Virus record (IMG/VR): IMGVR_UViG_3300037067_007848
Coordinates: 32,001-96,000 of that record
Strand: one strand, 5' to 3'
From: a virus
Lineage: Duplodnaviria > Caudoviricetes
DNA length: 64,000 bases
In this document: positions 1-64,000 of the stretch, in pieces
Layout: each line of letters opens with the position of its first letter
Position numbering within the stretch: position 1 is the stretch's first letter
Position numbers and translations under genes: made by a program
Notes under the pieces: generated by a model
What the model saw: the letters and a program-made list of their open reading frames with translations, nothing else
Told to the model about the DNA's origin: nothing
Database searches by the model: none

Positions 1-145
1 CTATGCCACAAATGTTCAAAGTATTGTGCGATATGCCACACAAAGAATGCAAAGATTAGAAGACTTATCAGAGGGAATTCAAAATTTGGCACTTGCAATT
101 AAGTCGGTTGGATATATGAAACAACAACTTAATAAGAATTTATAA
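1..145 (+). CDS. Partial CDS (C-terminal end of a helical hypothetical protein)
   Basis: Open frame from position 2 (YATNVQSIVRYATQRMQRLEDL...NKNL) to TAA at 143-145; truncated by the window edge. Confidence 0.65.
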   Translation, partial: YATNVQSIVRYATQRMQRLEDLSEGIQNLALAIKSVGYMKQQLNKNL

Positions 146-158
146 TAGAAATCTACAA

Positions 159-554
159 ATGGAAAATATATTTAAATTATTTCTTACTGACTACTTACTT
201 ACAACAATAAAAAAAGATTTGGAGGATGATCCTTTATATCTACCACAACCAAATACTAATAATAGAATAAATGTTATTCTTTTGGACAAAGTTATTCATT
301 CGATTTCAATTAAAAAAGGATATATCAACGAAAATAGACATAATGTTGTTGCTAGAGGAATAGATTTATTAATATTTAATTTTATTAAAACAATCCACGA
401 TAATATTTTTACTAATCGTCAATATCAAATTAATATACCTGATAAGAGTCGAATTAGCCCAACTGAAGACAATATAATTTGGAAGATTGAAGAAGATGTA
501 GATAAATATATTATAACATGTAAAATCTGGGAAATAATTATAAATAATAAATAG
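159..554 (+). CDS. Hypothetical protein
   Basis: 131-aa ORF co-oriented in the operon; no motif recognised. Confidence 0.55.
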   Translation: MENIFKLFLTDYLLTTIKKDLEDDPLYLPQPNTNNRINVILLDKVIHSISIKKGYINENRHNVVARGIDLLIFNFIKTIHDNIFTNRQYQINIPDKSRISPTEDNIIWKIEEDVDKYIITCKIWEIIINNK

Positions 555-562
555 GAGAAATA

Positions 563-1111
563 ATGTTAGAAAAAGAAGATATTAAATTAATTAAAAATAT
601 TGTGTCCGAAATAGTATTAGCGAAAATACCCACTAATACCCAAATTAAAAAACCACGGAAAAAAGCCGTTAAAAAAGTTGTCAAAAAATCAGTAAAAGCA
701 CCAAAAACATCCAAAAAAATAACGACACAAAAAAAATCACCCAATATTATATCTCCTCAACCAATTCGTTTAAATGGAAAAAGAGAAGGAATAAATAATC
801 GAGTTAATAGGGCTAGTGAATTAGAGGGGAGGGGGCATAATTATGGCCGAACTGAGGCATTTCAATTTGTAAAAAATCGCCCCAATCTTTTCCTATCTAG
901 TGACGTGCGAAATATGCACAAAGAAGACGTTAAAATAGATAAAATATTAAATAAAAACAAACAAACAATACAAAGGCGTGAGGCGGTCCAAATGTATTCA
1001 GTTGATTGTATCCGATGTGGCAAAGAATTTGTTGTTACATACGATATAATTCCATTTGATGCCGAAACAAACGAACCAAACTATATTTGCGATAGTTGTG
1101 TAAGGAGATAA
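563..1111 (+). CDS. Basic Lys-rich protein with C-terminal zinc ribbon
   Basis: KKPRKKAVKKVVKKSVKAPK stretch; CIRC...CDSC at the C-terminus; AGGAG SD upstream. Confidence 0.75.
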   Translation: MLEKEDIKLIKNIVSEIVLAKIPTNTQIKKPRKKAVKKVVKKSVKAPKTSKKITTQKKSPNIISPQPIRLNGKREGINNRVNRASELEGRGHNYGRTEAFQFVKNRPNLFLSSDVRNMHKEDVKIDKILNKNKQTIQRREAVQMYSVDCIRCGKEFVVTYDIIPFDAETNEPNYICDSCVRR

Positions 1112-1112
1112 T

Positions 1113-2579
1113 TTGTCAACACTTTTTGCCGATTTAGCATCTGAGAGGGCAATTTTAGCGGGAATTTGCCGATACCACGAAAAAGCATATTATGACGTTG
1201 TTGATATTATACAGGAATCGTCATTTAATTCGGACTTAAATCGTTATATTTATCAAAGTATTAAGTCTATATTTAATAAACAAAATAATGCCCGATTAGA
1301 TATTCCCACACTTCAATCAGCCGCCCAAGAACTTGGATTGGGCTATTTATTTGCCAAAAAAGACGACGTTCAATATTTACAGGCCCTATTTGAATTTCCA
1401 ATTGACTTAGATAATGTTCGCAAATTTGCCGCTAAAATTCGTAAATTAGAAATTGGCAAACTATTATATTCTCAACTTGAAGACGCCCAGCAAACTTTAT
1501 CCAAAATTAATGGAAGTGAATCTGTTTCATCTATTTTAAGTATCGCAGAAGAAAAGATATTTAATTTTTCCTCCTTGTTAAATAATAAATCCGAAGATAC
1601 AGAACTACTGGGTGAAGATGCCGAACAAATTTTACAAAATTTAATTGATAATCCTGTAACACAAGTTGGTATTCCAACTGGACTACCCGCTTTTGATAAA
1701 ATGATTGGTGGCGGACTACGAGAAGGATCTGTAAGTGTAATTTCGGCACGAATTAAACAAGGGAAAAGTATGTTGGCCGATAATATTGGGCGACATATTG
1801 CCGAAAATTATTGCCCCGTTCTTAATTTAGATACCGAAATGCTTAGGGAAGATCATTTATATCGAACATTGGCGTCAATGACCGAAATTCCTATTAACGA
1901 TATAGAAACTGGTAGTTTTGCTAAAAATCCACATAATAAAATTAAAGTTCAACAGGCGGCAAAAATATTATCAAAAACGCCATATCATCATAAAAATATA
2001 CGCGGATTATCATTTGAAGATCAATTGTCTATAATACGACGGTGGATGGCACAATACGTAGGGTTTAATACGGATGGGACGGCCAAAAAATGTGTTATTA
2101 TATATGATTATATTAAATTAATGGATACAGTGGATTTGGGCAAAAATATGGCCGAGCACCAACTTATCGGTTTTATGATGACATCTATGCACAATTTTGC
2201 CACACATTATAAAGTACCATTTCTTGCCTTTTGCCAGCAAAATAGAGATGGTATCACTAAAGAAGACACAGGAACGGCATCTCAATCTGACAGAATTCTT
2301 TGGTTGTGCGATAATTTTAGTATATTCAAAACAAAATCGGACGAAGAACGATCTGAAGATGGGTCGAAATCTGGAAATAAAAAGTTAATTGTTTTGGTGT
2401 CTCGGCATGGAGGGGGGTGTGAATTCGGTAATTATATCAACCTTCATATGAATGGTTGTTGTGGCAAAATTACAGAGGGAAAAACAAAATTTGAATTAGA
2501 ATTAGATAAAGGAAATCATTTAGACGAAGGGTTTAAAACTGAAGGAAATGACGATGATATTCCTTTTGATCCCGATTAA
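1113..2579 (+). CDS. dnaB: Replicative DNA helicase, DnaB family
   Basis: N-terminal SERAILAGI, GIPTG..FDKMIGGG, Walker A ARIKQGKS, DTEM, Walker B IIYDYIKL, QQNR motif, acidic DDDIPF tail; TTG start. Confidence 0.93.
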   Translation: MSTLFADLASERAILAGICRYHEKAYYDVVDIIQESSFNSDLNRYIYQSIKSIFNKQNNARLDIPTLQSAAQELGLGYLFAKKDDVQYLQALFEFPIDLDNVRKFAAKIRKLEIGKLLYSQLEDAQQTLSKINGSESVSSILSIAEEKIFNFSSLLNNKSEDTELLGEDAEQILQNLIDNPVTQVGIPTGLPAFDKMIGGGLREGSVSVISARIKQGKSMLADNIGRHIAENYCPVLNLDTEMLREDHLYRTLASMTEIPINDIETGSFAKNPHNKIKVQQAAKILSKTPYHHKNIRGLSFEDQLSIIRRWMAQYVGFNTDGTAKKCVIIYDYIKLMDTVDLGKNMAEHQLIGFMMTSMHNFATHYKVPFLAFCQQNRDGITKEDTGTASQSDRILWLCDNFSIFKTKSDEERSEDGSKSGNKKLIVLVSRHGGGCEFGNYINLHMNGCCGKITEGKTKFELELDKGNHLDEGFKTEGNDDDIPFDPD

Positions 2580-3728
2580 ATGAAAAATAAATTTATTGAA
2601 CAGGAAAAATTATATGCCATATCAATTAATATTATGGCAAGGATTGAGGATATTCTACAATGTCTTGGCGTAGAATTACGGGATGGTCGAAAAATGTTGG
2701 TCGGCCCCTGTCCAATACACGGCGGGGATAAATATAACGCCTTTAATTTATATACCGAGGAAGATAGTATTGGGGCTTGGAAATGTCGCACTCATAATTG
2801 CCATCGTTATTTCGCTGGAAATATCATAGGATTTATTCGTGGCGTTTTATCAAGACAAAAGTGTGGGTGGTCAAAAAATGGGGATGAAATTTATTCATTT
2901 GCCAATACTCTAAAGTTTATCTCCGAATGCCTAAACGAAGATTTTTCTTCTATTAAAGTAAATTCGGACAAAATGGAACAACGGCGATTTATAAATTATT
3001 CACGATATTTTCAAAAATTTCAACCAATTAAAAATGGGACAACTAGGGAAGATATTCGGAAAATATTAACAATTCCTTGTCCCTATTTTATTAAACGTAA
3101 TTTTTTGCCCGAAACATTGGATTATTTTGACATTGGGACATGTAATACGCCATCCAATACTTTGTTTAATTCGTCGGTTGTCCCCATTTATGATTTAGAG
3201 AAAAAATTTGTTATTGGAACCAGTGCCCGTTCAATTTGGGAAAAATGTACAAAATGCGGGACATGGCATAACCCCAAAAGAGGTTGCCCAAATTATTTTG
3301 AAATAGATAAATATTCTAAGTGGAGACACTCAAATTTCAAGAGAAATACATCCGTTTACAATTACTGGAATGCCGCCCGCGATATTTATAGGACAAAAGT
3401 ATGTATTTTGACCGAATCACCAGGAAATGTTTGGGCATTACAACAGGCTGGATTGCCAATTGGGCTTGCGACCTATGGAACGGCATTGGACGATAACCAA
3501 ATTCGACTATTAAATATGACTGGGGCACTTTCCATAATATTAATCGGCGACAATGATAAAGCGGGACATGAATTTAACGTGATAAATACACAAAAATTGC
3601 GGTCTATGTTTGATATTCATACAATTATTCCTTGTAAAAATGATATTGGAGATATGACAATTGAGGAAATTAAACAACAAATTAAGCCAGTGTGCATCCA
3701 GTGTAAAGAAAAATGGGCGATTTTGTAA
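2580..3728 (+). CDS. dnaG: DNA primase, DnaG-like (zinc finger + TOPRIM)
   Basis: CPIHGGD...WKCRTHNC zinc-binding domain; TOPRIM LTESPGN and GDNDKAG, NDIGDM; directly follows dnaB. Confidence 0.88.
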   Translation: MKNKFIEQEKLYAISINIMARIEDILQCLGVELRDGRKMLVGPCPIHGGDKYNAFNLYTEEDSIGAWKCRTHNCHRYFAGNIIGFIRGVLSRQKCGWSKNGDEIYSFANTLKFISECLNEDFSSIKVNSDKMEQRRFINYSRYFQKFQPIKNGTTREDIRKILTIPCPYFIKRNFLPETLDYFDIGTCNTPSNTLFNSSVVPIYDLEKKFVIGTSARSIWEKCTKCGTWHNPKRGCPNYFEIDKYSKWRHSNFKRNTSVYNYWNAARDIYRTKVCILTESPGNVWALQQAGLPIGLATYGTALDDNQIRLLNMTGALSIILIGDNDKAGHEFNVINTQKLRSMFDIHTIIPCKNDIGDMTIEEIKQQIKPVCIQCKEKWAIL

Positions 3729-3735
3729 ATAATGC

Positions 3736-3763
3736 TTGACAAATGGCCGATATAGGCTATAAT
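3736..3763 (+). promoter_or_regulatory. Sigma70-type promoter (TTGACA-N16-TATAAT)
   Basis: Exact consensus -35 at 3736-3741 and -10 at 3758-3763 in intergenic DNA. Confidence 0.85.
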
Positions 3764-3772
3764 ATAGTCGTT

Positions 3773-3949
3773 AGAGCAAATGAAGTTCCTCTTTTATATC
3801 AATTGGAGATTTTTACTTCTGGCTCTTTCTTACGAGGCATAGGTAGTTCCTATTAAATATTTTTACATAATAACTTACTACCCGCCTCATTTTTTTTTAG
3901 ATTTTTAGCATAGGAAGTTCCTATATTTTTATCAATTATACTTCCCGCT
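3773..3949 (+). ncRNA. Array of three tandem bulged stem-loop elements (putative small ncRNAs): 3773-3826, 3834-3888, 3907-3949
   Basis: Each unit has the form RGC-A(W)2-3-(G)GWAGT-TCCT-AT-rich loop-TACTWC(C)-bulge-GCY; stems covary (GGTAGT/ACTACC vs GGAAGT/ACTTCC; AGAGC/GCTCT vs GAGGC/GCCTC); the array starts at the predicted TSS. Confidence 0.7.
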
Positions 3950-3968
3950 TTATTTATTTGAGGAAAAT

Positions 3969-5885
3969 ATGAATAAAGAAATTATTGCCGCAACTCTTAA
4001 TCTATTCAATGGAATTGTAATTACTAAACAAGATTATGATAAGGCATCATTATCTAAATACCTAATTTGCAAAACATTTAGAGTTTGTCTGAAAAATGGA
4101 TTTATTTTATCTCCATCAATCTATCTTCAGTATAAAAAAGATATTGTTGAAATATTATCACAAATTGACGATACTGTTGGAATTAATGGAAAAAATCTTA
4201 ACACGGCATTTCATAAATCCTGGGAAAAGGTTTGTGATTCTTCGATTGAACAATTAGTTTTAGAGCAATTTGTACATTATTTTACAACATACGGATTTGA
4301 ATCGTTAGGGATTGATAATGATATTGTCTACATTCCAACAGAAAAATTAAAAATTCCAAAAGTTAAAATAGATAGAATACCATTGACTATAATTCACGGA
4401 TATACCTTAGATGAAATTAAATCTAAAATTTCCGCCCTTCTATCTTCAGGAATTGCACTATCCGAAAAAACCATTCAAGATTTAGTTTTGTTGATTAAAT
4501 ATTACAAATTTTTTAATGCCACCGATTTAGCAAATATTAAAAATAAAGAAATACGTGTTATATTATATAAAGAATTGAATATTATTCCAGCTAACAATGT
4601 TGAATTTCTACGATTTTTAATTTACATTTCTACTGGAAAATCTTTACTTATTAAAAACAAAGAAACAATCGAAAGTATTAAGTCGGGAAGTTTAGATGTT
4701 GATGTATTTAATTGTCTTAATACATATATAAAAATGTATGGAATAGAGCGTTTAGGGGAGATATTTTACAGATTTAAACCATTATTTTTGGCTTTTAAGT
4801 TCAATGATTGTCAACCTATTATCAATAGAATACGCCGATCGGCAAAACAAAATCATAAACCATTAATACCCGATTATATTAATTCGGTAACACAACTTTT
4901 AGTCAAAGACGATTTGGATTTACATAAATTATTCAACGAACTAAAAAAAGTAAATACGTTTAGAAAGATTAAATTGTTATATGCCCTAGCCATGAGAACA
5001 ATTGACTGCGGAAGTGCCGTTTATAATATTCGCAATGGAAAGACATGGACAAAATTAGTTAAAAATAATTATTCATATGAACAGGCGTCAGAAATTTATA
5101 ATATTGTCTATTCCAATTTGGTGAATGATATTTCGCCCAATATTAAAGGAAAAAAGATTTATATCCCTAAAAATATAAAATATTCCATCCCATCCACCGA
5201 AAAACAATTTGTTGATAAAATTCCCGCTGGGACACACATTAAATTTGACAATAGAATGGTTTTTGGTGTGCATTGGGCGAATCAGGATGGGCAACGTATT
5301 GATTTAGACCTTAGTTTGTTATCTCTCAACAAAAAATTTGGGTGGGATGCATATTATCGTTCTGGTAGTGATATATTATTTTCAGGAGATATGACAGATG
5401 CACCACAACCACATGGGGCATCCGAATTATTTTCAATCAGCAATACTAACGATAAACAATTTCTAGTAAGCCTAAACTACTACAATAGAGATAATGATAG
5501 TCCGAAAATTGTGCCATTTAAGTTGTTTTTGGCCAAAACATTTGATAAAAAAATGTCACATAATTACATGGTCGATCCAAACAATATTCTTACACAGTGT
5601 AATCTTGAATTATCGAGACAACAAAAATTTATTGGATTTATCAATCGAACTGGTTTTTATTTTACCAATAGTGATTTTATTCAAGGAAGAACATTGAGAG
5701 ATAACAATCATACAAAAAATATGATTAATTATTTTGTAAAATTTTACCAGAATGCACTTAGTTTAAATTATTTATTACATGATGCGGGAGCAATTATGGT
5801 TGACAACCCAGAAGATTGTGATATTAATTTAGATTTACAAAGTATAGAAAAAGACACAATAATTAATTTATTAACAAAACCATGA
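3969..5885 (+). CDS. Large helical protein with C-terminal TerD-like domain
   Basis: C-terminal GVHW..RIDLDLS..GWDAYY..ILFSGDMTDAP..GASE resembles the TerD/TerF stress-domain signature; N-terminal FHKSW..V..EQFVHYFTTYG; GAGG SD. Confidence 0.7.
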   Translation: MNKEIIAATLNLFNGIVITKQDYDKASLSKYLICKTFRVCLKNGFILSPSIYLQYKKDIVEILSQIDDTVGINGKNLNTAFHKSWEKVCDSSIEQLVLEQFVHYFTTYGFESLGIDNDIVYIPTEKLKIPKVKIDRIPLTIIHGYTLDEIKSKISALLSSGIALSEKTIQDLVLLIKYYKFFNATDLANIKNKEIRVILYKELNIIPANNVEFLRFLIYISTGKSLLIKNKETIESIKSGSLDVDVFNCLNTYIKMYGIERLGEIFYRFKPLFLAFKFNDCQPIINRIRRSAKQNHKPLIPDYINSVTQLLVKDDLDLHKLFNELKKVNTFRKIKLLYALAMRTIDCGSAVYNIRNGKTWTKLVKNNYSYEQASEIYNIVYSNLVNDISPNIKGKKIYIPKNIKYSIPSTEKQFVDKIPAGTHIKFDNRMVFGVHWANQDGQRIDLDLSLLSLNKKFGWDAYYRSGSDILFSGDMTDAPQPHGASELFSISNTNDKQFLVSLNYYNRDNDSPKIVPFKLFLAKTFDKKMSHNYMVDPNNILTQCNLELSRQQKFIGFINRTGFYFTNSDFIQGRTLRDNNHTKNMINYFVKFYQNALSLNYLLHDAGAIMVDNPEDCDINLDLQSIEKDTIINLLTKP

Positions 5886-6388
5886 AAAATCCAAATATAA
5901 TACGTGTTGGTGATTATATTCGTATTATTAATCCTGAATTATTTGTTCGATGTGGATACCCACTTACAATTAAGGTTCAGCAAGAAGATATTGAAAAACA
6001 ATTTGGGGACGATATTCGTTTGTTAATTAATAAGGTTGGACTTCAATACACATCTTTTGCAGAAAATAAAACATTTAACGAAATTTCACAATCTCTTGCC
6101 TATTATATGGTAAAACAAAAGAAATTTGGTGGAAATGAAAGAAAAATATATACAAAAACTTGTGAAGAATTAATAGAAAATGTATATAAAGTTATTAATA
6201 TAAAAATTGTAAAAACTGGGATATATTGCGTTGGTGGATATTCTGGATATGAAGGGCAGGAATGGGAACCTGCATCTTTAGAAAATCCAAAAACTCACAA
6301 AATATTAGAATTGGATATGTTTCACGAATTTCCATTTATAGAAGATAAAAATGTCAAAAAAACAATTACTACCAAAATTGATAATTAA
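5882..6388 (+). CDS. Hypothetical protein
   Basis: 168-aa ORF, ATGA-coupled to the upstream gene. Confidence 0.7.
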   Translation: MKNPNIIRVGDYIRIINPELFVRCGYPLTIKVQQEDIEKQFGDDIRLLINKVGLQYTSFAENKTFNEISQSLAYYMVKQKKFGGNERKIYTKTCEELIENVYKVINIKIVKTGIYCVGGYSGYEGQEWEPASLENPKTHKILELDMFHEFPFIEDKNVKKTITTKIDN

Positions 6389-6674
6389 TAATCTCCACGA
6401 ATTTGAATTTTGGGAGTATAAATTAAGTCATAGGAATATATGGATTGATACATTAATTATAAATATGGAATATGTTGAAAAATCAATAAAAATTCCTCAT
6501 TGTATCAATTCTTTATATTTTCCCAAACTTAAAAAATGTGATAATATTTCTTTTAGACCGACACATCTTAAAGAATACAATCAAGATTTTTACATTGCAG
6601 TGCCTTCGACGTTATCCCTAGACATTATTCCAGCGAGTTGGGTTCTAAAATATCAACTGAGATTTTATCTATGA
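6351..6674 (+). CDS. Hypothetical protein
   Basis: 107-aa ORF; its stop overlaps the methyltransferase start. Confidence 0.5.
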   Translation: MSKKQLLPKLIINNLHEFEFWEYKLSHRNIWIDTLIINMEYVEKSIKIPHCINSLYFPKLKKCDNISFRPTHLKEYNQDFYIAVPSTLSLDIIPASWVLKYQLRFYL

Positions 6675-7429
6675 TAAATAATCTTTTTTGCGATGATTGT
6701 TTTAATGTTTTACCCAAAATAGATAATAAATCCATTGATTTGATAATTTGCGATCCACCATATGGTTCAACGCCACTGAAATGGGACAAACAATTAGATT
6801 TCAACAGATTATGGGCGGAATATAAAAGGATTATCAAAGATAATGGGGTAATACTTATTTTTGGGCAAGAACCCTTTTCTAGTTATGTTCGCCTATCTAA
6901 TATAGAATGGTTTAAGTATGACTGGTATTGGCAAAAAGAAAGACTTACCAATGTATTTCAAGTTAAACGCCGTCCTGGGAAAGTTATTGAAACCATTAGT
7001 GTTTTTTATAAAAATCAACCCACATTTAATCATGTAAAAACAATTTATGAAGGAAGGAAGGTTTCAAATAAAATTGGCGAAAATGCCCGATTTTCTCAAA
7101 CAATGTCCGCAAATGCAAAAAATAAACCACTGGAATATATAGATGATGGAACTAGGTATCCTTTACAATTGTTAAAAATAAATCGTGATAATTGTCGTAA
7201 AAATATACACCCCACACAAAAACCGCTGGAATTGTGCGAATATTTTATAAATACCTACACTAATGAAGGTAATGTAGTTTTAGACAATTGTATGGGTTCG
7301 GGCGGGACTATATTAGCCAGCCTAAAGTTAAACCGACAATATATTGGAATAGAAAAAAACAACAACTATTACAACTTAGCATTAAACCGAATAAATCAAT
7401 ATAAATATGATAATTATACTAAACAATAA
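6671..7429 (+). CDS. DNA N6-adenine/N4-cytosine methyltransferase (beta class)
   Basis: DPPY catalytic motif, HPTQKP, SAM-binding VLDNCMGSG; ATG at 6671 overlaps the upstream TGA. Confidence 0.93.
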   Translation: MINNLFCDDCFNVLPKIDNKSIDLIICDPPYGSTPLKWDKQLDFNRLWAEYKRIIKDNGVILIFGQEPFSSYVRLSNIEWFKYDWYWQKERLTNVFQVKRRPGKVIETISVFYKNQPTFNHVKTIYEGRKVSNKIGENARFSQTMSANAKNKPLEYIDDGTRYPLQLLKINRDNCRKNIHPTQKPLELCEYFINTYTNEGNVVLDNCMGSGGTILASLKLNRQYIGIEKNNNYYNLALNRINQYKYDNYTKQ

Positions 7430-7748
7430 CGAAGATTTAAACCGGCAAATCTTATCTAAAATGGGTAACGAGGACAAAACAAATGTCCTTGGTGTAAAAG
7501 ATATTTTTGAATGCCAATTAGCCCTGATGGATACCGAATGCGACCTTTTGATTATTGACGCAGATTATGAGGACAAATCGGATATTTTGTGTAATTGGAT
7601 AGTAAAAAACAACACATTTATTAAACATATTATTATTTTTGCAAAATCGGGTATTTCAGATCAAAATGTGAAAATTCTAAAACGCGGACAATATAAAGTA
7701 AGTGTAATGAAAATACAACAGTTTAGGGCAGGTTTAGAGAAAATATAA
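7407..7748 (+). CDS. Receiver-like (REC fold) small protein, degenerate
   Basis: Beta/alpha pattern MIIIL...CDLLIIDADY...WIVKN..HIIIF resembles stand-alone phage receiver domains. Confidence 0.45.
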   Translation: MIIILNNNEDLNRQILSKMGNEDKTNVLGVKDIFECQLALMDTECDLLIIDADYEDKSDILCNWIVKNNTFIKHIIIFAKSGISDQNVKILKRGQYKVSVMKIQQFRAGLEKI

Positions 7749-7756
7749 TATTAGAG

Positions 7757-8041
7757 ATGTCAATAATTATGAATACAAAAATAAAATGTATAATTTGTGA
7801 AAAAGAATTAGAAATATTACATTATGATATTAAAAATAAAGGACATCACTTATGTAACAATGCAAATATAGCCGATTTTACTGTTGGTTATGGTTCACGA
7901 TTTGATACTAATAATTATATTTTTGGTTTATGTGATGATTGTTTAGAAATAAAACTGAAAAAAGGCATTCTTATAAACAACCCATATGAAGTTATAGATC
8001 AAACAAATGACCAATTTATAATACTTGAAAATAAAATATAA
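7757..8041 (+). CDS. Small zinc-binding hypothetical protein
   Basis: CIIC...GYGSRFD...LCDDC. Confidence 0.7.
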   Translation: MSIIMNTKIKCIICEKELEILHYDIKNKGHHLCNNANIADFTVGYGSRFDTNNYIFGLCDDCLEIKLKKGILINNPYEVIDQTNDQFIILENKI

Positions 8042-8051
8042 AGGAAAAGAT

Positions 8052-8930
8052 ATGAATCAAACAATTATTGGTTTGGCTGGGCGAAAATCATCTGGGAAAA
8101 ACACCTTTGCCAATTTTATGGTCGGGGCCTATATGGTCGGACTAGGTATTTCTCGCTCGTTTAACATTCTTGAGGACGGACAATTATATATATCGGATAT
8201 TGACGAAATTGAAAATACCGATGGGATTTTTGATTATTATAGGCAAACTGCCTCAATAGACGAATTTAAGAAAAATCGGCTCGACCCATTTATTAAATTG
8301 TATAGTTTTGCCGATTTATTAAAGAAAAATGTTTGTATGAACATACTTGGACTTTCATATGAACAGTGTTATGGGACAAATGAACAAAAAAACCAATTGA
8401 CGGACTTATTATGGGAAGATATGCCAGGAGTTATCACAGAGGTATATGTAAAAAATGTTGAAATAACTAATATAACTGGCAATTATGAAAATGGGGACTT
8501 AATAACTCCTATGGAGTGCCAATATGAACACTACTATCATTCTTCTGGGCAAATGACCGCCCGTGAAGTTCTCCAATATGTCGGGACAAATATTTTCCGC
8601 AAAATGTCTGGCAATGTGTGGGTTTCGGCGTTATTTCGACAAATTCAAAAAGATAATGCTAAAGTAGTAATAATTACTGATTGTCGTTTTCCCAATGAGG
8701 TATATGGAATTCAAGATCGTGGCGGGAAAGTTGTATATCTAACGCGAAATCCCTATAATGATACACACGCGAGCGAAACGGCCCTAGACAAAGAAAATTT
8801 CGACCATTCTAAATTCGCCCATATCCTTCAAAATGATAAAATGACAATTGACCAACAAAATAGTGAGGTTTGTCAACTCATGTTAAAATGGGGAATATTA
8901 CCAAAAGAATTGGAGACTAAAAAATTATGA
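8052..8930 (+). CDS. Deoxynucleoside monophosphate kinase (T4 gp1-like)
   Basis: P-loop GLAGRKSSGKNT, FADLLK, REVLQYVGT, ITDCRFPNE, HASE; AAGGA SD before the ATG at 8052. Confidence 0.88.
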   Translation: MNQTIIGLAGRKSSGKNTFANFMVGAYMVGLGISRSFNILEDGQLYISDIDEIENTDGIFDYYRQTASIDEFKKNRLDPFIKLYSFADLLKKNVCMNILGLSYEQCYGTNEQKNQLTDLLWEDMPGVITEVYVKNVEITNITGNYENGDLITPMECQYEHYYHSSGQMTAREVLQYVGTNIFRKMSGNVWVSALFRQIQKDNAKVVIITDCRFPNEVYGIQDRGGKVVYLTRNPYNDTHASETALDKENFDHSKFAHILQNDKMTIDQQNSEVCQLMLKWGILPKELETKKL

Positions 8931-9234
8931 AAAAATATAAAATTATTTTTTGTTGTAGTATTTTCCTATCTATCACCATTCTAATATTTGGTTTTTATAA
9001 AAACGCCAATCAAACTCCCGAAATTATTCCTGCTGGACAATTTGTAGACTGTATTTATACCCCAGTGGATTTAGCCACCCAAATATATCTATTGTAGAAA
9101 CCACAATTGGTGAGTTCAATATTAAAAATTATCTTATTAGTGGTATTAAGGGCGAACAATGTTTTGTTTATAAATATCCCGATTCAATGTATTTTTATAT
9201 CGAAGGCCATAATAAAACTTTTCAAATAGAATAA
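8927..9234 (+). pseudogene. Small membrane-anchored protein gene interrupted by a 1-nt frameshift near 9060
   Basis: MKKYKIIFCCSIFLSITILIFG... frame stops at TAG about 9097; the -1 frame continues PSGFSHPNISIVETT...FQIE to TAA 9234; junction at a C4 run. Confidence 0.5.
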
Positions 9235-9243
9235 TAGTTAAAA

Positions 9244-9759
9244 ATGAATAAAACTATAAATACAGTTCCACATTTAGAATCCCTTCCTTTAAAATGCCAG
9301 ACAAAAAATTATAGAGGTATTTTCAGACCAAGGTGTAATGCCAAGAGAGGTTGTCAATCGTGTTGGATGAAATATTATGCCAAAAACCCCAATGAAAAAA
9401 TTATTGATATTTTAAATTGGATAAAAAATGAAATGGACAAAATAAAAACAATGATTCGACCAGCCCAATGTCAGTCTGAATCTATAATCGAATTTGTAAG
9501 TTATGATGGTAAATATCCCAATTTATGTTCTGGTCAACTTGTTATGAGAGTAAATGGGGTAGATGTTAAATTCCCAAAATATTGTTTACATAGTGGTGGT
9601 AGTGTTTGGCTTTCTAATGGTTATTCTGAAGAACATGTAGAAAAGGGCGAGTGGACAATAGCCAAATGGCCAGAAGATTTTCCAAAAGAATTAAAAGGTG
9701 CGGCAAAAGATTTAGTTAATCAAAATATACCAAAGGGTTGTTGTGGAGGATGTGTATGA
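9244..9759 (+). CDS. Cys-rich hypothetical phage protein
   Basis: YDGKYPNLCSG...GCCGGCV C-terminal module; N-terminal C..C..CxxC. Confidence 0.7.
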   Translation: MNKTINTVPHLESLPLKCQTKNYRGIFRPRCNAKRGCQSCWMKYYAKNPNEKIIDILNWIKNEMDKIKTMIRPAQCQSESIIEFVSYDGKYPNLCSGQLVMRVNGVDVKFPKYCLHSGGSVWLSNGYSEEHVEKGEWTIAKWPEDFPKELKGAAKDLVNQNIPKGCCGGCV

Positions 9760-10232
9760 TGTATATTGCTTATTTAGCTGGACCGATTACGGGCTTATCG
9801 TTTGATGGGGCAGTTGATTGGCGTGAATTTTTTATAAATGCTCTGTCACCTGAAATTCAAGGTATGAGTCCATTACGTGGAAAAGATTATTTGCAAAATA
9901 GTGGTGAGATTGCCCCAGTCTATCCAAGTATTCCATTATCTTGTTCTCGTGGAATTATGACTAGGGATTTTAATGATTGTAAACGCTGTGATATATTAGT
10001 GGTCAATTTTCTAGGGGCAAAAAAAATTTCAATTGGGACGGTTATGGAATTGGCCTGGGCATATGCCTTTCGCATTCCAACAATTGTAATAATAGAAAAA
10101 GAGGGTAATCCACACGATCATCCAATGGTTCAAGAGGCAATTGGCTATCGAGTAACATCTATTGAAGAGGCGGTTGTTTTAACCAAATCAGTATTATTGC
10201 CAATTTCACATCACAAACCAATAAAGGAATAA
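9756..10232 (+). CDS. Nucleoside 2-deoxyribosyltransferase / nucleotide N-hydrolase family protein
   Basis: YLAGPI, RDFNDCKRCD, SIGTVMEL motifs of the NDT/Rcl/MilB family. Confidence 0.82.
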   Translation: MMYIAYLAGPITGLSFDGAVDWREFFINALSPEIQGMSPLRGKDYLQNSGEIAPVYPSIPLSCSRGIMTRDFNDCKRCDILVVNFLGAKKISIGTVMELAWAYAFRIPTIVIIEKEGNPHDHPMVQEAIGYRVTSIEEAVVLTKSVLLPISHHKPIKE

Positions 10233-10236
10233 TAAA

Positions 10237-11256
10237 ATATTAATTACATATTTCCGTTCTAGCAGTTATAATTCCCATTCCATGTGCGAATTTGGCTATT
10301 TTTGCGAGTACGTCTTGGGGTGGAGATCTATTGCAGGAATTAAGGCTGAAAAGGGGACTTGCACGCATAAAATACTTGAAATTTTATCCAAAATTAAATT
10401 TGCCCAACAAAATCAAGAAAATGGAACAATTATAGATGAACTATATGGCGAAATAGATATTAGACAATTTTCTATAAAAGATATATCGCAAAAAATTGCA
10501 GATTATTATTCTCAATCAAAATTTAATAAATGGAGCACGAAAGATAAAGAGGATTGTTACAAATGGGTCCAAAAACAAATTATATTTAATAATGGGATGT
10601 TTAATCCTTTAAATTTAAATATTATATCGCCAGAACAGAGTTTTGATTTTACAATAGATGCACCATGGGCAAATTACTGTTATTGTTTTGATAATAAAAA
10701 GATAGATGGAAAACTTGCTATTAAGGGCACTATTGATCTAATTACATCTCCATCACCCGGAATACTTGAAGTTATAGATTTTAAAACTGGCAGAAAATTA
10801 GATTGGGCCACGGGCGAGGAAAAAGACTATGAAAAACTGTTAAAAGACGCACAATTAATGTTATATTATTATGCAGCGTCTCGATTATACCCTGATGTTG
10901 ATGAAATTATTATGACTATCGACTTTATAAATGACGGCGGGCCCGTAACCCTAGGATATACTAAAGCTAATAATAGGGCAATTCTACAATTATTACAAAA
11001 TAAGTTTGAATTAATTAAATCTGTTCAACGCCCAAAATGTTCTAAATCATGGAAGTGTACTAAATTTTGCTACCACGGTATGAATACATTTAAAGGAACT
11101 GGATTACCTATTTTAACAAATAAAGAAGGTAAACCAATGACTAGGTGCGAACAATTAAATTATGAGTTTGAACGAAAAAATATGGAAAAAATTATGCTTT
11201 TATATACAAATCCAGAACATCAAATAGGTTATTATCATAATCCAGGTGGAATATAA
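10237..11256 (+). CDS. PD-(D/E)XK exonuclease (RecB/Cas4-like, Cys cluster)
   Basis: KGTCTH, EQ, GTIDLI, VIDFKTG, QLMLY, C-terminal CTKFC; probable ATA start at 10237 after an AAGGA SD (ORF track starts at 10282). Confidence 0.85.
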   Translation: MLITYFRSSSYNSHSMCEFGYFCEYVLGWRSIAGIKAEKGTCTHKILEILSKIKFAQQNQENGTIIDELYGEIDIRQFSIKDISQKIADYYSQSKFNKWSTKDKEDCYKWVQKQIIFNNGMFNPLNLNIISPEQSFDFTIDAPWANYCYCFDNKKIDGKLAIKGTIDLITSPSPGILEVIDFKTGRKLDWATGEEKDYEKLLKDAQLMLYYYAASRLYPDVDEIIMTIDFINDGGPVTLGYTKANNRAILQLLQNKFELIKSVQRPKCSKSWKCTKFCYHGMNTFKGTGLPILTNKEGKPMTRCEQLNYEFERKNMEKIMLLYTNPEHQIGYYHNPGGI

Positions 11257-11269
11257 AAAAGGACCAATA

Positions 11270-11653
11270 ATGAACGTAATTCAATCCAAAGATCAACTTT
11301 ATGACAAGAATCGGCGATTTGCCGCATTATTCGTTGAAATTGAAGACTGCCTTTATCAAGATTATGAAATTGTTCTACACAATTATATTGACAGTCCGCC
11401 ATTTAATTTAGAAAATATTAGTAATTTTAGGTCAGGAATATCGTTTGACATAAATAAAGGTGTAGACGAAATAAATGTCGAATTAACAAAATTGATTAAA
11501 AATTTATCTCAAGGCATTGCCGAAAGTATAAATAAATATGACGAATTATATACACATTATCGAGTTGGATTTGACTCGGAATTAGATGAAAATACATTTG
11601 ATGGACCAGCTTTTTTAGAAGTGTCGATTAAAATAGAAAGAAAAGTACAATAA
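11270..11653 (+). CDS. Hypothetical protein
   Basis: ORF with AGGA SD before the ATG at 11270. Confidence 0.65.
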   Translation: MNVIQSKDQLYDKNRRFAALFVEIEDCLYQDYEIVLHNYIDSPPFNLENISNFRSGISFDINKGVDEINVELTKLIKNLSQGIAESINKYDELYTHYRVGFDSELDENTFDGPAFLEVSIKIERKVQ

Positions 11654-12027
11654 TGTGTTTATATATAGATCATAGTGTGGAAATTAAATTTAATGAAGAG
11701 GGGTATATTTATGCTAATAAACTGGTGATATACCTAAATAATAGAATTTTTTCTCCCTTTTATCCTCATTTTTCGTGGAAATCTGGGTGGAACGTTGTAG
11801 AAGACCTAAATGATATGTCGGAAAATGGCGTATTAAACAAGGGTTTGCACGTATATTTGTGCGACGGGGCAAATGAGAAATTTTTCAGTATGTATAATTG
11901 TAAGGTGAAATGTTATAAAGAAGATTTAATTGACGTGGGGTATGATAGTGCTAGAAATGAATGTGCCGCTTTTAAGAAAGTTTGGTTGGACCAAGAGGAA
12001 TATGACAAAATAAAAAAGGCATATTAA
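11653..12027 (+). CDS. Hypothetical protein (MCL-start phage family-like)
   Basis: MCL start, SPFY..FSW, GLHVYL; TAATG coupling. Confidence 0.65.
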   Translation: MCLYIDHSVEIKFNEEGYIYANKLVIYLNNRIFSPFYPHFSWKSGWNVVEDLNDMSENGVLNKGLHVYLCDGANEKFFSMYNCKVKCYKEDLIDVGYDSARNECAAFKKVWLDQEEYDKIKKAY

Positions 12028-12091
12028 TATAAATATTGAATATTACAAATATTTAGCTAAATTAGTTTCGGAATATAATAAATAATATAAT

Positions 12092-14251
12092 ATGAATAAA
12101 TATATTGCACTTCATAATCACAGCCATTTTTCTACCCAGGATAGTATAAATCAGCCTAAACATATCATTTCTCGAATGAATTCCCTTGGTATGGATACAA
12201 TAGCTATTTCCGATCATGGCAACCTTGGAGGCGTCGTAACATTTTTAGATGCATTTAAAAAAGAAAATAAAAGGTTGATTGCTGGCTGCGAACTTTACCT
12301 AAGCGAATTTGCCGCAAATATTCGCAATGAAAACAACAGAAAAAATACCCATTTAGTGGTATTGGCCAATGGCGATCAAGGATGGGAAAATTTACTGAAA
12401 ATAGTTTCACAGTCCAATCACCCCGACAATTTTTATTATAAACCCCGCCTTTCTCTTGAGGAAATTGCCCCGTATAGTAAAAATATTATTGCAATTGCGG
12501 GACATTTAGGCTCGTGTTTGGCCCACGAAATAGTCGATAGAGATTGTGTGGTTTTGCCAAATGGGTTAGAAAACGGGATTGTTAAGGCCGAACAATTAAG
12601 GGGGATTTTTGGTGAAAATTTCTACCTTGAATGCCAACTTATTGATGAAAAGTGCCGCCAGTTAGTTGAGGTTATTCGAGAAATTGGGAAAAGGACTGGG
12701 ATACCCTGTGTGGCGACCCCTGACGCCCATTACAGCTTCCCCGAACAAATCCACGATCATCAGGTACTTGTGGCCACCAACCTCCGCAAATCAATCATGG
12801 AGTGTTCTAACCCAGACTTTGCTATGTCAACATTTTTTGCCCCAAACCATTATTATATTCCCTCTTATGACGAATTGTTAAAATGGGGTAATACCGAGGA
12901 AGAATTAGAAAATACGTTGGTAATTGCCGAAAAGTGCAAAAATTATACCACAATATTACGCCAACCAATTCCGCCTCCCTTTCAACTCCCGACAACTTAC
13001 GACAAAACACACGACGACTATTTGCGGGAAAAATGTTGGGCGGCTTTTGATAAAAAATTCGCACATTTAGAAAGTGAAAAATTAAAGATATACCGCGATA
13101 GACTGAGGGACGAATTGGACATTCTGGTTGATAGTAATTTATCCACCTATTTCTTATTAATTGCGGATGTTTTGGATTATGCCCGCGAAATACATTGTCT
13201 GACCTCCCCAGGGCGTGGGTCGGCGGCTGGTAGTTTAGCCTCTTATTTACTCCAAATTACCCAAATTGACCCAATTGAACATGGTTTAATATTTGAACGG
13301 TTTTATAATGCCGCCCGTTGTATGCCCCCCCATGTTGAGTTTGACGAATTCCCCTTTGAACAATTTGATAAAACACCCTATAATGGGGATATTACCGAGT
13401 TTATTCAGCCCGAATGTAAAAAAATAATAGAAAACGCCATATTTAAAGAGGAATTGAAGTTATTGGGCAATCGCCATGTGCGGGCCTATTATTATCACCT
13501 CTTGAAAAATGTCGAATTAGATCAGGCAAATCCCCAAAATAGTTATATTATGTGGGCCTGCGGAAAGGTCGATGAAATAGATATTAAAAATCCGCCCAAA
13601 ATAAATCCTGGTAATGTGTCCATGCCCGATATTGACGTGGATTTTGCGGCAAGTAAACGCGGTAAAATTGTCGAATATATTAAAAATAAATATGGGGAAA
13701 AACATGTCGCCCAATTAGTCACGTTCCAACGAATGAAGGGGCGAGCCGCAATAAAAAATGTTTTACGTGCTCATAATGTTGTGTCGGCCTCTGAAATGAA
13801 CGCGATTACAGAAGACTTCCCAATGGAGGGAAAAATTACCGATGAATTACAGGAAATGAAAGACGAAACTGGCGAATCGTCCATTATTCTTTGGACATTA
13901 CAAAATGATAAAAAGGGTAAATTGCGTAATTGGTGCTATATAGATGAAAATGGCGAGCTAAAAGGGTCATTGGCCAAATATTTTGAGCAGGCGATTAGGC
14001 TAGAGGGTTGTATTTCCGCCCAAAGTAAACATCCTGCGGGGATTGTTATCTCACCCCCCGATATACCCATTGACAAAGTTTGCCCAATGTCGTATGATAG
14101 TAAGGATAAACAGTTAATCGCGGGTTTTGAAATGCGGGATATTGAGAAAATCGGGCTAATTAAATATGACCTTTTATCCCTTTCTCTTCTTGATAAACTG
14201 GCTGGAATTTGTAATATATTAAAATATGGGACAATAATAGGTGAAGAATGA
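12092..14251 (+). CDS. dnaE: DNA polymerase III alpha, N-terminal piece (PHP + palm)
   Basis: LHNHSHFS, SDHG, YYKPR, DAHY, PGRGSAAGSL, FERF, MPDIDVDF, HPAGIV, KYDLL; ends before the fingers domain. Confidence 0.95.
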   Translation: MNKYIALHNHSHFSTQDSINQPKHIISRMNSLGMDTIAISDHGNLGGVVTFLDAFKKENKRLIAGCELYLSEFAANIRNENNRKNTHLVVLANGDQGWENLLKIVSQSNHPDNFYYKPRLSLEEIAPYSKNIIAIAGHLGSCLAHEIVDRDCVVLPNGLENGIVKAEQLRGIFGENFYLECQLIDEKCRQLVEVIREIGKRTGIPCVATPDAHYSFPEQIHDHQVLVATNLRKSIMECSNPDFAMSTFFAPNHYYIPSYDELLKWGNTEEELENTLVIAEKCKNYTTILRQPIPPPFQLPTTYDKTHDDYLREKCWAAFDKKFAHLESEKLKIYRDRLRDELDILVDSNLSTYFLLIADVLDYAREIHCLTSPGRGSAAGSLASYLLQITQIDPIEHGLIFERFYNAARCMPPHVEFDEFPFEQFDKTPYNGDITEFIQPECKKIIENAIFKEELKLLGNRHVRAYYYHLLKNVELDQANPQNSYIMWACGKVDEIDIKNPPKINPGNVSMPDIDVDFAASKRGKIVEYIKNKYGEKHVAQLVTFQRMKGRAAIKNVLRAHNVVSASEMNAITEDFPMEGKITDELQEMKDETGESSIILWTLQNDKKGKLRNWCYIDENGELKGSLAKYFEQAIRLEGCISAQSKHPAGIVISPPDIPIDKVCPMSYDSKDKQLIAGFEMRDIEKIGLIKYDLLSLSLLDKLAGICNILKYGTIIGEE

Positions 14252-15159
14252 ATGTATTAAGTTTATTTGATGGAATATCTTGCGGACAAATTGCTTTAGA
14301 ACGTGCAAAAATAAAAATTAATAAATATTATGCAAGTGAAATTGATAAAGATGCAATTGGCATTACCCAATTTCATTATCCGAATACAATACAACTTGGA
14401 GATATAAGAAATATAAATACAACAAATCTTCCAAAAATGAATTTAATGATTGGAGGTTCTCCATGCCAATCTTTTTCATTTTTAGGGTCTAAAGATGGAA
14501 TGAAAACAATTGATAATTTTGAAGTTACTACATTTGAACAATATTTAGAATATAAAAACAAAGGTTATATATTTAAAGGACAATCTTATTTATTTTGGGA
14601 ATATGTTAGAATATTAAAAGAAATAAAACCAAAATATTTTATATTGGAAAATGTTAACATGTCTTTAAAATGGAAAGAAATAATTACAAAAACATTAAAT
14701 GTTGTTCCAATATTAATTAATTCTAATTTAGTTTCAGCCCAAAATCGTAGAAGATTGTATTGGACAAATATACCAAATATAAATCAACCAAAAGATAAAA
14801 ATATCTATTTATCATCTATTTTAGAAAAAGATATAAAAATATTACAAAAATATAAACTACCAAAAACAAAATCAAGAATACAAATGTGGAACGGTACTTG
14901 TAAAAATATTACAAATGAATTGAAAAGTAGTTGCGTAACTACCAAACAAGATGGATGGCATAATCAAGGTTTATTAGAATTTGATGGATTTTGTAGATTT
15001 TGTACACCTATAGAACTAGAAAGACTACAAACTATTAATGATAATTATACATTAGTTAATAATATTAGTGATAAGAAAAGAGATTTTTTAGTAGGAAATG
15101 CTTGGACAATTGATGTAATTACACATATTTTATCTTTTATAGAGGATAAAGATGAATAA
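14248..15159 (+). CDS. DNA cytosine-5 methyltransferase
   Basis: LSLFDGISCG, GGSPCQ, LENV, AQNRRRLYW, GNAW. Confidence 0.93.
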   Translation: MNVLSLFDGISCGQIALERAKIKINKYYASEIDKDAIGITQFHYPNTIQLGDIRNINTTNLPKMNLMIGGSPCQSFSFLGSKDGMKTIDNFEVTTFEQYLEYKNKGYIFKGQSYLFWEYVRILKEIKPKYFILENVNMSLKWKEIITKTLNVVPILINSNLVSAQNRRRLYWTNIPNINQPKDKNIYLSSILEKDIKILQKYKLPKTKSRIQMWNGTCKNITNELKSSCVTTKQDGWHNQGLLEFDGFCRFCTPIELERLQTINDNYTLVNNISDKKRDFLVGNAWTIDVITHILSFIEDKDE

Positions 15160-15847
15160 TCAATATGTTTGTTGCCTCGACTTTGAGACTGATAGTTCAA
15201 ATCCCAACACTTGTAATCCCGTTCAACTTTCCTCACTAATTATTCACCCTCGCACATTAGAAGTTGTTGAGGGAAGTGAATTTAATTCATTTATTAAACC
15301 AGAAGAAATGGATAAAAATGATTATTTGGCCGTTCACAATGAAACAATAGAATGGCACGCGAAAATTAGAAAACAAACTGTGGGCGAAATTCTTGAAATG
15401 TGGAAAAATGCCCCATCCCAAAAGATAGTTTGGGCAAACTTCCTTAATTATCTTGAAAAATACCATAATAATAAAGGGAAAAGTAAAAGTATGTTTACCG
15501 CCCCAATTGTCATGGGTTATAATATTCTTAAATTTGATTGTGTAATTATTGAACGGTTATGCCAAAAATATAAAAATGTTGATGGACGTGGACAGCCCAA
15601 TATTTTTTACCCACGGGATAAGGTTGATTTAATCAATTATTCATGGGCATGGTTTGAAAATCTCAAAGAACCAGCCTCATATTCAATGGATGTTTTGCGG
15701 GAATTCCTTGGATATTCACAGGTCGGGGCACATGATTCAATGGAAGATGTTCGGTTTACCGCCAAATTATTTATTGCTTTTCAAAAACTGCATCGTAAAA
15801 TAGCAGAAAAAACTCAATTTGCAAAAGCTTTTATTCAAAAGGATTAA
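15152..15847 (+). CDS. DEDDh 3'-5' exonuclease (DnaQ/epsilon-like)
   Basis: ExoI LDFETD, ExoII GYNILKFD, ExoIII HDSMEDV; lies between the dnaE pieces. Confidence 0.88.
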   Translation: MNNQYVCCLDFETDSSNPNTCNPVQLSSLIIHPRTLEVVEGSEFNSFIKPEEMDKNDYLAVHNETIEWHAKIRKQTVGEILEMWKNAPSQKIVWANFLNYLEKYHNNKGKSKSMFTAPIVMGYNILKFDCVIIERLCQKYKNVDGRGQPNIFYPRDKVDLINYSWAWFENLKEPASYSMDVLREFLGYSQVGAHDSMEDVRFTAKLFIAFQKLHRKIAEKTQFAKAFIQKD

Positions 15848-15849
15848 TT

Positions 15850-16191
15850 ATGGATAATTTTACATATCGTGTTTTGGATTTATGTTATAAATATGATATT
15901 CAAGGCTCTTTATATTGGTCAACTTGCGATGGAAAAGTACAATTTTTCATTAATTGTAATGATTTATTTTTTTGGGCCTGTGCCGATTTAGAAGAAATTA
16001 CTCCCGAAAATATTCATATATTGAAACAATCTTTAGAGGATATGGCCCCACTAGACGATATATATGGCCCCGATTTATTTTGTTGTAGATCAAGAAAAAC
16101 GAGGCCGCAAAAGATGATATATAATGAATTTGATGATAATAAAGATATATGGAAACTATTTAAGGAATGTGGCCCAGAAAGGGAAAATTAA
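15850..16191 (+). CDS. Hypothetical phage protein
   Basis: NCNDLFFWACADLEEI..LFCCR..RPQ motif typical of small phage ORFs. Confidence 0.7.
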   Translation: MDNFTYRVLDLCYKYDIQGSLYWSTCDGKVQFFINCNDLFFWACADLEEITPENIHILKQSLEDMAPLDDIYGPDLFCCRSRKTRPQKMIYNEFDDNKDIWKLFKECGPEREN

Positions 16192-16449
16192 ATGAAATCA
16201 ACAGCCGAACTAATTAGATTGTTAAAAATAAAAGACGATTTAGAACATTTTAATTTTTATTATTCTAACAAAATGTTTGAGGGTCATCATCCATATTCAC
16301 TTGATTGCCGCATTTTTGGTAATCTTAGCCTTTTGTCTAAAAAAGAATCGTGTAAATTAGCAGATGAATTAAACGAGGCAATTAAACCCGTTGTTCAAAA
16401 ATATATTAATGAAATAGATAGAGAAATAACTAAAGAAATTCAAGGATAA
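16192..16449 (+). CDS. Hypothetical protein
   Basis: 85-aa ORF tightly packed in the operon. Confidence 0.6.
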   Translation: MKSTAELIRLLKIKDDLEHFNFYYSNKMFEGHHPYSLDCRIFGNLSLLSKKESCKLADELNEAIKPVVQKYINEIDREITKEIQG

Positions 16450-16450
16450 T

Positions 16451-17713
16451 ATGGAATATCATCAGTTTTCGTGTGGTTGTAAATTCCCAATTCAAGGTTA
16501 TTTTGAGGATGGAAAACCAAAAATAGATTTATCCCCAACAATAGAAAATATTCCCCTAGATTGTTCACGAACTTGGGAAATGCTTGGGAGAGGCGACACC
16601 TTTGGCGTTTTTCAACTAGAAAGTAATCAATGTGCGGGATTTTCTAAAAAGCTAAAACCATCTACCTTGGGACATCTTGCCGCCCTTGTAAGTATTATTC
16701 GCCCTGGTGTTATTGAATGTATTGAAGACGGTAAGAGTATGACCAACCATTATATTGACCGTAAAAATGGTGTTGAGCCAGTCAAATATTTCCACCCCGC
16801 CCTTGAAAATTCCCTCAAAAATACCTACGGCATTGCAATTTATCAGGAAAATGTTTTACAAATTTCGCGGGATATTGCGGGATTTAGTTTACAAGAGGCA
16901 GATTTATTACGTAAATGTGTTGATCCAAATTGTACAGTAGAATTAGAAAATGGCGAAATTACCAAAATTGGAGATGTGAATATTGGGCAAAAAATAAAAA
17001 CATTAGATGGCTATACTACAATATTAGATAAATTTAACAATGGTGAACAATTAGTATATAAATTTATATTTAATAATGGGCAATTTATCGTATGTACTGA
17101 TACACATAAATTATTATGTGAAGATGGCATTTGTTATTCGGCATACGATATTTTTACAAAACGAATTGGCGTTCAATCTATTAATGGAATAATATTTATA
17201 GAAAAAATTACCAAGGCCGAAATTATTGAAACAATTGATATATACGTGGATCATCCAAAGAATATTTACTATTTAAATGGAATTGCAAGTCATAACAGCA
17301 TTGGGAAAAAGTCTACGGAATTAATGGCCAAATGCCGAACAATGTTCATAGATGGATGTAAAAAACAAGGCATTGTAAATGAGGCAGAGGCAACACAATT
17401 ATTTGATTGGATCTCAGTCGGGCAAAGATACGCCTTCAACAAATGCGTTTCATTGGATACAATAGTAGAGACTAAATATGAAAATAAAACTATTGATAAT
17501 ATTGAAATAGGGGATGTAATAAAAACAAAAAATAATGAATATACAACCATTTTAGATAAAATAAACACTGGAATACAAGATATATATGAAGTAGAATTAG
17601 AAAATGGTAAAAAAATAAAATGTACATTAGCTCATAAATTTGTTTGTTCGGATAATAAATTATATACTTTACAGGAAATATTTGATAGTAATTACGAAAT
17701 AATATGTGAATGA
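16451..17713 (+). CDS. dnaE: DNA polymerase III alpha, middle piece (fingers), with a cis intein and a split-intein N-half
   Basis: GDTFGVFQLES, IRPG, TYGIAIYQE, ADLLRK/.../SIGKK, YAFNK/. Confidence 0.93.
   Translation: MEYHQFSCGCKFPIQGYFEDGKPKIDLSPTIENIPLDCSRTWEMLGRGDTFGVFQLESNQCAGFSKKLKPSTLGHLAALVSIIRPGVIECIEDGKSMTNHYIDRKNGVEPVKYFHPALENSLKNTYGIAIYQENVLQISRDIAGFSLQEADLLRKCVDPNCTVELENGEITKIGDVNIGQKIKTLDGYTTILDKFNNGEQLVYKFIFNNGQFIVCTDTHKLLCEDGICYSAYDIFTKRIGVQSINGIIFIEKITKAEIIETIDIYVDHPKNIYYLNGIASHNSIGKKSTELMAKCRTMFIDGCKKQGIVNEAEATQLFDWISVGQRYAFNKCVSLDTIVETKYENKTIDNIEIGDVIKTKNNEYTTILDKINTGIQDIYEVELENGKKIKCTLAHKFVCSDNKLYTLQEIFDSNYEIICE
16916..17296 (+). mobile_element. Cis mini-intein (127 aa) in DnaE at ADLLRK|SIGKK
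   Basis: Starts with Cys (CVDPN), block B CTDTH, ends HN followed by Ser; its removal restores the DnaE LRK-SIGKK motif. Confidence 0.9.
17444..17710 (+). mobile_element. Split intein N-half (89 aa) at YAFNK|
   Basis: CVSLDT start, block B CTLAH, then a stop with no C-terminal block. Confidence 0.9.
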
Positions 17714-18618
17714 TGGAAATAACAAAAGAACAAATAGAAAATGTTTATTATAATGAAAAACTCACTCTTAAACAAAGTGCAAGAAAATTAAAAATTGGTT
17801 ATAATAAATTTCGCCAATATATAAAAGAATATAGCATACAAGTTAAGCCTTCTCGCAAACAATATTTTGCAAATGATAATGCCTTTTCTAATTGGAATGA
17901 GAAAATGGCATATTGCCTTGGTTTTATTACAGGAGATGGACATATTTGGAAAAATAGACCATTTTTTACAATAGGAATACATGAAAATGATATCAAAATT
18001 TTAGAATATATTCGAGATTATGTATCCCCTGATTCGTTGGTAAGAAATGATCCAAAAAATAATAAAGTACAAATATGTGTACATTCAAAACAAATATGGG
18101 AAGATTTACAAAAATATAACGCAAATCACGATAAAACATTCAATCTAAAAATTGATTTTGATATTCCAGAAGAATTTTGGGGTGATTATTTAAGGGGATT
18201 TTTTGATGCTGATGGTTGTATTTACTATACACAACCTAAAAAATCACCTTATTACACTGCTTCGTTTTCATGTGCATCAAAACCAATGTTGGAATATATA
18301 AAAAATAGATTAGGTATTGGTAGACTTAGGTGTTTTAGAGAAAAATATTATGAATTAAGTTTTTCCCAATCAAATTGTCTAAAATTATATGATGTAATGT
18401 ATAAGAATGAAAATTGTTTTAAATTAGAAAGAAAATATGAAAAATTTCTTAAAATTCATACTGATTATAAATTTTGGACAAAAGAAGAAGACTCTATTAT
18501 ACTAGAACATATAAAAGATAGAAATACTAGACAGTTATTTACTTTATTAAATAGAGCACCTAAAGCCATTCAATCAAGAAAAAATAAATTAAGAAAAAAT
18601 GCAAAAATCAAGAATTAA
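17710..18618 (+). CDS. Free-standing LAGLIDADG homing endonuclease
   Basis: Two motifs, YCLGFITGDG and YLRGFFDADG; N-terminal HTH-like and C-terminal WTKEED (Myb-like) segments; lies between the split-intein halves. Confidence 0.9.
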   Translation: MMEITKEQIENVYYNEKLTLKQSARKLKIGYNKFRQYIKEYSIQVKPSRKQYFANDNAFSNWNEKMAYCLGFITGDGHIWKNRPFFTIGIHENDIKILEYIRDYVSPDSLVRNDPKNNKVQICVHSKQIWEDLQKYNANHDKTFNLKIDFDIPEEFWGDYLRGFFDADGCIYYTQPKKSPYYTASFSCASKPMLEYIKNRLGIGRLRCFREKYYELSFSQSNCLKLYDVMYKNENCFKLERKYEKFLKIHTDYKFWTKEEDSIILEHIKDRNTRQLFTLLNRAPKAIQSRKNKLRKNAKIKN

Positions 18619-18712
18619 AACAATAAAATATTTAGGTAAACAACCAACGATAGATATTGAAGTTGACCACCCCGAACATGTTTATTACGCCAATGGTATT
18701 CTAACCTCTAAT
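18599..18712 (+). mobile_element. Split intein C-half (38 aa)
   Basis: MQKSRIKTIKYLGKQPTIDIEVDHPEHVYYANGILTSN|S; joining restores YAFNK-SHAV. Confidence 0.9.
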
Positions 18713-19732
18713 TCTCACGCCGTTTGTTATGCCGCCAATGCCTATATTTCCGCCTATCTTAAATGCCATTTCCCCCGTGCATTTTATACATCTTATCTAT
18801 ATTACGCAAATAACCAGCAAAAACCACACGAAGAAATTCGCAAATTGGTCAAAGACGCCAAATTAAGTGGAATTGAAATACTTGGCCCAGATATTTTGCA
18901 CTTGTGCGAACATTTTACACTTGAGGGGCGGGATATACGATTTGGAATTGCCGACATTAAGGGAATTGGCAAAAACGCCTACAAAAAACTTTCTTTTATT
19001 CTTAAACAATATGTGAAAAATACGGAAAAAAAATTAGAAAATATTAGTTGGAACGAATTTCTCATTTATATATCACGAAAAATCGGCAGTGGTACCAATA
19101 TGATATTATTCCAGGGTGGGGCAATGTCATATCTCGGACTTTCCAGAACACAACTATGTTTTGAGTATGAATTATTTAATAGATTGACCGATTTAGAACA
19201 AATGTATATTGCCAAAGAAATGACCAATCAAAGTATTGCCGATAAAAAATTGGGCGATATTATAAAAATTTTAATAGAAGATAATATACCAAATGTGAGA
19301 AGGAAAGTAATTGTCGAGGGTATTATTAAAATGGCCAATAACCCGCCCTATAATATGGAGGACTCGCCCGAATGGTTGGCCCACACAGAAGCAAACTTAT
19401 TTGGGGTTCCTCTAATATGTTCGGGTTTGGAAAATAAGACCGAGGACGCCACCCATACTTGTATGGACTATATTCAAAGTCCCACCGAATGTTCAATTGC
19501 CCTATCTTTGGACGAAGTAAAAGAACATGTTACAAAAAATGGAAAAAGCAAAGGGAAAAAAATGGCGTTTATGACGGCGAGCGACCTGACTGGAAAGTTG
19601 GAGTGTGTGATTTTTCCAGAAGAATATGCCCAGTTTGAACTTTATATATTTGCGGGGAATAATATTTTGGCGGGTGGGACACCTAGTAAAGATAAATCAT
19701 CATTTATAATTAAAAATGTAAAGCAAATATGA
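18599..19732 (+). CDS. dnaE: DNA polymerase III alpha, C-terminal piece, preceded by the split-intein C-half
   Basis: SHAVCYA..AYLKCHFP, HhH IRFGIADIKGIG, OB-fold KMAFMTASDLTG..VIFP. Confidence 0.93.
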   Translation: MQKSRIKTIKYLGKQPTIDIEVDHPEHVYYANGILTSNSHAVCYAANAYISAYLKCHFPRAFYTSYLYYANNQQKPHEEIRKLVKDAKLSGIEILGPDILHLCEHFTLEGRDIRFGIADIKGIGKNAYKKLSFILKQYVKNTEKKLENISWNEFLIYISRKIGSGTNMILFQGGAMSYLGLSRTQLCFEYELFNRLTDLEQMYIAKEMTNQSIADKKLGDIIKILIEDNIPNVRRKVIVEGIIKMANNPPYNMEDSPEWLAHTEANLFGVPLICSGLENKTEDATHTCMDYIQSPTECSIALSLDEVKEHVTKNGKSKGKKMAFMTASDLTGKLECVIFPEEYAQFELYIFAGNNILAGGTPSKDKSSFIIKNVKQI

Positions 19733-19777
19733 ACATTAAATAAATATTAAAATTATTTATAGTTAAATTCTTTATAG

Positions 19778-19805
19778 TTGAAATTATTTATCCTCTTTCT
19801 ATAAT
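19778..19805 (+). promoter_or_regulatory. Sigma70-type promoter (TTGAAA-N16-TATAAT) upstream of the phage sigma gene
   Basis: Near-consensus hexamers in an intergenic gap; AT-rich context lowers specificity. Confidence 0.55.
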
Positions 19806-19821
19806 ACCATTAGAGGAATTT

Positions 19822-20274
19822 ATGGACGAACAGCAAGATTTAATATTACAAAACCTAAAATTAGTCGTACATATAGCAAAAAGATTTGGTCCAAAAAATA
19901 ATGACGAATTACAGGATTTAGTTCAAGAGGGAAATTTAGCCTTAGTTAATGCCACCCGAAATTATAACGGTAAATACAAATTTAGTACATACGCCTGGAC
20001 AATTATTTATAGGGCAATCGCCCGCTATTATTATAAGCCATTCCCAATATTAATTGATTTATTTAATTTTGACGTTCAAGATTATCGTATATCGCCAAAC
20101 TTTCTAATTGACTATGACGACGGAAAAAATACCGATAATTTGACAGTTTTAATGTTAAAAACCCAGGGATATACATTTAAAGAAATTGGGGAAAAATTCG
20201 GGAAAGATTATCATTGGGCAAGTAGTAGATATGACAAAGGGATAAAATATATCAGGGGAATAATTAATGATTAA
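19822..20274 (+). CDS. Sigma70-family RNA polymerase sigma factor (compact, regions 2+4)
   Basis: NLKLVVHIAKRF, DLVQEGNLAL, KFSTYAW, GYTFKEIG. Confidence 0.88.
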   Translation: MDEQQDLILQNLKLVVHIAKRFGPKNNDELQDLVQEGNLALVNATRNYNGKYKFSTYAWTIIYRAIARYYYKPFPILIDLFNFDVQDYRISPNFLIDYDDGKNTDNLTVLMLKTQGYTFKEIGEKFGKDYHWASSRYDKGIKYIRGIIND

Positions 20275-20485
20275 ATTACTATCAAATCGTGAAATGGAGT
20301 TGTTTAGATTAGCGGTCAATTTGGCCATTCGATTAGACGATTGTAGGAATGGGCCAACACGCCAACCATTGCCGAAAAAATATCAAAAAATCTTTCTTTT
20401 GAAATTGATGAAGATGATATTTATGAGGTGTGCGAAATTGCCGAAGGACAATGAAATAACACCAAAAAAATCAAATAATGAATAA
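20267..20485 (+). CDS. Hypothetical protein
   Basis: 72-aa ORF overlapping both neighbours. Confidence 0.45.
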   Translation: MIKLLSNREMELFRLAVNLAIRLDDCRNGPTRQPLPKKYQKIFLLKLMKMIFMRCAKLPKDNEITPKKSNNE

Positions 20486-21687
20486 AAAGGAAAATATTTT
20501 AATAAAGGAAAGAGTTAAGCCAAATAATATTACTATAACTCATCCAGAAGTTGCGGAACAATGGGATGGCGAAAAAAACGGGGATGAAAAGCCGGAATAT
20601 TATACGAAGGGAAGCAATGCGAAAATTTGGTGGTTATGTAATATGTGTCGTTATGAATGGCAAACTAAGATAGGTGATAGATGTTTGTATCATACGGGAT
20701 GTCCAGTATGTGCGAATCGTATTGTTTCCCATGGTAAAAATGACTTTGCTACAATTTGCCAAGATTTGGCAAAAGAATGGAATTATGATAAAAATAAATT
20801 AGGCCCAGAATATTATATTGCAGGTTCACATACAAAGGTTTGGTGGAAGTGCGAACACGGACATGAATGGCAGGCAAGATTAAGTAATCGAAAAAACCGT
20901 CATCATGGATGCCCATATTGTGCTGGCAAAAAAGTTCTTGTTGGTTTTAATGACCTTAAAAAATTAGAACCAGAATTGTGTAAAGGATGGGATTATAATA
21001 AAAATAAATTTGGACCAGAAAATTATACTAAATCTAGTCATAAACTCGTATGGTGGAAATGTGAAAAAAATCATAGTTGGCAATGTGCTATAAACAACCG
21101 AACAAGCAAGAATAAAACGGGGTGCCCATATTGTAGTGGGGCAAAAGTTTTAAAAGGATTTAATGATTTAAAAAAAAAACTATCCAAAAATTGCGGGAGA
21201 ATGGCATCCAACATTAAATGGCAATAATAAACCAGAAAATTATACAAAAGGAAGCAGAAAAAGGATTTGGTGGTTATGTAAATATGGACACGAATATTAT
21301 CAAGAAATACATGCAAGATGCATTAAAAATTGTGGTTGTCCAGAATGTGCTGGTACATATGGCGAAAAAACTGTTTCTGAATGTTTAAAAAATAACAATA
21401 TAAATTTTATACAACAAAAAACTTTTAATAATTGTAAATATAAAAATTTATTATACTTTGATTTTTACCTACCTAAATATAATTGCTGTATAGAGTATAA
21501 TGGAATGCAACATTATAAATATATAAAACATTTTCATAAAAATAAAGAAGTTTTTGAAATATGTAAAAAAAGAGATGAAATTAAGAAAAAATATTGTGAA
21601 GATAATAATATTGTATTAATTACTATATCATATAAAAATTTTAATAAAATTGATGAAATTTTAACAAAAGAATTACAATTAGCATGA
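20478..21687 (+). pseudogene. Zinc-ribbon repeat protein with C-terminal PD-(D/E)XK/Vsr-like endonuclease (probable homing endonuclease), frameshifted at A10 (21170-21179)
   Basis: Four EW..KN..PE..GS..K.WW.C..H.W...R....GCP.C repeats; removing one A joins to ...YFDFYLP..IEYNGMQHY..KRD..K ending at 21687. Confidence 0.82.
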
Positions 21688-23381
21688 ATAAAAAAAGAAA
21701 ACTTAGAATATTAGCCATTTCAGAATGTTCCCAGACCGCAAGCGGGTTCGGCACGTACTATAATGAGGTATTAAAGCGTTTAGTTGAGACTGATAAATAT
21801 TACGTTGGCGAATTTGCCTCTTATACAACCATCAATAGTCCAAAAGACACCCAATCTAAATGGAAAATTTATGCAAATGCTGTTCACCAAGACGATCCAA
21901 GATTCGCCCAATATAACATGGATTATCAGTCACAATGGGGGAAATGGAGATTTGAAAGAGTTTGTCTCGATTTCAAAAGTGACGTAAATTTTTCAATCAG
22001 AGACCCATGGATGCTCGAATATGAACTTTCTAGCCCATTTAGTCCATTTTCCCACAGAATTTGGATGCCTACAACCGACTCAGCCCCTATTAAAAACGAT
22101 TGGTTGGACCTATATATAGAAATAGATTCGGTATTTACCTATTCCGATTGGGCTTTAGATGTTTTAAAAGAGGAAAGTGGTGGTAAAATTAATCTACAAT
22201 GTGCCGCCCCTCCGGGTGTAGAAATTGATTTGTTCAAACCGCCCGCCAATAAAGGTCAACACAAAGCCAGTATGGGGCTTAACCCGAATATGAATATTGT
22301 CGGGACGGTCATGCGTAATCAAAAACGCAAACTTTTCCCCGACTTATTTCGGGCATTTAAACTTTTCCTTAATAAATGTGAGGAGAATGGGCAAAAAGAA
22401 CTGGCCAACAACACCTTTTTATACATTCATACGTCTTACCCCGATGCAGGTTGGAATCTTCCACAATTAATTAACCAGCACGAAATAGGACAACGCCTAA
22501 TATGTTCATATGTATGTCAAAAATGTCAGTCGTGGTTTGCCTCGCCATTTAATGATATTTATGCCACCTGCCCCAATTGTGGGGGTACGGCGATTATGCC
22601 AAATGTAACAAATGGGGTAGATAGGCCGACACTTGGCAAGATAATGGGTTGTTTTGATTTTTATGTTCAGCCGACCATTGCGGCGGGGCGTGAAATGCCC
22701 GTATGGGAAGCTGCTTCTTGTGGTGTACCCGTCGCGGTAATGCCCCATTCCGCGTTAAATGACGCCATCAAACATATACACGCCTTCCCAATTCGCATAG
22801 CCAAACAATACCTTGAGGCCGAAACGGCTGCCGAACGGGTGATGGTGGACACCGAAGATATGGCCCGCGTTATATATGACTTTTTTCAAATGCCTTTATA
22901 TAAACGTCAACAATTATCATTTAAGATTAGGGATAAAATAGTAAAACAATTTACGTGGGATAATACGGCTAAAATTTGGGAAAGTTATTTTGATAACATG
23001 GAATTAACTGGCCTTCAAGGCAAGTGGGATTCGCCCCCACGAATATATCCAATTCCTGATAAAATGCCCCCAAATCAGTCGGTTGAAGATTTCGTCACTT
23101 GGCTATATAATGAAGTGTTGCACCAACCAGAACGACGACATAGTTATCGGGCCTATAAAATTTGTTCCGACCTAACCTTCGGATTGGCCCAAGATGGTGG
23201 TGGAATACGCCAAATAAATCGAGAAATGATTTTTAATATGTATAGAGGAATGGCCAAAAATCGTAATGATTGGGATGCCGTAAGATGTGGAATGGTAAAA
23301 CTTGAGCCAGAGGACTATTTATTAAATGCCAATTTACATGAACGGGCTATAAAATTAAAACCTGGAGATATTATTAGATGA
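21684..23381 (+). CDS. GT4-like glycosyltransferase with zinc-ribbon insertion
   Basis: SGFGTY, PPGVE, VGTVMRNQKRKLFPDL, CQKC..CPNC, MPVWEAASCGVP, FTWD. Confidence 0.85.
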   Translation: MNKKRKLRILAISECSQTASGFGTYYNEVLKRLVETDKYYVGEFASYTTINSPKDTQSKWKIYANAVHQDDPRFAQYNMDYQSQWGKWRFERVCLDFKSDVNFSIRDPWMLEYELSSPFSPFSHRIWMPTTDSAPIKNDWLDLYIEIDSVFTYSDWALDVLKEESGGKINLQCAAPPGVEIDLFKPPANKGQHKASMGLNPNMNIVGTVMRNQKRKLFPDLFRAFKLFLNKCEENGQKELANNTFLYIHTSYPDAGWNLPQLINQHEIGQRLICSYVCQKCQSWFASPFNDIYATCPNCGGTAIMPNVTNGVDRPTLGKIMGCFDFYVQPTIAAGREMPVWEAASCGVPVAVMPHSALNDAIKHIHAFPIRIAKQYLEAETAAERVMVDTEDMARVIYDFFQMPLYKRQQLSFKIRDKIVKQFTWDNTAKIWESYFDNMELTGLQGKWDSPPRIYPIPDKMPPNQSVEDFVTWLYNEVLHQPERRHSYRAYKICSDLTFGLAQDGGGIRQINREMIFNMYRGMAKNRNDWDAVRCGMVKLEPEDYLLNANLHERAIKLKPGDIIR

Positions 23382-23923
23382 TTCCATTTCCAAATAAAAA
23401 ATATCAAATTATATATGCCGATCCACCATGGAAATACAATGATAAAATGAAAGGCCATAGCTTTAGCCTAGACCATGAATATAAAACACAAAGTAAACAA
23501 TGGATTTCATCGCTTCCTATAAATACTATTTCAGAAGATAATTGTTGCCTATTTTTATGGGTTACTTCTCCATTGCTAGACGAAGGAATTAAAGTTTTAG
23601 AAGATTGGGGATTTAAATATATAACCGTGGCTTTTTGCTGGACCAAACATAGCAAAAATGGGAAAAGAATTTATAATTTAGGACGATGGACAATGGGCAG
23701 TGTAGAATTATGTCTTCTCGGAATAAAGGGAAAACCTAATAGTTGGAGAATTAGTAAGAATATTAAACAATTGGTTGATGCCGAACGTACAAAACATAGT
23801 CAAAAACCAGATGAGGTACGAGATAGAATAGTTCAGTTATTAGGTGATAAAAATAGAATAGAACTTTTTGCACGACAAAAATATGAAGGGTGGGATTGTT
23901 GGGGAGACGAAATCAATGACTAA
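23378..23923 (+). CDS. MT-A70 family adenine methyltransferase
   Basis: IIYADPPW, LFLWVT, WGF.Y, HSQKP, IELFAR, GWDCWG. Confidence 0.92.
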   Translation: MIPFPNKKYQIIYADPPWKYNDKMKGHSFSLDHEYKTQSKQWISSLPINTISEDNCCLFLWVTSPLLDEGIKVLEDWGFKYITVAFCWTKHSKNGKRIYNLGRWTMGSVELCLLGIKGKPNSWRISKNIKQLVDAERTKHSQKPDEVRDRIVQLLGDKNRIELFARQKYEGWDCWGDEIND

Positions 23924-25010
23924 AAACATTTTATTTATAGGCCCATATCGTCAACAGGATGGTTGGGGTCAATCTGCCCGCAATTTAATTTCCTCCTTAT
24001 TAACGACTTCGCACGATTTAACTCTTCGCCCAGTTTATTTAGCAAATACCTCATTAGTAAACGACGAAGTTTTTGATAAGTTGGAAGGAAAATCAGGAAA
24101 TTACGACGTTATTATACAAAATTGTCTGCCAGAACAATTCTCTTATAAATACGGGGCTAAAAATATTGGGTTTTTTTGTGTGGAAACCAACAATTTAGAG
24201 AATACTCCATGGATTAGTCATTGCAATTTAATGGACGAAATATGGGTTCATAGTTATTGCGAAAAAAGAACACTGGAATATTCAGGGGTAAAAACACCTA
24301 TTAAAATTATTGGTGGGTCAATAAATATACAAAAGTTTCAAAATGCTCCACCTAAAATGTATAAAGAAGACTTTGTTTTTTATTTTATAGGAAACGGAGA
24401 AAGAAAAAATCTTAAAGCCCTTATTACCGCATTTCATCTTGAATTTCGGCGAAATGAGCCAGTTGAACTTGTTATTAAAACTTCAGGAAATGAACAAGAG
24501 GTAATTCAATATATCCAGGGGATTAAACAAGAACTAGGACTATATCCCAATTTTGAGCAATATAAACAAGAACAAATCATAACTAAACATTTAACAGAAG
24601 AAGAGTTAGTTCAATTACACGTCAACGGCGATTGCTTTGTTATGCCATCCAGGGGCGAGGCATGGTGTATTCCCGCATTAGACGCCATGGGATTTGGGAA
24701 TATTCCTATTGTGACCGAAAATACTGGAATGGAAGATTTTGTTAAAAATAACGTTAATGGATATACAATACCTGGTCATGAGATTCCTGTATTATGTGCC
24801 CAAAGACCTCTTCCATATATATATACGGGAAATGAAACATGGATGGACCCCGATATAGAATCATTAATATGTGCAATGCGTGGGGCCTACCAAGCAAAAA
24901 AAAATAATTCGGTGCATTATCTAAAAATGGTGCAAGAAGGTAAAAAAACTGTTAATTATTACTCTTTTGAAAATACTGGGAAAAGATTAAATGACATCCT
25001 TTGTTCGTAA
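23916..25010 (+). CDS. GT4 glycosyltransferase
   Basis: DGWGQSAR, ERKNLKAL, DCFVMPSRGEAWCIPALDAMGFG. Confidence 0.9.
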   Translation: MTKNILFIGPYRQQDGWGQSARNLISSLLTTSHDLTLRPVYLANTSLVNDEVFDKLEGKSGNYDVIIQNCLPEQFSYKYGAKNIGFFCVETNNLENTPWISHCNLMDEIWVHSYCEKRTLEYSGVKTPIKIIGGSINIQKFQNAPPKMYKEDFVFYFIGNGERKNLKALITAFHLEFRRNEPVELVIKTSGNEQEVIQYIQGIKQELGLYPNFEQYKQEQIITKHLTEEELVQLHVNGDCFVMPSRGEAWCIPALDAMGFGNIPIVTENTGMEDFVKNNVNGYTIPGHEIPVLCAQRPLPYIYTGNETWMDPDIESLICAMRGAYQAKKNNSVHYLKMVQEGKKTVNYYSFENTGKRLNDILCS

Positions 25011-25905
25011 TGTAATAAACAACGCTATTAAAGATGATAAACGTAGAAATATTATAGTCGCCCCCTACAATGGGGTATTCGACTATTTATTAGAGAAAAG
25101 TATAAAACATAATTTTTATTATTTGGGCGGATTTCAATATATCAATGATTTGCCCATAGCCAAAAATGTTATTTCGCCCAATCCAAATGAATGGCCATTG
25201 TTTTTTAGTGCCGACCTAATTATCTGCAATCATATAGAGGGGCAATTACAAGTCTGTCAACAAATATCTCAACTATTACACATTCCCCTTATTATTATTC
25301 ATCATGGATTACCAAATAAATTTGTAAAAAATCAAGATAAAATTGTGTTGTTTAATACAAATGGGCAAAACGCACGAATTGTCTTAGAAGAACAAATAAA
25401 TAGGGAGTGGTTTGCCGAATTCCTAATGATCCCTGATATAGTTGAGCAATTTGAACTAGGCCCAATGACCGACGAGATTATAACAATTGGTGGGCAATAT
25501 GATAATGGGATAATGAATTTTATTAAACAAATCGAACAGGGTGTTCAAAAACGCATAAATGTTATTCGCCCAAAAACCTACGACGATGCTATTGATGCTA
25601 TTAAAAAATGCGGCACATATCTATCTTTTGATAATGGGCTTGACAGAAATGGGTTTGTTTTATCAGCAATGGAAATGGGCAAACGTATTATTGCCACCCC
25701 GTCACCACTTAATATTTCATTGGTCCAAAATCAATATAACGGCTATATTGCGGATAATGCCTATTCCTTTGTAAAAATAATTAAAGAACCAATTAATCCA
25801 ACTATATTAAATAATGCTAAAATAACGGCATCACAATATATTGGGAATATTAATTTATGGGCACAATTTATAGAACAAAATCTTCACAAGTCTTTTAGGA
25901 TATAA
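24991..25905 (+). CDS. Divergent GT-B glycosyltransferase-like protein
   Basis: LSAMEMGKRIIAT...VQNQYNGYI resembles a GT4 C-domain; cluster context. Confidence 0.6.
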   Translation: MTSFVRNVINNAIKDDKRRNIIVAPYNGVFDYLLEKSIKHNFYYLGGFQYINDLPIAKNVISPNPNEWPLFFSADLIICNHIEGQLQVCQQISQLLHIPLIIIHHGLPNKFVKNQDKIVLFNTNGQNARIVLEEQINREWFAEFLMIPDIVEQFELGPMTDEIITIGGQYDNGIMNFIKQIEQGVQKRINVIRPKTYDDAIDAIKKCGTYLSFDNGLDRNGFVLSAMEMGKRIIATPSPLNISLVQNQYNGYIADNAYSFVKIIKEPINPTILNNAKITASQYIGNINLWAQFIEQNLHKSFRI

Positions 25906-25907
25906 TA

Positions 25908-26312
25908 ATGAAAATTAAAATTTCGACACAGATTTTACCAGAAAAGAAAGATGAAAACTATACCTATTTTTATATTGGGAACGCCCATATTCTCGAAGAT
26001 GAATCGTGCGAAGAAATTATCTTGGACGATTGCCTAGACTTTGTGCAAAATCGTGATGAACAATTGGGCATTTTACTTAAAAAACTATCTCCAGGCGGAA
26101 AATTATCAATGTATGGGCTGGACTTATTTGAATTGGCCCGCAGTATTCATAATGGGCAAAGTAGTGTAGCATCTGCAAATTCCATGATGTATAATAAAAA
26201 ACAATCTTTGGACACATTATTTAGATTAATTACATCGTTTAGAAATGCACGATTAAATATTGTAGAAAAAAGTTTAGATGGAATGGTTTATAAAATAGAG
26301 GTAGTAAAATAA
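25908..26312 (+). CDS. Truncated/degenerate class I SAM methyltransferase-like protein
   Basis: DESCEEIILDDCLDF...KKLSPGGKL; lacks the GxGxG motif. Confidence 0.5.
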   Translation: MKIKISTQILPEKKDENYTYFYIGNAHILEDESCEEIILDDCLDFVQNRDEQLGILLKKLSPGGKLSMYGLDLFELARSIHNGQSSVASANSMMYNKKQSLDTLFRLITSFRNARLNIVEKSLDGMVYKIEVVK

Positions 26313-27122
26313 ATGGATAGTCCAATAGTTATAAATCAAATACATACCGCCTGTCAATATTGTGTTTTTGCCGATTATACCAACAATACTCAAGAGGGAT
26401 GTGTTATTGGGGAATTAAACAAATTTCGTAATTATGGGTATGAAATTATAGAGGCAAAAACTGGAGAAATTGAAAATGGGCAAATAATTCCAGGAACAGA
26501 AGACGAATTTTTTGTTATTAACAACACCAAATGTACAAAAAAACGTACAAATGATTGGAATTTCGCCAGTTCTTCACTAACAGAACAACTTCAGGCCGTT
26601 GGCAAGGAATGTGAATTAAAGTACACCGCCGTTATATTCGAGGATAATAATCCATATGGTGTTTTTTGTACTGCCCAATCCCTATTAAAACAATCTATCC
26701 CTCCGCAAAAAATAATTGTTATTCGCCCATATAATTCTGGAACCAGCCCATTAGGATATGTCGGATTTTTTGAAAAAGAAAATATTTCGTGGAAAATACA
26801 AAATTTCTGCGAAGATTATTCTGAAGAAGAAATGACCGATATGGTGGTTTTTCACATTAAAACGTCGATCTATTCAATTTTTCATGCGGGATTTATTGTT
26901 CCGCCAAACATGTTTAACGAATTAAACTATCAAGTGAATGAAGAGTTTTTAAATTTTATTTTAATTATCCCTAATTCTACACAAAATGGGCAGGTTGGAA
27001 TGACGGCGGCCTATATGACCTTTAACGGCAATCTTGGACAAAATTTTGAAGAAAAAATTAAAGAAAGCAATCCTAAATGTCTATACCAAATATCGAGAAT
27101 AATCAAAAACTTCCCAGAATAA
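26313..27122 (+). CDS. Cys-containing protein with degenerate GT2-like domain
   Basis: HTACQYCVFA N-terminus; SLLKQSIPPQKIIVI resembles a GT-A strand. Confidence 0.5.
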   Translation: MDSPIVINQIHTACQYCVFADYTNNTQEGCVIGELNKFRNYGYEIIEAKTGEIENGQIIPGTEDEFFVINNTKCTKKRTNDWNFASSSLTEQLQAVGKECELKYTAVIFEDNNPYGVFCTAQSLLKQSIPPQKIIVIRPYNSGTSPLGYVGFFEKENISWKIQNFCEDYSEEEMTDMVVFHIKTSIYSIFHAGFIVPPNMFNELNYQVNEEFLNFILIIPNSTQNGQVGMTAAYMTFNGNLGQNFEEKIKESNPKCLYQISRIIKNFPE

Positions 27123-27592
27123 TAATCGCCCATTATGATGAATTAGAATATTCTCTAGCCCAAAATATTATTGATAAAAAAATACCCCTAAGTATTCAAC
27201 CGAATTTCGCCTTCAATGATATTTTACAAAAAGAACGGGCAGATATTTATATTTTTATTCCGCCAAATTGGACGATTATTAAAGAGGGAATTGAGAAAGC
27301 AATTAAAGTATTGGCCGAAAATCAGCATATTAATTATGTATATTTCGACTATAACGACCAATATTTATCGTCAGGCCCCCAATCATTAAAACAAATACCT
27401 CTCTTTGTAAAAAATTCGCCCTCTTTATTTAATCCAAATTTACAATATTTATATATGCACGAACTGTTTCTAAAACTTGAACAAATGAGTTTTGGGATAC
27501 ATATAGCCGAATCTTTTACAAAAACCACCCAGCAATTAATACAACAACAAATTCAACAGGACTTAGCAATTATCCATGAGTCGTGCAATTAG
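27077..27592 (+). CDS. Degenerate GT2-like fragment
   Basis: DIYIFIP...IEKAIKVL...YVYFDY pattern without DxD. Confidence 0.4.
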   Translation: MSIPNIENNQKLPRIIIAHYDELEYSLAQNIIDKKIPLSIQPNFAFNDILQKERADIYIFIPPNWTIIKEGIEKAIKVLAENQHINYVYFDYNDQYLSSGPQSLKQIPLFVKNSPSLFNPNLQYLYMHELFLKLEQMSFGIHIAESFTKTTQQLIQQQIQQDLAIIHESCN

Positions 27593-28289
27593 AAATATAT
27601 TTAGATTAAAAAAGAATGGATTTGAACAACTCGTAATTATCATATTAAGTGCGGGTGATAATCCAAAAATGAAAATTTATGGAGCTAGATCATATTTCAA
27701 ACTCCCGAATGGTCAAACAATTTTAGAAAGACAAGTAGATTTATTAAAAAAACAATTCCCCGAAACACCAATTATCGTCGTTCATGGATATAACTATAAA
27801 ACGGCCATAAGCAATGCCCCATGTGGAATAGTTAATGTCGTAAACACCGATTATGAAAATTATGGAATAGCCAAGACAATTCTGGCTGGATTACAAACAA
27901 TTAAACATACATCTGCCCTTTTAATTTATGGGGACGTGGTTTTTAATACTGCGGCAATAAAAATTCCTGACAATAATAAATCCTCACTATGTCTTGGCAA
28001 TAAAAATAAACTTGGTGAAGTTGGGGCAATTATAAATGATGGACAAATTATACGACTTATGTACGATATGCCAAAAACTTGGGGGCAAATTGCCTATATT
28101 ACTAATCAAGAATTAAATATTCTAAATAATATTATCACAGATACCGAAACAGAAAAAATGACGGGATTTGAATTGATAAACACTATTATTGACAAGGGTG
28201 GAAAATTTATCGAACATAGCAATAGATTTATTATGTGTGAAGATATAGATGCGGTAACAGATGTGAAAAAAATAGAGGGTCGATTATAA
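27576..28289 (+). CDS. Sugar/choline-phosphate nucleotidyltransferase-like protein
   Basis: IIILSAG, TILERQ, VVHGY, LLIYGDVVFN, EDID. Confidence 0.8.
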   Translation: MSRAIRNIFRLKKNGFEQLVIIILSAGDNPKMKIYGARSYFKLPNGQTILERQVDLLKKQFPETPIIVVHGYNYKTAISNAPCGIVNVVNTDYENYGIAKTILAGLQTIKHTSALLIYGDVVFNTAAIKIPDNNKSSLCLGNKNKLGEVGAIINDGQIIRLMYDMPKTWGQIAYITNQELNILNNIITDTETEKMTGFELINTIIDKGGKFIEHSNRFIMCEDIDAVTDVKKIEGRL

Positions 28290-29059
28290 TGAAGATATTT
28301 TTGGACGTGGTTAAAGATATTAAGTTCGCCCATTTGTGCAATACAATTACCCAGATAGATGGTTTTCAACATTATATTCGGCATCCCCAACAACCATTTT
28401 TGTCGGCTGTTTTACAAATTAAGCCCGATTTAATCTTTATAGAAACCTGCAATATTACTAAATCTAAAGTAGAAATAGCCCAAAAAAATAATATTAAAAT
28501 AGTGTGTTTTGGCCCCGAGACATATTTGACAAAAGATTTGCTAAGATTTGATTATCAAGAGGCCACAAATATACTAAATATTCCACCAATTTCTATAACG
28601 CCATTTGATGTATTAATTTCGATAGATAAAATTTCAGAAAATATCATACATTTTTTAAGAGAGAATGGTTTATCATTCAAAATTGTTGGGGCGGGACATG
28701 TTGGAACCCCCGAGTATGTTGGCAATCCCAATGTGTTGAACATGGCGGCATTATACAAATCGTGCAAAATTATCATTACAAACGCCCATCTTAACGACGT
28801 AGCCATCAATAAAGGATTTGCCCTGTGCGGGGTTGAAAATCAATACTTTCCTCTCTATAATAGTGATGAAGAGTTGACAACGACGATAGTTCATTATCTA
28901 CAAAACGACACATTGCGGCAAAACAAAATAAAAGAGGCATATAAACTAGCCACCCAAAATACTTACTTTCATATCCTATCTAATATTTTTGCCCAATTAA
29001 ACTTTAACAAAGAATCGGAATTATGTCTACAGGCGGTATCAAAAGTTTTGGGGTGTTGA
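28289..29059 (+). CDS. Divergent glycosyltransferase (CgeB-like GT-B)
   Basis: KPDLIF, LYKSCKIII, YLQND..R..I...TYFH. Confidence 0.55.
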   Translation: MKIFLDVVKDIKFAHLCNTITQIDGFQHYIRHPQQPFLSAVLQIKPDLIFIETCNITKSKVEIAQKNNIKIVCFGPETYLTKDLLRFDYQEATNILNIPPISITPFDVLISIDKISENIIHFLRENGLSFKIVGAGHVGTPEYVGNPNVLNMAALYKSCKIIITNAHLNDVAINKGFALCGVENQYFPLYNSDEELTTTIVHYLQNDTLRQNKIKEAYKLATQNTYFHILSNIFAQLNFNKESELCLQAVSKVLGC

Positions 29060-29496
29060 TTGACGGGCTAAATAATAGCCAATTAATCCACACTCTATTA
29101 TTCAATCTTAATAAAATTGTTCAAACAAACCCTAATTATTCGCCCACTATATTTTACCAGTCTATTGGGCAGTGTCAAATGCCATCCATGGTGGCCAAAA
29201 TGCACTATTGCAATGCCTGGAATTATCCCCATACATTAATTGCGACTAACTTAAATACGGCATCAATATTATTAAATTGTATTAGGCCAAAAAAACGCCT
29301 ATTTTATGTACATGACCCAGAATGGACATTTTTACATTGTCCACCATTTGATTTAGTAAACAATATTTATAACAATCCAAAAATCCAACTTATTGCACGT
29401 AGCAAACACCACTTTAACCTTATAAAACGTGTTTGGAAAGAACCAATTGGTATTATTGAAAACTTTGATATAGAACAATTATTGGAATATATATAA
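29023..29496 (+). CDS. Glycosyltransferase-associated hypothetical protein
   Basis: LIAT, LFYVHDPEW, LIARSKHH; resembles a GT-B N-terminal subdomain. Confidence 0.5.
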   Translation: MSTGGIKSFGVLIDGLNNSQLIHTLLFNLNKIVQTNPNYSPTIFYQSIGQCQMPSMVAKMHYCNAWNYPHTLIATNLNTASILLNCIRPKKRLFYVHDPEWTFLHCPPFDLVNNIYNNPKIQLIARSKHHFNLIKRVWKEPIGIIENFDIEQLLEYI

Positions 29497-29528
29497 TTAA
29501 AAGGCAATTCTTAAAATAAGGTAAAAAT

Positions 29529-30305
29529 ATGGAAAATCCGCAAATTAATCCGCAAATTAATCTACAAATTGATCCACGATTAGACGAAGATTACGAAATT
29601 AAAGAGGAAGATGTAGATAGTAATGAACAGGTGGAAGATATTCCAACAATGACCTCTCCCGAATGGGATGGATATGTTCTGTCACATTTTGCCCCTGATG
29701 AATTAAGTGATGGTCACCCAACTGTTGGAGGTTTAAGACGTGTGGCCGAATATTTATTGGGCGAAATTATTTCGAGTATTTCGGACGTAGTTCAGCCCCC
29801 AGTTAGCCCAGACCTTAGGGCGACCGTAATCCACACTATTACTTTTGAAAGTGGAAAACGTTTTAGTGGGGCTGCCGACTCATATTATGGAAATACCGAC
29901 AAACCCTATGGCCTTTTCCCAACGTCTATAGCCGAAACACGGGCTGAGGCAAGGGCTTTGCGACGGGCCTTAAAATTGAAAAATATTGTAAGTGCCGACG
30001 AATTGGCCAAAGACCTTGACGATAAATCAAAGAAGAAAATAGACAAATCTAACGAATCCAATGAGCCTGTAGAACCAATTAATGATACCCAGGTAAATTG
30101 TGTTAATGTGTTGTGTGGGCGGAACAACATAAATGTACAAAAAACAGTTCAAAAACATTTTGGAGGAATAAAAAATATAAAAGAATTAACGCGGGAACAG
30201 GCTACAAATTTAGTTCAAATATTATCGGGATTGCAACAGGATAGAACAAAAATTACTGACGATGTGGCGGGTTTTAATGTGGATTGGAAGGCAAATTTTG
30301 CCTAG
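29529..30305 (+). CDS. Rad52/Sak-like single-strand annealing protein
   Basis: GLRRVAE, FSGAAD, IAETRAEARALRRAL..VSADEL, C-terminal LTREQA helical module. Confidence 0.65.
   Translation: MENPQINPQINLQIDPRLDEDYEIKEEDVDSNEQVEDIPTMTSPEWDGYVLSHFAPDELSDGHPTVGGLRRVAEYLLGEIISSISDVVQPPVSPDLRATVIHTITFESGKRFSGAADSYYGNTDKPYGLFPTSIAETRAEARALRRALKLKNIVSADELAKDLDDKSKKKIDKSNESNEPVEPINDTQVNCVNVLCGRNNINVQKTVQKHFGGIKNIKELTREQATNLVQILSGLQQDRTKITDDVAGFNVDWKANFA
29535..29576 (+). repeat. 12-bp tandem repeat (AATCCGCAAATT x2 plus degenerate copies) encoding NPQI
   Basis: aatccgcaaatt aatccgcaaatt aatctacaaatt gatcca. Confidence 0.8.
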
Positions 30306-30334
30306 GTATAACAACGTATAAAGAAAGGTTTACA

Positions 30335-30664
30335 ATGAAAGTTACATTTTACGCAACTGACAATTTGAAGTTTGAAGTCGACGGCGAGATGCAGATTGAT
30401 GTTTTTGAAAAAATCTCCTCAATCCAAGAGGTCTTTTCACACACAACCTGCGGGGTTTGCGGGGCCGAGGCAATTTTTAGGGTCCGCGAAGACAAAGAAG
30501 GCAATAAATACTACGAAATGTATTGTATAGACCTGTCCTGCCGTGCAAAATTAGCATTTGGGCAAAACAAAAAGGGCGGCACCCTATATCCAAAACGTAA
30601 AGACAAAGAGGGGAATTGGATTCCTAATAATGGTTGGGAGAAATACGAAGCAAAACCAGCCTAG
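30335..30664 (+). CDS. Small zinc-ribbon protein (possible ssDNA-binding partner)
   Basis: CGVC...C..SC, FGQNKKGGTLYPKRKD; SD before the ATG at 30335. Confidence 0.7.
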   Translation: MKVTFYATDNLKFEVDGEMQIDVFEKISSIQEVFSHTTCGVCGAEAIFRVREDKEGNKYYEMYCIDLSCRAKLAFGQNKKGGTLYPKRKDKEGNWIPNNGWEKYEAKPA

Positions 30665-30690
30665 CCTTTATTGTTAAATCTTTTCTTAAT

Positions 30691-30726
30691 AATCCGTCAG
30701 GAAATGATTTCTTGGCGGATTTTTTT
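30691..30726 (+). terminator. Rho-independent terminator
   Basis: AATCCGTCAGGAAA/TTTCTTGGCGGATT stem followed by a T-run. Confidence 0.8.
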
Positions 30727-30739
30727 ATAAAGGAATAAA

Positions 30740-31306
30740 ATGAGTTTAGATAAACGCCGCGATAATCGTTCAAAGGCCGAATTCAAAAAAGATATGATAA
30801 ACGCCGCCCAAAAAGAGGCAAAATGGATGGAGATTTTGTGCGGCCAACTCAAACGAAATAAACGTGAATTTACACTGCGGGATACGGGCGTTGACAATAC
30901 GGGCAAATTAATTGATGGGGTATTACCGAAAAATACGCCCGACTTTTATTTAGAGAATAATAATGGGGGTGGTCAATATATTGAAGTCAAAACCGCCCCC
31001 GAATTTTGCGATGGTAAATTTTACACATTTAAGGTGTCGTCGCTCAAAATGTGCATCGCCCATAATTCCTGGATATTTTTGCCCCGCCGCCCATTTTTCT
31101 ATTTAATTCAATGTGGCGGAATGGAAAAACTGCTCGAATATTCGCCCAAGATTTATCCTGGGTTTTCGCCCAATGATCCCGCTATTCGTATTTATCACAA
31201 AAACTTTATTTCCTTATTAAATAATGGGTTGGTCACTAAACATAATTGGGATAAAATATCGCGTCAGCTAATTGACGATTCGGCCCAAGAATTTGGACTG
31301 TTTTAG
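30740..31306 (+). CDS. PD-(D/E)XK nuclease-family protein
   Basis: TPDFYL...YIEVKT; last gene of the + arm. Confidence 0.65.
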   Translation: MSLDKRRDNRSKAEFKKDMINAAQKEAKWMEILCGQLKRNKREFTLRDTGVDNTGKLIDGVLPKNTPDFYLENNNGGGQYIEVKTAPEFCDGKFYTFKVSSLKMCIAHNSWIFLPRRPFFYLIQCGGMEKLLEYSPKIYPGFSPNDPAIRIYHKNFISLLNNGLVTKHNWDKISRQLIDDSAQEFGLF

Positions 31307-31315
31307 GTTCTTCCC

Positions 31316-31942
31316 CTAAGTTCTTCCAACTTTATTACATCCACACCCGCCACCACCATTATTGGTTGGGCTTGCCTTTTGTATAGTCGCCCCCACAATA
31401 TTATTTTCGGCCTCAATTCTGGCCTGTTCTATTTCTGACTCTGTTGGTGGCTGCGGTATTTGGTTATCGGATAGTGGCAAACTTTGCGGAGATTCAATTA
31501 CTGCTGGTGTAAAACCCTCTTCCTCTATCCATTTTGGCGGATTCCCAGGGCATCGTGTCGTAGCCCATGCAATTTTATTTAGATATTTTCGCTGATTAAT
31601 ATAACACCCACATATTTTACACGCATATCCATTATACATTTCACATTTTTCGCATTGTTCTTTGAAAATTTGATCTATTTTCTCTTGTGAACGCATTGGG
31701 CGACCAGCAAGATTCCAATGAATGTAGGAATCGGCATAGGATTTCATTCTTGTCCAAGTATTGGGCATCTCAATAATATTTTTATTTTGTTGTTCAGAAA
31801 TATTCTGTTTAATATTATTTTCTCCAGGACGACAAAAACGATTTGGTGGTTTCCCCAGCCCCACCTTATCTTCCCACGGCACTTTACAATTTTGACAAAT
31901 AAATATTTTATTAGATTGCTTATAAAATTGACATACTTTCAT
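31316..31942 (-). CDS. Cys-rich small protein
   Basis: CEKC...CKICGC....K....CP..KW; terminal GCGC. Confidence 0.7.
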   Translation of the reverse strand: MKVCQFYKQSNKIFICQNCKVPWEDKVGLGKPPNRFCRPGENNIKQNISEQQNKNIIEMPNTWTRMKSYADSYIHWNLAGRPMRSQEKIDQIFKEQCEKCEMYNGYACKICGCYINQRKYLNKIAWATTRCPGNPPKWIEEEGFTPAVIESPQSLPLSDNQIPQPPTESEIEQARIEAENNIVGATIQKASPTNNGGGGCGCNKVGRT

Positions 31943-31951
31943 TACAACCTC

Positions 31952-34900
31952 TTAATAATGTATTGTTCTAATAATTTTCATAAATGATGATAAATCTACA
32001 GAATAACAACAGTTTGAGTCATGCCCAGAACAAATGGCTTCACAACTTCCACAGTTAATAGTACCAAGATAATATGTTTCGGGATATATATGGTATGCGG
32101 GGTAGTCCCTATTTGTTATTGTTGGAAATGTAACCTGAAGTTTACTTTCTAAATTATTGCTATACATCGCTGAAGCCATATAAACTTCTGTAGGCCCAGA
32201 TTCTAATTCATAATAATATTCACCATTTGGATAGTGTTTTGTTGCAATATAACCCTGAACAATTGAATTAATTCTATAATTATTAATAATATATATAGTG
32301 CTATTAATTGTTACGCTACTATCATAGGCATATTCAGCCACCGAAACACTCTCATAATATGGTGCCAATCCAATACCATCATTGGGGAAGCTCCATGTTT
32401 GTCCATCTTGAAGTCCTGCATAAAAATATTTTTCCGATACTATTTGACTTACTAAATATCCCCAGCCAGATGGAAAATTATATATTTGCCCATTAATATT
32501 ATCGCCGTTTTTACAAGAACTAACATATCCACCGCCATGAATAACTCTATAAAATGTAGCATCTGGTTCTCGAATACAATTAATGCCAACTATTGGTTGT
32601 GGCCCCCAGTGATGGCAACTATCCGTTGGTGATTTTTCCAGGGTAATATCCATACTGGTATATGTGGATGCAGTTGGTGCTTTATATTGTCCCGAATCAA
32701 TTTCTATTGTCAATGTAGTTCCGCCGTGCAATATATTTTCAACATACCACGTTGAATCACCCGCCCTATTATCATAAAACACGTCATATGGAATATAATT
32801 TAGGACAACACTTCCAAAACTATTAAAATTAATGGGGTCATCAAATGGGTCGCTTAACCAACTACTATAAGAAAAACGGTATTTACCATTACTATCTTTA
32901 ATCAATGACAGGCCATTAGTCCAGGTATTTGCGGTTACGGACTGTGCAGAAAAAAAATATGGAATATTATTTGTATTTTGAAGATTATAATTACCAACAG
33001 TTATTGCACAGCCAAACGATACTAATGTCCCACATAATTTATAATATTCAATAGGATACCCATATGTCTCTAAAATATGATGTTCGGTATATCCTGCAAA
33101 ATTACCTACCAAATCTGGCATACAACAGGCCCCGCCTTTATAATAAGGTAGACAATAATAATCGGAATTAGATACATCAGAACATAATATACTTGGATTA
33201 TATGTAAATGTTGCTACGGCATCATCACGGAATTTTTTTATTGGCCCCAAAGCTCCTGTTGTAACCGCTGTATTTTTTTGTACTGGTAATGCCTCATTAT
33301 TAAAATCAAACATATTTGGTTGATATTGTGATAAATCCTCTGAAAATTTAGCAAGTTGCCCATATGGCGTAACATAGGTATAAACACACCTTGGCATATT
33401 GGTAGAAAAAGACGCTGGATAAAATTTTCCAAAATGTGGATTTAATATCATGTACTGATCTGTATAATTGGACAAATCTAACAAATATGTATATTGTGGT
33501 AAAAGACTAAATATAAATGGATAAACAACACTTTCATAAGAATGGGCATAATATCCAAAAATCCCATCTTCCATTACATCTTCTATGTTATAGGCATATC
33601 CCCCACTACCTAAAACATATTGATTACTGCCAATAGATGTTATTCCTGTTCCGCTTGCTTTGATACTATTAGATGAGTATTTATAATATAATGTATAAAA
33701 ATCATTACCTCCACCAGTGGCACATGGATCATAATAATTTTCATAATAAACAGTCTGATCGGATGGATATTGTGCATTAAAAATAATATTTCCGCCACCC
33801 ACATTTATTATTGGTTCTCCACCAGTTGCATATGTTAATGAATATTCTACAACATTTTGAGATGTTCTTACTGTACAATTAGAGGTATATGTTTCTCCAC
33901 CGATAGTAGCCCCACCATATCGAACAAAACATGCAGGCTGTAAACTTGGGCCACTCCCATTGCCTTCGTATTCAACTATAGGAAATGTTGAAATATTAAC
34001 ACTTGGTGAATAATTATCTATATAATCCAATATGGTAATACCATTTGCCCCACGAATACTTTCATCAAAACAACATGGTTGCGGTTGTACACTATCAGTA
34101 TATGCAACATAACATTTTGGCCCACAATTTACAATTAGTCTGTTAAATCCAATTAAATTGCCATTAGCTCCTTGACATTCAACCGAAAATTTTACATCTC
34201 CTTTATTAAAATCGTCTATATCAACAGTGGAAATTAAATCGGTAAGATCGGTCATTGCACTACCATTATCACAGGCGTTTACAACATCAGTGTGCCCATT
34301 TGCCGATAATGTTCCTGCGATTAATCGAACAACTTCTTTATCATATACAATATAGACCTTATTTATTAATCCTGGGATATTATTTTTTGATGCTAAAGTC
34401 GTTCCTTTATATGTAAATTTACTATCACAATATATTTGTCGTCCCCAAGTTAGGGTATCGTAAAGATCATTACACCGAACATCGTGTATAATATATGTTT
34501 TGTAATTAAAAATACTTTCTAAACAATAATCGCCATTAGAACCAAAATATAATTTATACGAACTTCCATTTTGCCCACTAAAATATGGGTAAGACAGTGC
34601 AATATTAGCATAATTGTACAAACCTGTTAAATTTCCTGTGGCCGATGTTATTGTACTATTAAATATTCCAGAAGGAGTATTAGTATTAGTGAATACATCA
34701 GGATATGGTGTATATTCTACACTATAATTTGACAATGGGGAAAAAGCTAGATTTTTATACGAAGCCTTGCCATTTCCAATATAGGTGGAACGACTTGTAA
34801 TAGGAATGCTATCAGTTGTAGAATATTGAAATCCTTCTCCTACGACACATGGACGCCCAATATCCATATCACCATTATCTAATGTCCATGGGTCCAGAGA

Positions 34901-36376
34901 AGAATTTCTCATATCAAAAAAATAATTTTGATTATATAAACCACCAGAAATAGTAATAGAATTAGAAGTATTACCACTAACTGGAAATAATTCGTTATTT
35001 ATTGTTATATATTTATCGGTTAAATCGGGTAAAATTCCTCCAGTTGGCATTTCACGTAAAAATAAATATTCCCCACTTTGAACCCCAATTCCAAAATCTA
35101 CATATTTTTCACCTGTAGAGCTATATAATTGATATGGTAATAAAGCCCCATGATTTAGTACAACAGCCCCATTATTATTTGTTCCCGAAAATGTATTAGG
35201 AAAAATATATTGAAAATATTCATCATAATCATGCGATACACCAGAAATAATACTATCTACATTATAATATAAACCAGTTTGTTGTGTGCCACCATAGGTA
35301 TATATAAACGGATACTGCCCCGCAAGTATTACGTCAAATACTTTATCATATAATACACCAGTTGAATTTTGAAAAAAAATATTTCCTGATAAACATCCAA
35401 GTTGATGAAATAAATCGTCTGACATCCCAGAAGAAGTTCTTATATACCAATCACATTTATATATTAAATCACCATATGGAATACCACTAATAGCACCAGT
35501 ATATCCATAAAAATTACCAAAATTAAAAGGAGAAAGAAATAAAGTATTAGTGGTATTATGTACTATTGTACTATATTCATAATAATAATAAGTAGAATAA
35601 GGATATGTATGTTTATATAAAAGAATAGAATATCCGTCAAACATTCCATCTATCCAATTTTTAGCATTTTCCACATATATACTACTGGTTGGAATATAAG
35701 AGGTTCCGTCATATGTACAGTCTATTGTTAATGTTCCATATCCCGTTGGGCAACTTCCAGTAATAATAACTCCAAGTTCCGTATTATGTGATATTGTTTC
35801 GGTAAAAGGATTTATATAATGATCTTCTTCATTATACGTTAATGGTTTAATAGGTAATTTTAATATATCTCCAGTCCAATAATTATCACTCCACCCAATC
35901 GGTGATTGCGGTTGAAAATATCCTGGATAAAAATATCCCGATCCACTCACAGTTATATTGGTATCATAATTATATTCAAGATATGATTTATCTATATATA
36001 GTCCGTATCCATAGGCAACGGGAGTATTAGTATATATAGCGTGAGAAATTGCCCCACTTATCATATATACATTATCGGCCACTAAATTATCTTGTATTAA
36101 ATTATAATCACTATCATATAATCTCATCACACCATTTGTATATTTTGGCATTCCAACACAATTACAACCAGTTCCTTGAACATTACATGTATTATCTCCA
36201 GGATAAATATCAGGTAATAAAACCCCATCATCGCATTCTACATAATCAGTGTGATATTTTGTTAAGATTGGATAGGCATAGGCCGACCCAGTTCCTGTGG
36301 CAGAATATATAAATCGAACATCTCCCTCGACACACGCACATAAATTACAATTACATCGTGGGGTAAATCTAAACAT
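31952..36376 (-). CDS. Large Tyr/Gly/Cys-rich tail-tip or adhesin protein
   Basis: About 1474 aa, beta-rich composition, N-terminal CNCNLCAC; downstream of the tape measure. Confidence 0.65.
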   Translation of the reverse strand: MFRFTPRCNCNLCACVEGDVRFIYSATGTGSAYAYPILTKYHTDYVECDDGVLLPDIYPGDNTCNVQGTGCNCVGMPKYTNGVMRLYDSDYNLIQDNLVADNVYMISGAISHAIYTNTPVAYGYGLYIDKSYLEYNYDTNITVSGSGYFYPGYFQPQSPIGWSDNYWTGDILKLPIKPLTYNEEDHYINPFTETISHNTELGVIITGSCPTGYGTLTIDCTYDGTSYIPTSSIYVENAKNWIDGMFDGYSILLYKHTYPYSTYYYYEYSTIVHNTTNTLFLSPFNFGNFYGYTGAISGIPYGDLIYKCDWYIRTSSGMSDDLFHQLGCLSGNIFFQNSTGVLYDKVFDVILAGQYPFIYTYGGTQQTGLYYNVDSIISGVSHDYDEYFQYIFPNTFSGTNNNGAVVLNHGALLPYQLYSSTGEKYVDFGIGVQSGEYLFLREMPTGGILPDLTDKYITINNELFPVSGNTSNSITISGGLYNQNYFFDMRNSSLDPWTLDNGDMDIGRPCVVGEGFQYSTTDSIPITSRSTYIGNGKASYKNLAFSPLSNYSVEYTPYPDVFTNTNTPSGIFNSTITSATGNLTGLYNYANIALSYPYFSGQNGSSYKLYFGSNGDYCLESIFNYKTYIIHDVRCNDLYDTLTWGRQIYCDSKFTYKGTTLASKNNIPGLINKVYIVYDKEVVRLIAGTLSANGHTDVVNACDNGSAMTDLTDLISTVDIDDFNKGDVKFSVECQGANGNLIGFNRLIVNCGPKCYVAYTDSVQPQPCCFDESIRGANGITILDYIDNYSPSVNISTFPIVEYEGNGSGPSLQPACFVRYGGATIGGETYTSNCTVRTSQNVVEYSLTYATGGEPIINVGGGNIIFNAQYPSDQTVYYENYYDPCATGGGNDFYTLYYKYSSNSIKASGTGITSIGSNQYVLGSGGYAYNIEDVMEDGIFGYYAHSYESVVYPFIFSLLPQYTYLLDLSNYTDQYMILNPHFGKFYPASFSTNMPRCVYTYVTPYGQLAKFSEDLSQYQPNMFDFNNEALPVQKNTAVTTGALGPIKKFRDDAVATFTYNPSILCSDVSNSDYYCLPYYKGGACCMPDLVGNFAGYTEHHILETYGYPIEYYKLCGTLVSFGCAITVGNYNLQNTNNIPYFFSAQSVTANTWTNGLSLIKDSNGKYRFSYSSWLSDPFDDPINFNSFGSVVLNYIPYDVFYDNRAGDSTWYVENILHGGTTLTIEIDSGQYKAPTASTYTSMDITLEKSPTDSCHHWGPQPIVGINCIREPDATFYRVIHGGGYVSSCKNGDNINGQIYNFPSGWGYLVSQIVSEKYFYAGLQDGQTWSFPNDGIGLAPYYESVSVAEYAYDSSVTINSTIYIINNYRINSIVQGYIATKHYPNGEYYYELESGPTEVYMASAMYSNNLESKLQVTFPTITNRDYPAYHIYPETYYLGTINCGSCEAICSGHDSNCCYSVDLSSFMKIIRTIHY

Positions 36377-39300
36377 TACATCCCGCCTCAATTACCCATT
36401 GTTTACTATCGGCCTCGGCACAAACAATTTTTGTTCCTATTGTTAATGTTGTACCTGCTGGCAATAAATAATCATACACTGCAATTCCCGTTGCAGTATT
36501 ACCATAAGATAAGGTAGCCGTTCCACTACCACCAGCCGAAAGGGCTGTAGTTAATGTACCTAATGATATCCCTCCTCCACCGCCCGCCGATACAATAAAA
36601 TGATTGTGCGAATGACCATTCCACGAAACCACCACTTTATTACCAGAGGAATAAGCCTTGCCTAATGTTTCGGAAATAGCCACACGGGCATCAGAATTAT
36701 CTATTAAAATACCACTATTATCAAATAGAGGAAAGGTATTTAACAAACGTCCAATTCCAGTTCCAAAAGCCGAAATACTCGTTAATAATTCCACCGACAA
36801 CATATCATAATTTGGGACTGTCCATACGCCGCGATTTCTATCATATCTTAAATCTACAGGGGCAACAGGCCATGTTTGAGGTTTTTGCAACCAATCTGGC
36901 ATAAACTTATCTTGTAATAATTCATTAACATATATACCGCTAGTCGTATGCCCATAAACATCGGCGGCATTTGGGATTGGTTTACCATCTATATCATATC
37001 CCCATCCCTGCATTATAAGTGGACCACGTAATGCCATAAAACGATAATCGTCGGCATATGGTGATTGCCCATAGGAAATACTAGGGATAGAATTAGCTCC
37101 AACAACTCCAATATCATGCCCAACTCCAGTTGTATAAGTTTCACTTCTTTCGGTGATTAAATCTCCAGAGGGGTTTTGTAGAGGATGAAGATAATTACTA
37201 CTAATTACATTATTATATATGCCCGTTCCATTTAGTGTCATTGGTGGGATTGCCCGAATTATAGCATAATCATCTTCATTGGGTTGGGCCAATCTAGGTA
37301 AGTTGCCAGTACCATAAAGTGAAACAGGCCTAAATAATCCCTCCAAAGACATCATGGCTTTATTCTCATAGTCTGATAATTCGCCCTTAATATCATGTAA
37401 AGGATTACTTATGACAGTCGTAGTTGCAAAGCCGCTGCCGTCCACGCTTATATCACCCATCATAATATGGTGTGGTGATTGATTTGTCAATGTCAAACCC
37501 ATATCTTTGGTGGTAATTCGATAGGGCGTATTGCCCGCCCTAATTTGTTGGTTAATATTTGATGTAATTAAAACCTTATTAACATCTTTCCAAAACTTCT
37601 GCATTTTCAAATTAGCCGACGCAACCATTTTTAATCGTTCGGCATTTTGTTTGGTAAATCGTCCAAATTTTGGCGTAAAAGTTCTCATTGCGTAGGTAGT
37701 GGTCAATCCACCAAATCCAACCTGTACATCAATATTCGTAATATTTGGCCCATATATCCCTTGCCAAGGAACTTCATTAAGATAAATATAATTCGAGCTT
37801 TGAAAAGTAGAAGTGGAAATAGTCCGCGATTCCACCAAATGTTGGCCGCCCCCATAAAATCCGCCAGCCATTGCCCCCAGTTCAGCCCCAAGCGGTACGG
37901 CGGGATAGCCCGCCACGGTTATACTGCCATTTTCGCCCACCTGCATTTGTGTTAAGCCTTCCTCAGCCTTTGAATTACCAATTAAATTAAGGTTGGTATA
38001 TCCATAATAATTCCACGGCACCAAATCTTCATCTTGAATAACTTTTGTTCCACCTAATGGCCCAAGTTGAAACCACGGCCCATAAGTAAGAATATTGCTA
38101 TGAATGCCAAATGCCGCCCCTGCGGGATTGGTGTCGCAATAATAGGTATATGGATAGTGAAGACTTTTCCCACCAACTTTATTGGCCATTCCTTTCATTT
38201 TATCAGACACACCACTTTTAATTGCGGTAGCATTAGAAAGAGATAATCTATCAATCATTTTATAAATTGTCGATTCAAGCCCGCCCATAACTAGCGGAAT
38301 TCCCGTGTCAACGATGGAAATTGGGGCCTGAAGTTTTACAACAGCCCTTGGACCCGTCGCCATTGAATAATTTTCAAACACATATCCATTTGATTCATCA
38401 ACATCGGCAAGGCAATAAATATATCCGCCATATAATAGGCATGAATCGCCCAATTGTGAAATATCTTTGCCGTGATAATAATTATCCGAATCGGGAAATA
38501 CTAATAAAGTGGATGTTTTGTTATCTTCTTGTAATAAATATTGATAATAAATATCGCTGGTGGACATTCCCAAAACCGTGGATTGTTCGGTCCACCCACC
38601 ATTAACGGGTTGTTCGGAAAAAACAATTTGATAACTATCATCTTCTCGGCGGGCACAAACATATGGGACCGCCACCTGAAATGACCGCCCAAGATTATTT
38701 GCAAAGCCCAAAACCCACTGATGAAGCATTTGCCGCTCTGCGATAAGTTGAGAATTATGTTTGTCAACCTGCATTTGCTTATCAATTGCCCCCACCACAA
38801 GATGGGCTGCTTTTATTCCGCTGAGATTACTTCCACTGGCGATTTGCTCTACTAAATTATAAAGCATAAACTCGCCATCCCCACCAAGGGATGTTCCAAT
38901 ATCAGAATATTGGTGCCCACCCGACCAGGATATTTGTGCTAAATTAGTTGCAATACTAGTCCACGTATCATAACCAACTAATGCAGCCATCATTTCCGAT
39001 TCGGTAATATGGGCATATGTTCGACCCGTAATACCTGTAATACCAACGCCAGAAACTGCGGTAAGACCAGCATTTAATATTGTCGTGTCAACATCAATGC
39101 ACCAATCGCCAAACTCATCATGGTATGGTAGAAGAGTATTATTTGTCCAGGGGTCAAGACCAAAATAAGGAAGGATTGTTGAATCAACGGTATTATCACC
39201 AATTGCCTGATATAAAGTTTGTTTTTGTCCGCCAATGCAAATTGCACTTGTGGTTTCGTTTCTTAATTCTCGCCCAATTCTCGCCATATTTGTTCCGTCT

Positions 39301-40283
39301 CCATCGCCAATAAAACTCGAAATAGTATTAAGTGATGGTTGGGAATAACGCGAAACAGTCCTAACTTTAATTATTTTATAAACAATGGAATTATAAATAG
39401 CGGGAACTAATTCAATGTAATAATCGTAGCCCGCATCTCCGCACAAATCACTAATTAGACTTAAAATACTCACCTCCACACCACCTACACGCCATGAACT
39501 AGGGGGAATGGGCAGGTTAGAAAGGTCAAGTAAATAATATGACGATGTTAAGGCGTCGGGCGGCAATAGGCCGTATCCCCCAGAAGTTGGCCCCTTAAAT
39601 AAAATACGCCCGTATGGGGACCAAATACTACTTGAGACTGGTATAGAACTTGTTAATAATTTGAGCGAGCCGAGAATATTATACCATGGCATTCCAAGTT
39701 GGTTTGTGTTTGCCCCACCAAATTTTGCGGCGGGACTACCAAAAATCGCCCCATCTGGGGCATAGTCGCCATTGACAAATGAACCATTTACCTGAGAAAG
39801 TAGTGGGGCGTTGACTGTTCCGAAAGATTCGCAAAATCCAAAAACATTAAATACATTGGGTAATCCACCAACTGTACCGGCGTAAGAAGTAAGAATAAGT
39901 TTACTATTCTCTAATAATTGGCGGGGATCTGACAATTGAACTGAATAGGTGGTTCCACCCTGCCCCTCATCTTTAGTCCAATTTTGAATAATGCCGCAAA
40001 ACTCAAAATCGCCCACTCGAAAATAAGCTGGACACCCTATAATTTCTTGCTGTTCGCCCAAAAATCCAGGGTCGGGGTCAAAACTTATTTGTCGTACTAA
40101 ACCCGTATCCCAATAATATTTGCCATCTGTGGAGGGGCATGGGTCGTAAACAAGCCGCACATCAATACTGGTATTTTGTTCATTCCACCCAACCGAGGCA
40201 CTAAAAGAGGCTACACTACAGCCCAAAAATATAGTTTGTTTGAATGGCCCGCCACTTACCAAAGAATCGCATGTCTTTGCCAT
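36369..40283 (-). CDS. Tail tip / hub-like structural protein
   Basis: 1304 aa, second gene after the tape measure; LRGPLIMQGWGYD, VDLRYD; function inferred from synteny. Confidence 0.6.
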   Translation of the reverse strand: MAKTCDSLVSGGPFKQTIFLGCSVASFSASVGWNEQNTSIDVRLVYDPCPSTDGKYYWDTGLVRQISFDPDPGFLGEQQEIIGCPAYFRVGDFEFCGIIQNWTKDEGQGGTTYSVQLSDPRQLLENSKLILTSYAGTVGGLPNVFNVFGFCESFGTVNAPLLSQVNGSFVNGDYAPDGAIFGSPAAKFGGANTNQLGMPWYNILGSLKLLTSSIPVSSSIWSPYGRILFKGPTSGGYGLLPPDALTSSYYLLDLSNLPIPPSSWRVGGVEVSILSLISDLCGDAGYDYYIELVPAIYNSIVYKIIKVRTVSRYSQPSLNTISSFIGDGDGTNMARIGRELRNETTSAICIGGQKQTLYQAIGDNTVDSTILPYFGLDPWTNNTLLPYHDEFGDWCIDVDTTILNAGLTAVSGVGITGITGRTYAHITESEMMAALVGYDTWTSIATNLAQISWSGGHQYSDIGTSLGGDGEFMLYNLVEQIASGSNLSGIKAAHLVVGAIDKQMQVDKHNSQLIAERQMLHQWVLGFANNLGRSFQVAVPYVCARREDDSYQIVFSEQPVNGGWTEQSTVLGMSTSDIYYQYLLQEDNKTSTLLVFPDSDNYYHGKDISQLGDSCLLYGGYIYCLADVDESNGYVFENYSMATGPRAVVKLQAPISIVDTGIPLVMGGLESTIYKMIDRLSLSNATAIKSGVSDKMKGMANKVGGKSLHYPYTYYCDTNPAGAAFGIHSNILTYGPWFQLGPLGGTKVIQDEDLVPWNYYGYTNLNLIGNSKAEEGLTQMQVGENGSITVAGYPAVPLGAELGAMAGGFYGGGQHLVESRTISTSTFQSSNYIYLNEVPWQGIYGPNITNIDVQVGFGGLTTTYAMRTFTPKFGRFTKQNAERLKMVASANLKMQKFWKDVNKVLITSNINQQIRAGNTPYRITTKDMGLTLTNQSPHHIMMGDISVDGSGFATTTVISNPLHDIKGELSDYENKAMMSLEGLFRPVSLYGTGNLPRLAQPNEDDYAIIRAIPPMTLNGTGIYNNVISSNYLHPLQNPSGDLITERSETYTTGVGHDIGVVGANSIPSISYGQSPYADDYRFMALRGPLIMQGWGYDIDGKPIPNAADVYGHTTSGIYVNELLQDKFMPDWLQKPQTWPVAPVDLRYDRNRGVWTVPNYDMLSVELLTSISAFGTGIGRLLNTFPLFDNSGILIDNSDARVAISETLGKAYSSGNKVVVSWNGHSHNHFIVSAGGGGGISLGTLTTALSAGGSGTATLSYGNTATGIAVYDYLLPAGTTLTIGTKIVCAEADSKQWVIEAGCNV

Positions 40284-40292
40284 TTTTTATCC

Positions 40293-41810
40293 TTATAATA
40301 ATCCCGAAATCATTGTTCCAGTCTCTATACAATTATTATACACCCAAACTACATTTCGACGATAAGAACCAGTCTTAGGATTCCAACTCGGTTTATCTTG
40401 GGTTTTAACGAGGGTTGTGTATTGACTACCTAATTCAGCCTCAATTGTTGACAAAAAAGACTTTACTTGGGCATGTGGGCATAAAGAACTTCCTAATAAA
40501 AAGTCTGTTGTAGTTATTCCCTGAATAGGATCAACAATAACGTCGAAATTAAGCGAAAGTTCGTATGGTGTACGCGAATCCAATAATTGAATAATTGGGC
40601 CAGATTTTTTACCCAAAATATCAATACTTGCATATTTATCAGTGGGAAATGAATAATCATATGAAATATTTTCTGAAACCGCACCAGCTATTAGGGGGGA
40701 TGGGGTATTGGTCCACTCATAATTATAATTTATGGTTCCATTTTTTGGATTTACGCCAATACTTTTGTTGGTTTTGGCCAAATTAAGCGATTTTGTTACG
40801 CCCGACATATAGGTGTCATAGGCATATTTTGCTCTAACCGGCAAGAGGGACTTTATACTATTCCAATAACTTTGGGCATTTGTATATTTTGTTTCTTCGT
40901 GGCTCATATATAAAACATCAATTCCCGTTAGTGTAATACGTTCTAATCCCTGAATTGTCCCTTGAATACCAACGGTGGCAATATTATTTGTGTCACTTTG
41001 TTTAATATCAACGGTAAAATTTTCAATTGCATACCCGTGGGTGCCCGCCATTGTTTTATATAACATCCATGTTTCATCGACCGAATAACTTCCACCCCAT
41101 TGGTCGGCATTTTGCACCCTATGATAATTATATAAACGTAAATCTAGGATATTTGTAGGGGTTGCATTTAATACAGCCAACATATCCGTGACTGTTCCAA
41201 GATTATTATTACAAAAGTCAAGGGCATTTTTATATGGCTCTTGGGCGGTCCCACCAACAAACGTATTGGTATTGGCATAATTCGCCCTACCTTTGGCAGA
41301 AATATGATGGGTAATCTTAAATAAATATGGACTACTATCTACAATCCCGCTAATCGTCCACGTAAAGTATGGTTGATCTTCTACAGGCTCAATACTCCAG
41401 GTGTTTGAAATATTATCAACATATTGTGCCCCGTTAATTTCGCCCGTCGAACTATCTTGATATTCCAAATCAATTGAATAAGGAACAGACATTAACCAAT
41501 TATTTGGGCTATCCCTAAATTGCAATGATAAAATACGAGGATTTATTGATAAAATATTGGAGGTGTCGCACTTTAATACTAGGGGTGAGCCCTGTTGGTT
41601 AAAGGCAGTTACAAGGCCAGTTTTTAATGCATTTAATTGATATATTCCACCTGTCCCATTTGGGGGGGTTGCCAATGTTCCATTAAGGGATAATTTTGTA
41701 ACAGTATTGATAATTCGCCCATCTTCTGTTTTATTATATTCCTTGGCAAAACTAATCATTGGAACGGGATTAAAACTATATGTCCCGTAAGTCATTGTGA
41801 CATTTGACAT
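40293..41810 (-). CDS. Distal tail/baseplate-like structural protein
   Basis: Immediately downstream of the tape measure; beta-rich. Confidence 0.55.
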   Translation of the reverse strand: MSNVTMTYGTYSFNPVPMISFAKEYNKTEDGRIINTVTKLSLNGTLATPPNGTGGIYQLNALKTGLVTAFNQQGSPLVLKCDTSNILSINPRILSLQFRDSPNNWLMSVPYSIDLEYQDSSTGEINGAQYVDNISNTWSIEPVEDQPYFTWTISGIVDSSPYLFKITHHISAKGRANYANTNTFVGGTAQEPYKNALDFCNNNLGTVTDMLAVLNATPTNILDLRLYNYHRVQNADQWGGSYSVDETWMLYKTMAGTHGYAIENFTVDIKQSDTNNIATVGIQGTIQGLERITLTGIDVLYMSHEETKYTNAQSYWNSIKSLLPVRAKYAYDTYMSGVTKSLNLAKTNKSIGVNPKNGTINYNYEWTNTPSPLIAGAVSENISYDYSFPTDKYASIDILGKKSGPIIQLLDSRTPYELSLNFDVIVDPIQGITTTDFLLGSSLCPHAQVKSFLSTIEAELGSQYTTLVKTQDKPSWNPKTGSYRRNVVWVYNNCIETGTMISGLL

Positions 41811-44800
41811 TACTTTGTTCCTTTCAACGGATTCGTTGGCTGAAATGCACTTGTTTCGCCAGTGTTTGGATTAACCACTTTACCTAACTGTGCGGCCAAA
41901 TAACTTTCTATATATCCCTTAACTTCTTCTACCACTGCCTTTCCTATACTATCAGTCCCCACTACATTATGTGTATGGGTAAGATTAGCGGTAAGTTCAA
42001 TAGTCGAAGGAATATTTAGTGTGGATAATTTATCAATGCTATTAGCAAAAGATTCAAAAGTACCAAGATTTTGAGTTTGATTTGGCCCGCCAGTTCCAAT
42101 TTGATTGGCGGGAATGGTATTTTTTGGCAATGCAGCCCCAAAGGGATTTACAAGAGGAGAAGGTTTTACTTCATTTTCAAATAAACTAGAAACAAATGGA
42201 AGATTTTTCATTGCTTGGAGTGTCGATCCACCAACATTAGCAATGCTAGCCCCAAGCCCACCTAACATACCTGGGGTTTTATTAATTGTTGTCGGAATAA
42301 CTGGATTATTACCTCCACTAGCTTCCTGTAGTGTTTTTTGAATTTCCTGTGCAATAATGGCGACATTTTTGGCAATTTCGGTTTGATCTATTTGGGCAAT
42401 TCCCATTTCTAGGCCAACTGCCCCGCGTTGTAATCCTTGATCTTTTTCAAATTGTTTAATTAATTTATCCGATCTTTTGTCTTGCCCTGGCAATGACATA
42501 GTACGTTCACCCCAACCGCCAACGGCAGGAACAAATCCTACATCTTTATATCTTCCCCTAACAAATCCTGTTTGACTTTCTAAATCTTTTCCTGGTTCAA
42601 GACCACCTGTTCCTTGCATAAATTTCATTCCGCTTTTTAAATCTCTTCGTCCCTGTAATGTTAATGGTACTTGTCCACTTTCTTGGAATTTTTGGGTAAC
42701 AGATAATTGTCTTGCAAGTTTTAATTGTTCTTCAGGGCTCATGGTTGCAATATCTAATACGGTTTTTTGTCCCTCTTCACGACGTTTTTGTAAATTGTTT
42801 AGTTCGCCCAAGATTGCCGTTTGTTTGGTTGAGTCGGTCTTCAAATCATTAATTAATTGATTGCCCGATGAAATTTCGCGTAACACGCCATTTAGACCAT
42901 TGTTGGCCTCGGTCAATTTATTGATTAAACCTTGGTCGCCTGGACGTGCCTCCAGCTGAGATTGTATTGTCCCAATTTGCTGATTATATTGTTCGGCCCT
43001 AGATCGTAAACCACCCATTCTCATACCAACAGCACCAATATTTTCGGACTCTCCAAATCCCAATCCAAATTGTCTACCTAATTCACCACGCCTGGCCGAA
43101 ACGCCAGCAGTTGCCTCGCCCACTGATAATGGAATACCTGGTTTTAATATTGATTGTAGGGCAAATGGTTGTGTGGCCTTAAACTCACTTTGCCTTACTC
43201 TTAAATCATTTATTTTTAATATTTGTGTATGTTCTTGTTTAATTAATGAATTGCGACGTTCCATGGCCTCATTAATTTTATTAACTGTCTCTAATAATAA
43301 TTTTTCTTGTGGTTCTAATTTTTTGGTTAAGTCTTCAATAATTGAAGAAACACCGCCCTTTTCGACGAAATTTTGCCCAGTATATACCTGTTCGCTTTGA
43401 TCCCTAGACACGAATTGTTTTTCAATTCCAGCCGTTGCCTGACGACGAAGATTCTCTGGAAGATTTTTTAGATATGGATCAAGAACTGTCATTATGGCAC
43501 TTTGGGTAGATTCAGTTGTTTCTCCAGAAACCCCCATTATTTTGGCTTCAATATCCGCCCGCGACTCCTTTATTTTCCCTATTCCAAAGGCCGATTGTGT
43601 CCCAAGTGTCGCCCCACCAAAAATGGATTCACCCGCCCCTTTTAATTGATTGGCTGAATAAGCATTTTGATTAGCAAAAACATTGGTAATAGGAATAGTC
43701 CCAGCCGCACCAGTACTACCCGAAAGCATTGATTGTAACAAATTACGAGATTGGGCACCAATATTTCCAATCCCTTCTAATTTAGCCGTGGTTTTTTCGG
43801 TCTCTATTGCCATTTTGGAAAAGGCTACTTCTGATTTAGCTAATTCGTTAGAAAGATTCTTAAATTTTAAGGTTGTTTCGTCAACTATTTTTCGTGAATT
43901 AATAAATGCTTGTTGTTCTAATTTACGAACCTCTTCTGAATCTTCCCCTTTAGTTTCCCTAGCGGCTAAAATATTCTTACGATCTGTTCCAGTCCCAAAA
44001 TAACGTGCATACATCGAAACACCACTGGCATATTCTGGCTTTGCCGCAATATCTTTTGCAGAAGTTCCCTGTTGTTCTAACAGATTATCAAAAAAAGATT
44101 TAGCGGCAGTCGCAGGCCCCTGAAGTTCTTGTAACTCTTCAGCTAAAATATTTTGTGTGGCTTGTCTTTTTATTTTATATTGTTCGGCTGGACCCGTTCC
44201 AGGCTTCCAAAGTGATTCACCAGATACTTCTTGCCCAAACGGTCTACCTAATACATTCAATCCTACACCAATTATACTATTTAATATTCCACGATAACCT
44301 CCTTCATCTTCTACCTTTTCTTTACCACCTCCCAATTTATAATATTCTTGTGAAAGTTTTTCTTGAGCCGTAGAAGTAAATGTTAAGTCACCTAATTTTG
44401 CCTCAGCCCGTTTTTCCGCCACTCTACTTTTTTCAACATTGGCAATATTTAATTTTGCCGCATTTAAAGTTTGAATAAAATCATTAACACTTCCCCCTTT
44501 TCCCAATTGATTAAAGGCATGTGTAACAGCGTCAGTGCTCCTAACGAGTTGCTGTTCAGCCGAAACTCTCGATTTTGCCAAACGGTCTTGCTCTATTTGG
44601 GTAGATTTTTGACTATATCCAGAAAGTGCCCCGTAGGCAGCCCCAAGCCCTCCGCCAATTGCTGTTCCTACTCCAGGGGCTATTAAACTTCCCATATAAG
44701 CCCCCATCCCAGCCATTCCCAACCCTTGTGAAACAGCAGCACCCGTAGGTGTCTCACCAATCATTTGGTCTGCAACCATTCCCCCAATCATTAATCCCGT

Positions 44801-47089
44801 TGGGCTTTTAAGTAATTGTCTACCGCCCCTAGCCAATCCTCCTCCAATTTTTTGCATTGTACCACCCGACATTGACCGCCGATATTGATTTACTTTGGCA
44901 GTAATATTTGGTAGTTGACGTTCCAAAAATGTTGGTGTGGTTGGCCTACCGCCTGGACCATAAAAAGTTCCCTTGTCTCCCAATGCCGCAGCCATATTTT
45001 GCGGTAATGGTTGTTGGTTTAACTTAAAAGAGGGTTGAAGCCCTTGCGAAACCCTAGATTCATTAATACCAATATTCCACGCTCTTTTTTCAGCTAAGCT
45101 TAAAGATTCTTTAGCACTAACATCCCCTATATTTTTTTGTCCCAATCTGGGTGTTTTAGAAATAACAACTTGGGATTGCCCTGGCTGAAATTGCTCCGCC
45201 CCTTGTAATGAATATTCCTCTATCAAATTTTGTTCATTAAAATTTTCGGCAATATTTTTTGTAAATAATTTAGATATTTTAGAATATAGATTATTTATCT
45301 TTTGTTTAATATTAAATTTTGGAATCTTTGCCTTAATTTTATCAATCAATGGGTCAGTTTCTAAGGCATATTCATCTCCGACTCCACCACCATGTTGAAA
45401 ATGTAAAATACCATTATTCAATCCCTCTAAATTATTTCGCCCAATTCGTTGTGCGGCTTTTTTATTTATTACAAATTCACCTGGGGTTAATATAGCGGGA
45501 ACACTATCTTCATCGCCAGCCCCAGGAATTATACCTCCGTTAGCCTTTGCAATTGGTCTATTTTTTCCAAGTAATGCAGGAATAAATCCAGGAATGGCTT
45601 GGCTAATAGCACCAGCTATTTTAAACCCACCAATCATGGCAATATATGGCAAAATCGACTTCATGGAATCAGCCAATGAAATAAAAGCATTGGCCAATCC
45701 AAGAACATAAGTCATCATTTGTTTAAAAGTATCAGTCTTACTTAAATCACGAATTAAGGCTAAAAATCGTTCATGTGTTTTTGTTATTTGGACAGTCCAT
45801 GATTCTTGTGCCCGTTTATTAACTTCATCTAATTGTGCCGATCCACTTTTTGCAATATTTAATGCCTTTTGACGTTCTTCAGCCTGAAATAACAAAGGAA
45901 GTAAACGCCCAATTTGCCTGTACCCGCCCAAGTCTTCTGCCAATTGAAATAGCCGCACATCCCCTGTTGGTATTTTTTTTACCGCCTCAGAAATTTTCTC
46001 AATAGCCTCATATGCACCAATAAATCTACCTTTGGCGTCCAAAACATCAACCCCTAATTGTTTAAGAGAACTAATATTTTGTGGGCGTTCTAGGCGAGCA
46101 AAAATAGTCTTCATGGCCGTCGCAATACTTTCGGCACTTTCACGGGTGGTTGATCGAACTGACGTAAACAAAGCCATGAATTGATTTAACGCTTCACTTC
46201 CCGTAACAACGCCCTTAGACATTACCGAAAATGTTCCGCCCGCAATTCTAATTGCATCAATTAAATCGGAAGATTCTACGGCAGTTGCGGCAGCCAGAGC
46301 ATGCATCGAACTTAATGCCCCATTTACTCCATTCGCCCCTATTCCAAACTGTCGCATTAAAGCAATGGTCCCCTCCATAGTATTATTTATATTGTCGAAG
46401 GCGGGAGCGTTTAACGTCTTGGCCAAAGCCTCCATTACCACCTGCGTATCCCGTGAACTTAAACCTGCCTGAACTAATTTATTGGACACCTCTAACAATT
46501 TATCAGAAGAAACGCCCAGGCTAGTTGAAAGACGTGTAATTTCATCGCCCAAATCTTTATAGGTGGATGTCACACTACCCCCCGTTAATTGGGATAATTT
46601 TACCATATGATCTTGGAATGTAACGGCCGATTTCGTAGCCTCTTTTAGCATATTTAACGGCGTAAGAATTAAACTCGACCCAATCATCCAGGCCGAGAAT
46701 TTACGTAATGCAAACCCCGCAACCCGCCCATATTCTTCCATTTCCTGTTTAAGGGTTGTAATTTGAACTTTTTGTTGGGCGGCAAGCTTTGTTCCTTGAC
46801 TAAACTGATTATTTACCTGTGATAAATTAATACCCCCAATAGCCGTTTTTAATCCATTTAATGAATTGGAAATATTACGAATATTGATCTGGGTAAGATT
46901 TAATGTTGAGTTAAAAGTTTGAAAAGAAGAATTAAGTCCGTTAATACTTTGTTGGGCACCTGGGGAAACCTTCAAATTAACATTGGCCGTAATACCATTG
47001 AGCGATTGTTGTATACTACTGACAATGGGTTTAATATTTGTCGGGGCTGCCAAGACAACCTGTGCCGAAAAATCAAATCTTTTAGCCAA
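41810..47089 (-). CDS. Tail tape measure protein
   Basis: About 1760 aa helical; TP901-like core (LSTSLGVSS..AGLS..TRESAESIATAMKTIFARL), GG..PG...DSVPAILTPGEFV motif; probable TTG start at 47089 after a GGGG SD. Confidence 0.9.
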   Translation of the reverse strand: MAKRFDFSAQVVLAAPTNIKPIVSSIQQSLNGITANVNLKVSPGAQQSINGLNSSFQTFNSTLNLTQINIRNISNSLNGLKTAIGGINLSQVNNQFSQGTKLAAQQKVQITTLKQEMEEYGRVAGFALRKFSAWMIGSSLILTPLNMLKEATKSAVTFQDHMVKLSQLTGGSVTSTYKDLGDEITRLSTSLGVSSDKLLEVSNKLVQAGLSSRDTQVVMEALAKTLNAPAFDNINNTMEGTIALMRQFGIGANGVNGALSSMHALAAATAVESSDLIDAIRIAGGTFSVMSKGVVTGSEALNQFMALFTSVRSTTRESAESIATAMKTIFARLERPQNISSLKQLGVDVLDAKGRFIGAYEAIEKISEAVKKIPTGDVRLFQLAEDLGGYRQIGRLLPLLFQAEERQKALNIAKSGSAQLDEVNKRAQESWTVQITKTHERFLALIRDLSKTDTFKQMMTYVLGLANAFISLADSMKSILPYIAMIGGFKIAGAISQAIPGFIPALLGKNRPIAKANGGIIPGAGDEDSVPAILTPGEFVINKKAAQRIGRNNLEGLNNGILHFQHGGGVGDEYALETDPLIDKIKAKIPKFNIKQKINNLYSKISKLFTKNIAENFNEQNLIEEYSLQGAEQFQPGQSQVVISKTPRLGQKNIGDVSAKESLSLAEKRAWNIGINESRVSQGLQPSFKLNQQPLPQNMAAALGDKGTFYGPGGRPTTPTFLERQLPNITAKVNQYRRSMSGGTMQKIGGGLARGGRQLLKSPTGLMIGGMVADQMIGETPTGAAVSQGLGMAGMGAYMGSLIAPGVGTAIGGGLGAAYGALSGYSQKSTQIEQDRLAKSRVSAEQQLVRSTDAVTHAFNQLGKGGSVNDFIQTLNAAKLNIANVEKSRVAEKRAEAKLGDLTFTSTAQEKLSQEYYKLGGGKEKVEDEGGYRGILNSIIGVGLNVLGRPFGQEVSGESLWKPGTGPAEQYKIKRQATQNILAEELQELQGPATAAKSFFDNLLEQQGTSAKDIAAKPEYASGVSMYARYFGTGTDRKNILAARETKGEDSEEVRKLEQQAFINSRKIVDETTLKFKNLSNELAKSEVAFSKMAIETEKTTAKLEGIGNIGAQSRNLLQSMLSGSTGAAGTIPITNVFANQNAYSANQLKGAGESIFGGATLGTQSAFGIGKIKESRADIEAKIMGVSGETTESTQSAIMTVLDPYLKNLPENLRRQATAGIEKQFVSRDQSEQVYTGQNFVEKGGVSSIIEDLTKKLEPQEKLLLETVNKINEAMERRNSLIKQEHTQILKINDLRVRQSEFKATQPFALQSILKPGIPLSVGEATAGVSARRGELGRQFGLGFGESENIGAVGMRMGGLRSRAEQYNQQIGTIQSQLEARPGDQGLINKLTEANNGLNGVLREISSGNQLINDLKTDSTKQTAILGELNNLQKRREEGQKTVLDIATMSPEEQLKLARQLSVTQKFQESGQVPLTLQGRRDLKSGMKFMQGTGGLEPGKDLESQTGFVRGRYKDVGFVPAVGGWGERTMSLPGQDKRSDKLIKQFEKDQGLQRGAVGLEMGIAQIDQTEIAKNVAIIAQEIQKTLQEASGGNNPVIPTTINKTPGMLGGLGASIANVGGSTLQAMKNLPFVSSLFENEVKPSPLVNPFGAALPKNTIPANQIGTGGPNQTQNLGTFESFANSIDKLSTLNIPSTIELTANLTHTHNVVGTDSIGKAVVEEVKGYIESYLAAQLGKVVNPNTGETSAFQPTNPLKGTK

Positions 47090-47107
47090 TTTATTATCCC
47101 CTATATA

Positions 47108-47144
47108 AAAATGTCCCGCCAAAATATTTTTTATTCGGGCGGGA
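47108..47144 (-). terminator. Stem-loop/terminator upstream of the tape measure gene
   Basis: TCCCGCC/GGCGGGA inverted repeat followed by CATTTTT on the - strand. Confidence 0.55.
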
Positions 47145-47162
47145 ACAAACTATTAAAAACCC

Positions 47163-48005
47163 TTATTCAGCAATAGTATTCCCATCTTCGTCAATAAATG
47201 GCAACGATTCTACAATATACTCACCATTTTCATCAACGGGATTCCCATATTTATCTACTTTATCACCATTGTCATTGATATAAAATCCCTTTTCGTCAAT
47301 TAGTCGCCCATCTTTATCTATCAATTTTCCATCTTTATTAATTGCCCGTAGTTTATCATCAATAAATTTATATTTGAGTAAAAACTTATTTTCAGGTAAA
47401 GATTTCTCTAAATCATCGCCGATTGAATATAGCATGCCCGCGAATAATGAGGCGGCAGTAATACCAACATCGGTAGACCCACGTATTAGATAATCGTCAA
47501 GAGACTCAAAATATTGAATTTCCTTTTCTTGAATATTAACATAGACCAAACATTGAACCAACAACATATTAAAGTGGGCATTGTCGCCCTGCCCCTCAGC
47601 CGTCATACTATCTAATGAACTGCGGTCGGCAAGCAAAGATTGTAATTTTCCGCGAACTTCTTTCATAGATATGGCAACCTCTTTTGCCTTAACCAATGAA
47701 ATTCCGCCCTTTTTCAAAATTCGCTCTTTTTCAAGCAAGTCTTTTGATAAGTCGTTATATTGTTTTTCGCGTTCGTCGTCCCATTCACCCCTATTACGTA
47801 GGAGAGTATTTATCTGTTGGCGTAATGGAGCCTTGGCCAAAACCGACTCAAAAAACACTTCATTTCTGGCTTTTAGGGCTTTTTTATAATGTTCGACGGT
47901 AGGGGAACAAAGTTTAAATAGAATTTCGCCATCATAATCCTCGGCGAATCCCAACTTAACAAGTTCTTCTTTAGAAAGTTTTTTTCTGAATTCTTTAATC
48001 TGCAT
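47163..48005 (-). CDS. Putative tail assembly chaperone
   Basis: Position upstream of the tape measure; C-terminal (N/D)xxG repeats. Confidence 0.5.
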   Translation of the reverse strand: MQIKEFRKKLSKEELVKLGFAEDYDGEILFKLCSPTVEHYKKALKARNEVFFESVLAKAPLRQQINTLLRNRGEWDDEREKQYNDLSKDLLEKERILKKGGISLVKAKEVAISMKEVRGKLQSLLADRSSLDSMTAEGQGDNAHFNMLLVQCLVYVNIQEKEIQYFESLDDYLIRGSTDVGITAASLFAGMLYSIGDDLEKSLPENKFLLKYKFIDDKLRAINKDGKLIDKDGRLIDEKGFYINDNGDKVDKYGNPVDENGEYIVESLPFIDEDGNTIAE

Positions 48006-48011
48006 TTTCCT

Positions 48012-48371
48012 TTAATCCTTTTTTTTAACAATAAAATCTATTTGATATACGTCTTCTTCTATATTATATTTTGATATTTCGTCAATCGCCGCCCTAGATT
48101 GTGTATTCCCGTGATTTAATATATCGGACCTTAAACACTCCCAAATTTCCAACATATTTTTTTGTTGTTTAGACAATTCGGGGTATTCGCTTTCATATCC
48201 CCATAAATCCCCAAAATGTTTTTCACATCTGGCCAAAATACCGATAATGGCCGTTTCAAATCTTTTTTCTATAATTTTTTGTAATTTTCTCTTCGCCCCA
48301 AAAGCTCGCCGTTCCTTATTCACCCTTTTCATATTTTCGCACGTTCGGTGCATTTCCCCATAATTCTCCAT
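48012..48371 (-). CDS. Hypothetical protein (tail assembly region)
   Basis: FGDLWG, RSDILNHGN; 119 aa. Confidence 0.65.
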   Translation of the reverse strand: MENYGEMHRTCENMKRVNKERRAFGAKRKLQKIIEKRFETAIIGILARCEKHFGDLWGYESEYPELSKQQKNMLEIWECLRSDILNHGNTQSRAAIDEISKYNIEEDVYQIDFIVKKKD

Positions 48372-48372
48372 T

Positions 48373-49374
48373 TTATCTCCTTAGATTTTCCGCAACTTGG
48401 TTCATTATATCCATTTGTTTATCAGGAAGTTGACTTTCTTTAATCAACCCTAATCTTTGTATCATATTGTTTCTATTGTTTTTTATCATTTTACCCTCTA
48501 AAGTATTCATATCGTCAATTCGCTCAATATCTGCCTGACTATATGCGGGTAAAAATATTTCATTCCCCTGAACATTTGGACCTGTTAAGGTCTCGTTTTT
48601 TTGTGCCTTTTGTTTATCTTTTTGTATTAAAAACCATCCGTCTAGGGCATCATCATCCTGAATAATTGCCTCTACGGGAGATTCGGGGTGTTCTAAAACA
48701 TTATCATACATTTGACTATATAAAATCAAATTTCTTTGTTCTACACTTAAATATACACCATTTTTACCAAAAACATCTTCTTTTGATGTTCTCCAATAAG
48801 AAGACCAATCCGAATGTTTTGCCACCTCTCGGATTTTTTGGTGGGACAATTCATTTTTGGTGTAAATTACATGTAATCTTTGTATTTTTTTGAAAGGAAA
48901 ATTATAAAAATTGTTAATGAGCCGCCCCTTACGATTATGGACAACTTGGGTTAACTCATATTGTTTTGCCACAATATCAACAAATCCGCCCAATGTTAAA
49001 TAATCGAGCGAATGAAGCCGCCCATATAAATACGCCTTTCGATCATTTAATTCTTGTAGTTCTGCCCTAAATATTTCCCGCTCTCTAAAATTAAAAAAAG
49101 ATTTACATATGTCTATTTTGGAATTATTAATTTTTTTGTCAATTCCCGCAAATTCATGGGCCAAATCATCATTCCAAATCCCGTTATATTTTAATAAATC
49201 TAAACACTGCCCTATATTCAACCAATTATTATATTTATTTTCACTATATATTTTTTGGGCAAATCGTTCTACTTTATAAAGAGAGTGAATTGTTGGTAAA
49301 ACAAATATCAAATCTTTATAATAAAATTTGCCCTCGGCAATACGTCCGATTGTCCTTAAAATGTCGTCCTGCAT
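48373..49374 (-). CDS. Hypothetical protein (possible tail chaperone)
   Basis: YDNVLEHPESP..IIQDDDALDGW; 333 aa. Confidence 0.65.
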   Translation of the reverse strand: MQDDILRTIGRIAEGKFYYKDLIFVLPTIHSLYKVERFAQKIYSENKYNNWLNIGQCLDLLKYNGIWNDDLAHEFAGIDKKINNSKIDICKSFFNFREREIFRAELQELNDRKAYLYGRLHSLDYLTLGGFVDIVAKQYELTQVVHNRKGRLINNFYNFPFKKIQRLHVIYTKNELSHQKIREVAKHSDWSSYWRTSKEDVFGKNGVYLSVEQRNLILYSQMYDNVLEHPESPVEAIIQDDDALDGWFLIQKDKQKAQKNETLTGPNVQGNEIFLPAYSQADIERIDDMNTLEGKMIKNNRNNMIQRLGLIKESQLPDKQMDIMNQVAENLRR

Positions 49375-52121
49375 TATATCTGAATTGCTAGTGTATTAGT
49401 AAGATCGCCTGTAATTATTGTCTCGCGGTCCCCAGTATTAGAAACAACCAATTGATATTTATATACTTTGCCTTCTTTTGTTAATTGGGCTGTTTCGGCG
49501 GATAATAATTCAACATCTACCCTTTGAGTGGCAGTTGCAGAGGTCACAACCCCAGTTTTGGATAATATTAAAGCATTATTACAAGTGGCAATGTATAAAT
49601 TAACATCGGAAGATGTAATATCGCCGCCCGTTCCCCATGTACCTGCCTCATTAGTCCAATATAATGATCGCCCATTAGCAATTGTATAATCATCGCCCTG
49701 TATGATACCAATATCTAAATCGTCGGATACTGGTGAAATTGCGGTAACAGGCCCAGTTACAATAAGGCCAATTTTTGTTGCTATATTACTTAATTTACCA
49801 AATAACCATCCAGCAGTATTTTCGGCATATGAGGCGGGTACAGTAGTAGACCTAGGATCTCCAGCTGACCCCGCAGACAATAGAGTTTTACCTACTGTGC
49901 CAGTTGTATCGTGAATACCAACCCCAAGTGCTGAATCTAAAACGCCAGTCACCACATCATTAACAGTTAATGAGGATGATAATAAAGAAACATTGGCCAA
50001 AACCCCCGTTGAATATATTCCTGTGTAATTTGAGGCATTGACAATATATGTCTGTGCCGTTGAAATATCGGACTGTGTAGCCCATCCCGTTGGAGATGCA
50101 TACCATAATCCCGTTCCCGCCGCCGATAATTGGGTTTGTTGTTCACTGGTTAAATAATTATCTGGTAGATTTGTTGTAAATACACCCGTTGCTGTTACCC
50201 AATTTGCATCTCCATGAGCCTCGATTGTGGATAATCTGGTATAAAAATCGCCCGTTATCTCGGCAGTTGGAGAATTATACCATGTTCCTGTAGAAGCCGC
50301 GTATAATTGGGCCTGTTCGTTTGTGGATAAATAATCAACGGGAAGATTGTTAGCACTAAACGACGTTGGCAATGTTGCACCATTCCATCCCGTTATATTG
50401 ACATTTTCATCTGCTACAATACTTGGGAAAGTTATACCTGAAATACCTCCCATTGATTGATCTATTCCAAATCTAGCAATTTGTGTTACAATTCCGCCAC
50501 TTGCCTCAAATGCTGAAATTCCAGAAATTGGCCCAAAATTACCACGCACGGTTATATCTCCGCCACTACAAGACGGGTCTATTAAAACACGCCCCATCCC
50601 ATCTATTTTTGCCGCGTTAGAAGTCGCCATATTTTTAAGCATAACGGCCCCATGATAATTTCTTAAACCCAAACTTGCACCAGACTGAAAAATAAATGTT
50701 GGAACACTTCCTTCTCCAGGTATATAATCTGTAGATGTGGCGACGGTTATATCTTTACCACTTTGAATAGCAATATCATTAGTTAAAAGACATTCGTGCA
50801 AAATACATCCTGGCAACAAACACCCATTGATAACACATGATTGAAAATCGGCATCATCTAAATATCCAGTTCCAGAAATTAGAGCACAATTTTCAAATCT
50901 AGTCCCTTCAATATTTTGTTCATTTAGATTGATAATTCCTTTGCCAATAAATCTCCAATAATTATGACTATTAGTTAATGTAATATCAGAATATGGGTGT
51001 AAATAAAATCTTTTTACCCCAAGATTCGTAGCTAATGTATAAGCATCATTATAATTATTTACTGGATTGACTATTGTGCCATTTGTTCCTAATAATGTTC
51101 CACTTGCCCCATGAATCGTATCAATTGTAATACCACCTTCATATACAACGGTTAATAATTTTGTATAAACGGCATCTGCTATATCTGCCGCCGTTGCACT
51201 AGCCGTTGCAATATCAATAACACATTGATCTATATATAATCTATCTCCAATTGTCACCGATGGAGATTGAAATCCTATATTAACCAATCCTTCAGTATTT
51301 TGATGAGAGGATAAAAGTGTAAAATTATAGCTTTGGTTTATTGTGGCATTATTCATTCTGGTAACTGAATCGGATAACTGATCCCATGTCGATCCACCCC
51401 AATTGTAGGCATAAATATTACAATAACGGGCTGGTCCTGAATTAAAATGCCCACGAATTGTCACACTGTTTACCACTTGTGTATCACTAAGCCCAAACTG
51501 CAAATATGTATTTAATCCATTGCCACTTAACGCAACTAAAGATGGGGCGACAGTATAATATGCACCATTATTTAAATATGTATTGGTATAATCACCACCC
51601 ACAATTGACCCTGTAACCAAAATATTGCCAGTGGCCGTTGCCGATGACGCTACACTTGCTACGATGGTAGATTTAATAGCCGCAATATCGGCAGAAATAC
51701 TAGTTGTAGTTGGTGCCCCAATCCTAGAATAAATATCATTGACGGAAATTTGAGTTGCGGCAGTTTTTGCCAAATCGTAATCGGACGTTAAGGTTGAAAT
51801 ATTACATCCAACAATTGTTTCTGGTGCTGAAACGCGAAAAGACGTTGCGACACATTTTCCAGACACTCCACTAACCACCGCATTAACAACAACGGAATAA
51901 TATTTTCCAATGTCAAACCCATTCCCAGAAGAGGTCGTAAATGATCCGCGATAATTCCCAATCAATCCTGTTCTTTGGGTTAAAAGTCCCGTCACAATAC
52001 CAATGTCTATTCCTTCTTCAAAAATATCATAAGTTGGAGCAGAATCAGTATTAGAAATACCCCCAAGATTATTATTGGTAATTATATCAAAATATGTTTC
52101 TTCATTTAACGGAATATTCAT
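49374..52121 (-). CDS. Mosaic virion protein with C-terminal BppU-like beta domain
   Basis: 915 aa, Thr/Gly-rich; C-terminal IIQGDDY..ETAQL..YKYQL..TIITG. Confidence 0.6.
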   Translation of the reverse strand: MNIPLNEETYFDIITNNNLGGISNTDSAPTYDIFEEGIDIGIVTGLLTQRTGLIGNYRGSFTTSSGNGFDIGKYYSVVVNAVVSGVSGKCVATSFRVSAPETIVGCNISTLTSDYDLAKTAATQISVNDIYSRIGAPTTTSISADIAAIKSTIVASVASSATATGNILVTGSIVGGDYTNTYLNNGAYYTVAPSLVALSGNGLNTYLQFGLSDTQVVNSVTIRGHFNSGPARYCNIYAYNWGGSTWDQLSDSVTRMNNATINQSYNFTLLSSHQNTEGLVNIGFQSPSVTIGDRLYIDQCVIDIATASATAADIADAVYTKLLTVVYEGGITIDTIHGASGTLLGTNGTIVNPVNNYNDAYTLATNLGVKRFYLHPYSDITLTNSHNYWRFIGKGIINLNEQNIEGTRFENCALISGTGYLDDADFQSCVINGCLLPGCILHECLLTNDIAIQSGKDITVATSTDYIPGEGSVPTFIFQSGASLGLRNYHGAVMLKNMATSNAAKIDGMGRVLIDPSCSGGDITVRGNFGPISGISAFEASGGIVTQIARFGIDQSMGGISGITFPSIVADENVNITGWNGATLPTSFSANNLPVDYLSTNEQAQLYAASTGTWYNSPTAEITGDFYTRLSTIEAHGDANWVTATGVFTTNLPDNYLTSEQQTQLSAAGTGLWYASPTGWATQSDISTAQTYIVNASNYTGIYSTGVLANVSLLSSSLTVNDVVTGVLDSALGVGIHDTTGTVGKTLLSAGSAGDPRSTTVPASYAENTAGWLFGKLSNIATKIGLIVTGPVTAISPVSDDLDIGIIQGDDYTIANGRSLYWTNEAGTWGTGGDITSSDVNLYIATCNNALILSKTGVVTSATATQRVDVELLSAETAQLTKEGKVYKYQLVVSNTGDRETIITGDLTNTLAIQI

Positions 52122-52972
52122 TATATAACACCCCTAACAATATTAGAGTTTTTTTTCGTATTAAAAATTGCACTTTGAAAAATAGAATATTTTTTTATAT
52201 TTATAATGGGAAAATATTTCCTTTTTGGAGATAATATTAAATTATTTAACATTGGATCAAAAGGATTGGACAACGATTTAATTTCTTCTAATAATAAAAC
52301 TCTATTAAAAACCATACAATCTGCTATATAACAATTGCTATAAATTGGATCGGTAGATTTCCCAGAAAAAAATGTTGTACCTTGATATGTCATATCTGAC
52401 GGAACAATTGTATTAGAAGATAATGTTTCAGAAGTCCCATCGACAAATAATCGAAATGGATTTGTTAATGTTGCGTCATATGTTGCCACAAGATGATGAT
52501 AATGACCATCATATATTGATGTTGTCCCTACAGCATAACGAGCACTTGGACCTGAAGCTACTTGTAATTTACCATTAGATGAATATCCATAAAGCACAAA
52601 CCCATAATAAGGATTAGTAGTTGAACGTCCATCATAAGCAAAACAATAATATCCACTAGTACACTTCATAAAAATAGAAATTGTAAATTTAGATAATCCG
52701 AATGTCTTGTTTATTGCACTTATATAATCATTTGCTCCGTCGAAATTTAAAATCCATCTATTTATTTCTGGATTAAAGCTCCATTTATCAATTGGAGTAT
52801 CATTTGCTGTTGTAAATCCAAATAAATTGCCATTTTGACAAAATATTGACGAATCATTATAAATATCAGACACAGGATAATTTCCCAAACCAGCAAATAG
52901 AATATCCTTATATAAAAAATGATTTTTATTCAATCTAAAACTATATGGGCGACTTAAAATTTTCTTCTTCAT
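52121..52972 (-). CDS. LamG/concanavalin A-like domain protein
   Basis: LNFDGANDYI, FTISIF, HHLVATYD, LFVDG, IADCMVFNRVL..EI. Confidence 0.85.
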   Translation of the reverse strand: MKKKILSRPYSFRLNKNHFLYKDILFAGLGNYPVSDIYNDSSIFCQNGNLFGFTTANDTPIDKWSFNPEINRWILNFDGANDYISAINKTFGLSKFTISIFMKCTSGYYCFAYDGRSTTNPYYGFVLYGYSSNGKLQVASGPSARYAVGTTSIYDGHYHHLVATYDATLTNPFRLFVDGTSETLSSNTIVPSDMTYQGTTFFSGKSTDPIYSNCYIADCMVFNRVLLLEEIKSLSNPFDPMLNNLILSPKRKYFPIINIKKYSIFQSAIFNTKKNSNIVRGVI

Positions 52973-53442
52973 TATCCAATAATCTCGCCATGTCGCCCAT
53001 AAACTAATGTTGTTAATAATACACCCGAGGCACTTTTTGTTGTTCCATTATAATGTTCAACACGATATTTATAAGGAAGAACAGGAACATCTTTAATTGT
53101 CCATTTTTGTACGCCCGTACTCGCTAATACACCATGACTATCCACCAACGCATTTGCATTTGGGGCTGGACTTGCTGCCGCCGCCCCAGTATTTGTGCCT
53201 GGAATTCCATCTTCATAGTTAGTCCCATTCATGGCGTATAAAATATAAGTATTAACTGGTGCCCCAGCCACTGGTGTTAATGCTAGGGCCAATTGAATGT
53301 CAATATCTATGGTTTCATCTCGGTAAACTGAATTGTCAGTTTCCGCTCCGGCAAAATGACATAGGGTATTTAATATTTGCCCGGTCACACTGGCTGACTC
53401 CCTAAAAGTTCCTGTCGAAGATTGCGTATAATAAGTCGTCAT
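52972..53442 (-). CDS. Virion-associated hypothetical protein
   Basis: 156-aa beta-rich ORF (DGTNYED-like motif). Confidence 0.65.
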   Translation of the reverse strand: MTTYYTQSSTGTFRESASVTGQILNTLCHFAGAETDNSVYRDETIDIDIQLALALTPVAGAPVNTYILYAMNGTNYEDGIPGTNTGAAAASPAPNANALVDSHGVLASTGVQKWTIKDVPVLPYKYRVEHYNGTTKSASGVLLTTLVYGRHGEIIG

Positions 53443-53913
53443 CTATATATTCTCCGTTGATTGCTGTCGTGCTGTAATAATTTGGCCTGGAGAAACAAAT
53501 CCATATTTGCTAGTCGCTATTGGTTGAAACGAATTAGTATAATTTTGTATTTTTTCGACCATCCCAGTCGGTCCATTGGCCGTACATAGCCCACTTACAA
53601 ATGATAAAAATGTCGGTGATGTTAAATCTAATCCGCCTCCACGCCCATAGTCATCTCCTGGAATTTTTAACATATCTACCATATCACTTATTAAATAGCC
53701 CGTTTCGCCCGTTACTAAATTCTCAATAATTCCCCTTAATGCGTTATATTCATCTTCAGTTGAAATTTTGGCTAATGTGCGATATGACCCAAAAACACTT
53801 TTGGGGTTTTCAACCATTATATTATTAATAAATATTGCGGCTTCATCGGCAGATAATTCTGATAAAGCGTCTAATTCTGATTCAAATCCAAAATTTGTGT
53901 TGTAAATAGCCAT
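53443..53913 (-). CDS. Hypothetical protein
   Basis: 156-aa ORF with AGGAG SD. Confidence 0.65.
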   Translation of the reverse strand: MAIYNTNFGFESELDALSELSADEAAIFINNIMVENPKSVFGSYRTLAKISTEDEYNALRGIIENLVTGETGYLISDMVDMLKIPGDDYGRGGGLDLTSPTFLSFVSGLCTANGPTGMVEKIQNYTNSFQPIATSKYGFVSPGQIITARQQSTENI

Positions 53914-53942
53914 ATAATCTCCTATATATTATACACCTTTTA

Positions 53943-54977
53943 TTAAATTACATATAAATAAGATATTACAACTGCACCCCCGGGATATTCAGTTTGATTG
54001 ATGTATACTCCAGTTGGATATTCAGTATTTGCCGACACTTCGTTTTCTTGTCTATAAAATTGTGTTAATGTATCATTGGATGAAATATACCAACTTCCCG
54101 TATCATCTGGATGAATAAAGCAATTTTGATTGGTATAAATATATCGTGGGAATTGTGAAACAGAATAGTTTGAATCGCCCGAATAATGATAACCGCCCAA
54201 AAATTCACCTGAAAAATCACCAGTTACAACATAAAATGACGATAATAATTTTGATTTACCACAATAGGTTCGGGGATAATTTTTGAATATATTAGGATTT
54301 TTTGATATTATTTTTATTTCATTAATATTTAAATCACGGTGCCAAATGCTAACATTTCTAATCCCTTGAACACTATCTTGCATATAATAATAATCAGTTG
54401 CTCCTGCGTCAGTTTGTCTACATCTCCCAATAGTTAAATTCCCTGAATATGTAATAACTTCATCTGCTTCGTATCCAACATATAAATATATAGCATCTAT
54501 CTTATGGTCTGGTTTTTGATCGGTAGTTACTCCTCCTCCATATGTTAAATATAATCCAGTAATATTATTAAAAGTTATTGTAGTAGGGCGACTTGCATCA
54601 TCCCATATATTAAACCAAAACATTTGTTCTTGTGCCGATAAGATTCCAGTCATATTTACAACATGTGTTGTCCCAGAAATTGACCCACTCCAAAATGGAG
54701 TTAAATAACCAGGAAATGAAGCCGATGTTGTATTATCGGCATATCCCTCAATTCCTATATACAATTCTTTAATAGTATATCCGCTTGACCAAATAGGCAA
54801 AATACTTCCCGTTGGCAACCAACGAGTAGCATTTTGATAGTCATCATATACAAACCAAGTACCATAAGTATTATCTATATTATCATATGTTCCAGACCCG
54901 AACTTCCAATTAGTCCCAGACCAATATTGATATGTCGTTCCGTTATACAATCCTGATGGAAATGTTTGTCCAGCCAT
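53943..54977 (-). CDS. Chimeric virion protein containing the C-terminal part of a LamG domain
   Basis: LTIGR...GIRNVSIWHRDLNINEI after an unrelated N-terminal beta domain. Confidence 0.6.
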   Translation of the reverse strand: MAGQTFPSGLYNGTTYQYWSGTNWKFGSGTYDNIDNTYGTWFVYDDYQNATRWLPTGSILPIWSSGYTIKELYIGIEGYADNTTSASFPGYLTPFWSGSISGTTHVVNMTGILSAQEQMFWFNIWDDASRPTTITFNNITGLYLTYGGGVTTDQKPDHKIDAIYLYVGYEADEVITYSGNLTIGRCRQTDAGATDYYYMQDSVQGIRNVSIWHRDLNINEIKIISKNPNIFKNYPRTYCGKSKLLSSFYVVTGDFSGEFLGGYHYSGDSNYSVSQFPRYIYTNQNCFIHPDDTGSWYISSNDTLTQFYRQENEVSANTEYPTGVYINQTEYPGGAVVISYLYVI

Positions 54978-54988
54978 GTGAATATTCC

Positions 54989-55786
54989 TTATTTAAGTCC
55001 TATTGTTGTTTGTGCAAAATTATCTGTTTCTTCCATCAAATCTAATAATTCTTGTCTTTTTTGATTTAATAATTCGACATTTCCAATTTCTAAATATTTC
55101 ATTAATTGCATTATTTGTTGGTGTGCCCCGCCGTAACAATTGGTATAAAATGCACATAATTTACATTGTTCGGCCTTATTACTGATTAATTTTCCATCTT
55201 TAACTATTTGTGGTGGAATATAATAATCACGATATGCCTTTGCAAAAATCCAATTACAAAGTGGATATTTCATTGTATTGGTAAAACAACCTTTGGAAAT
55301 AACATTTATTAAACCTTTTCTTTGAATTACATCGGTAAAATCAGTATTAATTATGGCAGTTTTCATTGCTACCCATCGTTCATAGGCTCCGTATTGATCT
55401 TCATATGGGATTTCTTCACGCCATTGAGCCGTAATATTAGTTATATTGGTTATGTTAGTTTCATTAAATGTGGGTGTTGATAATGTCAATGAAAATAAAT
55501 TGTTTTTTAAAATATAATTATAAAGTTGAAATCTAAATTTTGCATATTTTTCACAATCTTTATCGAAATATGGCGTTCTATCTAATTTTTTAGGCGTTTC
55601 AAAAATAAATAAATGGGGTTGTAATGGATAATCTAATTCAACGCATACATCGGTATATCCTTCGTGGTAATATGTAAGATAGGTAGAAACAATTTCCTTA
55701 AATCGGTCCAACGAAAAAGTTCTATGATATCCCTTATAATAAATAACCACGTTATTATCATTGTGTTCTATTGTAATATTATACAT
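54989..55786 (-). CDS. Hypothetical protein with CxxCx5CxGG (SPASM-like) motif
   Basis: EQCKLCAFYTNCYGG. Confidence 0.6.
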   Translation of the reverse strand: MYNITIEHNDNNVVIYYKGYHRTFSLDRFKEIVSTYLTYYHEGYTDVCVELDYPLQPHLFIFETPKKLDRTPYFDKDCEKYAKFRFQLYNYILKNNLFSLTLSTPTFNETNITNITNITAQWREEIPYEDQYGAYERWVAMKTAIINTDFTDVIQRKGLINVISKGCFTNTMKYPLCNWIFAKAYRDYYIPPQIVKDGKLISNKAEQCKLCAFYTNCYGGAHQQIMQLMKYLEIGNVELLNQKRQELLDLMEETDNFAQTTIGLK

Positions 55787-57794
55787 TTTTTAATACATTT
55801 ATATTAAAAGTATTTGTTTCAGTAATTGATTGTTTAATACCATCTACATACATTTCTATACTATTGCCGCCGTTATACACAACCATTAAAATATGTGGTG
55901 TTGGTTGTCCCCTTCCACAACTATAATATGGTGTCGTCCCAACGGCCCGATAGGATAATGTATATATATTAGTTGTTATATTATGACTATATGTTTCAAA
56001 AACTGGGCAGGCATGTGCCCCCGTTCTTTCGTCATACGTCGAATCATCTTCACTATCTATACCAAGCCCTAAAAATAATGTATTTGTACATAAAATAGGT
56101 GAGGTCCATAAAGCAACAGCCCCAATACCAGATGGCGTTAATCCTGGTGTTGAGAAAATATCATGATTAATAAATTCCGCCATAATTGTAAAATTTGTAG
56201 AAAAATAATTAAAATTATCTGTATTAAAATCTACATAATTATTTCCACCAAACCCATAGTAAGAATCGCCCTCACCCATTAAATATGGGGTATTATGTAT
56301 ATAATTCCAATAGGGCGAATCATTAGGTATAACACCATTTGTATCGTCGAATGAGCCATCACGATAATTTATTTTATTAATAACTCCAGATATATTGATT
56401 TCGTTAAAATCCCAAAATCCAACACATTTATTTAGTAGTGGACTTTTTATATCATACTGAACACTTGGGTTTAATTGTAATTTTTCCCGACGATTATATC
56501 TAGGCGTTAATTTTTTATTAAAAACAGTAGCATTAGAATAGAGAATAGGACTTAATTGTTGATATTCTATATTTTGACGTAAAAAAGATAAAATATTTTG
56601 AATGTTATCAATTGAAATTATATTTTCTTTATTAGTTTTTACTAATGTTTCGGTTGGAACCTCAATGTTTTTAATGGTAGCTAATAATGTATCCAATACC
56701 ACCGTTTTATTAATTGATAAATCACGCGTTGTAACCAAATTAATAACTTTGTTTAAGGCTACACTGACCGTTTGTTCCAATGTTAATGTATCAACAATTT
56801 TATATCCATTGGCCCATGAAAGATTTAAGATATAATTAGCAACAATTTCTTTCAAGGTTGCCCAATGTTCAACATTTATTTTTTTAACAGTATATTTATT
56901 AGTGAGTTTTTCAAAAGAAAGAATAAAATTGGCTTTAATGGGATATACTGGAGTTTCCACCCAATCAATATTAATATCTGAATTATTAGCGTCTGTCTTT
57001 AGATAATCTATAACAGCATCTAAATTAGAAATAATTGGGTTATTTTGCAGCCAATCTATTACAATGGGTTGTTCTATGGACACCAAATGAGGGGTTCTTA
57101 AATAATCAATATCAAGATTGGTTTGCCCAGTTTTACTTTCTAAATTAGCAATCGGCATTACCTGTTGGGTTACAATATTTTCCCATTCTTTTTTATATTC
57201 AATAGGGATATCTTTATTGGTGTTGGTTTCGGCCACCCAAAAGATAGGCATAGTTTTTTCTATAGAAAATGCCGTAAATCCTAATTCTATATTTAATGCT
57301 TTGGCAATAGCTTTTCGATTCAAATAACTAATATTGGCAATGGTATTACTAAATAATTTACCTAAATAATCCATTGTTAAAGTTTTATCTATTTTAACAG
57401 TAGAAATATGTTCAACATTAATAGCGGAGTCAAACAAAACATTTAATATAGAAGAAATAGGAATTCCCGTTTCTTTCCAAATACTGATTAAAATCTCAAT
57501 ATTAAAGATGGTATCGGCCCGTATTCCACTGGTAATCCATGGTAGTGGGCCATCGGGATCGTCAGGTTCGTTTCCATTATATATATCCTCAGCCGTTATC
57601 CCAAATAAATCCATTATGCCCAAAATAATTGACGAATTAAGGGCATCTGGCGTAATATAATAAACAGTATCTCCAGTTTCAGGATCGGTTGTTACACCTT
57701 CGTATGAATATCCAAGTTCTTCTTCAATTAATGCTACATTTTCCAAGATAATTTGCGATATTATCCAGTCTAATGTAGTTCCAGTCCAGGCCAT
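55779..57794 (-). CDS. Virion fibre-like protein ending in the N-terminal part of a LamG domain
   Basis: Central ~20-aa periodic I(D/E)(W/Y) repeats; VGFWDFNE, FTIMAEF, HILMVVYN, MYVDG then stop. Confidence 0.65.
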   Translation of the reverse strand: MAWTGTTLDWIISQIILENVALIEEELGYSYEGVTTDPETGDTVYYITPDALNSSIILGIMDLFGITAEDIYNGNEPDDPDGPLPWITSGIRADTIFNIEILISIWKETGIPISSILNVLFDSAINVEHISTVKIDKTLTMDYLGKLFSNTIANISYLNRKAIAKALNIELGFTAFSIEKTMPIFWVAETNTNKDIPIEYKKEWENIVTQQVMPIANLESKTGQTNLDIDYLRTPHLVSIEQPIVIDWLQNNPIISNLDAVIDYLKTDANNSDINIDWVETPVYPIKANFILSFEKLTNKYTVKKINVEHWATLKEIVANYILNLSWANGYKIVDTLTLEQTVSVALNKVINLVTTRDLSINKTVVLDTLLATIKNIEVPTETLVKTNKENIISIDNIQNILSFLRQNIEYQQLSPILYSNATVFNKKLTPRYNRREKLQLNPSVQYDIKSPLLNKCVGFWDFNEINISGVINKINYRDGSFDDTNGVIPNDSPYWNYIHNTPYLMGEGDSYYGFGGNNYVDFNTDNFNYFSTNFTIMAEFINHDIFSTPGLTPSGIGAVALWTSPILCTNTLFLGLGIDSEDDSTYDERTGAHACPVFETYSHNITTNIYTLSYRAVGTTPYYSCGRGQPTPHILMVVYNGGNSIEMYVDGIKQSITETNTFNINVLKNV

Positions 57795-57797
57795 TAT

Positions 57798-58841
57798 TTA
57801 CACCTCAAAAACTTGAAATTGATTAAACGTTGTATAGGAATAGGTATTTTGCACAAATCCACCATCTACACCACCACCTTCGTGATTTACTCCCACTAAT
57901 TTATTCATACTTCCCAAGGCTAAAATACATTCATTACACACATAAATATTAATTAATTCGCCCTTTGTATTACTGCGATATTGGCATGAGGCGGGTGTAT
58001 AAACACCTAGTTCGGTCATTGACATATTATCACCACTTACACTAGTTACGGTAATATCAGTGTTAATTTGGATGGGTGATTGTGGCTTTCTACAATAGGG
58101 CATTTTACTACCATATGACGGAACTATTTCTTGGTTAATATTTCCTCTTACAACTATTTTATTGATATGTAATGTTGGACCTGGAATACCATTTGACAAC
58201 ATACCAGGAATTGATAAAGGAAGAATGGTTTTAGCGGGGGCAGTTCCGCCATTTATCCAATGTTGGCGTCTTGCAACCCACCCATTATATGGGGAATTAA
58301 CGCCAGCAAATTGCCCGTCAAATGATAGTCCCGCAATATATGCCTTGTCTACCGCATTAACTATCCGCGAATCTTTTTGCCATCCCTTATTATGCCCAAT
58401 ATATGAAAGCGATTCGCTAAAATAGCCATTGGAATCAAATGTATATTCAAACGATGTCATATACATGCCCGTGCATTGTAAAATATTAGTTGGTGTGCCA
58501 TTTGCCGAACTTTGAGAATCATCAAAAACGGCAAGGGCAAATGCACATGGGTGTTGAGAACATTCTATTATGACTGGGGATAGTGTATCACTTGTCGATA
58601 AGGTATATAAAAGAGGATAGCCATCCAGCACACGCCTTACGGTCAATGTTACTTCTTGGCTATCCTCTGTAGATAGATAAATTGGGGCTTCCCCCAAAGT
58701 GTTTATTGCATTTTGCCCAAATTGCCCATTTACACCCACACTTTGAACACCGTGCAATGCAGTAAAAGCAAGCCCGCTACCTGTGGCAAGTTCCGTTCTT
58801 ACGCCGACCTGTTGTATAGCATAATTTATTCGGAATCCCAT
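57798..58841 (-). CDS. Tail tube-like protein, paralogue 2
   Basis: RINYAIQQV, HGVQSVG, LDGY, YSYTTFN; colinear with 58906-60081. Confidence 0.65.
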   Translation of the reverse strand: MGFRINYAIQQVGVRTELATGSGLAFTALHGVQSVGVNGQFGQNAINTLGEAPIYLSTEDSQEVTLTVRRVLDGYPLLYTLSTSDTLSPVIIECSQHPCAFALAVFDDSQSSANGTPTNILQCTGMYMTSFEYTFDSNGYFSESLSYIGHNKGWQKDSRIVNAVDKAYIAGLSFDGQFAGVNSPYNGWVARRQHWINGGTAPAKTILPLSIPGMLSNGIPGPTLHINKIVVRGNINQEIVPSYGSKMPYCRKPQSPIQINTDITVTSVSGDNMSMTELGVYTPASCQYRSNTKGELINIYVCNECILALGSMNKLVGVNHEGGGVDGGFVQNTYSYTTFNQFQVFEV

Positions 58842-58905
58842 TCACATTATTTTCCTTATTAAAATTGGGCGTTACTTGCCAAGTGGGCTATCGCTTCCCC
58901 CAATG

Positions 58906-60081
58906 CTAATTTAATAGCCATGCTGATCCCGTGGCCCAAAGTGTATTAGTCGTGGCCAATGCCTCGGCTGACAAACTTGGTTCACCAGAATGCATAACTG
59001 TAAGATCATTAAACGTCCTATATGTATACGAAACGGTCGCCTGCCCACCACCAGTATCCCCATTTCCAAAATTAGAAGAGGCCATTTTATTTTTAAGACC
59101 ACAATATACTCGAAGCCCCTCGCATGTTGCAATACGAATGGTACGGTCACTTAAATTACCCGAATCCGACCCACATCCACCTGCGGCATTACTCAAAATA
59201 CCACCTTGGGTAACAGATGTAAAATCACCACTAGTTGCGGTAATACTGATTTCGGTTGTAACTTCAACAGGTGGTTTGAAAGCCCTAAAATATGGGGCTT
59301 TTCGTCCAAGTTCTGTTAGATTTTCACGATTAAGATTAGCACTTACACTTATACTATCTAAGTGTGCACGATATGAACTATTAAGATCATTGGTCCCGCT
59401 TACACCAATACCAGCAATATCTTGTGGTAAAATTGTGCAATCTGGATCAAGCAATGAACCGTTTGCATCGGCAGTTGTTACACTAGCCGCAGGAGACAAT
59501 GCTAAATGTTGCCTACGATTTACGCCTCCCACACCTATTGGCCCGTCATTTCCATTAAAATATCCTGTAATACCAATGCTACTGGCCCAGGCACTATCAG
59601 TAGTGTTTAATATACGACTATCGCCCTTCCAAACTCTATCATTACCAACCAGAGAAACTTCTTCTGTAAAATTACCATTGTTGGGGAAATTATATCGAAC
59701 GCTCGAAACGACCAAACCTGACGCCTCGGCCTGTGCCAATGGAGTTCCTTGAGACGACGTTAAAGATTCACTATAAACAGATAAATTGGCCACGCATTTT
59801 TGATTAGCACGATCAGAAAGTGTGGGTGTTGTTGCTCGCATTGTAGCCAAGCAATAAACAGGTACATAACCATCTAGGAATTTATTAATAGTCATTTGTA
59901 CATCGGGCAATTCCTCAATATTTTCATACAAAGATATTTGCCCAAGCTCATAAGCCTGACTTAAATTAAACGAGGTGTTAGATGCAACACTTTGTACACC
60001 GTGAACGGGGAAATAGGTGCTTCCACCATCGCACTTCATTGCAACTTGCTGTAAAGAATAAATAATTCTATTGTTTGGCAT
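58906..60081 (-). CDS. Major tail tube-like protein, paralogue 1
   Basis: NRIIYSLQQV, HGVQSV, ELGQ, ELGRKAPY, YTYRTFN; strong AGGAG SD; follows the neck genes. Confidence 0.7.
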   Translation of the reverse strand: MPNNRIIYSLQQVAMKCDGGSTYFPVHGVQSVASNTSFNLSQAYELGQISLYENIEELPDVQMTINKFLDGYVPVYCLATMRATTPTLSDRANQKCVANLSVYSESLTSSQGTPLAQAEASGLVVSSVRYNFPNNGNFTEEVSLVGNDRVWKGDSRILNTTDSAWASSIGITGYFNGNDGPIGVGGVNRRQHLALSPAASVTTADANGSLLDPDCTILPQDIAGIGVSGTNDLNSSYRAHLDSISVSANLNRENLTELGRKAPYFRAFKPPVEVTTEISITATSGDFTSVTQGGILSNAAGGCGSDSGNLSDRTIRIATCEGLRVYCGLKNKMASSNFGNGDTGGGQATVSYTYRTFNDLTVMHSGEPSLSAEALATTNTLWATGSAWLLN

Positions 60082-60135
60082 TATTTTTATCTCCTGTTTA
60101 TATATTATCTACTAATATTAAATACACCATTATAT

Positions 60136-61092
60136 CTAAATCTTATCAAAAACCAATTCAAGTGTCGTCAAAACCATTCCGTCATATAAATTGCGATATT
60201 GCATATTACTTTCAATACTACGACATTTGGTAAATCTACATAATCTATCTCGATATCCAGTTTCGGACACCAAATCGGAATATAATAAATTGTTTATTTT
60301 TTCACCTCGATAATTAATAGGAAAAACTTTATCTGTTTTAATTTTATTTTCATCGAACAAATAAATAGACCTGTCATTTTGGAGTAAAAACACACTCATT
60401 AAATCGTTTCGCACCCGCCGTTTTTCTGACAAAACATGGAATAATACATCCTGTTGTAAAACCAACGACCCATTCCCCATTTCATATGGATACGAACCAG
60501 CCCTGGGAATAACCTGTAAAATTATCGCTGGAAGTTGTATTCTATTAAACGATCCGATGGACCAATTCCCAGTTCGCGGGTCTTGTGTAAACTGGGTATT
60601 TGTTGAATCTTGCGTATTATATTGTAATTCTTGGAGCCAGGGGGCTTCGTCGGCAATGTAGGTTTGGACATTTCTATAACTATAATTTATATATACATTG
60701 CTAGAGGTGGAAATTGGTGTATTGAAAATAACGCGACCTTGTGGATAATCCACGTAATATCCGCCCGTAATACTAATTCCGCTCACCGTGACCGAATTAA
60801 TTGCAATTGGATAGTTCCCGCTAAAGGACACCCCAGTTTCCCATGCCCAATCTTTTCTTATTCCTTGCCAAACCTGCCCATTTGTATAGGACTGCTCATT
60901 CACCCAAGATAATTTACCTGGATTACCAACTGGGGATGATAAATATCCAGTCCAATTTACGTTGGTCCACGCCCCGATTTGTAAAAACGCATTATCAAGG
61001 AAATATTTCAAATTATTTTCTATAGACGTGGCAATCTGCACATCATTGTAATTATATACGCCTTTAAAATGAGTATAATCTAAATTACACAC
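60136..61092 (-). CDS. Putative tail terminator / neck protein
   Basis: VDYPQGRVIF, QLPAIILQV, QDVLFHV; position upstream of the tail tube. Confidence 0.55.
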   Translation of the reverse strand: MCNLDYTHFKGVYNYNDVQIATSIENNLKYFLDNAFLQIGAWTNVNWTGYLSSPVGNPGKLSWVNEQSYTNGQVWQGIRKDWAWETGVSFSGNYPIAINSVTVSGISITGGYYVDYPQGRVIFNTPISTSSNVYINYSYRNVQTYIADEAPWLQELQYNTQDSTNTQFTQDPRTGNWSIGSFNRIQLPAIILQVIPRAGSYPYEMGNGSLVLQQDVLFHVLSEKRRVRNDLMSVFLLQNDRSIYLFDENKIKTDKVFPINYRGEKINNLLYSDLVSETGYRDRLCRFTKCRSIESNMQYRNLYDGMVLTTLELVFDKI

Positions 61093-61759
61093 TTAATGAA
61101 CTTTCTATAATGGTTTTTATGGCCGCGTCATCATTAATAATACTTTCGAGTAATTTTGTTATTTCGTTGTCGTCTTCCGTCCCCGAAAATTGTGAAACAT
61201 GCCAATTTGCCCCAGTTTGCTTTCTCATAATGGCTATTTTACTTCTTCCCCGTGAACTGGCCATAACTTTATACCCAAGTATAATTGGTTGGTCTCCACG
61301 TTTTAATAACCATTCTAGCCATGGTAAATCTTCCCCATTATCTGTAATTACGTGTGAGGCGGCATCTGCACAAACTGCCGCCCAATCAGTATCAAGCATT
61401 TTAATATAAAATATACCGCGAATATCTTTACTCGTTTTTTTTACCTGTGCCGTACAAACAATTTGAGACATCCATATATCGGCAATACATTTTAATCTCG
61501 AATAATAATCGTTAAATGGAAGGCCAACCTCGCCCATTAACCATTGATTTTGTAGTGCGTCCCATAATTCACTATTAAATAATCGCCCATTAAATAAAGC
61601 CTGGATTTTACCCTCAATAATTGGGGCGGCTGCATATATAACTGTACTAAAATATGCGAATAATTCGTCTAAAATTGCATTTCTAATTTGATTTTCTAAA
61701 AACTTTGGATTGTCTTTACACTTAATTTTTAATTTAATCAACTGCCAACCCTTTCCCAA
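61085..61759 (-). CDS. Putative tail completion/neck protein
   Basis: LPWLEWLL, GRSKIAIM, FSGTEDDN; synteny; true start may be TTG at 61741. Confidence 0.5.
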   Translation of the reverse strand: MGKGWQLIKLKIKCKDNPKFLENQIRNAILDELFAYFSTVIYAAAPIIEGKIQALFNGRLFNSELWDALQNQWLMGEVGLPFNDYYSRLKCIADIWMSQIVCTAQVKKTSKDIRGIFYIKMLDTDWAAVCADAASHVITDNGEDLPWLEWLLKRGDQPIILGYKVMASSRGRSKIAIMRKQTGANWHVSQFSGTEDDNEITKLLESIINDDAAIKTIIESSLSV

Positions 61760-62274
61760 TTACACACACAATATCCCTGTTGGCCTAATCCAATGGTAAA
61801 AGGCTCAATAGTTCGTTCAAATATATGTTTTGTATAATTATCCAGGTGGGTAGATAGCCATATTTGTTTTGCCCGACGAATATCAGTAATAGTGGCCTGT
61901 TTAGTTAATGTTTGGGCAACTCCAAAAGGAACTAATATTTTATTAGACGCCTGCCCAGCAAAACCAACCCAATCTTTATAATTCCATACGACCAATGGAT
62001 AAATTATTGAATTTTCGTCAACAGTAATTAGCCCAATTCCATGACAATATGGACAATTTCCATTGGTAAAAGCAATAGGTCCGCCAGTTTTATATATACC
62101 AGCCGATGTTTTTCCAACACTATCATATTCACAATTTGGGCAAACTGTTGTGTTTGTGTCGTCAAAAATAAGTTGACATGGCAATGTTAATGCAGTCGTT
62201 TCTAACAATGCGTCAATAGCATCATTAAAAACACTATGAAAACCCGCATTAATAATACCGTCAAACATACCCAT
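61738..62274 (-). CDS. Putative head-closure protein with zinc finger
   Basis: CPNC...CPYCHG; synteny. Confidence 0.55.
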   Translation of the reverse strand: MGMFDGIINAGFHSVFNDAIDALLETTALTLPCQLIFDDTNTTVCPNCEYDSVGKTSAGIYKTGGPIAFTNGNCPYCHGIGLITVDENSIIYPLVVWNYKDWVGFAGQASNKILVPFGVAQTLTKQATITDIRRAKQIWLSTHLDNYTKHIFERTIEPFTIGLGQQGYCVCNWERVGS

Positions 62275-62279
62275 ATTTA

Positions 62280-62492
62280 TTATCCGTAATAAGTAGGATC
62301 GTCAAAACGGTCAATGTATTTACCACTAATTCCAGCACTACCTGTAATTTCTGGGGTATGAATAACATTTGACGAATTAATATAAAAACCGTCTCCAGCG
62401 TTCAAATAACTTACAATTGATCCAGGAAAAACACTTAAATTACAATTATTTACCTGATTCCCCGAAATCGCGGGAAAAATATCTTCTGCCAT
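62280..62492 (-). CDS. Small hypothetical protein
   Basis: 70 aa with GAGG SD. Confidence 0.6.
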   Translation of the reverse strand: MAEDIFPAISGNQVNNCNLSVFPGSIVSYLNAGDGFYINSSNVIHTPEITGSAGISGKYIDRFDDPTYYG

Positions 62493-62514
62493 ATTAACCT
62501 CTTTGGATTATCAC

Positions 62515-63033
62515 CTATAAAATATAATTATTTCTACTTTCAAAAGATTCATAATGATTTAGTGTTTGTGGATCAAAATTATTACCAATAAATGGACTCA
62601 TAACAGCCTTGCATAATAGTCCGCCACCATAAATATAATCCTGCCTCATAGTTTGGTATGACGCACATGGGCCGACTTCCAATAAATCTTTGAAAGCCTT
62701 ATTTCTATTTAATACTGAAAGAGTGGCTGGCCCGCACCGTGCCGTTACACCTTCCATTAACGCCTGTGTTCTAAATGTAGAAAAATCGCACACACAAGCC
62801 GACCTCATAACTACAAAATTTGTAAATATTTCATCGGCACTTGGGTCGGGACTAATAGTTTTATTTATAATATCAATTGTATAAGTGGTTGAAAATTGAA
62901 TATCTTGTTTGGTGTACATTGCCCCCACCATTAAAATATCCGTCAATCTACAATCGCTATAGGTATAGGCAGCCGAATTAGAATCGTTAATAATAACTCG
63001 TAAAATAGCAATTGCACTATCAATCCATGCCAT
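62515..63033 (-). CDS. Putative head-tail adaptor
   Basis: LRVIIND...YTYSD.RL N-terminus typical of adaptors; synteny. Confidence 0.6.
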   Translation of the reverse strand: MAWIDSAIAILRVIINDSNSAAYTYSDCRLTDILMVGAMYTKQDIQFSTTYTIDIINKTISPDPSADEIFTNFVVMRSACVCDFSTFRTQALMEGVTARCGPATLSVLNRNKAFKDLLEVGPCASYQTMRQDYIYGGGLLCKAVMSPFIGNNFDPQTLNHYESFESRNNYIL

Positions 63034-63050
63034 TTATTTTACCACCTTTA

Positions 63051-63839
63051 TTAAATTGAATTACCAGATACAGACATGGTATAGGTAGACTTACTTGGTA
63101 CAACACCCGCCCCAAGAGTCAATTTTAGCCAAACTCCGACGGCCCCACTTGGGCGTAAATCTGTATCTTGTAATAATGTTTTGGCAACACTATCAAAAGT
63201 TCCAACCTGAACGCCAGTTGCGGATGGGGCAGTTAGCCTATTTGTCGATGTATTTGAACCATAACTAGCATTATCTGTACAATATTTCTCTAGGTCAAAA
63301 TCAATACTTCCTGCAATACCGCCAGACACCTCGGAAATAGTTGTCCCGAGCAAGGCATATGTCTCATTATTATTTTTAACAAATATTTTTTCATAGAAAT
63401 ATCTTACACTGCCACCTTCAATATCAGAGGCGACATTATAAAAAGGTCTACGAATTTGCGATATTCCACTTACCATAGTGGCAATTATTGAAGAATTTTG
63501 ATCTTGAATAGTAATGGTTCCACTATGTCCTGGTCTTTGAATTATTTTCATAATTCTTTCAAAACTGGTCGTCCCACTACTAATCACATTACCACTTACC
63601 GTAATTGTCCCACTAACAATACTACCAGCCGTATTTCGCCCATATATATCAACATAAACGCCTGTATCAGTTGTTAAAGAAGATACAACTCCAACAGGCC
63701 CCGCTGGGGCATTGGCCAAAGTTGAACTATCAAATACAACACGGGTGTTAATATCAATCCCACTTCCTTGTACAGTGGTGTCATCCTCTGCCATATAATT
63801 TGATCCGTAAAATATTAAATCGCCTGAAGCTACTGACAT
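63051..63839 (-). CDS. Virion structural protein (Ser/Gly/Thr-rich)
   Basis: EKIFVKN, GVWLKLT; GGAG SD. Confidence 0.65.
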   Translation of the reverse strand: MSVASGDLIFYGSNYMAEDDTTVQGSGIDINTRVVFDSSTLANAPAGPVGVVSSLTTDTGVYVDIYGRNTAGSIVSGTITVSGNVISSGTTSFERIMKIIQRPGHSGTITIQDQNSSIIATMVSGISQIRRPFYNVASDIEGGSVRYFYEKIFVKNNNETYALLGTTISEVSGGIAGSIDFDLEKYCTDNASYGSNTSTNRLTAPSATGVQVGTFDSVAKTLLQDTDLRPSGAVGVWLKLTLGAGVVPSKSTYTMSVSGNSI

Positions 63840-63851
63840 ATTTATTCTCCG

Positions 63852-64000
63852 TTATGAAGTTTGTATTTGTGGAATTAATGGCGTTAATGTAATTTTAGAA
63901 CCAGATGATATCGTTGAAGTATTTGTACCGTTATACATAATAATTCGCCCATATTGGCACACTGGCCTAATAACAAATGATTGCCTTTGTGTTTCATACC
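63852..64000 (-). CDS. Partial CDS (C-terminal end)
   Basis: Open frame ...YGRIIMYNGT...TLTPLIPQIQTS* running off the window edge. Confidence 0.6.
   Translation of the reverse strand, partial: YETQRQSFVIRPVCQYGRIIMYNGTNTSTISSGSKITLTPLIPQIQTS

What the first reader, a model, noticed from the sequence alone, without database searches (positions are those of the whole stretch)
3736..5885. Candidate new ribonucleoprotein system: promoter, three covarying hairpin RNAs and a TerD-like protein
Seen in sequence: right after a perfect TTGACA-N16-TATAAT promoter are three similar units. Unit 1 (3773-3826) is AGAGC-AAAT-GAAGT-TCCT...ACTTC-TG-GCTCT. Unit 2 (3834-3888, followed by T9) is GAGGC-ATA-GGTAGT-TCCT...ACTACC-C-GCCTC. 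Unit 3 (3907-3949) is AGC-ATA-GGAAGT-TCCT...ACTTCC-C-GCT. All fold into an outer stem, an asymmetric bulge, an inner stem and a variable AT-rich loop that opens with invariant TCCT. The stems change in a compensatory way, which indicates selection on RNA structure rather than simple duplication. The cassette feeds directly into a 638-aa protein with a long helical region and a TerD-like C-terminus, inserted in the replication operon. Inference: the hairpins are small RNAs, processed from one transcript, that bind this protein. The architecture recalls Ro60/Y RNA (a bulged terminal helix as protein-binding site). The variable loops could act as guides, decoys or scaffolds.
Basis: partly seen in the sequence, partly recalled or inferred. 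Interest (0 to 1): 0.88.

Follow-up and report, generated by a model that had tools for sequence, protein, structure and literature searches.

The report
Y-RNA-like hairpins with TerD-domain protein
Three small folded RNAs in front of an unstudied phage gene belong to a widespread RNA family, absent from Rfam, that almost always travels with this one protein family and in relatives carries tRNA look-alike parts, so the pair is probably an undescribed RNA-protein particle built like Ro60 with its Y RNAs.

Summary
A perfect TTGACA-N16-TATAAT promoter (3736-3763) is followed by three bulged hairpins (3772-3827, 3833-3889, 3904-3952). Then comes a 638-aa ORF whose C-terminus has a TerD fold.

The hairpins belong to one RNA family: G-C-closed outer stem, AYA/C bulge, 6-bp inner stem, and a loop that opens with UCCU. 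It is not in Rfam 15. A covariance model finds it:
- in 70 of 71 viral loci that encode a homologue, always on the gene strand (191 of 191 hits);
- in about 66 of 80 bacterial and archaeal loci;
- in cultured cyanophages S-CRM01 and S-CBWM1.

Ten of 12 pairs show compensatory changes. No other gene is consistently linked.

In relatives the same "handle" carries tRNA-like domains in three circularly permuted layouts. Complete 411-424-kb phages hold 6-8 copies, mostly in tRNA arrays far from the gene.

The protein shows no TROVE or vWA signal. In one Bythopirellula genome it lies beside a true Ro60 with YrlA RNAs.

Best reading (about 0.6): an RNA-protein particle analogous to Ro60/Y RNA, not homologous to it, with the copy nearest the ribosome-binding site allowing autoregulation. 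Binding, processing and function are untested.

Earlier agents of this scan reached the same reading on other DNA.

The parts
3736..3763 (+). sigma-70-type promoter TTGACA-N16-TATAAT. The predicted transcript start lies about 7-9 nt downstream, at the foot of hairpin 1.
   Evidence: 12/12 consensus match, the best in 12 kb. Conserved with the same spacing in L001.
3772..3827 (+). Handle hairpin 1. Divergent: 4-nt AAAU bulge, 5-bp inner stem, UG 3' bulge, loop UCCUCU.
   Evidence: R1 35.4 bits, E 1.7e-7. Fold. Orthologous unit in L001.
3833..3889 (+). Handle hairpin 2, close to the family consensus: GAGGC-AUA-GGUAGU-UCCUAU...ACUACC-C-GCCUC.
   Evidence: R1 63.6 bits, E 1.4e-15. Fold z = -4.18.
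3890..3898 (+). T9 run directly after hairpin 2. A possible partial intrinsic terminator that would release hairpins 1-2 as a short RNA.
   Evidence: Sequence. Only 31 of 171 family hairpins are followed by a T-run, so this is not a family feature.
3904..3952 (+). Handle hairpin 3. Short 3-bp outer stem; ends 16 nt before the start codon.
   Evidence: R1 37.2 bits, E 5.5e-8. Across the family the last hairpin ends a median 22 nt before the start codon.
3960..3964 (+). Shine-Dalgarno GAGGA of the 638-aa ORF.
   Evidence: Sequence.
3969..5885 (+). 638-aa protein (P0001). The N-terminal ~420 aa are helical and basic (pI 9.3) with no recognisable fold. No Pfam, PHROG or PADLOC family.
   Evidence: The family has 1393 clusters at 50% identity.
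5241..5735 (+). TerD-fold beta-sandwich domain (residues 425-589), acidic. Conserved DLDLS and SGD-x-TDAP motifs.
   Evidence: Foldseek probability 1.00 to TerD structures. VIA Z 10.8, rmsd 2.8 over 144 residues. Conserved columns.

Best explanation
The three hairpins and the 638-aa gene are one two-part module: a structured 'handle' RNA and its partner protein.

Shown here:
- The handle is an RNA structure under selection on the sense strand. It has a G-C-closed outer stem, an AYA/C asymmetric bulge, a 6-bp inner stem (RRNNGU/ACNNYY), and an internal or terminal loop that opens with UCCU and closes with U.
- It accompanies this protein family in nearly every locus of phages, bacteria and archaeal-labelled MAGs. 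No other gene does.
- The distal end of the handle tolerates any cargo: an A/U-rich loop as here, a small hairpin, or a whole tRNA-like domain in three circular permutations.

Inferred:
- The basic helical N-terminal part of the protein binds the handle through its invariant unpaired nucleotides.
- In this phage the strong promoter makes one leader transcript. The T9 after hairpin 2, or RNase cuts, release hairpins 1-2 as small RNAs that form particles with the protein.
- Hairpin 3 ends 16 nt before the AUG and abuts the Shine-Dalgarno sequence.

More speculative:
- By analogy with Ro60/Y RNA, and from the setting in tRNA arrays and beside RtcB and Ro60 in some genomes, the particle acts in tRNA or RNA damage control during infection, for example as a scaffold or decoy for enzymes that recognise tRNA.
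For: Structure:
- 95.3% of cells paired; 10 of 12 pairs carry compensatory changes; 459 compensatory cells against 129 in shuffles.
- In the inner helix there are 18 G-U or U-G cells but only 1 non-pair. This fits RNA read from the gene strand.
- All 191 viral hits and all 102 cellular hits lie on the gene strand.

Coupling to the protein:
- 70 of 71 non-redundant viral loci have at least one hit, almost all within 500 nt upstream.
- About 66 of 80 cellular loci have a hit. Most of the rest lack upstream sequence or carry the permuted form.
- The motif is also present with homologues only 25-28% identical, in Synechococcus phages S-CRM01 and S-CBWM1 and in Phass-1.
- An unbiased pattern scan of viral contigs recovered the motif either next to a homologue or in jumbo-phage tRNA arrays. 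All three near-complete (98-100%) jumbo genomes among the latter encode one homologue.
- No other protein family recurs near the gene.

Action at a distance:
- Complete 411-424-kb phages have 6-8 copies: one directly upstream of the gene, the others over 100 kb away.

tRNA-like cargo and circular permutation:
-. In 13 of 68 viral loci a T-arm lies inside a handle hairpin.

Co-variation with the locus:
- Loop positions 5-6 are identical in 63% of within-locus pairs, against 40% in shuffles (maximum 52%). Inner stems mostly differ within a locus.

Possible role in cis:
- The last hairpin ends a median 22 nt before the start codon.

Protein:
- The N-terminal part has pI 9.3 and many conserved Arg, Lys and His residues.

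Context:
- RtcB lies within 5 kb in 5 of 166 loci.
- Band_7/SPFH lies within 5 kb in a few loci: 2 of 166 by tblastn, or a 3-locus ORF cluster whose representative is a Band_7 protein.
- In L171 a true Ro60 with two YrlA hits lies 1.8 kb from the gene.
Against: - There is no direct evidence of binding, of processing into small RNAs, or even of transcription. No RNA run holds this DNA.
- The N-terminal domain has no recognised RNA-binding fold.
- TerD domains are not known to bind RNA.
- This phage has only plain hairpins with no tRNA-like cargo, and all three are in the mRNA leader. For this window alone, a purely cis-regulatory role would suffice.
- Within-locus similarity of loop nucleotides could partly reflect local duplication; stems are also slightly more alike within loci.
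- The RNA-repair context is present in only about 3% of loci.
Confidence: 0.6

Rival explanations
1. A purely cis-acting leader. The hairpins are a 5' UTR element that stabilises the mRNA, attenuates transcription (hairpin 2 plus T9) or serves as a translational operator. It would be bound by the encoded protein or a host factor, with no independent small-RNA function.
For: - At least one copy lies directly upstream in nearly all loci, and the last copy ends a median 22 nt before the start codon.
- The transcript from the perfect promoter would start at the foot of hairpin 1.
- T9 follows hairpin 2.
- In this phage all copies are in the leader.
Against: - Complete jumbo phages carry 5-7 further copies over 100 kb from the gene.
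- Copies lie downstream of the gene in L121, L073, L067, L071, L082, L132 and Phass-1.
- tRNA-like cargo and circular permutation make no sense for a leader.
- Only 18% of hairpins are followed by a T-run.
- Up to 7 tandem copies are more than an operator needs.
Confidence: 0.15
2. RNA-processing signals. The handle marks cleavage sites in polycistronic tRNA or mRNA transcripts. It would be cut either by the 638-aa protein acting as a dedicated endonuclease or maturase, or by itself as an undescribed small self-cleaving ribozyme.
For: - Handles flank or enclose tRNA-like units and lie between tRNA genes.
- Circular permutation is typical of small ribozymes (general knowledge).
- There are about 12 conserved unpaired nucleotides.
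- The gene sits inside tRNA clusters in S-CRM01 and S-CBWM1.
Against: - No match to any Rfam ribozyme, even at E <= 10.
- The protein has no recognisable nuclease fold or motif.
- Most handles enclose no tRNA, and the enclosed ones are non-decoding mimics: tetraloop or odd anticodon loops, capped acceptor stems.
- The window's phage has its 4 tRNA genes elsewhere, without handles.
Confidence: 0.12
3. A type III toxin-antitoxin-like pair. The tandem RNA units neutralise the protein, as ToxI repeats neutralise ToxN, and the terminator after unit 2 sets the RNA:protein ratio.
For: The layout promoter, RNA repeats, T-run, protein gene resembles toxIN (toxIN from general knowledge). The module is self-contained and moves between genomic contexts.
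Against: - The units are not near-identical repeats; their stems differ and they vary in length.
- Many loci have a single copy.
- Copies are dispersed in jumbo phages.
- No similarity to ToxN, AbiQ or CptN, and no PADLOC family.
- The family is common in lytic-type phage genomes, inside tRNA clusters.
Confidence: 0.05
4. A DNA-level element: operators, iterons or recombination sites recognised as double-stranded DNA, for example through the near-palindrome ATAGGAAGTTCCTAT.
For: - Units 2 and 3 contain a 15-bp near-palindrome.
- The site lies next to replication genes in this phage.
- From memory, GAAGTTCCTATA resembles an FRT half-site.
Against: - The left half of the palindrome (GGA, GGT) varies freely and covaries with the distant 3' strand, not with TCC.
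- G-U pairs are tolerated on one strand only.
- The strand is always that of the gene.
- The link to replication genes is not conserved.
Confidence: 0.02

Closest known systems
Ro60/Rsr (TROVE + vWA) with bacterial and phage Y RNAs (YrlA, YrlB, Yrn1; Rfam RF02553; Chen et al. 2014, PMC4201824)
   Same: - A ~550-650-aa protein whose gene is flanked by one to several small structured RNAs.
- The RNA has a conserved stem (the protein-binding handle) joined to a tRNA-like domain with D-arm, T-arm and a capped acceptor-like stem.
- Found in bacteria and phages, sometimes beside RtcB.
- In L171 the two systems are neighbours.
   Different: - No TROVE or vWA signal: Pfam on 61 members; hhalign probability 0.6% against a true Ro60.
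- The C-terminus is a TerD beta-sandwich, not vWA.
- The handle sequence differs: AYA bulge and UCCUAU here, GNCGAA in YrlA.
- The YrlA model does not hit the window although it finds RNAs beside the true Ro60.
- Many handles carry no tRNA-like part.
- Up to 7 tandem copies.
SPFH/Band-7 modules with a tRNA-like RNA in RNA-repair operons (Burroughs and Aravind 2016, NAR 44:8525; recalled from memory, the paper could not be opened here)
   Same: A proposed scaffold protein plus a cognate tRNA-like non-coding RNA next to RtcB. A Band_7 gene and RtcB lie beside the module in L177.
   Different: A different protein fold. Band_7 is a neighbour in only 2-3 loci, not the partner.
MXAN_6230/SCO0854 family RING-domain proteins (NCBIfam NF041916; Pfam Prok-RING_4)
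   Same: The ESM Atlas structure search aligns 590 of 638 residues (TM 0.73 by query). There is weak sequence similarity in the TerD part (E 1.8e-7).
   Different: The bacterial proteins are 840-990 aa with a RING domain that is absent here. The score is 29.7 bits against a cut-off of 600. Their function is also unknown, and whether they have handle RNAs was not tested.
Type III toxin-antitoxin systems (ToxIN; general knowledge)
   Same: Promoter, tandem structured RNA units, T-run, then the gene of the protein thought to bind them.
   Different: The units are not identical repeats. Single and dispersed copies occur. The protein is unrelated to ToxN-type endoribonucleases.
Translational operators bound by the encoded protein (MS2 coat protein operator, T4 RegA and gp32, ribosomal-protein leaders; general knowledge)
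   Same: A hairpin with conserved unpaired bases abutting the ribosome-binding site of the gene.
   Different: Operators are single and purely cis-acting. Here copies are tandem, dispersed, permuted and loaded with tRNA-like domains.

Membership tests
Ro60/Rsr-Y RNA ribonucleoprotein | Protein has a TROVE (HEAT-repeat ring) domain | tested here: not met
   - No TROVE hit at E <= 1 in any of 61 family members, and none in the virus record.
- hhalign of the family profile against a true Ro60 from L171: probability 0.6%.
- No Ro60 chain among the listed top-50 fold matches for the whole model or the N-terminal model. The fold-level result alone is inconclusive.
Ro60/Rsr-Y RNA ribonucleoprotein | C-terminal vWA domain | tested here: not met
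   Residues 425-589 are a TerD-type beta-sandwich (Foldseek probability 1.00; VIA Z 10.8). The Pfam vWA_Ro60 model hits the true Ro60 of L171 and L223 but not this family.
Ro60/Rsr-Y RNA ribonucleoprotein | Partner RNA matches the Y RNA/YrlA models (GNCGAA-type motif in the stem) | tested here: not met
   No Rfam hit in the window at gathering score or at E <= 10. Positive control: the YrlA model gives E 1.4e-9 and 4.8e-5 beside the true Ro60 in L171. YrlA motif from PMC4201824.
Ro60/Rsr-Y RNA ribonucleoprotein | Small structured RNA genes adjacent to the protein gene | tested here: met
   70 of 71 viral loci and about 66 of 80 cellular loci have handle RNAs next to the gene, on the same strand.
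Ro60/Rsr-Y RNA ribonucleoprotein | At least one partner RNA carries a tRNA-like domain | tested here: inconclusive
   Met in relatives: Rfam tRNA scores of 45-62 bits for chimeras, and three permuted layouts. In 13 of 68 viral loci a T-arm lies inside a handle. Not met in this window, whose three loops are plain.
Ro60/Rsr-Y RNA ribonucleoprotein | Protein binds the RNA stem | not testable with these tools
   Needs EMSA, RIP or a structure.
TerD family (Pfam PF02342) | TerD beta-sandwich fold | tested here: met
   2qz7_B: Z 10.8, rmsd 2.8 over 144 residues. 2kxt: Z 10.1. Foldseek probability 1.00 to 2qng, 3ibz and 2qz7.
TerD family (Pfam PF02342) | Match to the TerD sequence profile | tested here: not met
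   No PF02342 hit at E <= 1 in 61 members. Only a feature-level lead in the ESM Atlas.
MXAN_6230/SCO0854 RING family (NF041916) | Score above the curated cut-off, and a RING domain | tested here: not met
   29.7 bits against a cut-off of 600, covering residues 427-489 only. No RING or Prok-RING_4 hit.
Type III toxin-antitoxin (ToxIN-like) | Near-identical tandem RNA repeats of fixed length | tested here: not met
   The units differ in stems, loops and length: 49-57 nt here and 40-128 nt in relatives. Within-locus stems are identical in only 10% of pairs.
Any Rfam 15 family | Covariance-model match | tested here: not met
   0 matches at gathering score in 64 kb. Only chance-level hits at E <= 10 in 3700-4000.
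Intrinsic terminator or attenuator | Stem directly followed by a U-run | tested here: inconclusive
   Unit 2 is followed by T9. Only 31 of 171 family hairpins have a T-run within 10 nt, and the scan tool did not call it because the loop is too long.

The most novel reading that the evidence does not exclude
The module is a new class of modular 'handle-and-cargo' ribonucleoprotein of phages and prokaryotes, unrelated by descent to Ro60/Y RNA. One protein family reads a permutable RNA handle, and the handle displays exchangeable cargo, from bare loops to full tRNA mimics. Phages would use it to capture, decoy or redirect host enzymes that act on tRNA (anticodon nucleases, repair ligases, modification enzymes) during infection.
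Probability: 0.3. Interest if true: 0.92.

Novelty: new variant of a known kind. Interest (0 to 1): 0.85.

Why it matters
Scale: the protein family is large, with 1393 clusters at 50% identity and over 2000 hits. It occurs in phages of many habitats, in bacteria and in archaeal-labelled MAGs. It carries no annotation, and its RNA partner is absent from Rfam 15.

If the pair is a ribonucleoprotein, it is a second, independently evolved solution to the Ro60/Y-RNA design: a protein-binding stem plus a tRNA mimic. That would help answer what tRNA mimicry in such particles is for.

It would give phage tRNA clusters a new, testable component. It would explain 'empty' intergenic stretches and spurious small ORFs in cultured phages such as S-CRM01. 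It would also give TerD-fold domains an RNA-linked role.

The handle tolerates circular permutation and arbitrary cargo, which could make it useful as an RNA scaffold tag.

Cultured phage-host systems (Synechococcus phages S-CRM01 and S-CBWM1) make the idea directly testable.

Tried and rejected
- Rfam at gathering score and at E <= 10: nothing relevant.
- tRNA scan of the window: none.
- Single-protein scan of viral contigs found no relatives because the patterns were too specific. The alignment-based scan worked.
- blastn to cultured phages gave only a 172-nt, 69% match to Staphylococcus phage methyltransferase genes (window 3676-3847, spanning the primase 3' end, the promoter, hairpin 1 and the start of hairpin 2). 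I took this to be compositional.
- PDB sequence searches with the protein and with the profile: nothing.
- Fold searches of the whole model and of the N-terminal 425 residues: only the TerD domain is recognised. The botulinum-toxin rows have TM below 0.1 and are noise. Helical matches have Z <= 6.8, within the background for helical proteins.
- PADLOC: no defence family.
- Guide hypothesis: the longest exact match of each loop elsewhere in the phage genome is 13 nt; shuffled loops give a mean of 12-13 and a maximum of 16. Host targets could not be tested.
- tRNA-intron idea for the tRNA genes with 44-48-nt inserts: removing the handle helix leaves about 21 nt, not a 7-nt anticodon loop. The permuted forms have no free acceptor ends. 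They are therefore mimics, not split tRNAs.
- Palindromic DNA operator and FRT-like site: rejected by covariation.
- My first partner-swap control for pairing was uninformative. Tandem neighbours and G-U tolerance gave 118 of 205 by chance. It was replaced by the model-based count.
- Conserved neighbouring genes: none.
- Expression data: no RNA holder listed.
- Literature searches found no description of this RNA or protein.
- Burroughs and Aravind 2016 could not be opened.
Full report
**What is in the window.** The window is part of a 121-kb, 34.9% G+C virus record (about 80% complete, from groundwater and landfill metagenomes) with four tRNA genes elsewhere.

Around the finding lie:
- a DnaB-type helicase (1113-2579);
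- a primase (2580-3728);
- the 240-nt non-coding stretch in question;
- a 638-aa ORF (3969-5885);
- then a DNA methyltransferase and a dNMP kinase.

The stretch starts with the only perfect TTGACA-N16-TATAAT in 12 kb (3736-3763). Three hairpins follow at 3772-3827, 3833-3889 and 3904-3952. A T9 run follows the second, and GAGGA lies 4 nt before the ATG. The 206-nt leader folds better than all 200 shuffles (z = -4.06).

**The hairpins belong to a large RNA family.**
- The closest relative of the ORF (66% identity, L001) is syntenic. It has the same promoter and the same three hairpins, with compensatory stem changes.
- A 43%-identical homologue on a 361-kb contig, with unrelated neighbours, has one hairpin of the same design directly upstream.
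- An exact-pattern scan of viral contigs that ignored proteins returned 47 loci. About ten had a homologue right downstream. Ten more showed the complete motif inside tRNA arrays of very large phages. The rest looked like chance.
- From 69 clean instances I built covariance model R1.
- In the window and in the whole virus record, R1 finds only the three units, at 35-64 bits.
- In 71 non-redundant viral loci that encode a homologue, R1 finds 191 copies, all on the gene strand. Seventy of the 71 loci have at least one; the exception has no upstream sequence.

On the 150 best hits:
- 95.3% of cells pair;
- 10 of 12 pairs carry changes on both sides;
- there are 459 compensatory cells, against 129 in shuffles and 32-70 when the partner is slid by 1-3 columns.

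This alignment is fitted to the model, which favours pairing. The slid controls and the 53 distinct inner-stem sequences found by a separate structure-based scan of my own, which required full inner-stem pairing, point the same way. G-U pairs are tolerated, while A-C is almost absent in the inner helix. This points to RNA read from the gene strand.

Invariant features:
- the C-G pair closing the outer stem;
- the last A of the AYA bulge;
- the U-A pair closing the inner stem;
- UCCU;
- the U before the 3' strand.

Nothing in Rfam 15 matches.

**The protein.** P0001 has no Pfam, PHROG, PADLOC or PDB-sequence match. Its family is nevertheless very large: 1393 clusters at 50% identity, and over 2000 hits in the 90% collection.

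The AlphaFold2 model built on 61 homologues is confident (pLDDT 90.5, pTM 0.90):
- Residues 425-589 are a TerD-type beta-sandwich.
- The basic (pI 9.3) helical N-terminal 420 residues match nothing above background, whether searched in the whole model or alone.

Full-length structural relatives exist in Campylobacter and Lactobacillus phages. Among bacteria, they are the uncharacterised MXAN_6230/SCO0854 RING proteins.

**Only the RNA travels with the protein.** Clustering all ORFs in 68 viral and 80 cellular loci shows no other recurrent neighbour.

The family also occurs in cellular genome assemblies, with 199 matching stretches, including chromosome-level MAGs and Ktedonobacter racemifer. 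There too, all 102 R1 hits are on the gene strand, just upstream.

In cultured phages the gene (S-CRM01 g174, S-CBWM1 gp22) sits in the middle of the tRNA gene cluster. Handles lie beside the gene in S-CRM01 and S-CBWM1; in Phass-1 five lie about 1.3 kb downstream.

**The handle carries cargo and is circularly permuted.** In many relatives the variable loop is replaced by a tRNA-like domain. Three layouts share one secondary structure:
- (A) The ends lie at the handle, and the tRNA body is permuted with its acceptor stem capped by a tetraloop (L079, L108, L084, L060, L098, L057, L116).
- (B) The ends lie at the acceptor stem, as in a tRNA, and the handle is capped by a triloop and replaces the anticodon loop (L095, L111, L090, L119, L129, L065, L118). 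These score 45-62 bits with the Rfam tRNA model, with a 44-48-nt insert.
- (C) The handle encloses a tRNA-like unit with an encoded ACCA and a tetraloop or odd-sized anticodon loop (L010, L011, L118).

None can decode, so they are mimics. This is the design of bacterial Y RNAs of the YrlA type (PMC4201824).

Complete 411-424-kb phages carry one gene and 6-8 handles. One handle is directly upstream of the gene. The others lie over 100 kb away, mostly in tRNA arrays. The RNA therefore cannot be only a leader.

**Relation to Ro60.** No TROVE or vWA signal was found, and the handle differs from the YrlA motif.

In the Bythopirellula chromosome (L171) the following lie within 6 kb:
- the P0001 homologue with its own handle;
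- a PcfJ-like gene;
- a true Ro60 (TROVE + vWA_Ro60);
- two YrlA-like RNAs.

So the two systems are distinct and can be neighbours. RtcB lies within 5 kb in 5 of 166 loci. Band_7 lies within 5 kb in a few (2 by tblastn; a 3-locus ORF cluster). These are hints of an RNA-repair setting, not a rule.

**Mechanism.** Coupling and structure are shown. Binding is inferred from four observations:
- the exclusive co-occurrence;
- the basic N-terminal domain;
- invariant unpaired bases;
- locus-specific variants of loop positions 5-6, shared by the hairpins of a locus although their stems differ (63% against 40% in shuffles). Local duplication may contribute to this.

The last hairpin ends a median 22 nt before the start codon, and 16 nt here. 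This suggests autoregulation of translation. The T9 after unit 2 could release units 1-2, but T-runs are not a family trait.

The loops show no above-chance complementarity to the phage genome, so I found no support for a guide role. No RNA-seq data exist for this DNA.

**Earlier notes of this scan.** Several follow-up agents reached the same reading on other genomes. I reproduced the main points independently: the coupling, the tRNA-like cargo and the RtcB neighbourhood. The 'ROT/TROVE-like' label in some first-reader titles was not supported by my tests.

**Verdict.** This is a real, widespread RNA-protein module that I found described nowhere. It works like Ro60/Y RNA in design but is not a member of that family. 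The biochemical function is unknown.

Noticed in passing
L139 3791-3937 (Synechococcus phage S-CRM01, NC_015569.1 132391-132537): The annotated antisense ORF g173c overlaps one of the two handle hairpins upstream of g174 (3815-3878) and lies 3' of the other (3747-3807). It is probably a spurious call over an RNA gene.
   Followed up: partly
L079 2840-2965; L095 2802-2912; L010 3605-3720: One RNA architecture (handle plus tRNA body) occurs in three circular permutations in different phages. Natural circular permutation of a tRNA-like non-coding RNA is unusual in itself.
   Followed up: yes
L171 4934-11117 (Bythopirellula sp. chromosome OZ245849.1): The TerD-domain module and a true Ro60 (TROVE + vWA_Ro60) with two YrlA-like RNAs and tRNA genes lie in one 6-kb island, separated by a PcfJ-like gene.
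   Followed up: partly
L177 2454-6854: RtcB ligase, handle hairpins, a tRNA-like chimera (4797-4909) and the TerD-domain gene lie in a row, with a Band_7-like ORF upstream and a tRNA array downstream. It may be a prophage-borne RNA-repair island.
   Followed up: partly
L064 2490-2990: Seven handle hairpins in tandem upstream of one gene, the largest array seen. L084 also has seven.
   Followed up: no
L141 6005-6471 (Phage Phass-1, genetic code 15 clade): Five handles lie about 1.3 kb downstream of the homologous gene rather than upstream, in a phage that reassigns a stop codon.
   Followed up: no
variable loops of family hairpins, e.g. L064, L083, L085, L090, L095: A subset of variable loops forms 3-4-bp mini-hairpins with 7-nt loops of the anticodon-loop pattern YU-NNN-R-N: 7 of 158, against 0-1 in shuffles.
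   Followed up: partly
window 5882-6388: A 168-aa ORF whose start overlaps the stop of the 638-aa gene (ATGA) has no family in Pfam, PHROGs or NCBIfam. It is not conserved next to homologues elsewhere.
   Followed up: partly
window 563-1111: A 182-aa ORF before the helicase ends in a CxxC-type zinc-ribbon (weak Pfam hits only). It may be a helicase loader or a primase-associated zinc finger.
   Followed up: no
P0001 residues 427-489: Weak but significant similarity (E 1.8e-7), plus a full-length structural match (TM 0.73), to the uncharacterised MXAN_6230/SCO0854 RING-domain family of Actinomycetota and Myxococcota. Whether those genes have handle RNAs is unknown.
   Followed up: no

Follow-up and report, generated by a model that had tools for sequence, protein, structure and literature searches.

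Two inteins, one contiguous and the other split, are inserted in the C-terminal half of the phage DnaE that is encoded in the window (the 64,000-nucleotide stretch analyzed, positions 32,001 to 96,000 of the IMG/VR Caudoviricetes record IMGVR_UViG_3300037067_007848), and only 49 residues of extein lie between them. The question raised by this locus is how two such inteins came to occupy neighboring sites in one gene. A sequence-only reading had taken them for sisters, the product of a local duplication or of a transposition to a new site. The reading preferred here, to which we assign a probability of roughly 0.7, is that both are class-1 mini-inteins of the same family, intein 2 being fractured at the family's usual site and intein 1 being an old colonizer of a non-allelic one.

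The coordinates and layout noted earlier were confirmed by translation (Table 1). The N-terminal half of DnaE is a separate gene without an intein at its end, and this two-gene layout is also found in the relatives L019 and L024. The conceptual spliced product of the C-terminal half comprises 543 aa and was aligned without gaps at both junctions to the intein-free homologues P0155 and P0180; the intein boundaries are therefore exact. The short extein between the inteins holds the columns K286, K287, F299, Y327, F329, and N330, all invariant in the DnaE alignment (A1). In a scan of positions 16300-19900, promoter and terminator counts were at the level of shuffled sequences and a terminator was absent, so there was no sign of separate control elements. 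The class-1 residues are intact in intein 1 (C1, T61-D-T-H64, N127, and S+1, with the end ..SHN/S) and in intein 2 (C1, T-L-A-H, N127, and S+1). Given these catalytic residues and the presumed need for the gene, both inteins are probably active; intein 1 would splice in cis, and the two reactions together would yield the 543-aa C-terminal half of DnaE.

Table 1. Features of the split DnaE gene and its inteins (positions in the window).
Feature	Coordinates	Strand	Basis
N-terminal half of DnaE, with PHP domain and polymerase core	12092..14251	+	Pfam PHP, DNA_pol3_alpha
First extein of the DnaE C-terminal half (fingers domain), end ..ADLLRK	16451..16915	+	Pfam DNA_pol3_finger (1.7e-39); alignment to intein-free homologues
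Intein 1, contiguous class-1 mini-intein, 127 aa, site 1 (LRK/SIGKK)	16916..17296	+	
Extein between the inteins, 49 aa, SIGKK...RYAFNK	17297..17443	+	Translation, homologue alignment
Intein 2 IntN, 89 aa (C1, TLAH), site 2 (FNK/SH)	17444..17710; stop codon 17711..17713	+	
LAGLIDADG homing endonuclease (302 aa), free-standing gene in another frame	17710..18618	+	Pfam, phrog_4645
Intein 2 IntC, 38 aa, own ATG, end ..ILTSN before SHAV	18599..18712	+	Translation
DnaE C-extein SHAVCY..., HhH and OB domains	18713..19732	+	Pfam HHH_6, tRNA_anti-codon

Intein 2 is nothing out of the ordinary: the phage DnaE intein of which it is an allele is widespread, and intein 2 together with its endonuclease forms the known "fractured gene" arrangement. 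It is inserted in the fingers domain at site 2 (FN(K/R/H/A) before SH; here, AFNK/../SHAV), it retains the site-2 signature of a block-F His and a penultimate Ser (..H.FY.NGIATSN), and it scored 163 bits on a site-2 profile built without the window's sequences. Many site-2 inteins, some split and others contiguous, are allelic to it, and it is 51-52% identical to the alleles P0003, P0031, and L087 of other phages. Site 2 is split in at least 22 viral contigs; 22 of the 37 viral loci with a site-2 intein were counted as split because a downstream IntC is present. Of the 20 split alleles in which the IntC was located, 18 have one of 38 aa and L114 has one of 39 aa; that of L116 was taken as 38 aa by construction. 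The gap between IntN and IntC was 878-920 nt in 14 loci measured (among the 20 with the IntC placed) and 151 nt in L099. The genes in this gap are either DUF559/Vsr-like or LAGLIDADG, the former in most of the other loci. The endonuclease of the window matched only LAGLIDADG_3 and LAGLIDADG_1 in Pfam, along with phrog_4645 at 1.9e-32; in L101 and L106 the corresponding gap holds homologues of 47-50% identity, and a comparison with the LAGLIDADG domains nested in the NrdD and terminase inteins of the same genome found no similarity.

The endonuclease gene overlaps the IntN stop codon with its ATG (ATGA) and, at its 3' end, shares 20 nt with the start of IntC. IntN and IntC share a frame, the gap between them being divisible by 3; this was considered as a significant feature and rejected as a coincidence because the gaps at other loci fall in all three phases. 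The point at which the free-standing LAGLIDADG gene breaks intein 2 is the canonical one for endonuclease insertion. Its two polypeptides may associate through the acidic tail of IntN and the basic head of IntC, and would then splice in trans. The charges are +5 for IntC2 and -3 for IntN2, compared to -1 and 0 in intein 1; complementarity is found only in the split pair.

The unusual part of the locus is intein 1, a rare copy of this family at a foreign site. Its insertion point is not that of the site-2 family; it lies 49 residues upstream, at LLRK/../SIGKK, and is identical to that of L096, P0040, and P0108 (LRK/(S/C)IGKK). Site 1 is normally empty in other phages, and its occupant is otherwise an intein of an unrelated lineage. 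These native site-1 inteins (among them P0016, P0036, P0040, P0085, P0108, P0148, L096, and L116) end in ..VHN/S/C-IGKK (..NGILVHN). Although they share the insertion point of intein 1, they belong to a different splicing-domain lineage, are only 25-28% identical to intein 1, and in many cases comprise about 400 aa with a nested endonuclease. On a native site-1 profile, their own members scored 166-182 bits and intein 1 scored 28.7 bits. On the site-2 profile, from which the window's own sequences had been excluded, the native site-1 inteins scored 39-46 bits and intein 1 scored 118.5 bits. Other, non-DnaE gp41-1-like phage mini-inteins, into which the site-2 family grades, reach 75-94 bits on this profile, and the margin of intein 1 over these is therefore about 20 bits and not absolute. 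Site-2 inteins also made up 23 of the 25 best matches of intein 1 in a search of 1.84 billion representatives, and intein 1 keeps 20 of 26 family-conserved columns. By these scores, intein 1 belongs to the site-2 family, although it is divergent and its site is foreign to that family; this supports the part of the earlier proposal that invoked transposition to a new, non-allelic site. Searches for close relatives carrying intein 1 found none in the IMG/VR set of 80 retained DnaE loci, the 37 site-2-type loci, 5.8 billion clustered proteins, or the phage GenBank set.

That the two inteins of the window are related to one another is clear. BLASTP matched intein 1 to IntN2 with E = 1e-14 (45% identity over 64 residues), and the shared motifs noted previously (YTTILDK, CTxxHK, and TIDIxVDHP..YY.NGI) are present. 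Over their full lengths, 50 of 126 residues (39.7%) are identical, including 17 of 35 in the IntC-equivalent part. The equal totals of 127 aa noted earlier are correct, but 127 aa is the commonest length in the site-2 family (13 of 59 contiguous alleles), and the agreement is thus a family trait rather than evidence of sisterhood.

The claim that the inteins are sisters fared less well. A true local duplication, in which the resident intein 2, or a contiguous ancestor of it, served within this lineage as the template for intein 1, which then diverged fast at its new site, is unlikely in our estimation, although it is the strongest of the alternatives. Among the inteins of the genome, each of the two matches the other best, and the exact heptad YTTILDK is common to them alone; its codons, however, differ at three synonymous positions. 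When ranked among 86 family members, intein 2 is only the 14th best match for intein 1 (45th of 118 when only the N part is compared) and intein 1 only the 68th for intein 2; closer or equal relatives are found elsewhere. The nucleotide identity is 54%, and the same codon is used at only 26 of the 50 identical residues. Trees were calculated with IQ-TREE in quick and careful runs on 87 and 35 inteins, using about 130 columns and with intein 1 on a long branch. Most forks were unresolved in both, and neither tree joins intein 1 with intein 2. Forcing the two into one clade cost 0.87 log-likelihood units, and the AU test neither rejected nor confirmed this grouping (p = 0.51). Nor did AU tests reject a grouping of intein 1 with the site-1' intein of P0002 (p = 0.40; see below) or with the native site-1 inteins (p = 0.32). 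Because the trees were unresolved and the three AU tests rejected nothing, the profile scores and match ranks were used as the arbiter. A recent duplication or gene conversion was rejected, as no in-register DNA repeat joins the inteins. One exact 18-nt repeat (16936-16953 and 17590-17607) was considered as a trace of duplication and discarded; it is out of register, with VELENG at non-homologous positions, and is explained by a common peptide motif and AT-biased codon use.

Somewhat less probable still is that no jump took place, and that intein 1 stems from an independent, undersampled gp41-1-like lineage that entered site 1 and resembles the site-2 inteins only in a general way. The profile scores of the non-DnaE mini-inteins given above are in keeping with this, as are the identity of only 32-43% between intein 1 and any site-2 allele and the permissive AU tests. 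Against it, the top single-stretch matches of intein 1 are site-2 alleles at 60-80 bits (79-80 for the best), compared to at most 47 bits for any match outside DnaE. Moreover, its C-terminal blocks (TIDIxVDHP..YY.NGI) match those of site-2 alleles such as P0005 nearly residue for residue.

Intein 1, as a divergent site-2 family member at site 1, would instead record an old colonization of a non-allelic site 49 codons upstream, and probably not a recent copying of the resident intein 2. We infer the direction of the move, from site 2 to site 1, from abundance only (more than 150 site-2 occurrences as opposed to a handful elsewhere); the low nucleotide identity and codon sharing suggest that the move is old. 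Adaptation at the new site may have entailed loss of the family's block-F His and gain of the canonical penultimate His: at the block-F position, intein 1 has Asn where 99% of the family has His, and at the penultimate position it has His where 94% has Ser. Mis-homing through similar target DNA at the empty sites 1 and 2 was considered and rejected; the sites agree at 12 of 42 positions, against a background of 11.5 +/- 3.2, and with empty-site DNAs no more alike than background there is no evident mechanism for the move.

The same family is found at other points close to site 2. P0002 carries a site-2-like intein (158 bits) one codon upstream of site 1 (site 1'; ELR/C..SN/SAIGKK), and in P0264, P0274, and P0280 the family is inserted 17 residues downstream of site 2; short-range hops thus recur. 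The resident site-2 IntN of P0002 ranks 3rd of 118 for that phage's own site-1' intein, a hint of local copying that lends some weight to a duplication in the present locus as well. Native site-1 inteins often share a protein with a contiguous or split site-2 intein, and so the layout of two inteins about 49 aa apart, a cis one and a split one, is seen repeatedly. Whether one compact mini-intein family has hopped repeatedly over very short distances among four sites in the DnaE fingers domain, with occasional cross-splicing that skips the 49-aa extein conceivable, seems to us an even bet.

As for a cross-reaction in which the N part of intein 1 and IntC2 join LLRK to SHAV, giving an alternative DnaE that lacks the 49-aa extein and has some role, the common family and fold, the equal total lengths, and the Ser at both +1 positions would allow it in principle, but we regard it as very improbable: intein 1 is contiguous and predicted to form one compact domain, so that its own C part would compete intramolecularly; its IntC-equivalent part shares the limited identity with IntC2 given above and lacks the +5/-3 charge pairing; experiments have shown mutual orthogonality between split inteins of this kind that come from different sites, gp41-1 and gp41-8 of one host protein included (PMC7090010); and the product would very likely be inactive because the skipped segment holds invariant fingers-domain residues.

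The combination of split intein and endonuclease is already known and is not a new kind of system; the interest of the locus lies in the move. Because homing needs flanking homology, intein moves to new sites are thought to be very rare (PMC1635734), and convincing donor-recipient pairs are few. Here, the usual site of a single gene is occupied by a resident allele and a foreign site 147 nt away by a divergent family member, and relatives have the family at two further points close by; how often and by what mechanism inteins move ectopically thus becomes testable in a defined system. If short-range hopping is true, this DnaE gene would naturally document the ectopic transposition of inteins within one gene. 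Orthogonality could also be studied with inteins 1 and 2, a cis and a split intein that form a natural pair of related, compact, gp41-1-like inteins.

The closest precedent for the locus is the set of fractured genes described by Dassa et al. in 2009 (PMC2677866), three of them at DnaE loci, of which one has a further intein, in frame, upstream. In those genes, as here, an enzyme gene is broken by a split intein, each half has its own ORF, the halves flank a free-standing gene for an endonuclease, and an IntN of about 88-105 aa is combined with a short IntC. The endonucleases differ: that of the window is LAGLIDADG, and theirs are GIY-YIG and Vsr-like, the word LAGLIDADG being absent from the main text of that paper. 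A further difference is that the window's upstream intein is of the same family as the split one. The closest solved fold to intein 1 is the gp41-1 split intein of a cyanophage-like helicase (PDB 6QAZ and 6RIZ). An AF2 model of intein 1 (pLDDT 97.5) was predicted as a compact HINT domain whose best PDB match was 6RIZ (TM 0.89, rmsd 1.8 A, 127 columns), followed in the Foldseek list by many other inteins. By sequence, too, gp41-1 was the closest solved structure (E = 3e-5, 22-23% identity), except for a match to the designed repeat protein Tako8 that had no aligned stretch. It is likewise compact (about 125 aa), with an 88+37-type break point like that of intein 2, but resides in another host protein at another insertion site. 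The cyanobacterial Npu DnaE intein (2KEQ, 4KL5) matched at only 23 bits (E of about 8e-4) and is not a close relative; according to Dassa et al. (PMC2677866), the sites of their phage DnaE inteins also differ from the cyanobacterial one. For the proposed move itself, the counterpart is the pair of Cre RPB2 and ThrRS inteins put forward by Goodwin, Butler & Poulter (BMC Biol 2006; PMC1635734) as an example of rare ectopic movement. In both cases, non-allelic inteins are unexpectedly alike and the DNA flanking their sites is dissimilar; here, however, the two sites lie within one gene, 147 nt apart, and the family is present at two further nearby points. Close insertion sites in a replication gene are also seen in the haloarchaeal inteins MCM-a and MCM-d (Turgeman-Grott et al., PNAS Nexus 2023; PMC10643990), where the presence of one intein affects the homing of its neighbor; unlike the pair described here, those inteins are large and have nested endonucleases.

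On translation of the window, which comes from a 121-kb IMG/VR virus record, the coordinates and lengths proposed in the sequence-only reading for two inteins and the 49-aa extein between them proved exact. The endonuclease ORF overlaps the IntN2 stop at its start (ATGA) and the start of IntC2 at its 3' end. The conceptual double-spliced DnaE C-half is 543 aa long, gapless at both junctions when compared with intein-free homologues, and 56.9% identical to one of these (P0155). Intein 1 was predicted to adopt a compact HINT fold (pLDDT 97.5), the top structural match of which was the gp41-1 intein (6RIZ; TM 0.89). DnaE itself is encoded by two genes, and its first break carries no intein (window 12092-16451; related viral loci L019:4267-8623 and L024:3650-9469). 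This layout is kept in the related phages, with a DnaQ-like exonuclease gene between the halves in all three; an HNH-like ORF is present in the L024 gap. The synteny of the sigma-like gene and the next, 565-aa gene is also kept in L024.

Features of the DnaE locus, its surroundings and the remaining inteins of the genome (G000:C1, positions on the 121-kb genome, outside the window)
Feature	Position	Evidence
DnaE N-half, PHP + core	12092-14251	domain annotation
Dcm-type C5 methylase, extra in the DnaE gap	14248-15159	
Two small ORFs, extra in the DnaE gap	15850-16191, 16192-16449	
DnaE C-half, fingers + HhH + OB, two interruptions	16451-19732	domain annotation
Intein 1, 127 aa, contiguous, CVDPN...IASHN then S	16916-17296	translation
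Extein between inteins, 49 aa	17297-17443	translation
IntN2, 89 aa, then stop	17444-17710	translation
Free-standing two-motif LAGLIDADG endonuclease, 302 aa, different frame	17710-18618	Pfam LAGLIDADG_3/_1, phrog_4645 1.9e-32
IntC2, 38 aa, ...ILTSN then SHAV	18599-18712	translation
Small sigma-70 region-2 protein, just 3' of DnaE	19822-20274	
Protein of three DUF4379 treble-clef zinc-finger repeats, downstream of DnaE	20478-21227	
Intein in anaerobic ribonucleotide reductase-like gene	G000:C1:22921-25890 (+)	
Two inteins in terminase large subunit	G000:C1:102268-106851 (-)	

Intein 1 served as the query in a profile-free scan of 1.84 billion representative proteins. The hits were mainly inteins of phage DnaE C-halves inserted between ..RY.FNK and SH.., a point termed site 2; 59 contiguous and 34 split site-2 inteins were counted. 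Among 37 IMG/VR loci bearing a site-2 intein, 22 were scored as split because IntC lies 3' of the IntN stop. IntC was placed in 20 of these 22, and the IntN-IntC gap was 878-920 nt in 14 of the loci measured. In most loci the gap is filled by a gene for a DUF559/Vsr-like nuclease that also has NUMOD3, in others by a LAGLIDADG gene; homologues of the window's endonuclease (47-50% identity) were found in L101 and L106. The contiguous site-2 intein of L024 has a nested HNH domain. In L099 (5288-5440), a gap of just 151 nt separates the split halves and contains no endonuclease gene, which looks like loss of the enzyme once the split had been fixed. In trees, intein 2 clusters with site-2 alleles from other phages, to which its identity is 51-52%. 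The IntC2 head has a net charge of +5 and the IntN2 tail one of -3; such electrostatic pairing is usual in natural split inteins. Intein 2 is an ordinary allele, and its arrangement is one already described.

Intein 1 is the unusual member of the pair. It occupies site 1 (LRK/SIGKK), which is vacant in nearly all relatives, including the majority of the 80 closest DnaE loci and 23/37 loci bearing a site-2 intein. Elsewhere, the occupants of site 1 belong to a different lineage of about 140 or about 400 aa that ends in ..NGILVHN (for example, proteins P0016, P0036, P0040, P0085, P0108, P0115, P0142 and P0148; loci L096 and L116). A site-2 intein, contiguous or split, is also present in several of these proteins, so a cis and a split intein about 49 residues apart is by itself a recurring layout. 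Against the native site-1 profile, intein 1 scored 28.7 bits, compared with 166-182 bits for members of that lineage; against a site-2 profile made without the window's own sequences it scored 118.5 bits, compared with 39-46 bits for native site-1 inteins. Site-2 inteins made up 23 of its 25 top database matches, and its best single-stretch match beyond DnaE reached 47 bits (79-80 bits for site-2 alleles). By these measures, intein 1 lies outside the native site-1 lineage. Of the 26 columns that at least 80% of the site-2 family share, it retains 20. Two of the six departures look compensatory: Asn116 (17261-17263) replaces the family's almost invariant block-F His, and His126 (17291-17293) is the canonical penultimate His where the family has Ser. 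This exchange may have rewired the Asn-cyclization step, and it suggests that selection for splicing of intein 1 continued.

The two inteins are genuinely alike (BLASTP of intein 1 against IntN2, E = 1e-14; 50/126 = 39.7% identity over the full length). Their equal 127-aa totals are nothing special, since the most frequent length of the 59 contiguous relatives is 127 aa and IntC is 38 aa in 18/20 split relatives in which it was placed. In trees, intein 1 lies on a long branch within the site-2 radiation, apart from intein 2, with poor resolution. AU tests on these weakly informative data rejected neither its grouping with the upstream intein of the homologue P0002 (p = 0.40) nor that with native site-1 inteins (p = 0.32). 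Its origin was accordingly judged from profiles and hit ranks, by which relocation of intein 1 to a non-allelic site is well supported. The sisterhood also proposed in the sequence-only reading fared worse. A direct local duplication of intein 2 may have taken place, and a clade of the two was likewise not rejected by the AU test (p = 0.51, on the same poorly resolved tree); against it stand the separate tree positions, the low mutual ranks (intein 2 is 14th of 86 family members in closeness to intein 1, intein 1 is 68th in closeness to intein 2, and the resident IntN2 is 45th of 118 for the N part alone), a nucleotide identity of 54% with the same codon at 26/50 identical residues, and the lack of an in-register DNA repeat between the inteins. 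Cross-splicing of the IntN part of intein 1 with IntC2, skipping the 49-aa extein, is judged very improbable: intein 1 is contiguous with a predicted single-domain fold, has no charge pairing like that between IntC2 and IntN2 and matches IntC2 at 17/35 residues of its IntC-equivalent part, invariant DnaE positions fall within the skipped residues, and split inteins of this type from different sites, even two of one host protein, are orthogonal experimentally (PMC7090010). An exact 18-nt direct repeat (16936-16953 / 17590-17607) links the inteins out of register; it encodes VELENG, at residues 8-13 in intein 1 and at about residues 50-55 in intein 2, and its best explanation is a common peptide motif combined with AT-biased codons.

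Relocation of this family is not confined to intein 1. P0002 has, besides a split site-2 intein, another member of the site-2 family (158 bits), inserted a single codon upstream of site 1 as defined in the window (ELR/C...SN/SAIGKK). Its identity to intein 1 is just 32% and its position is not strictly allelic, so this insertion is most simply read as a separate event. In P0264, P0274 and P0280, a site-2-family IntN (100-113 bits), always a split N-fragment, is located at ..AY.K/C, 17 residues downstream of site 2; P0264 and P0274 each contain a contiguous site-2 intein as well. With sites 1 and 2, these make at least four insertion points of the family in a stretch of about 70 fingers-domain residues, evidence that its short-range hops recur. 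In P0285, P0288 and P0295, large inteins containing a nested HNH motif occupy another fingers-domain site (..RPG/C..). The region, with its five or more insertion points, is a hot spot for inteins. Empty site-1 and site-2 DNA resemble one another at background level only (12/42); Lys at -1 and Ser at +1 are all that the two sites share. Three further large inteins with LAGLIDADG-like domains lie outside the window in the 121-kb genome; these ribonucleotide reductase and terminase inteins are related neither to the free-standing endonuclease nor to the inteins of DnaE.

The observation of two related inteins stood, and its interpretation was supported in part, for relocation. The novelty lies in an intein of the same family at a foreign site of the same gene. 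The split intein with its free-standing endonuclease is of a known kind, the fractured gene of Dassa et al. 2009 (PMC2677866), who described three fractured DnaE loci, one with an additional in-frame upstream intein; unlike the GIY-YIG or Vsr-like endonucleases reported there, the window's enzyme is of the LAGLIDADG type.
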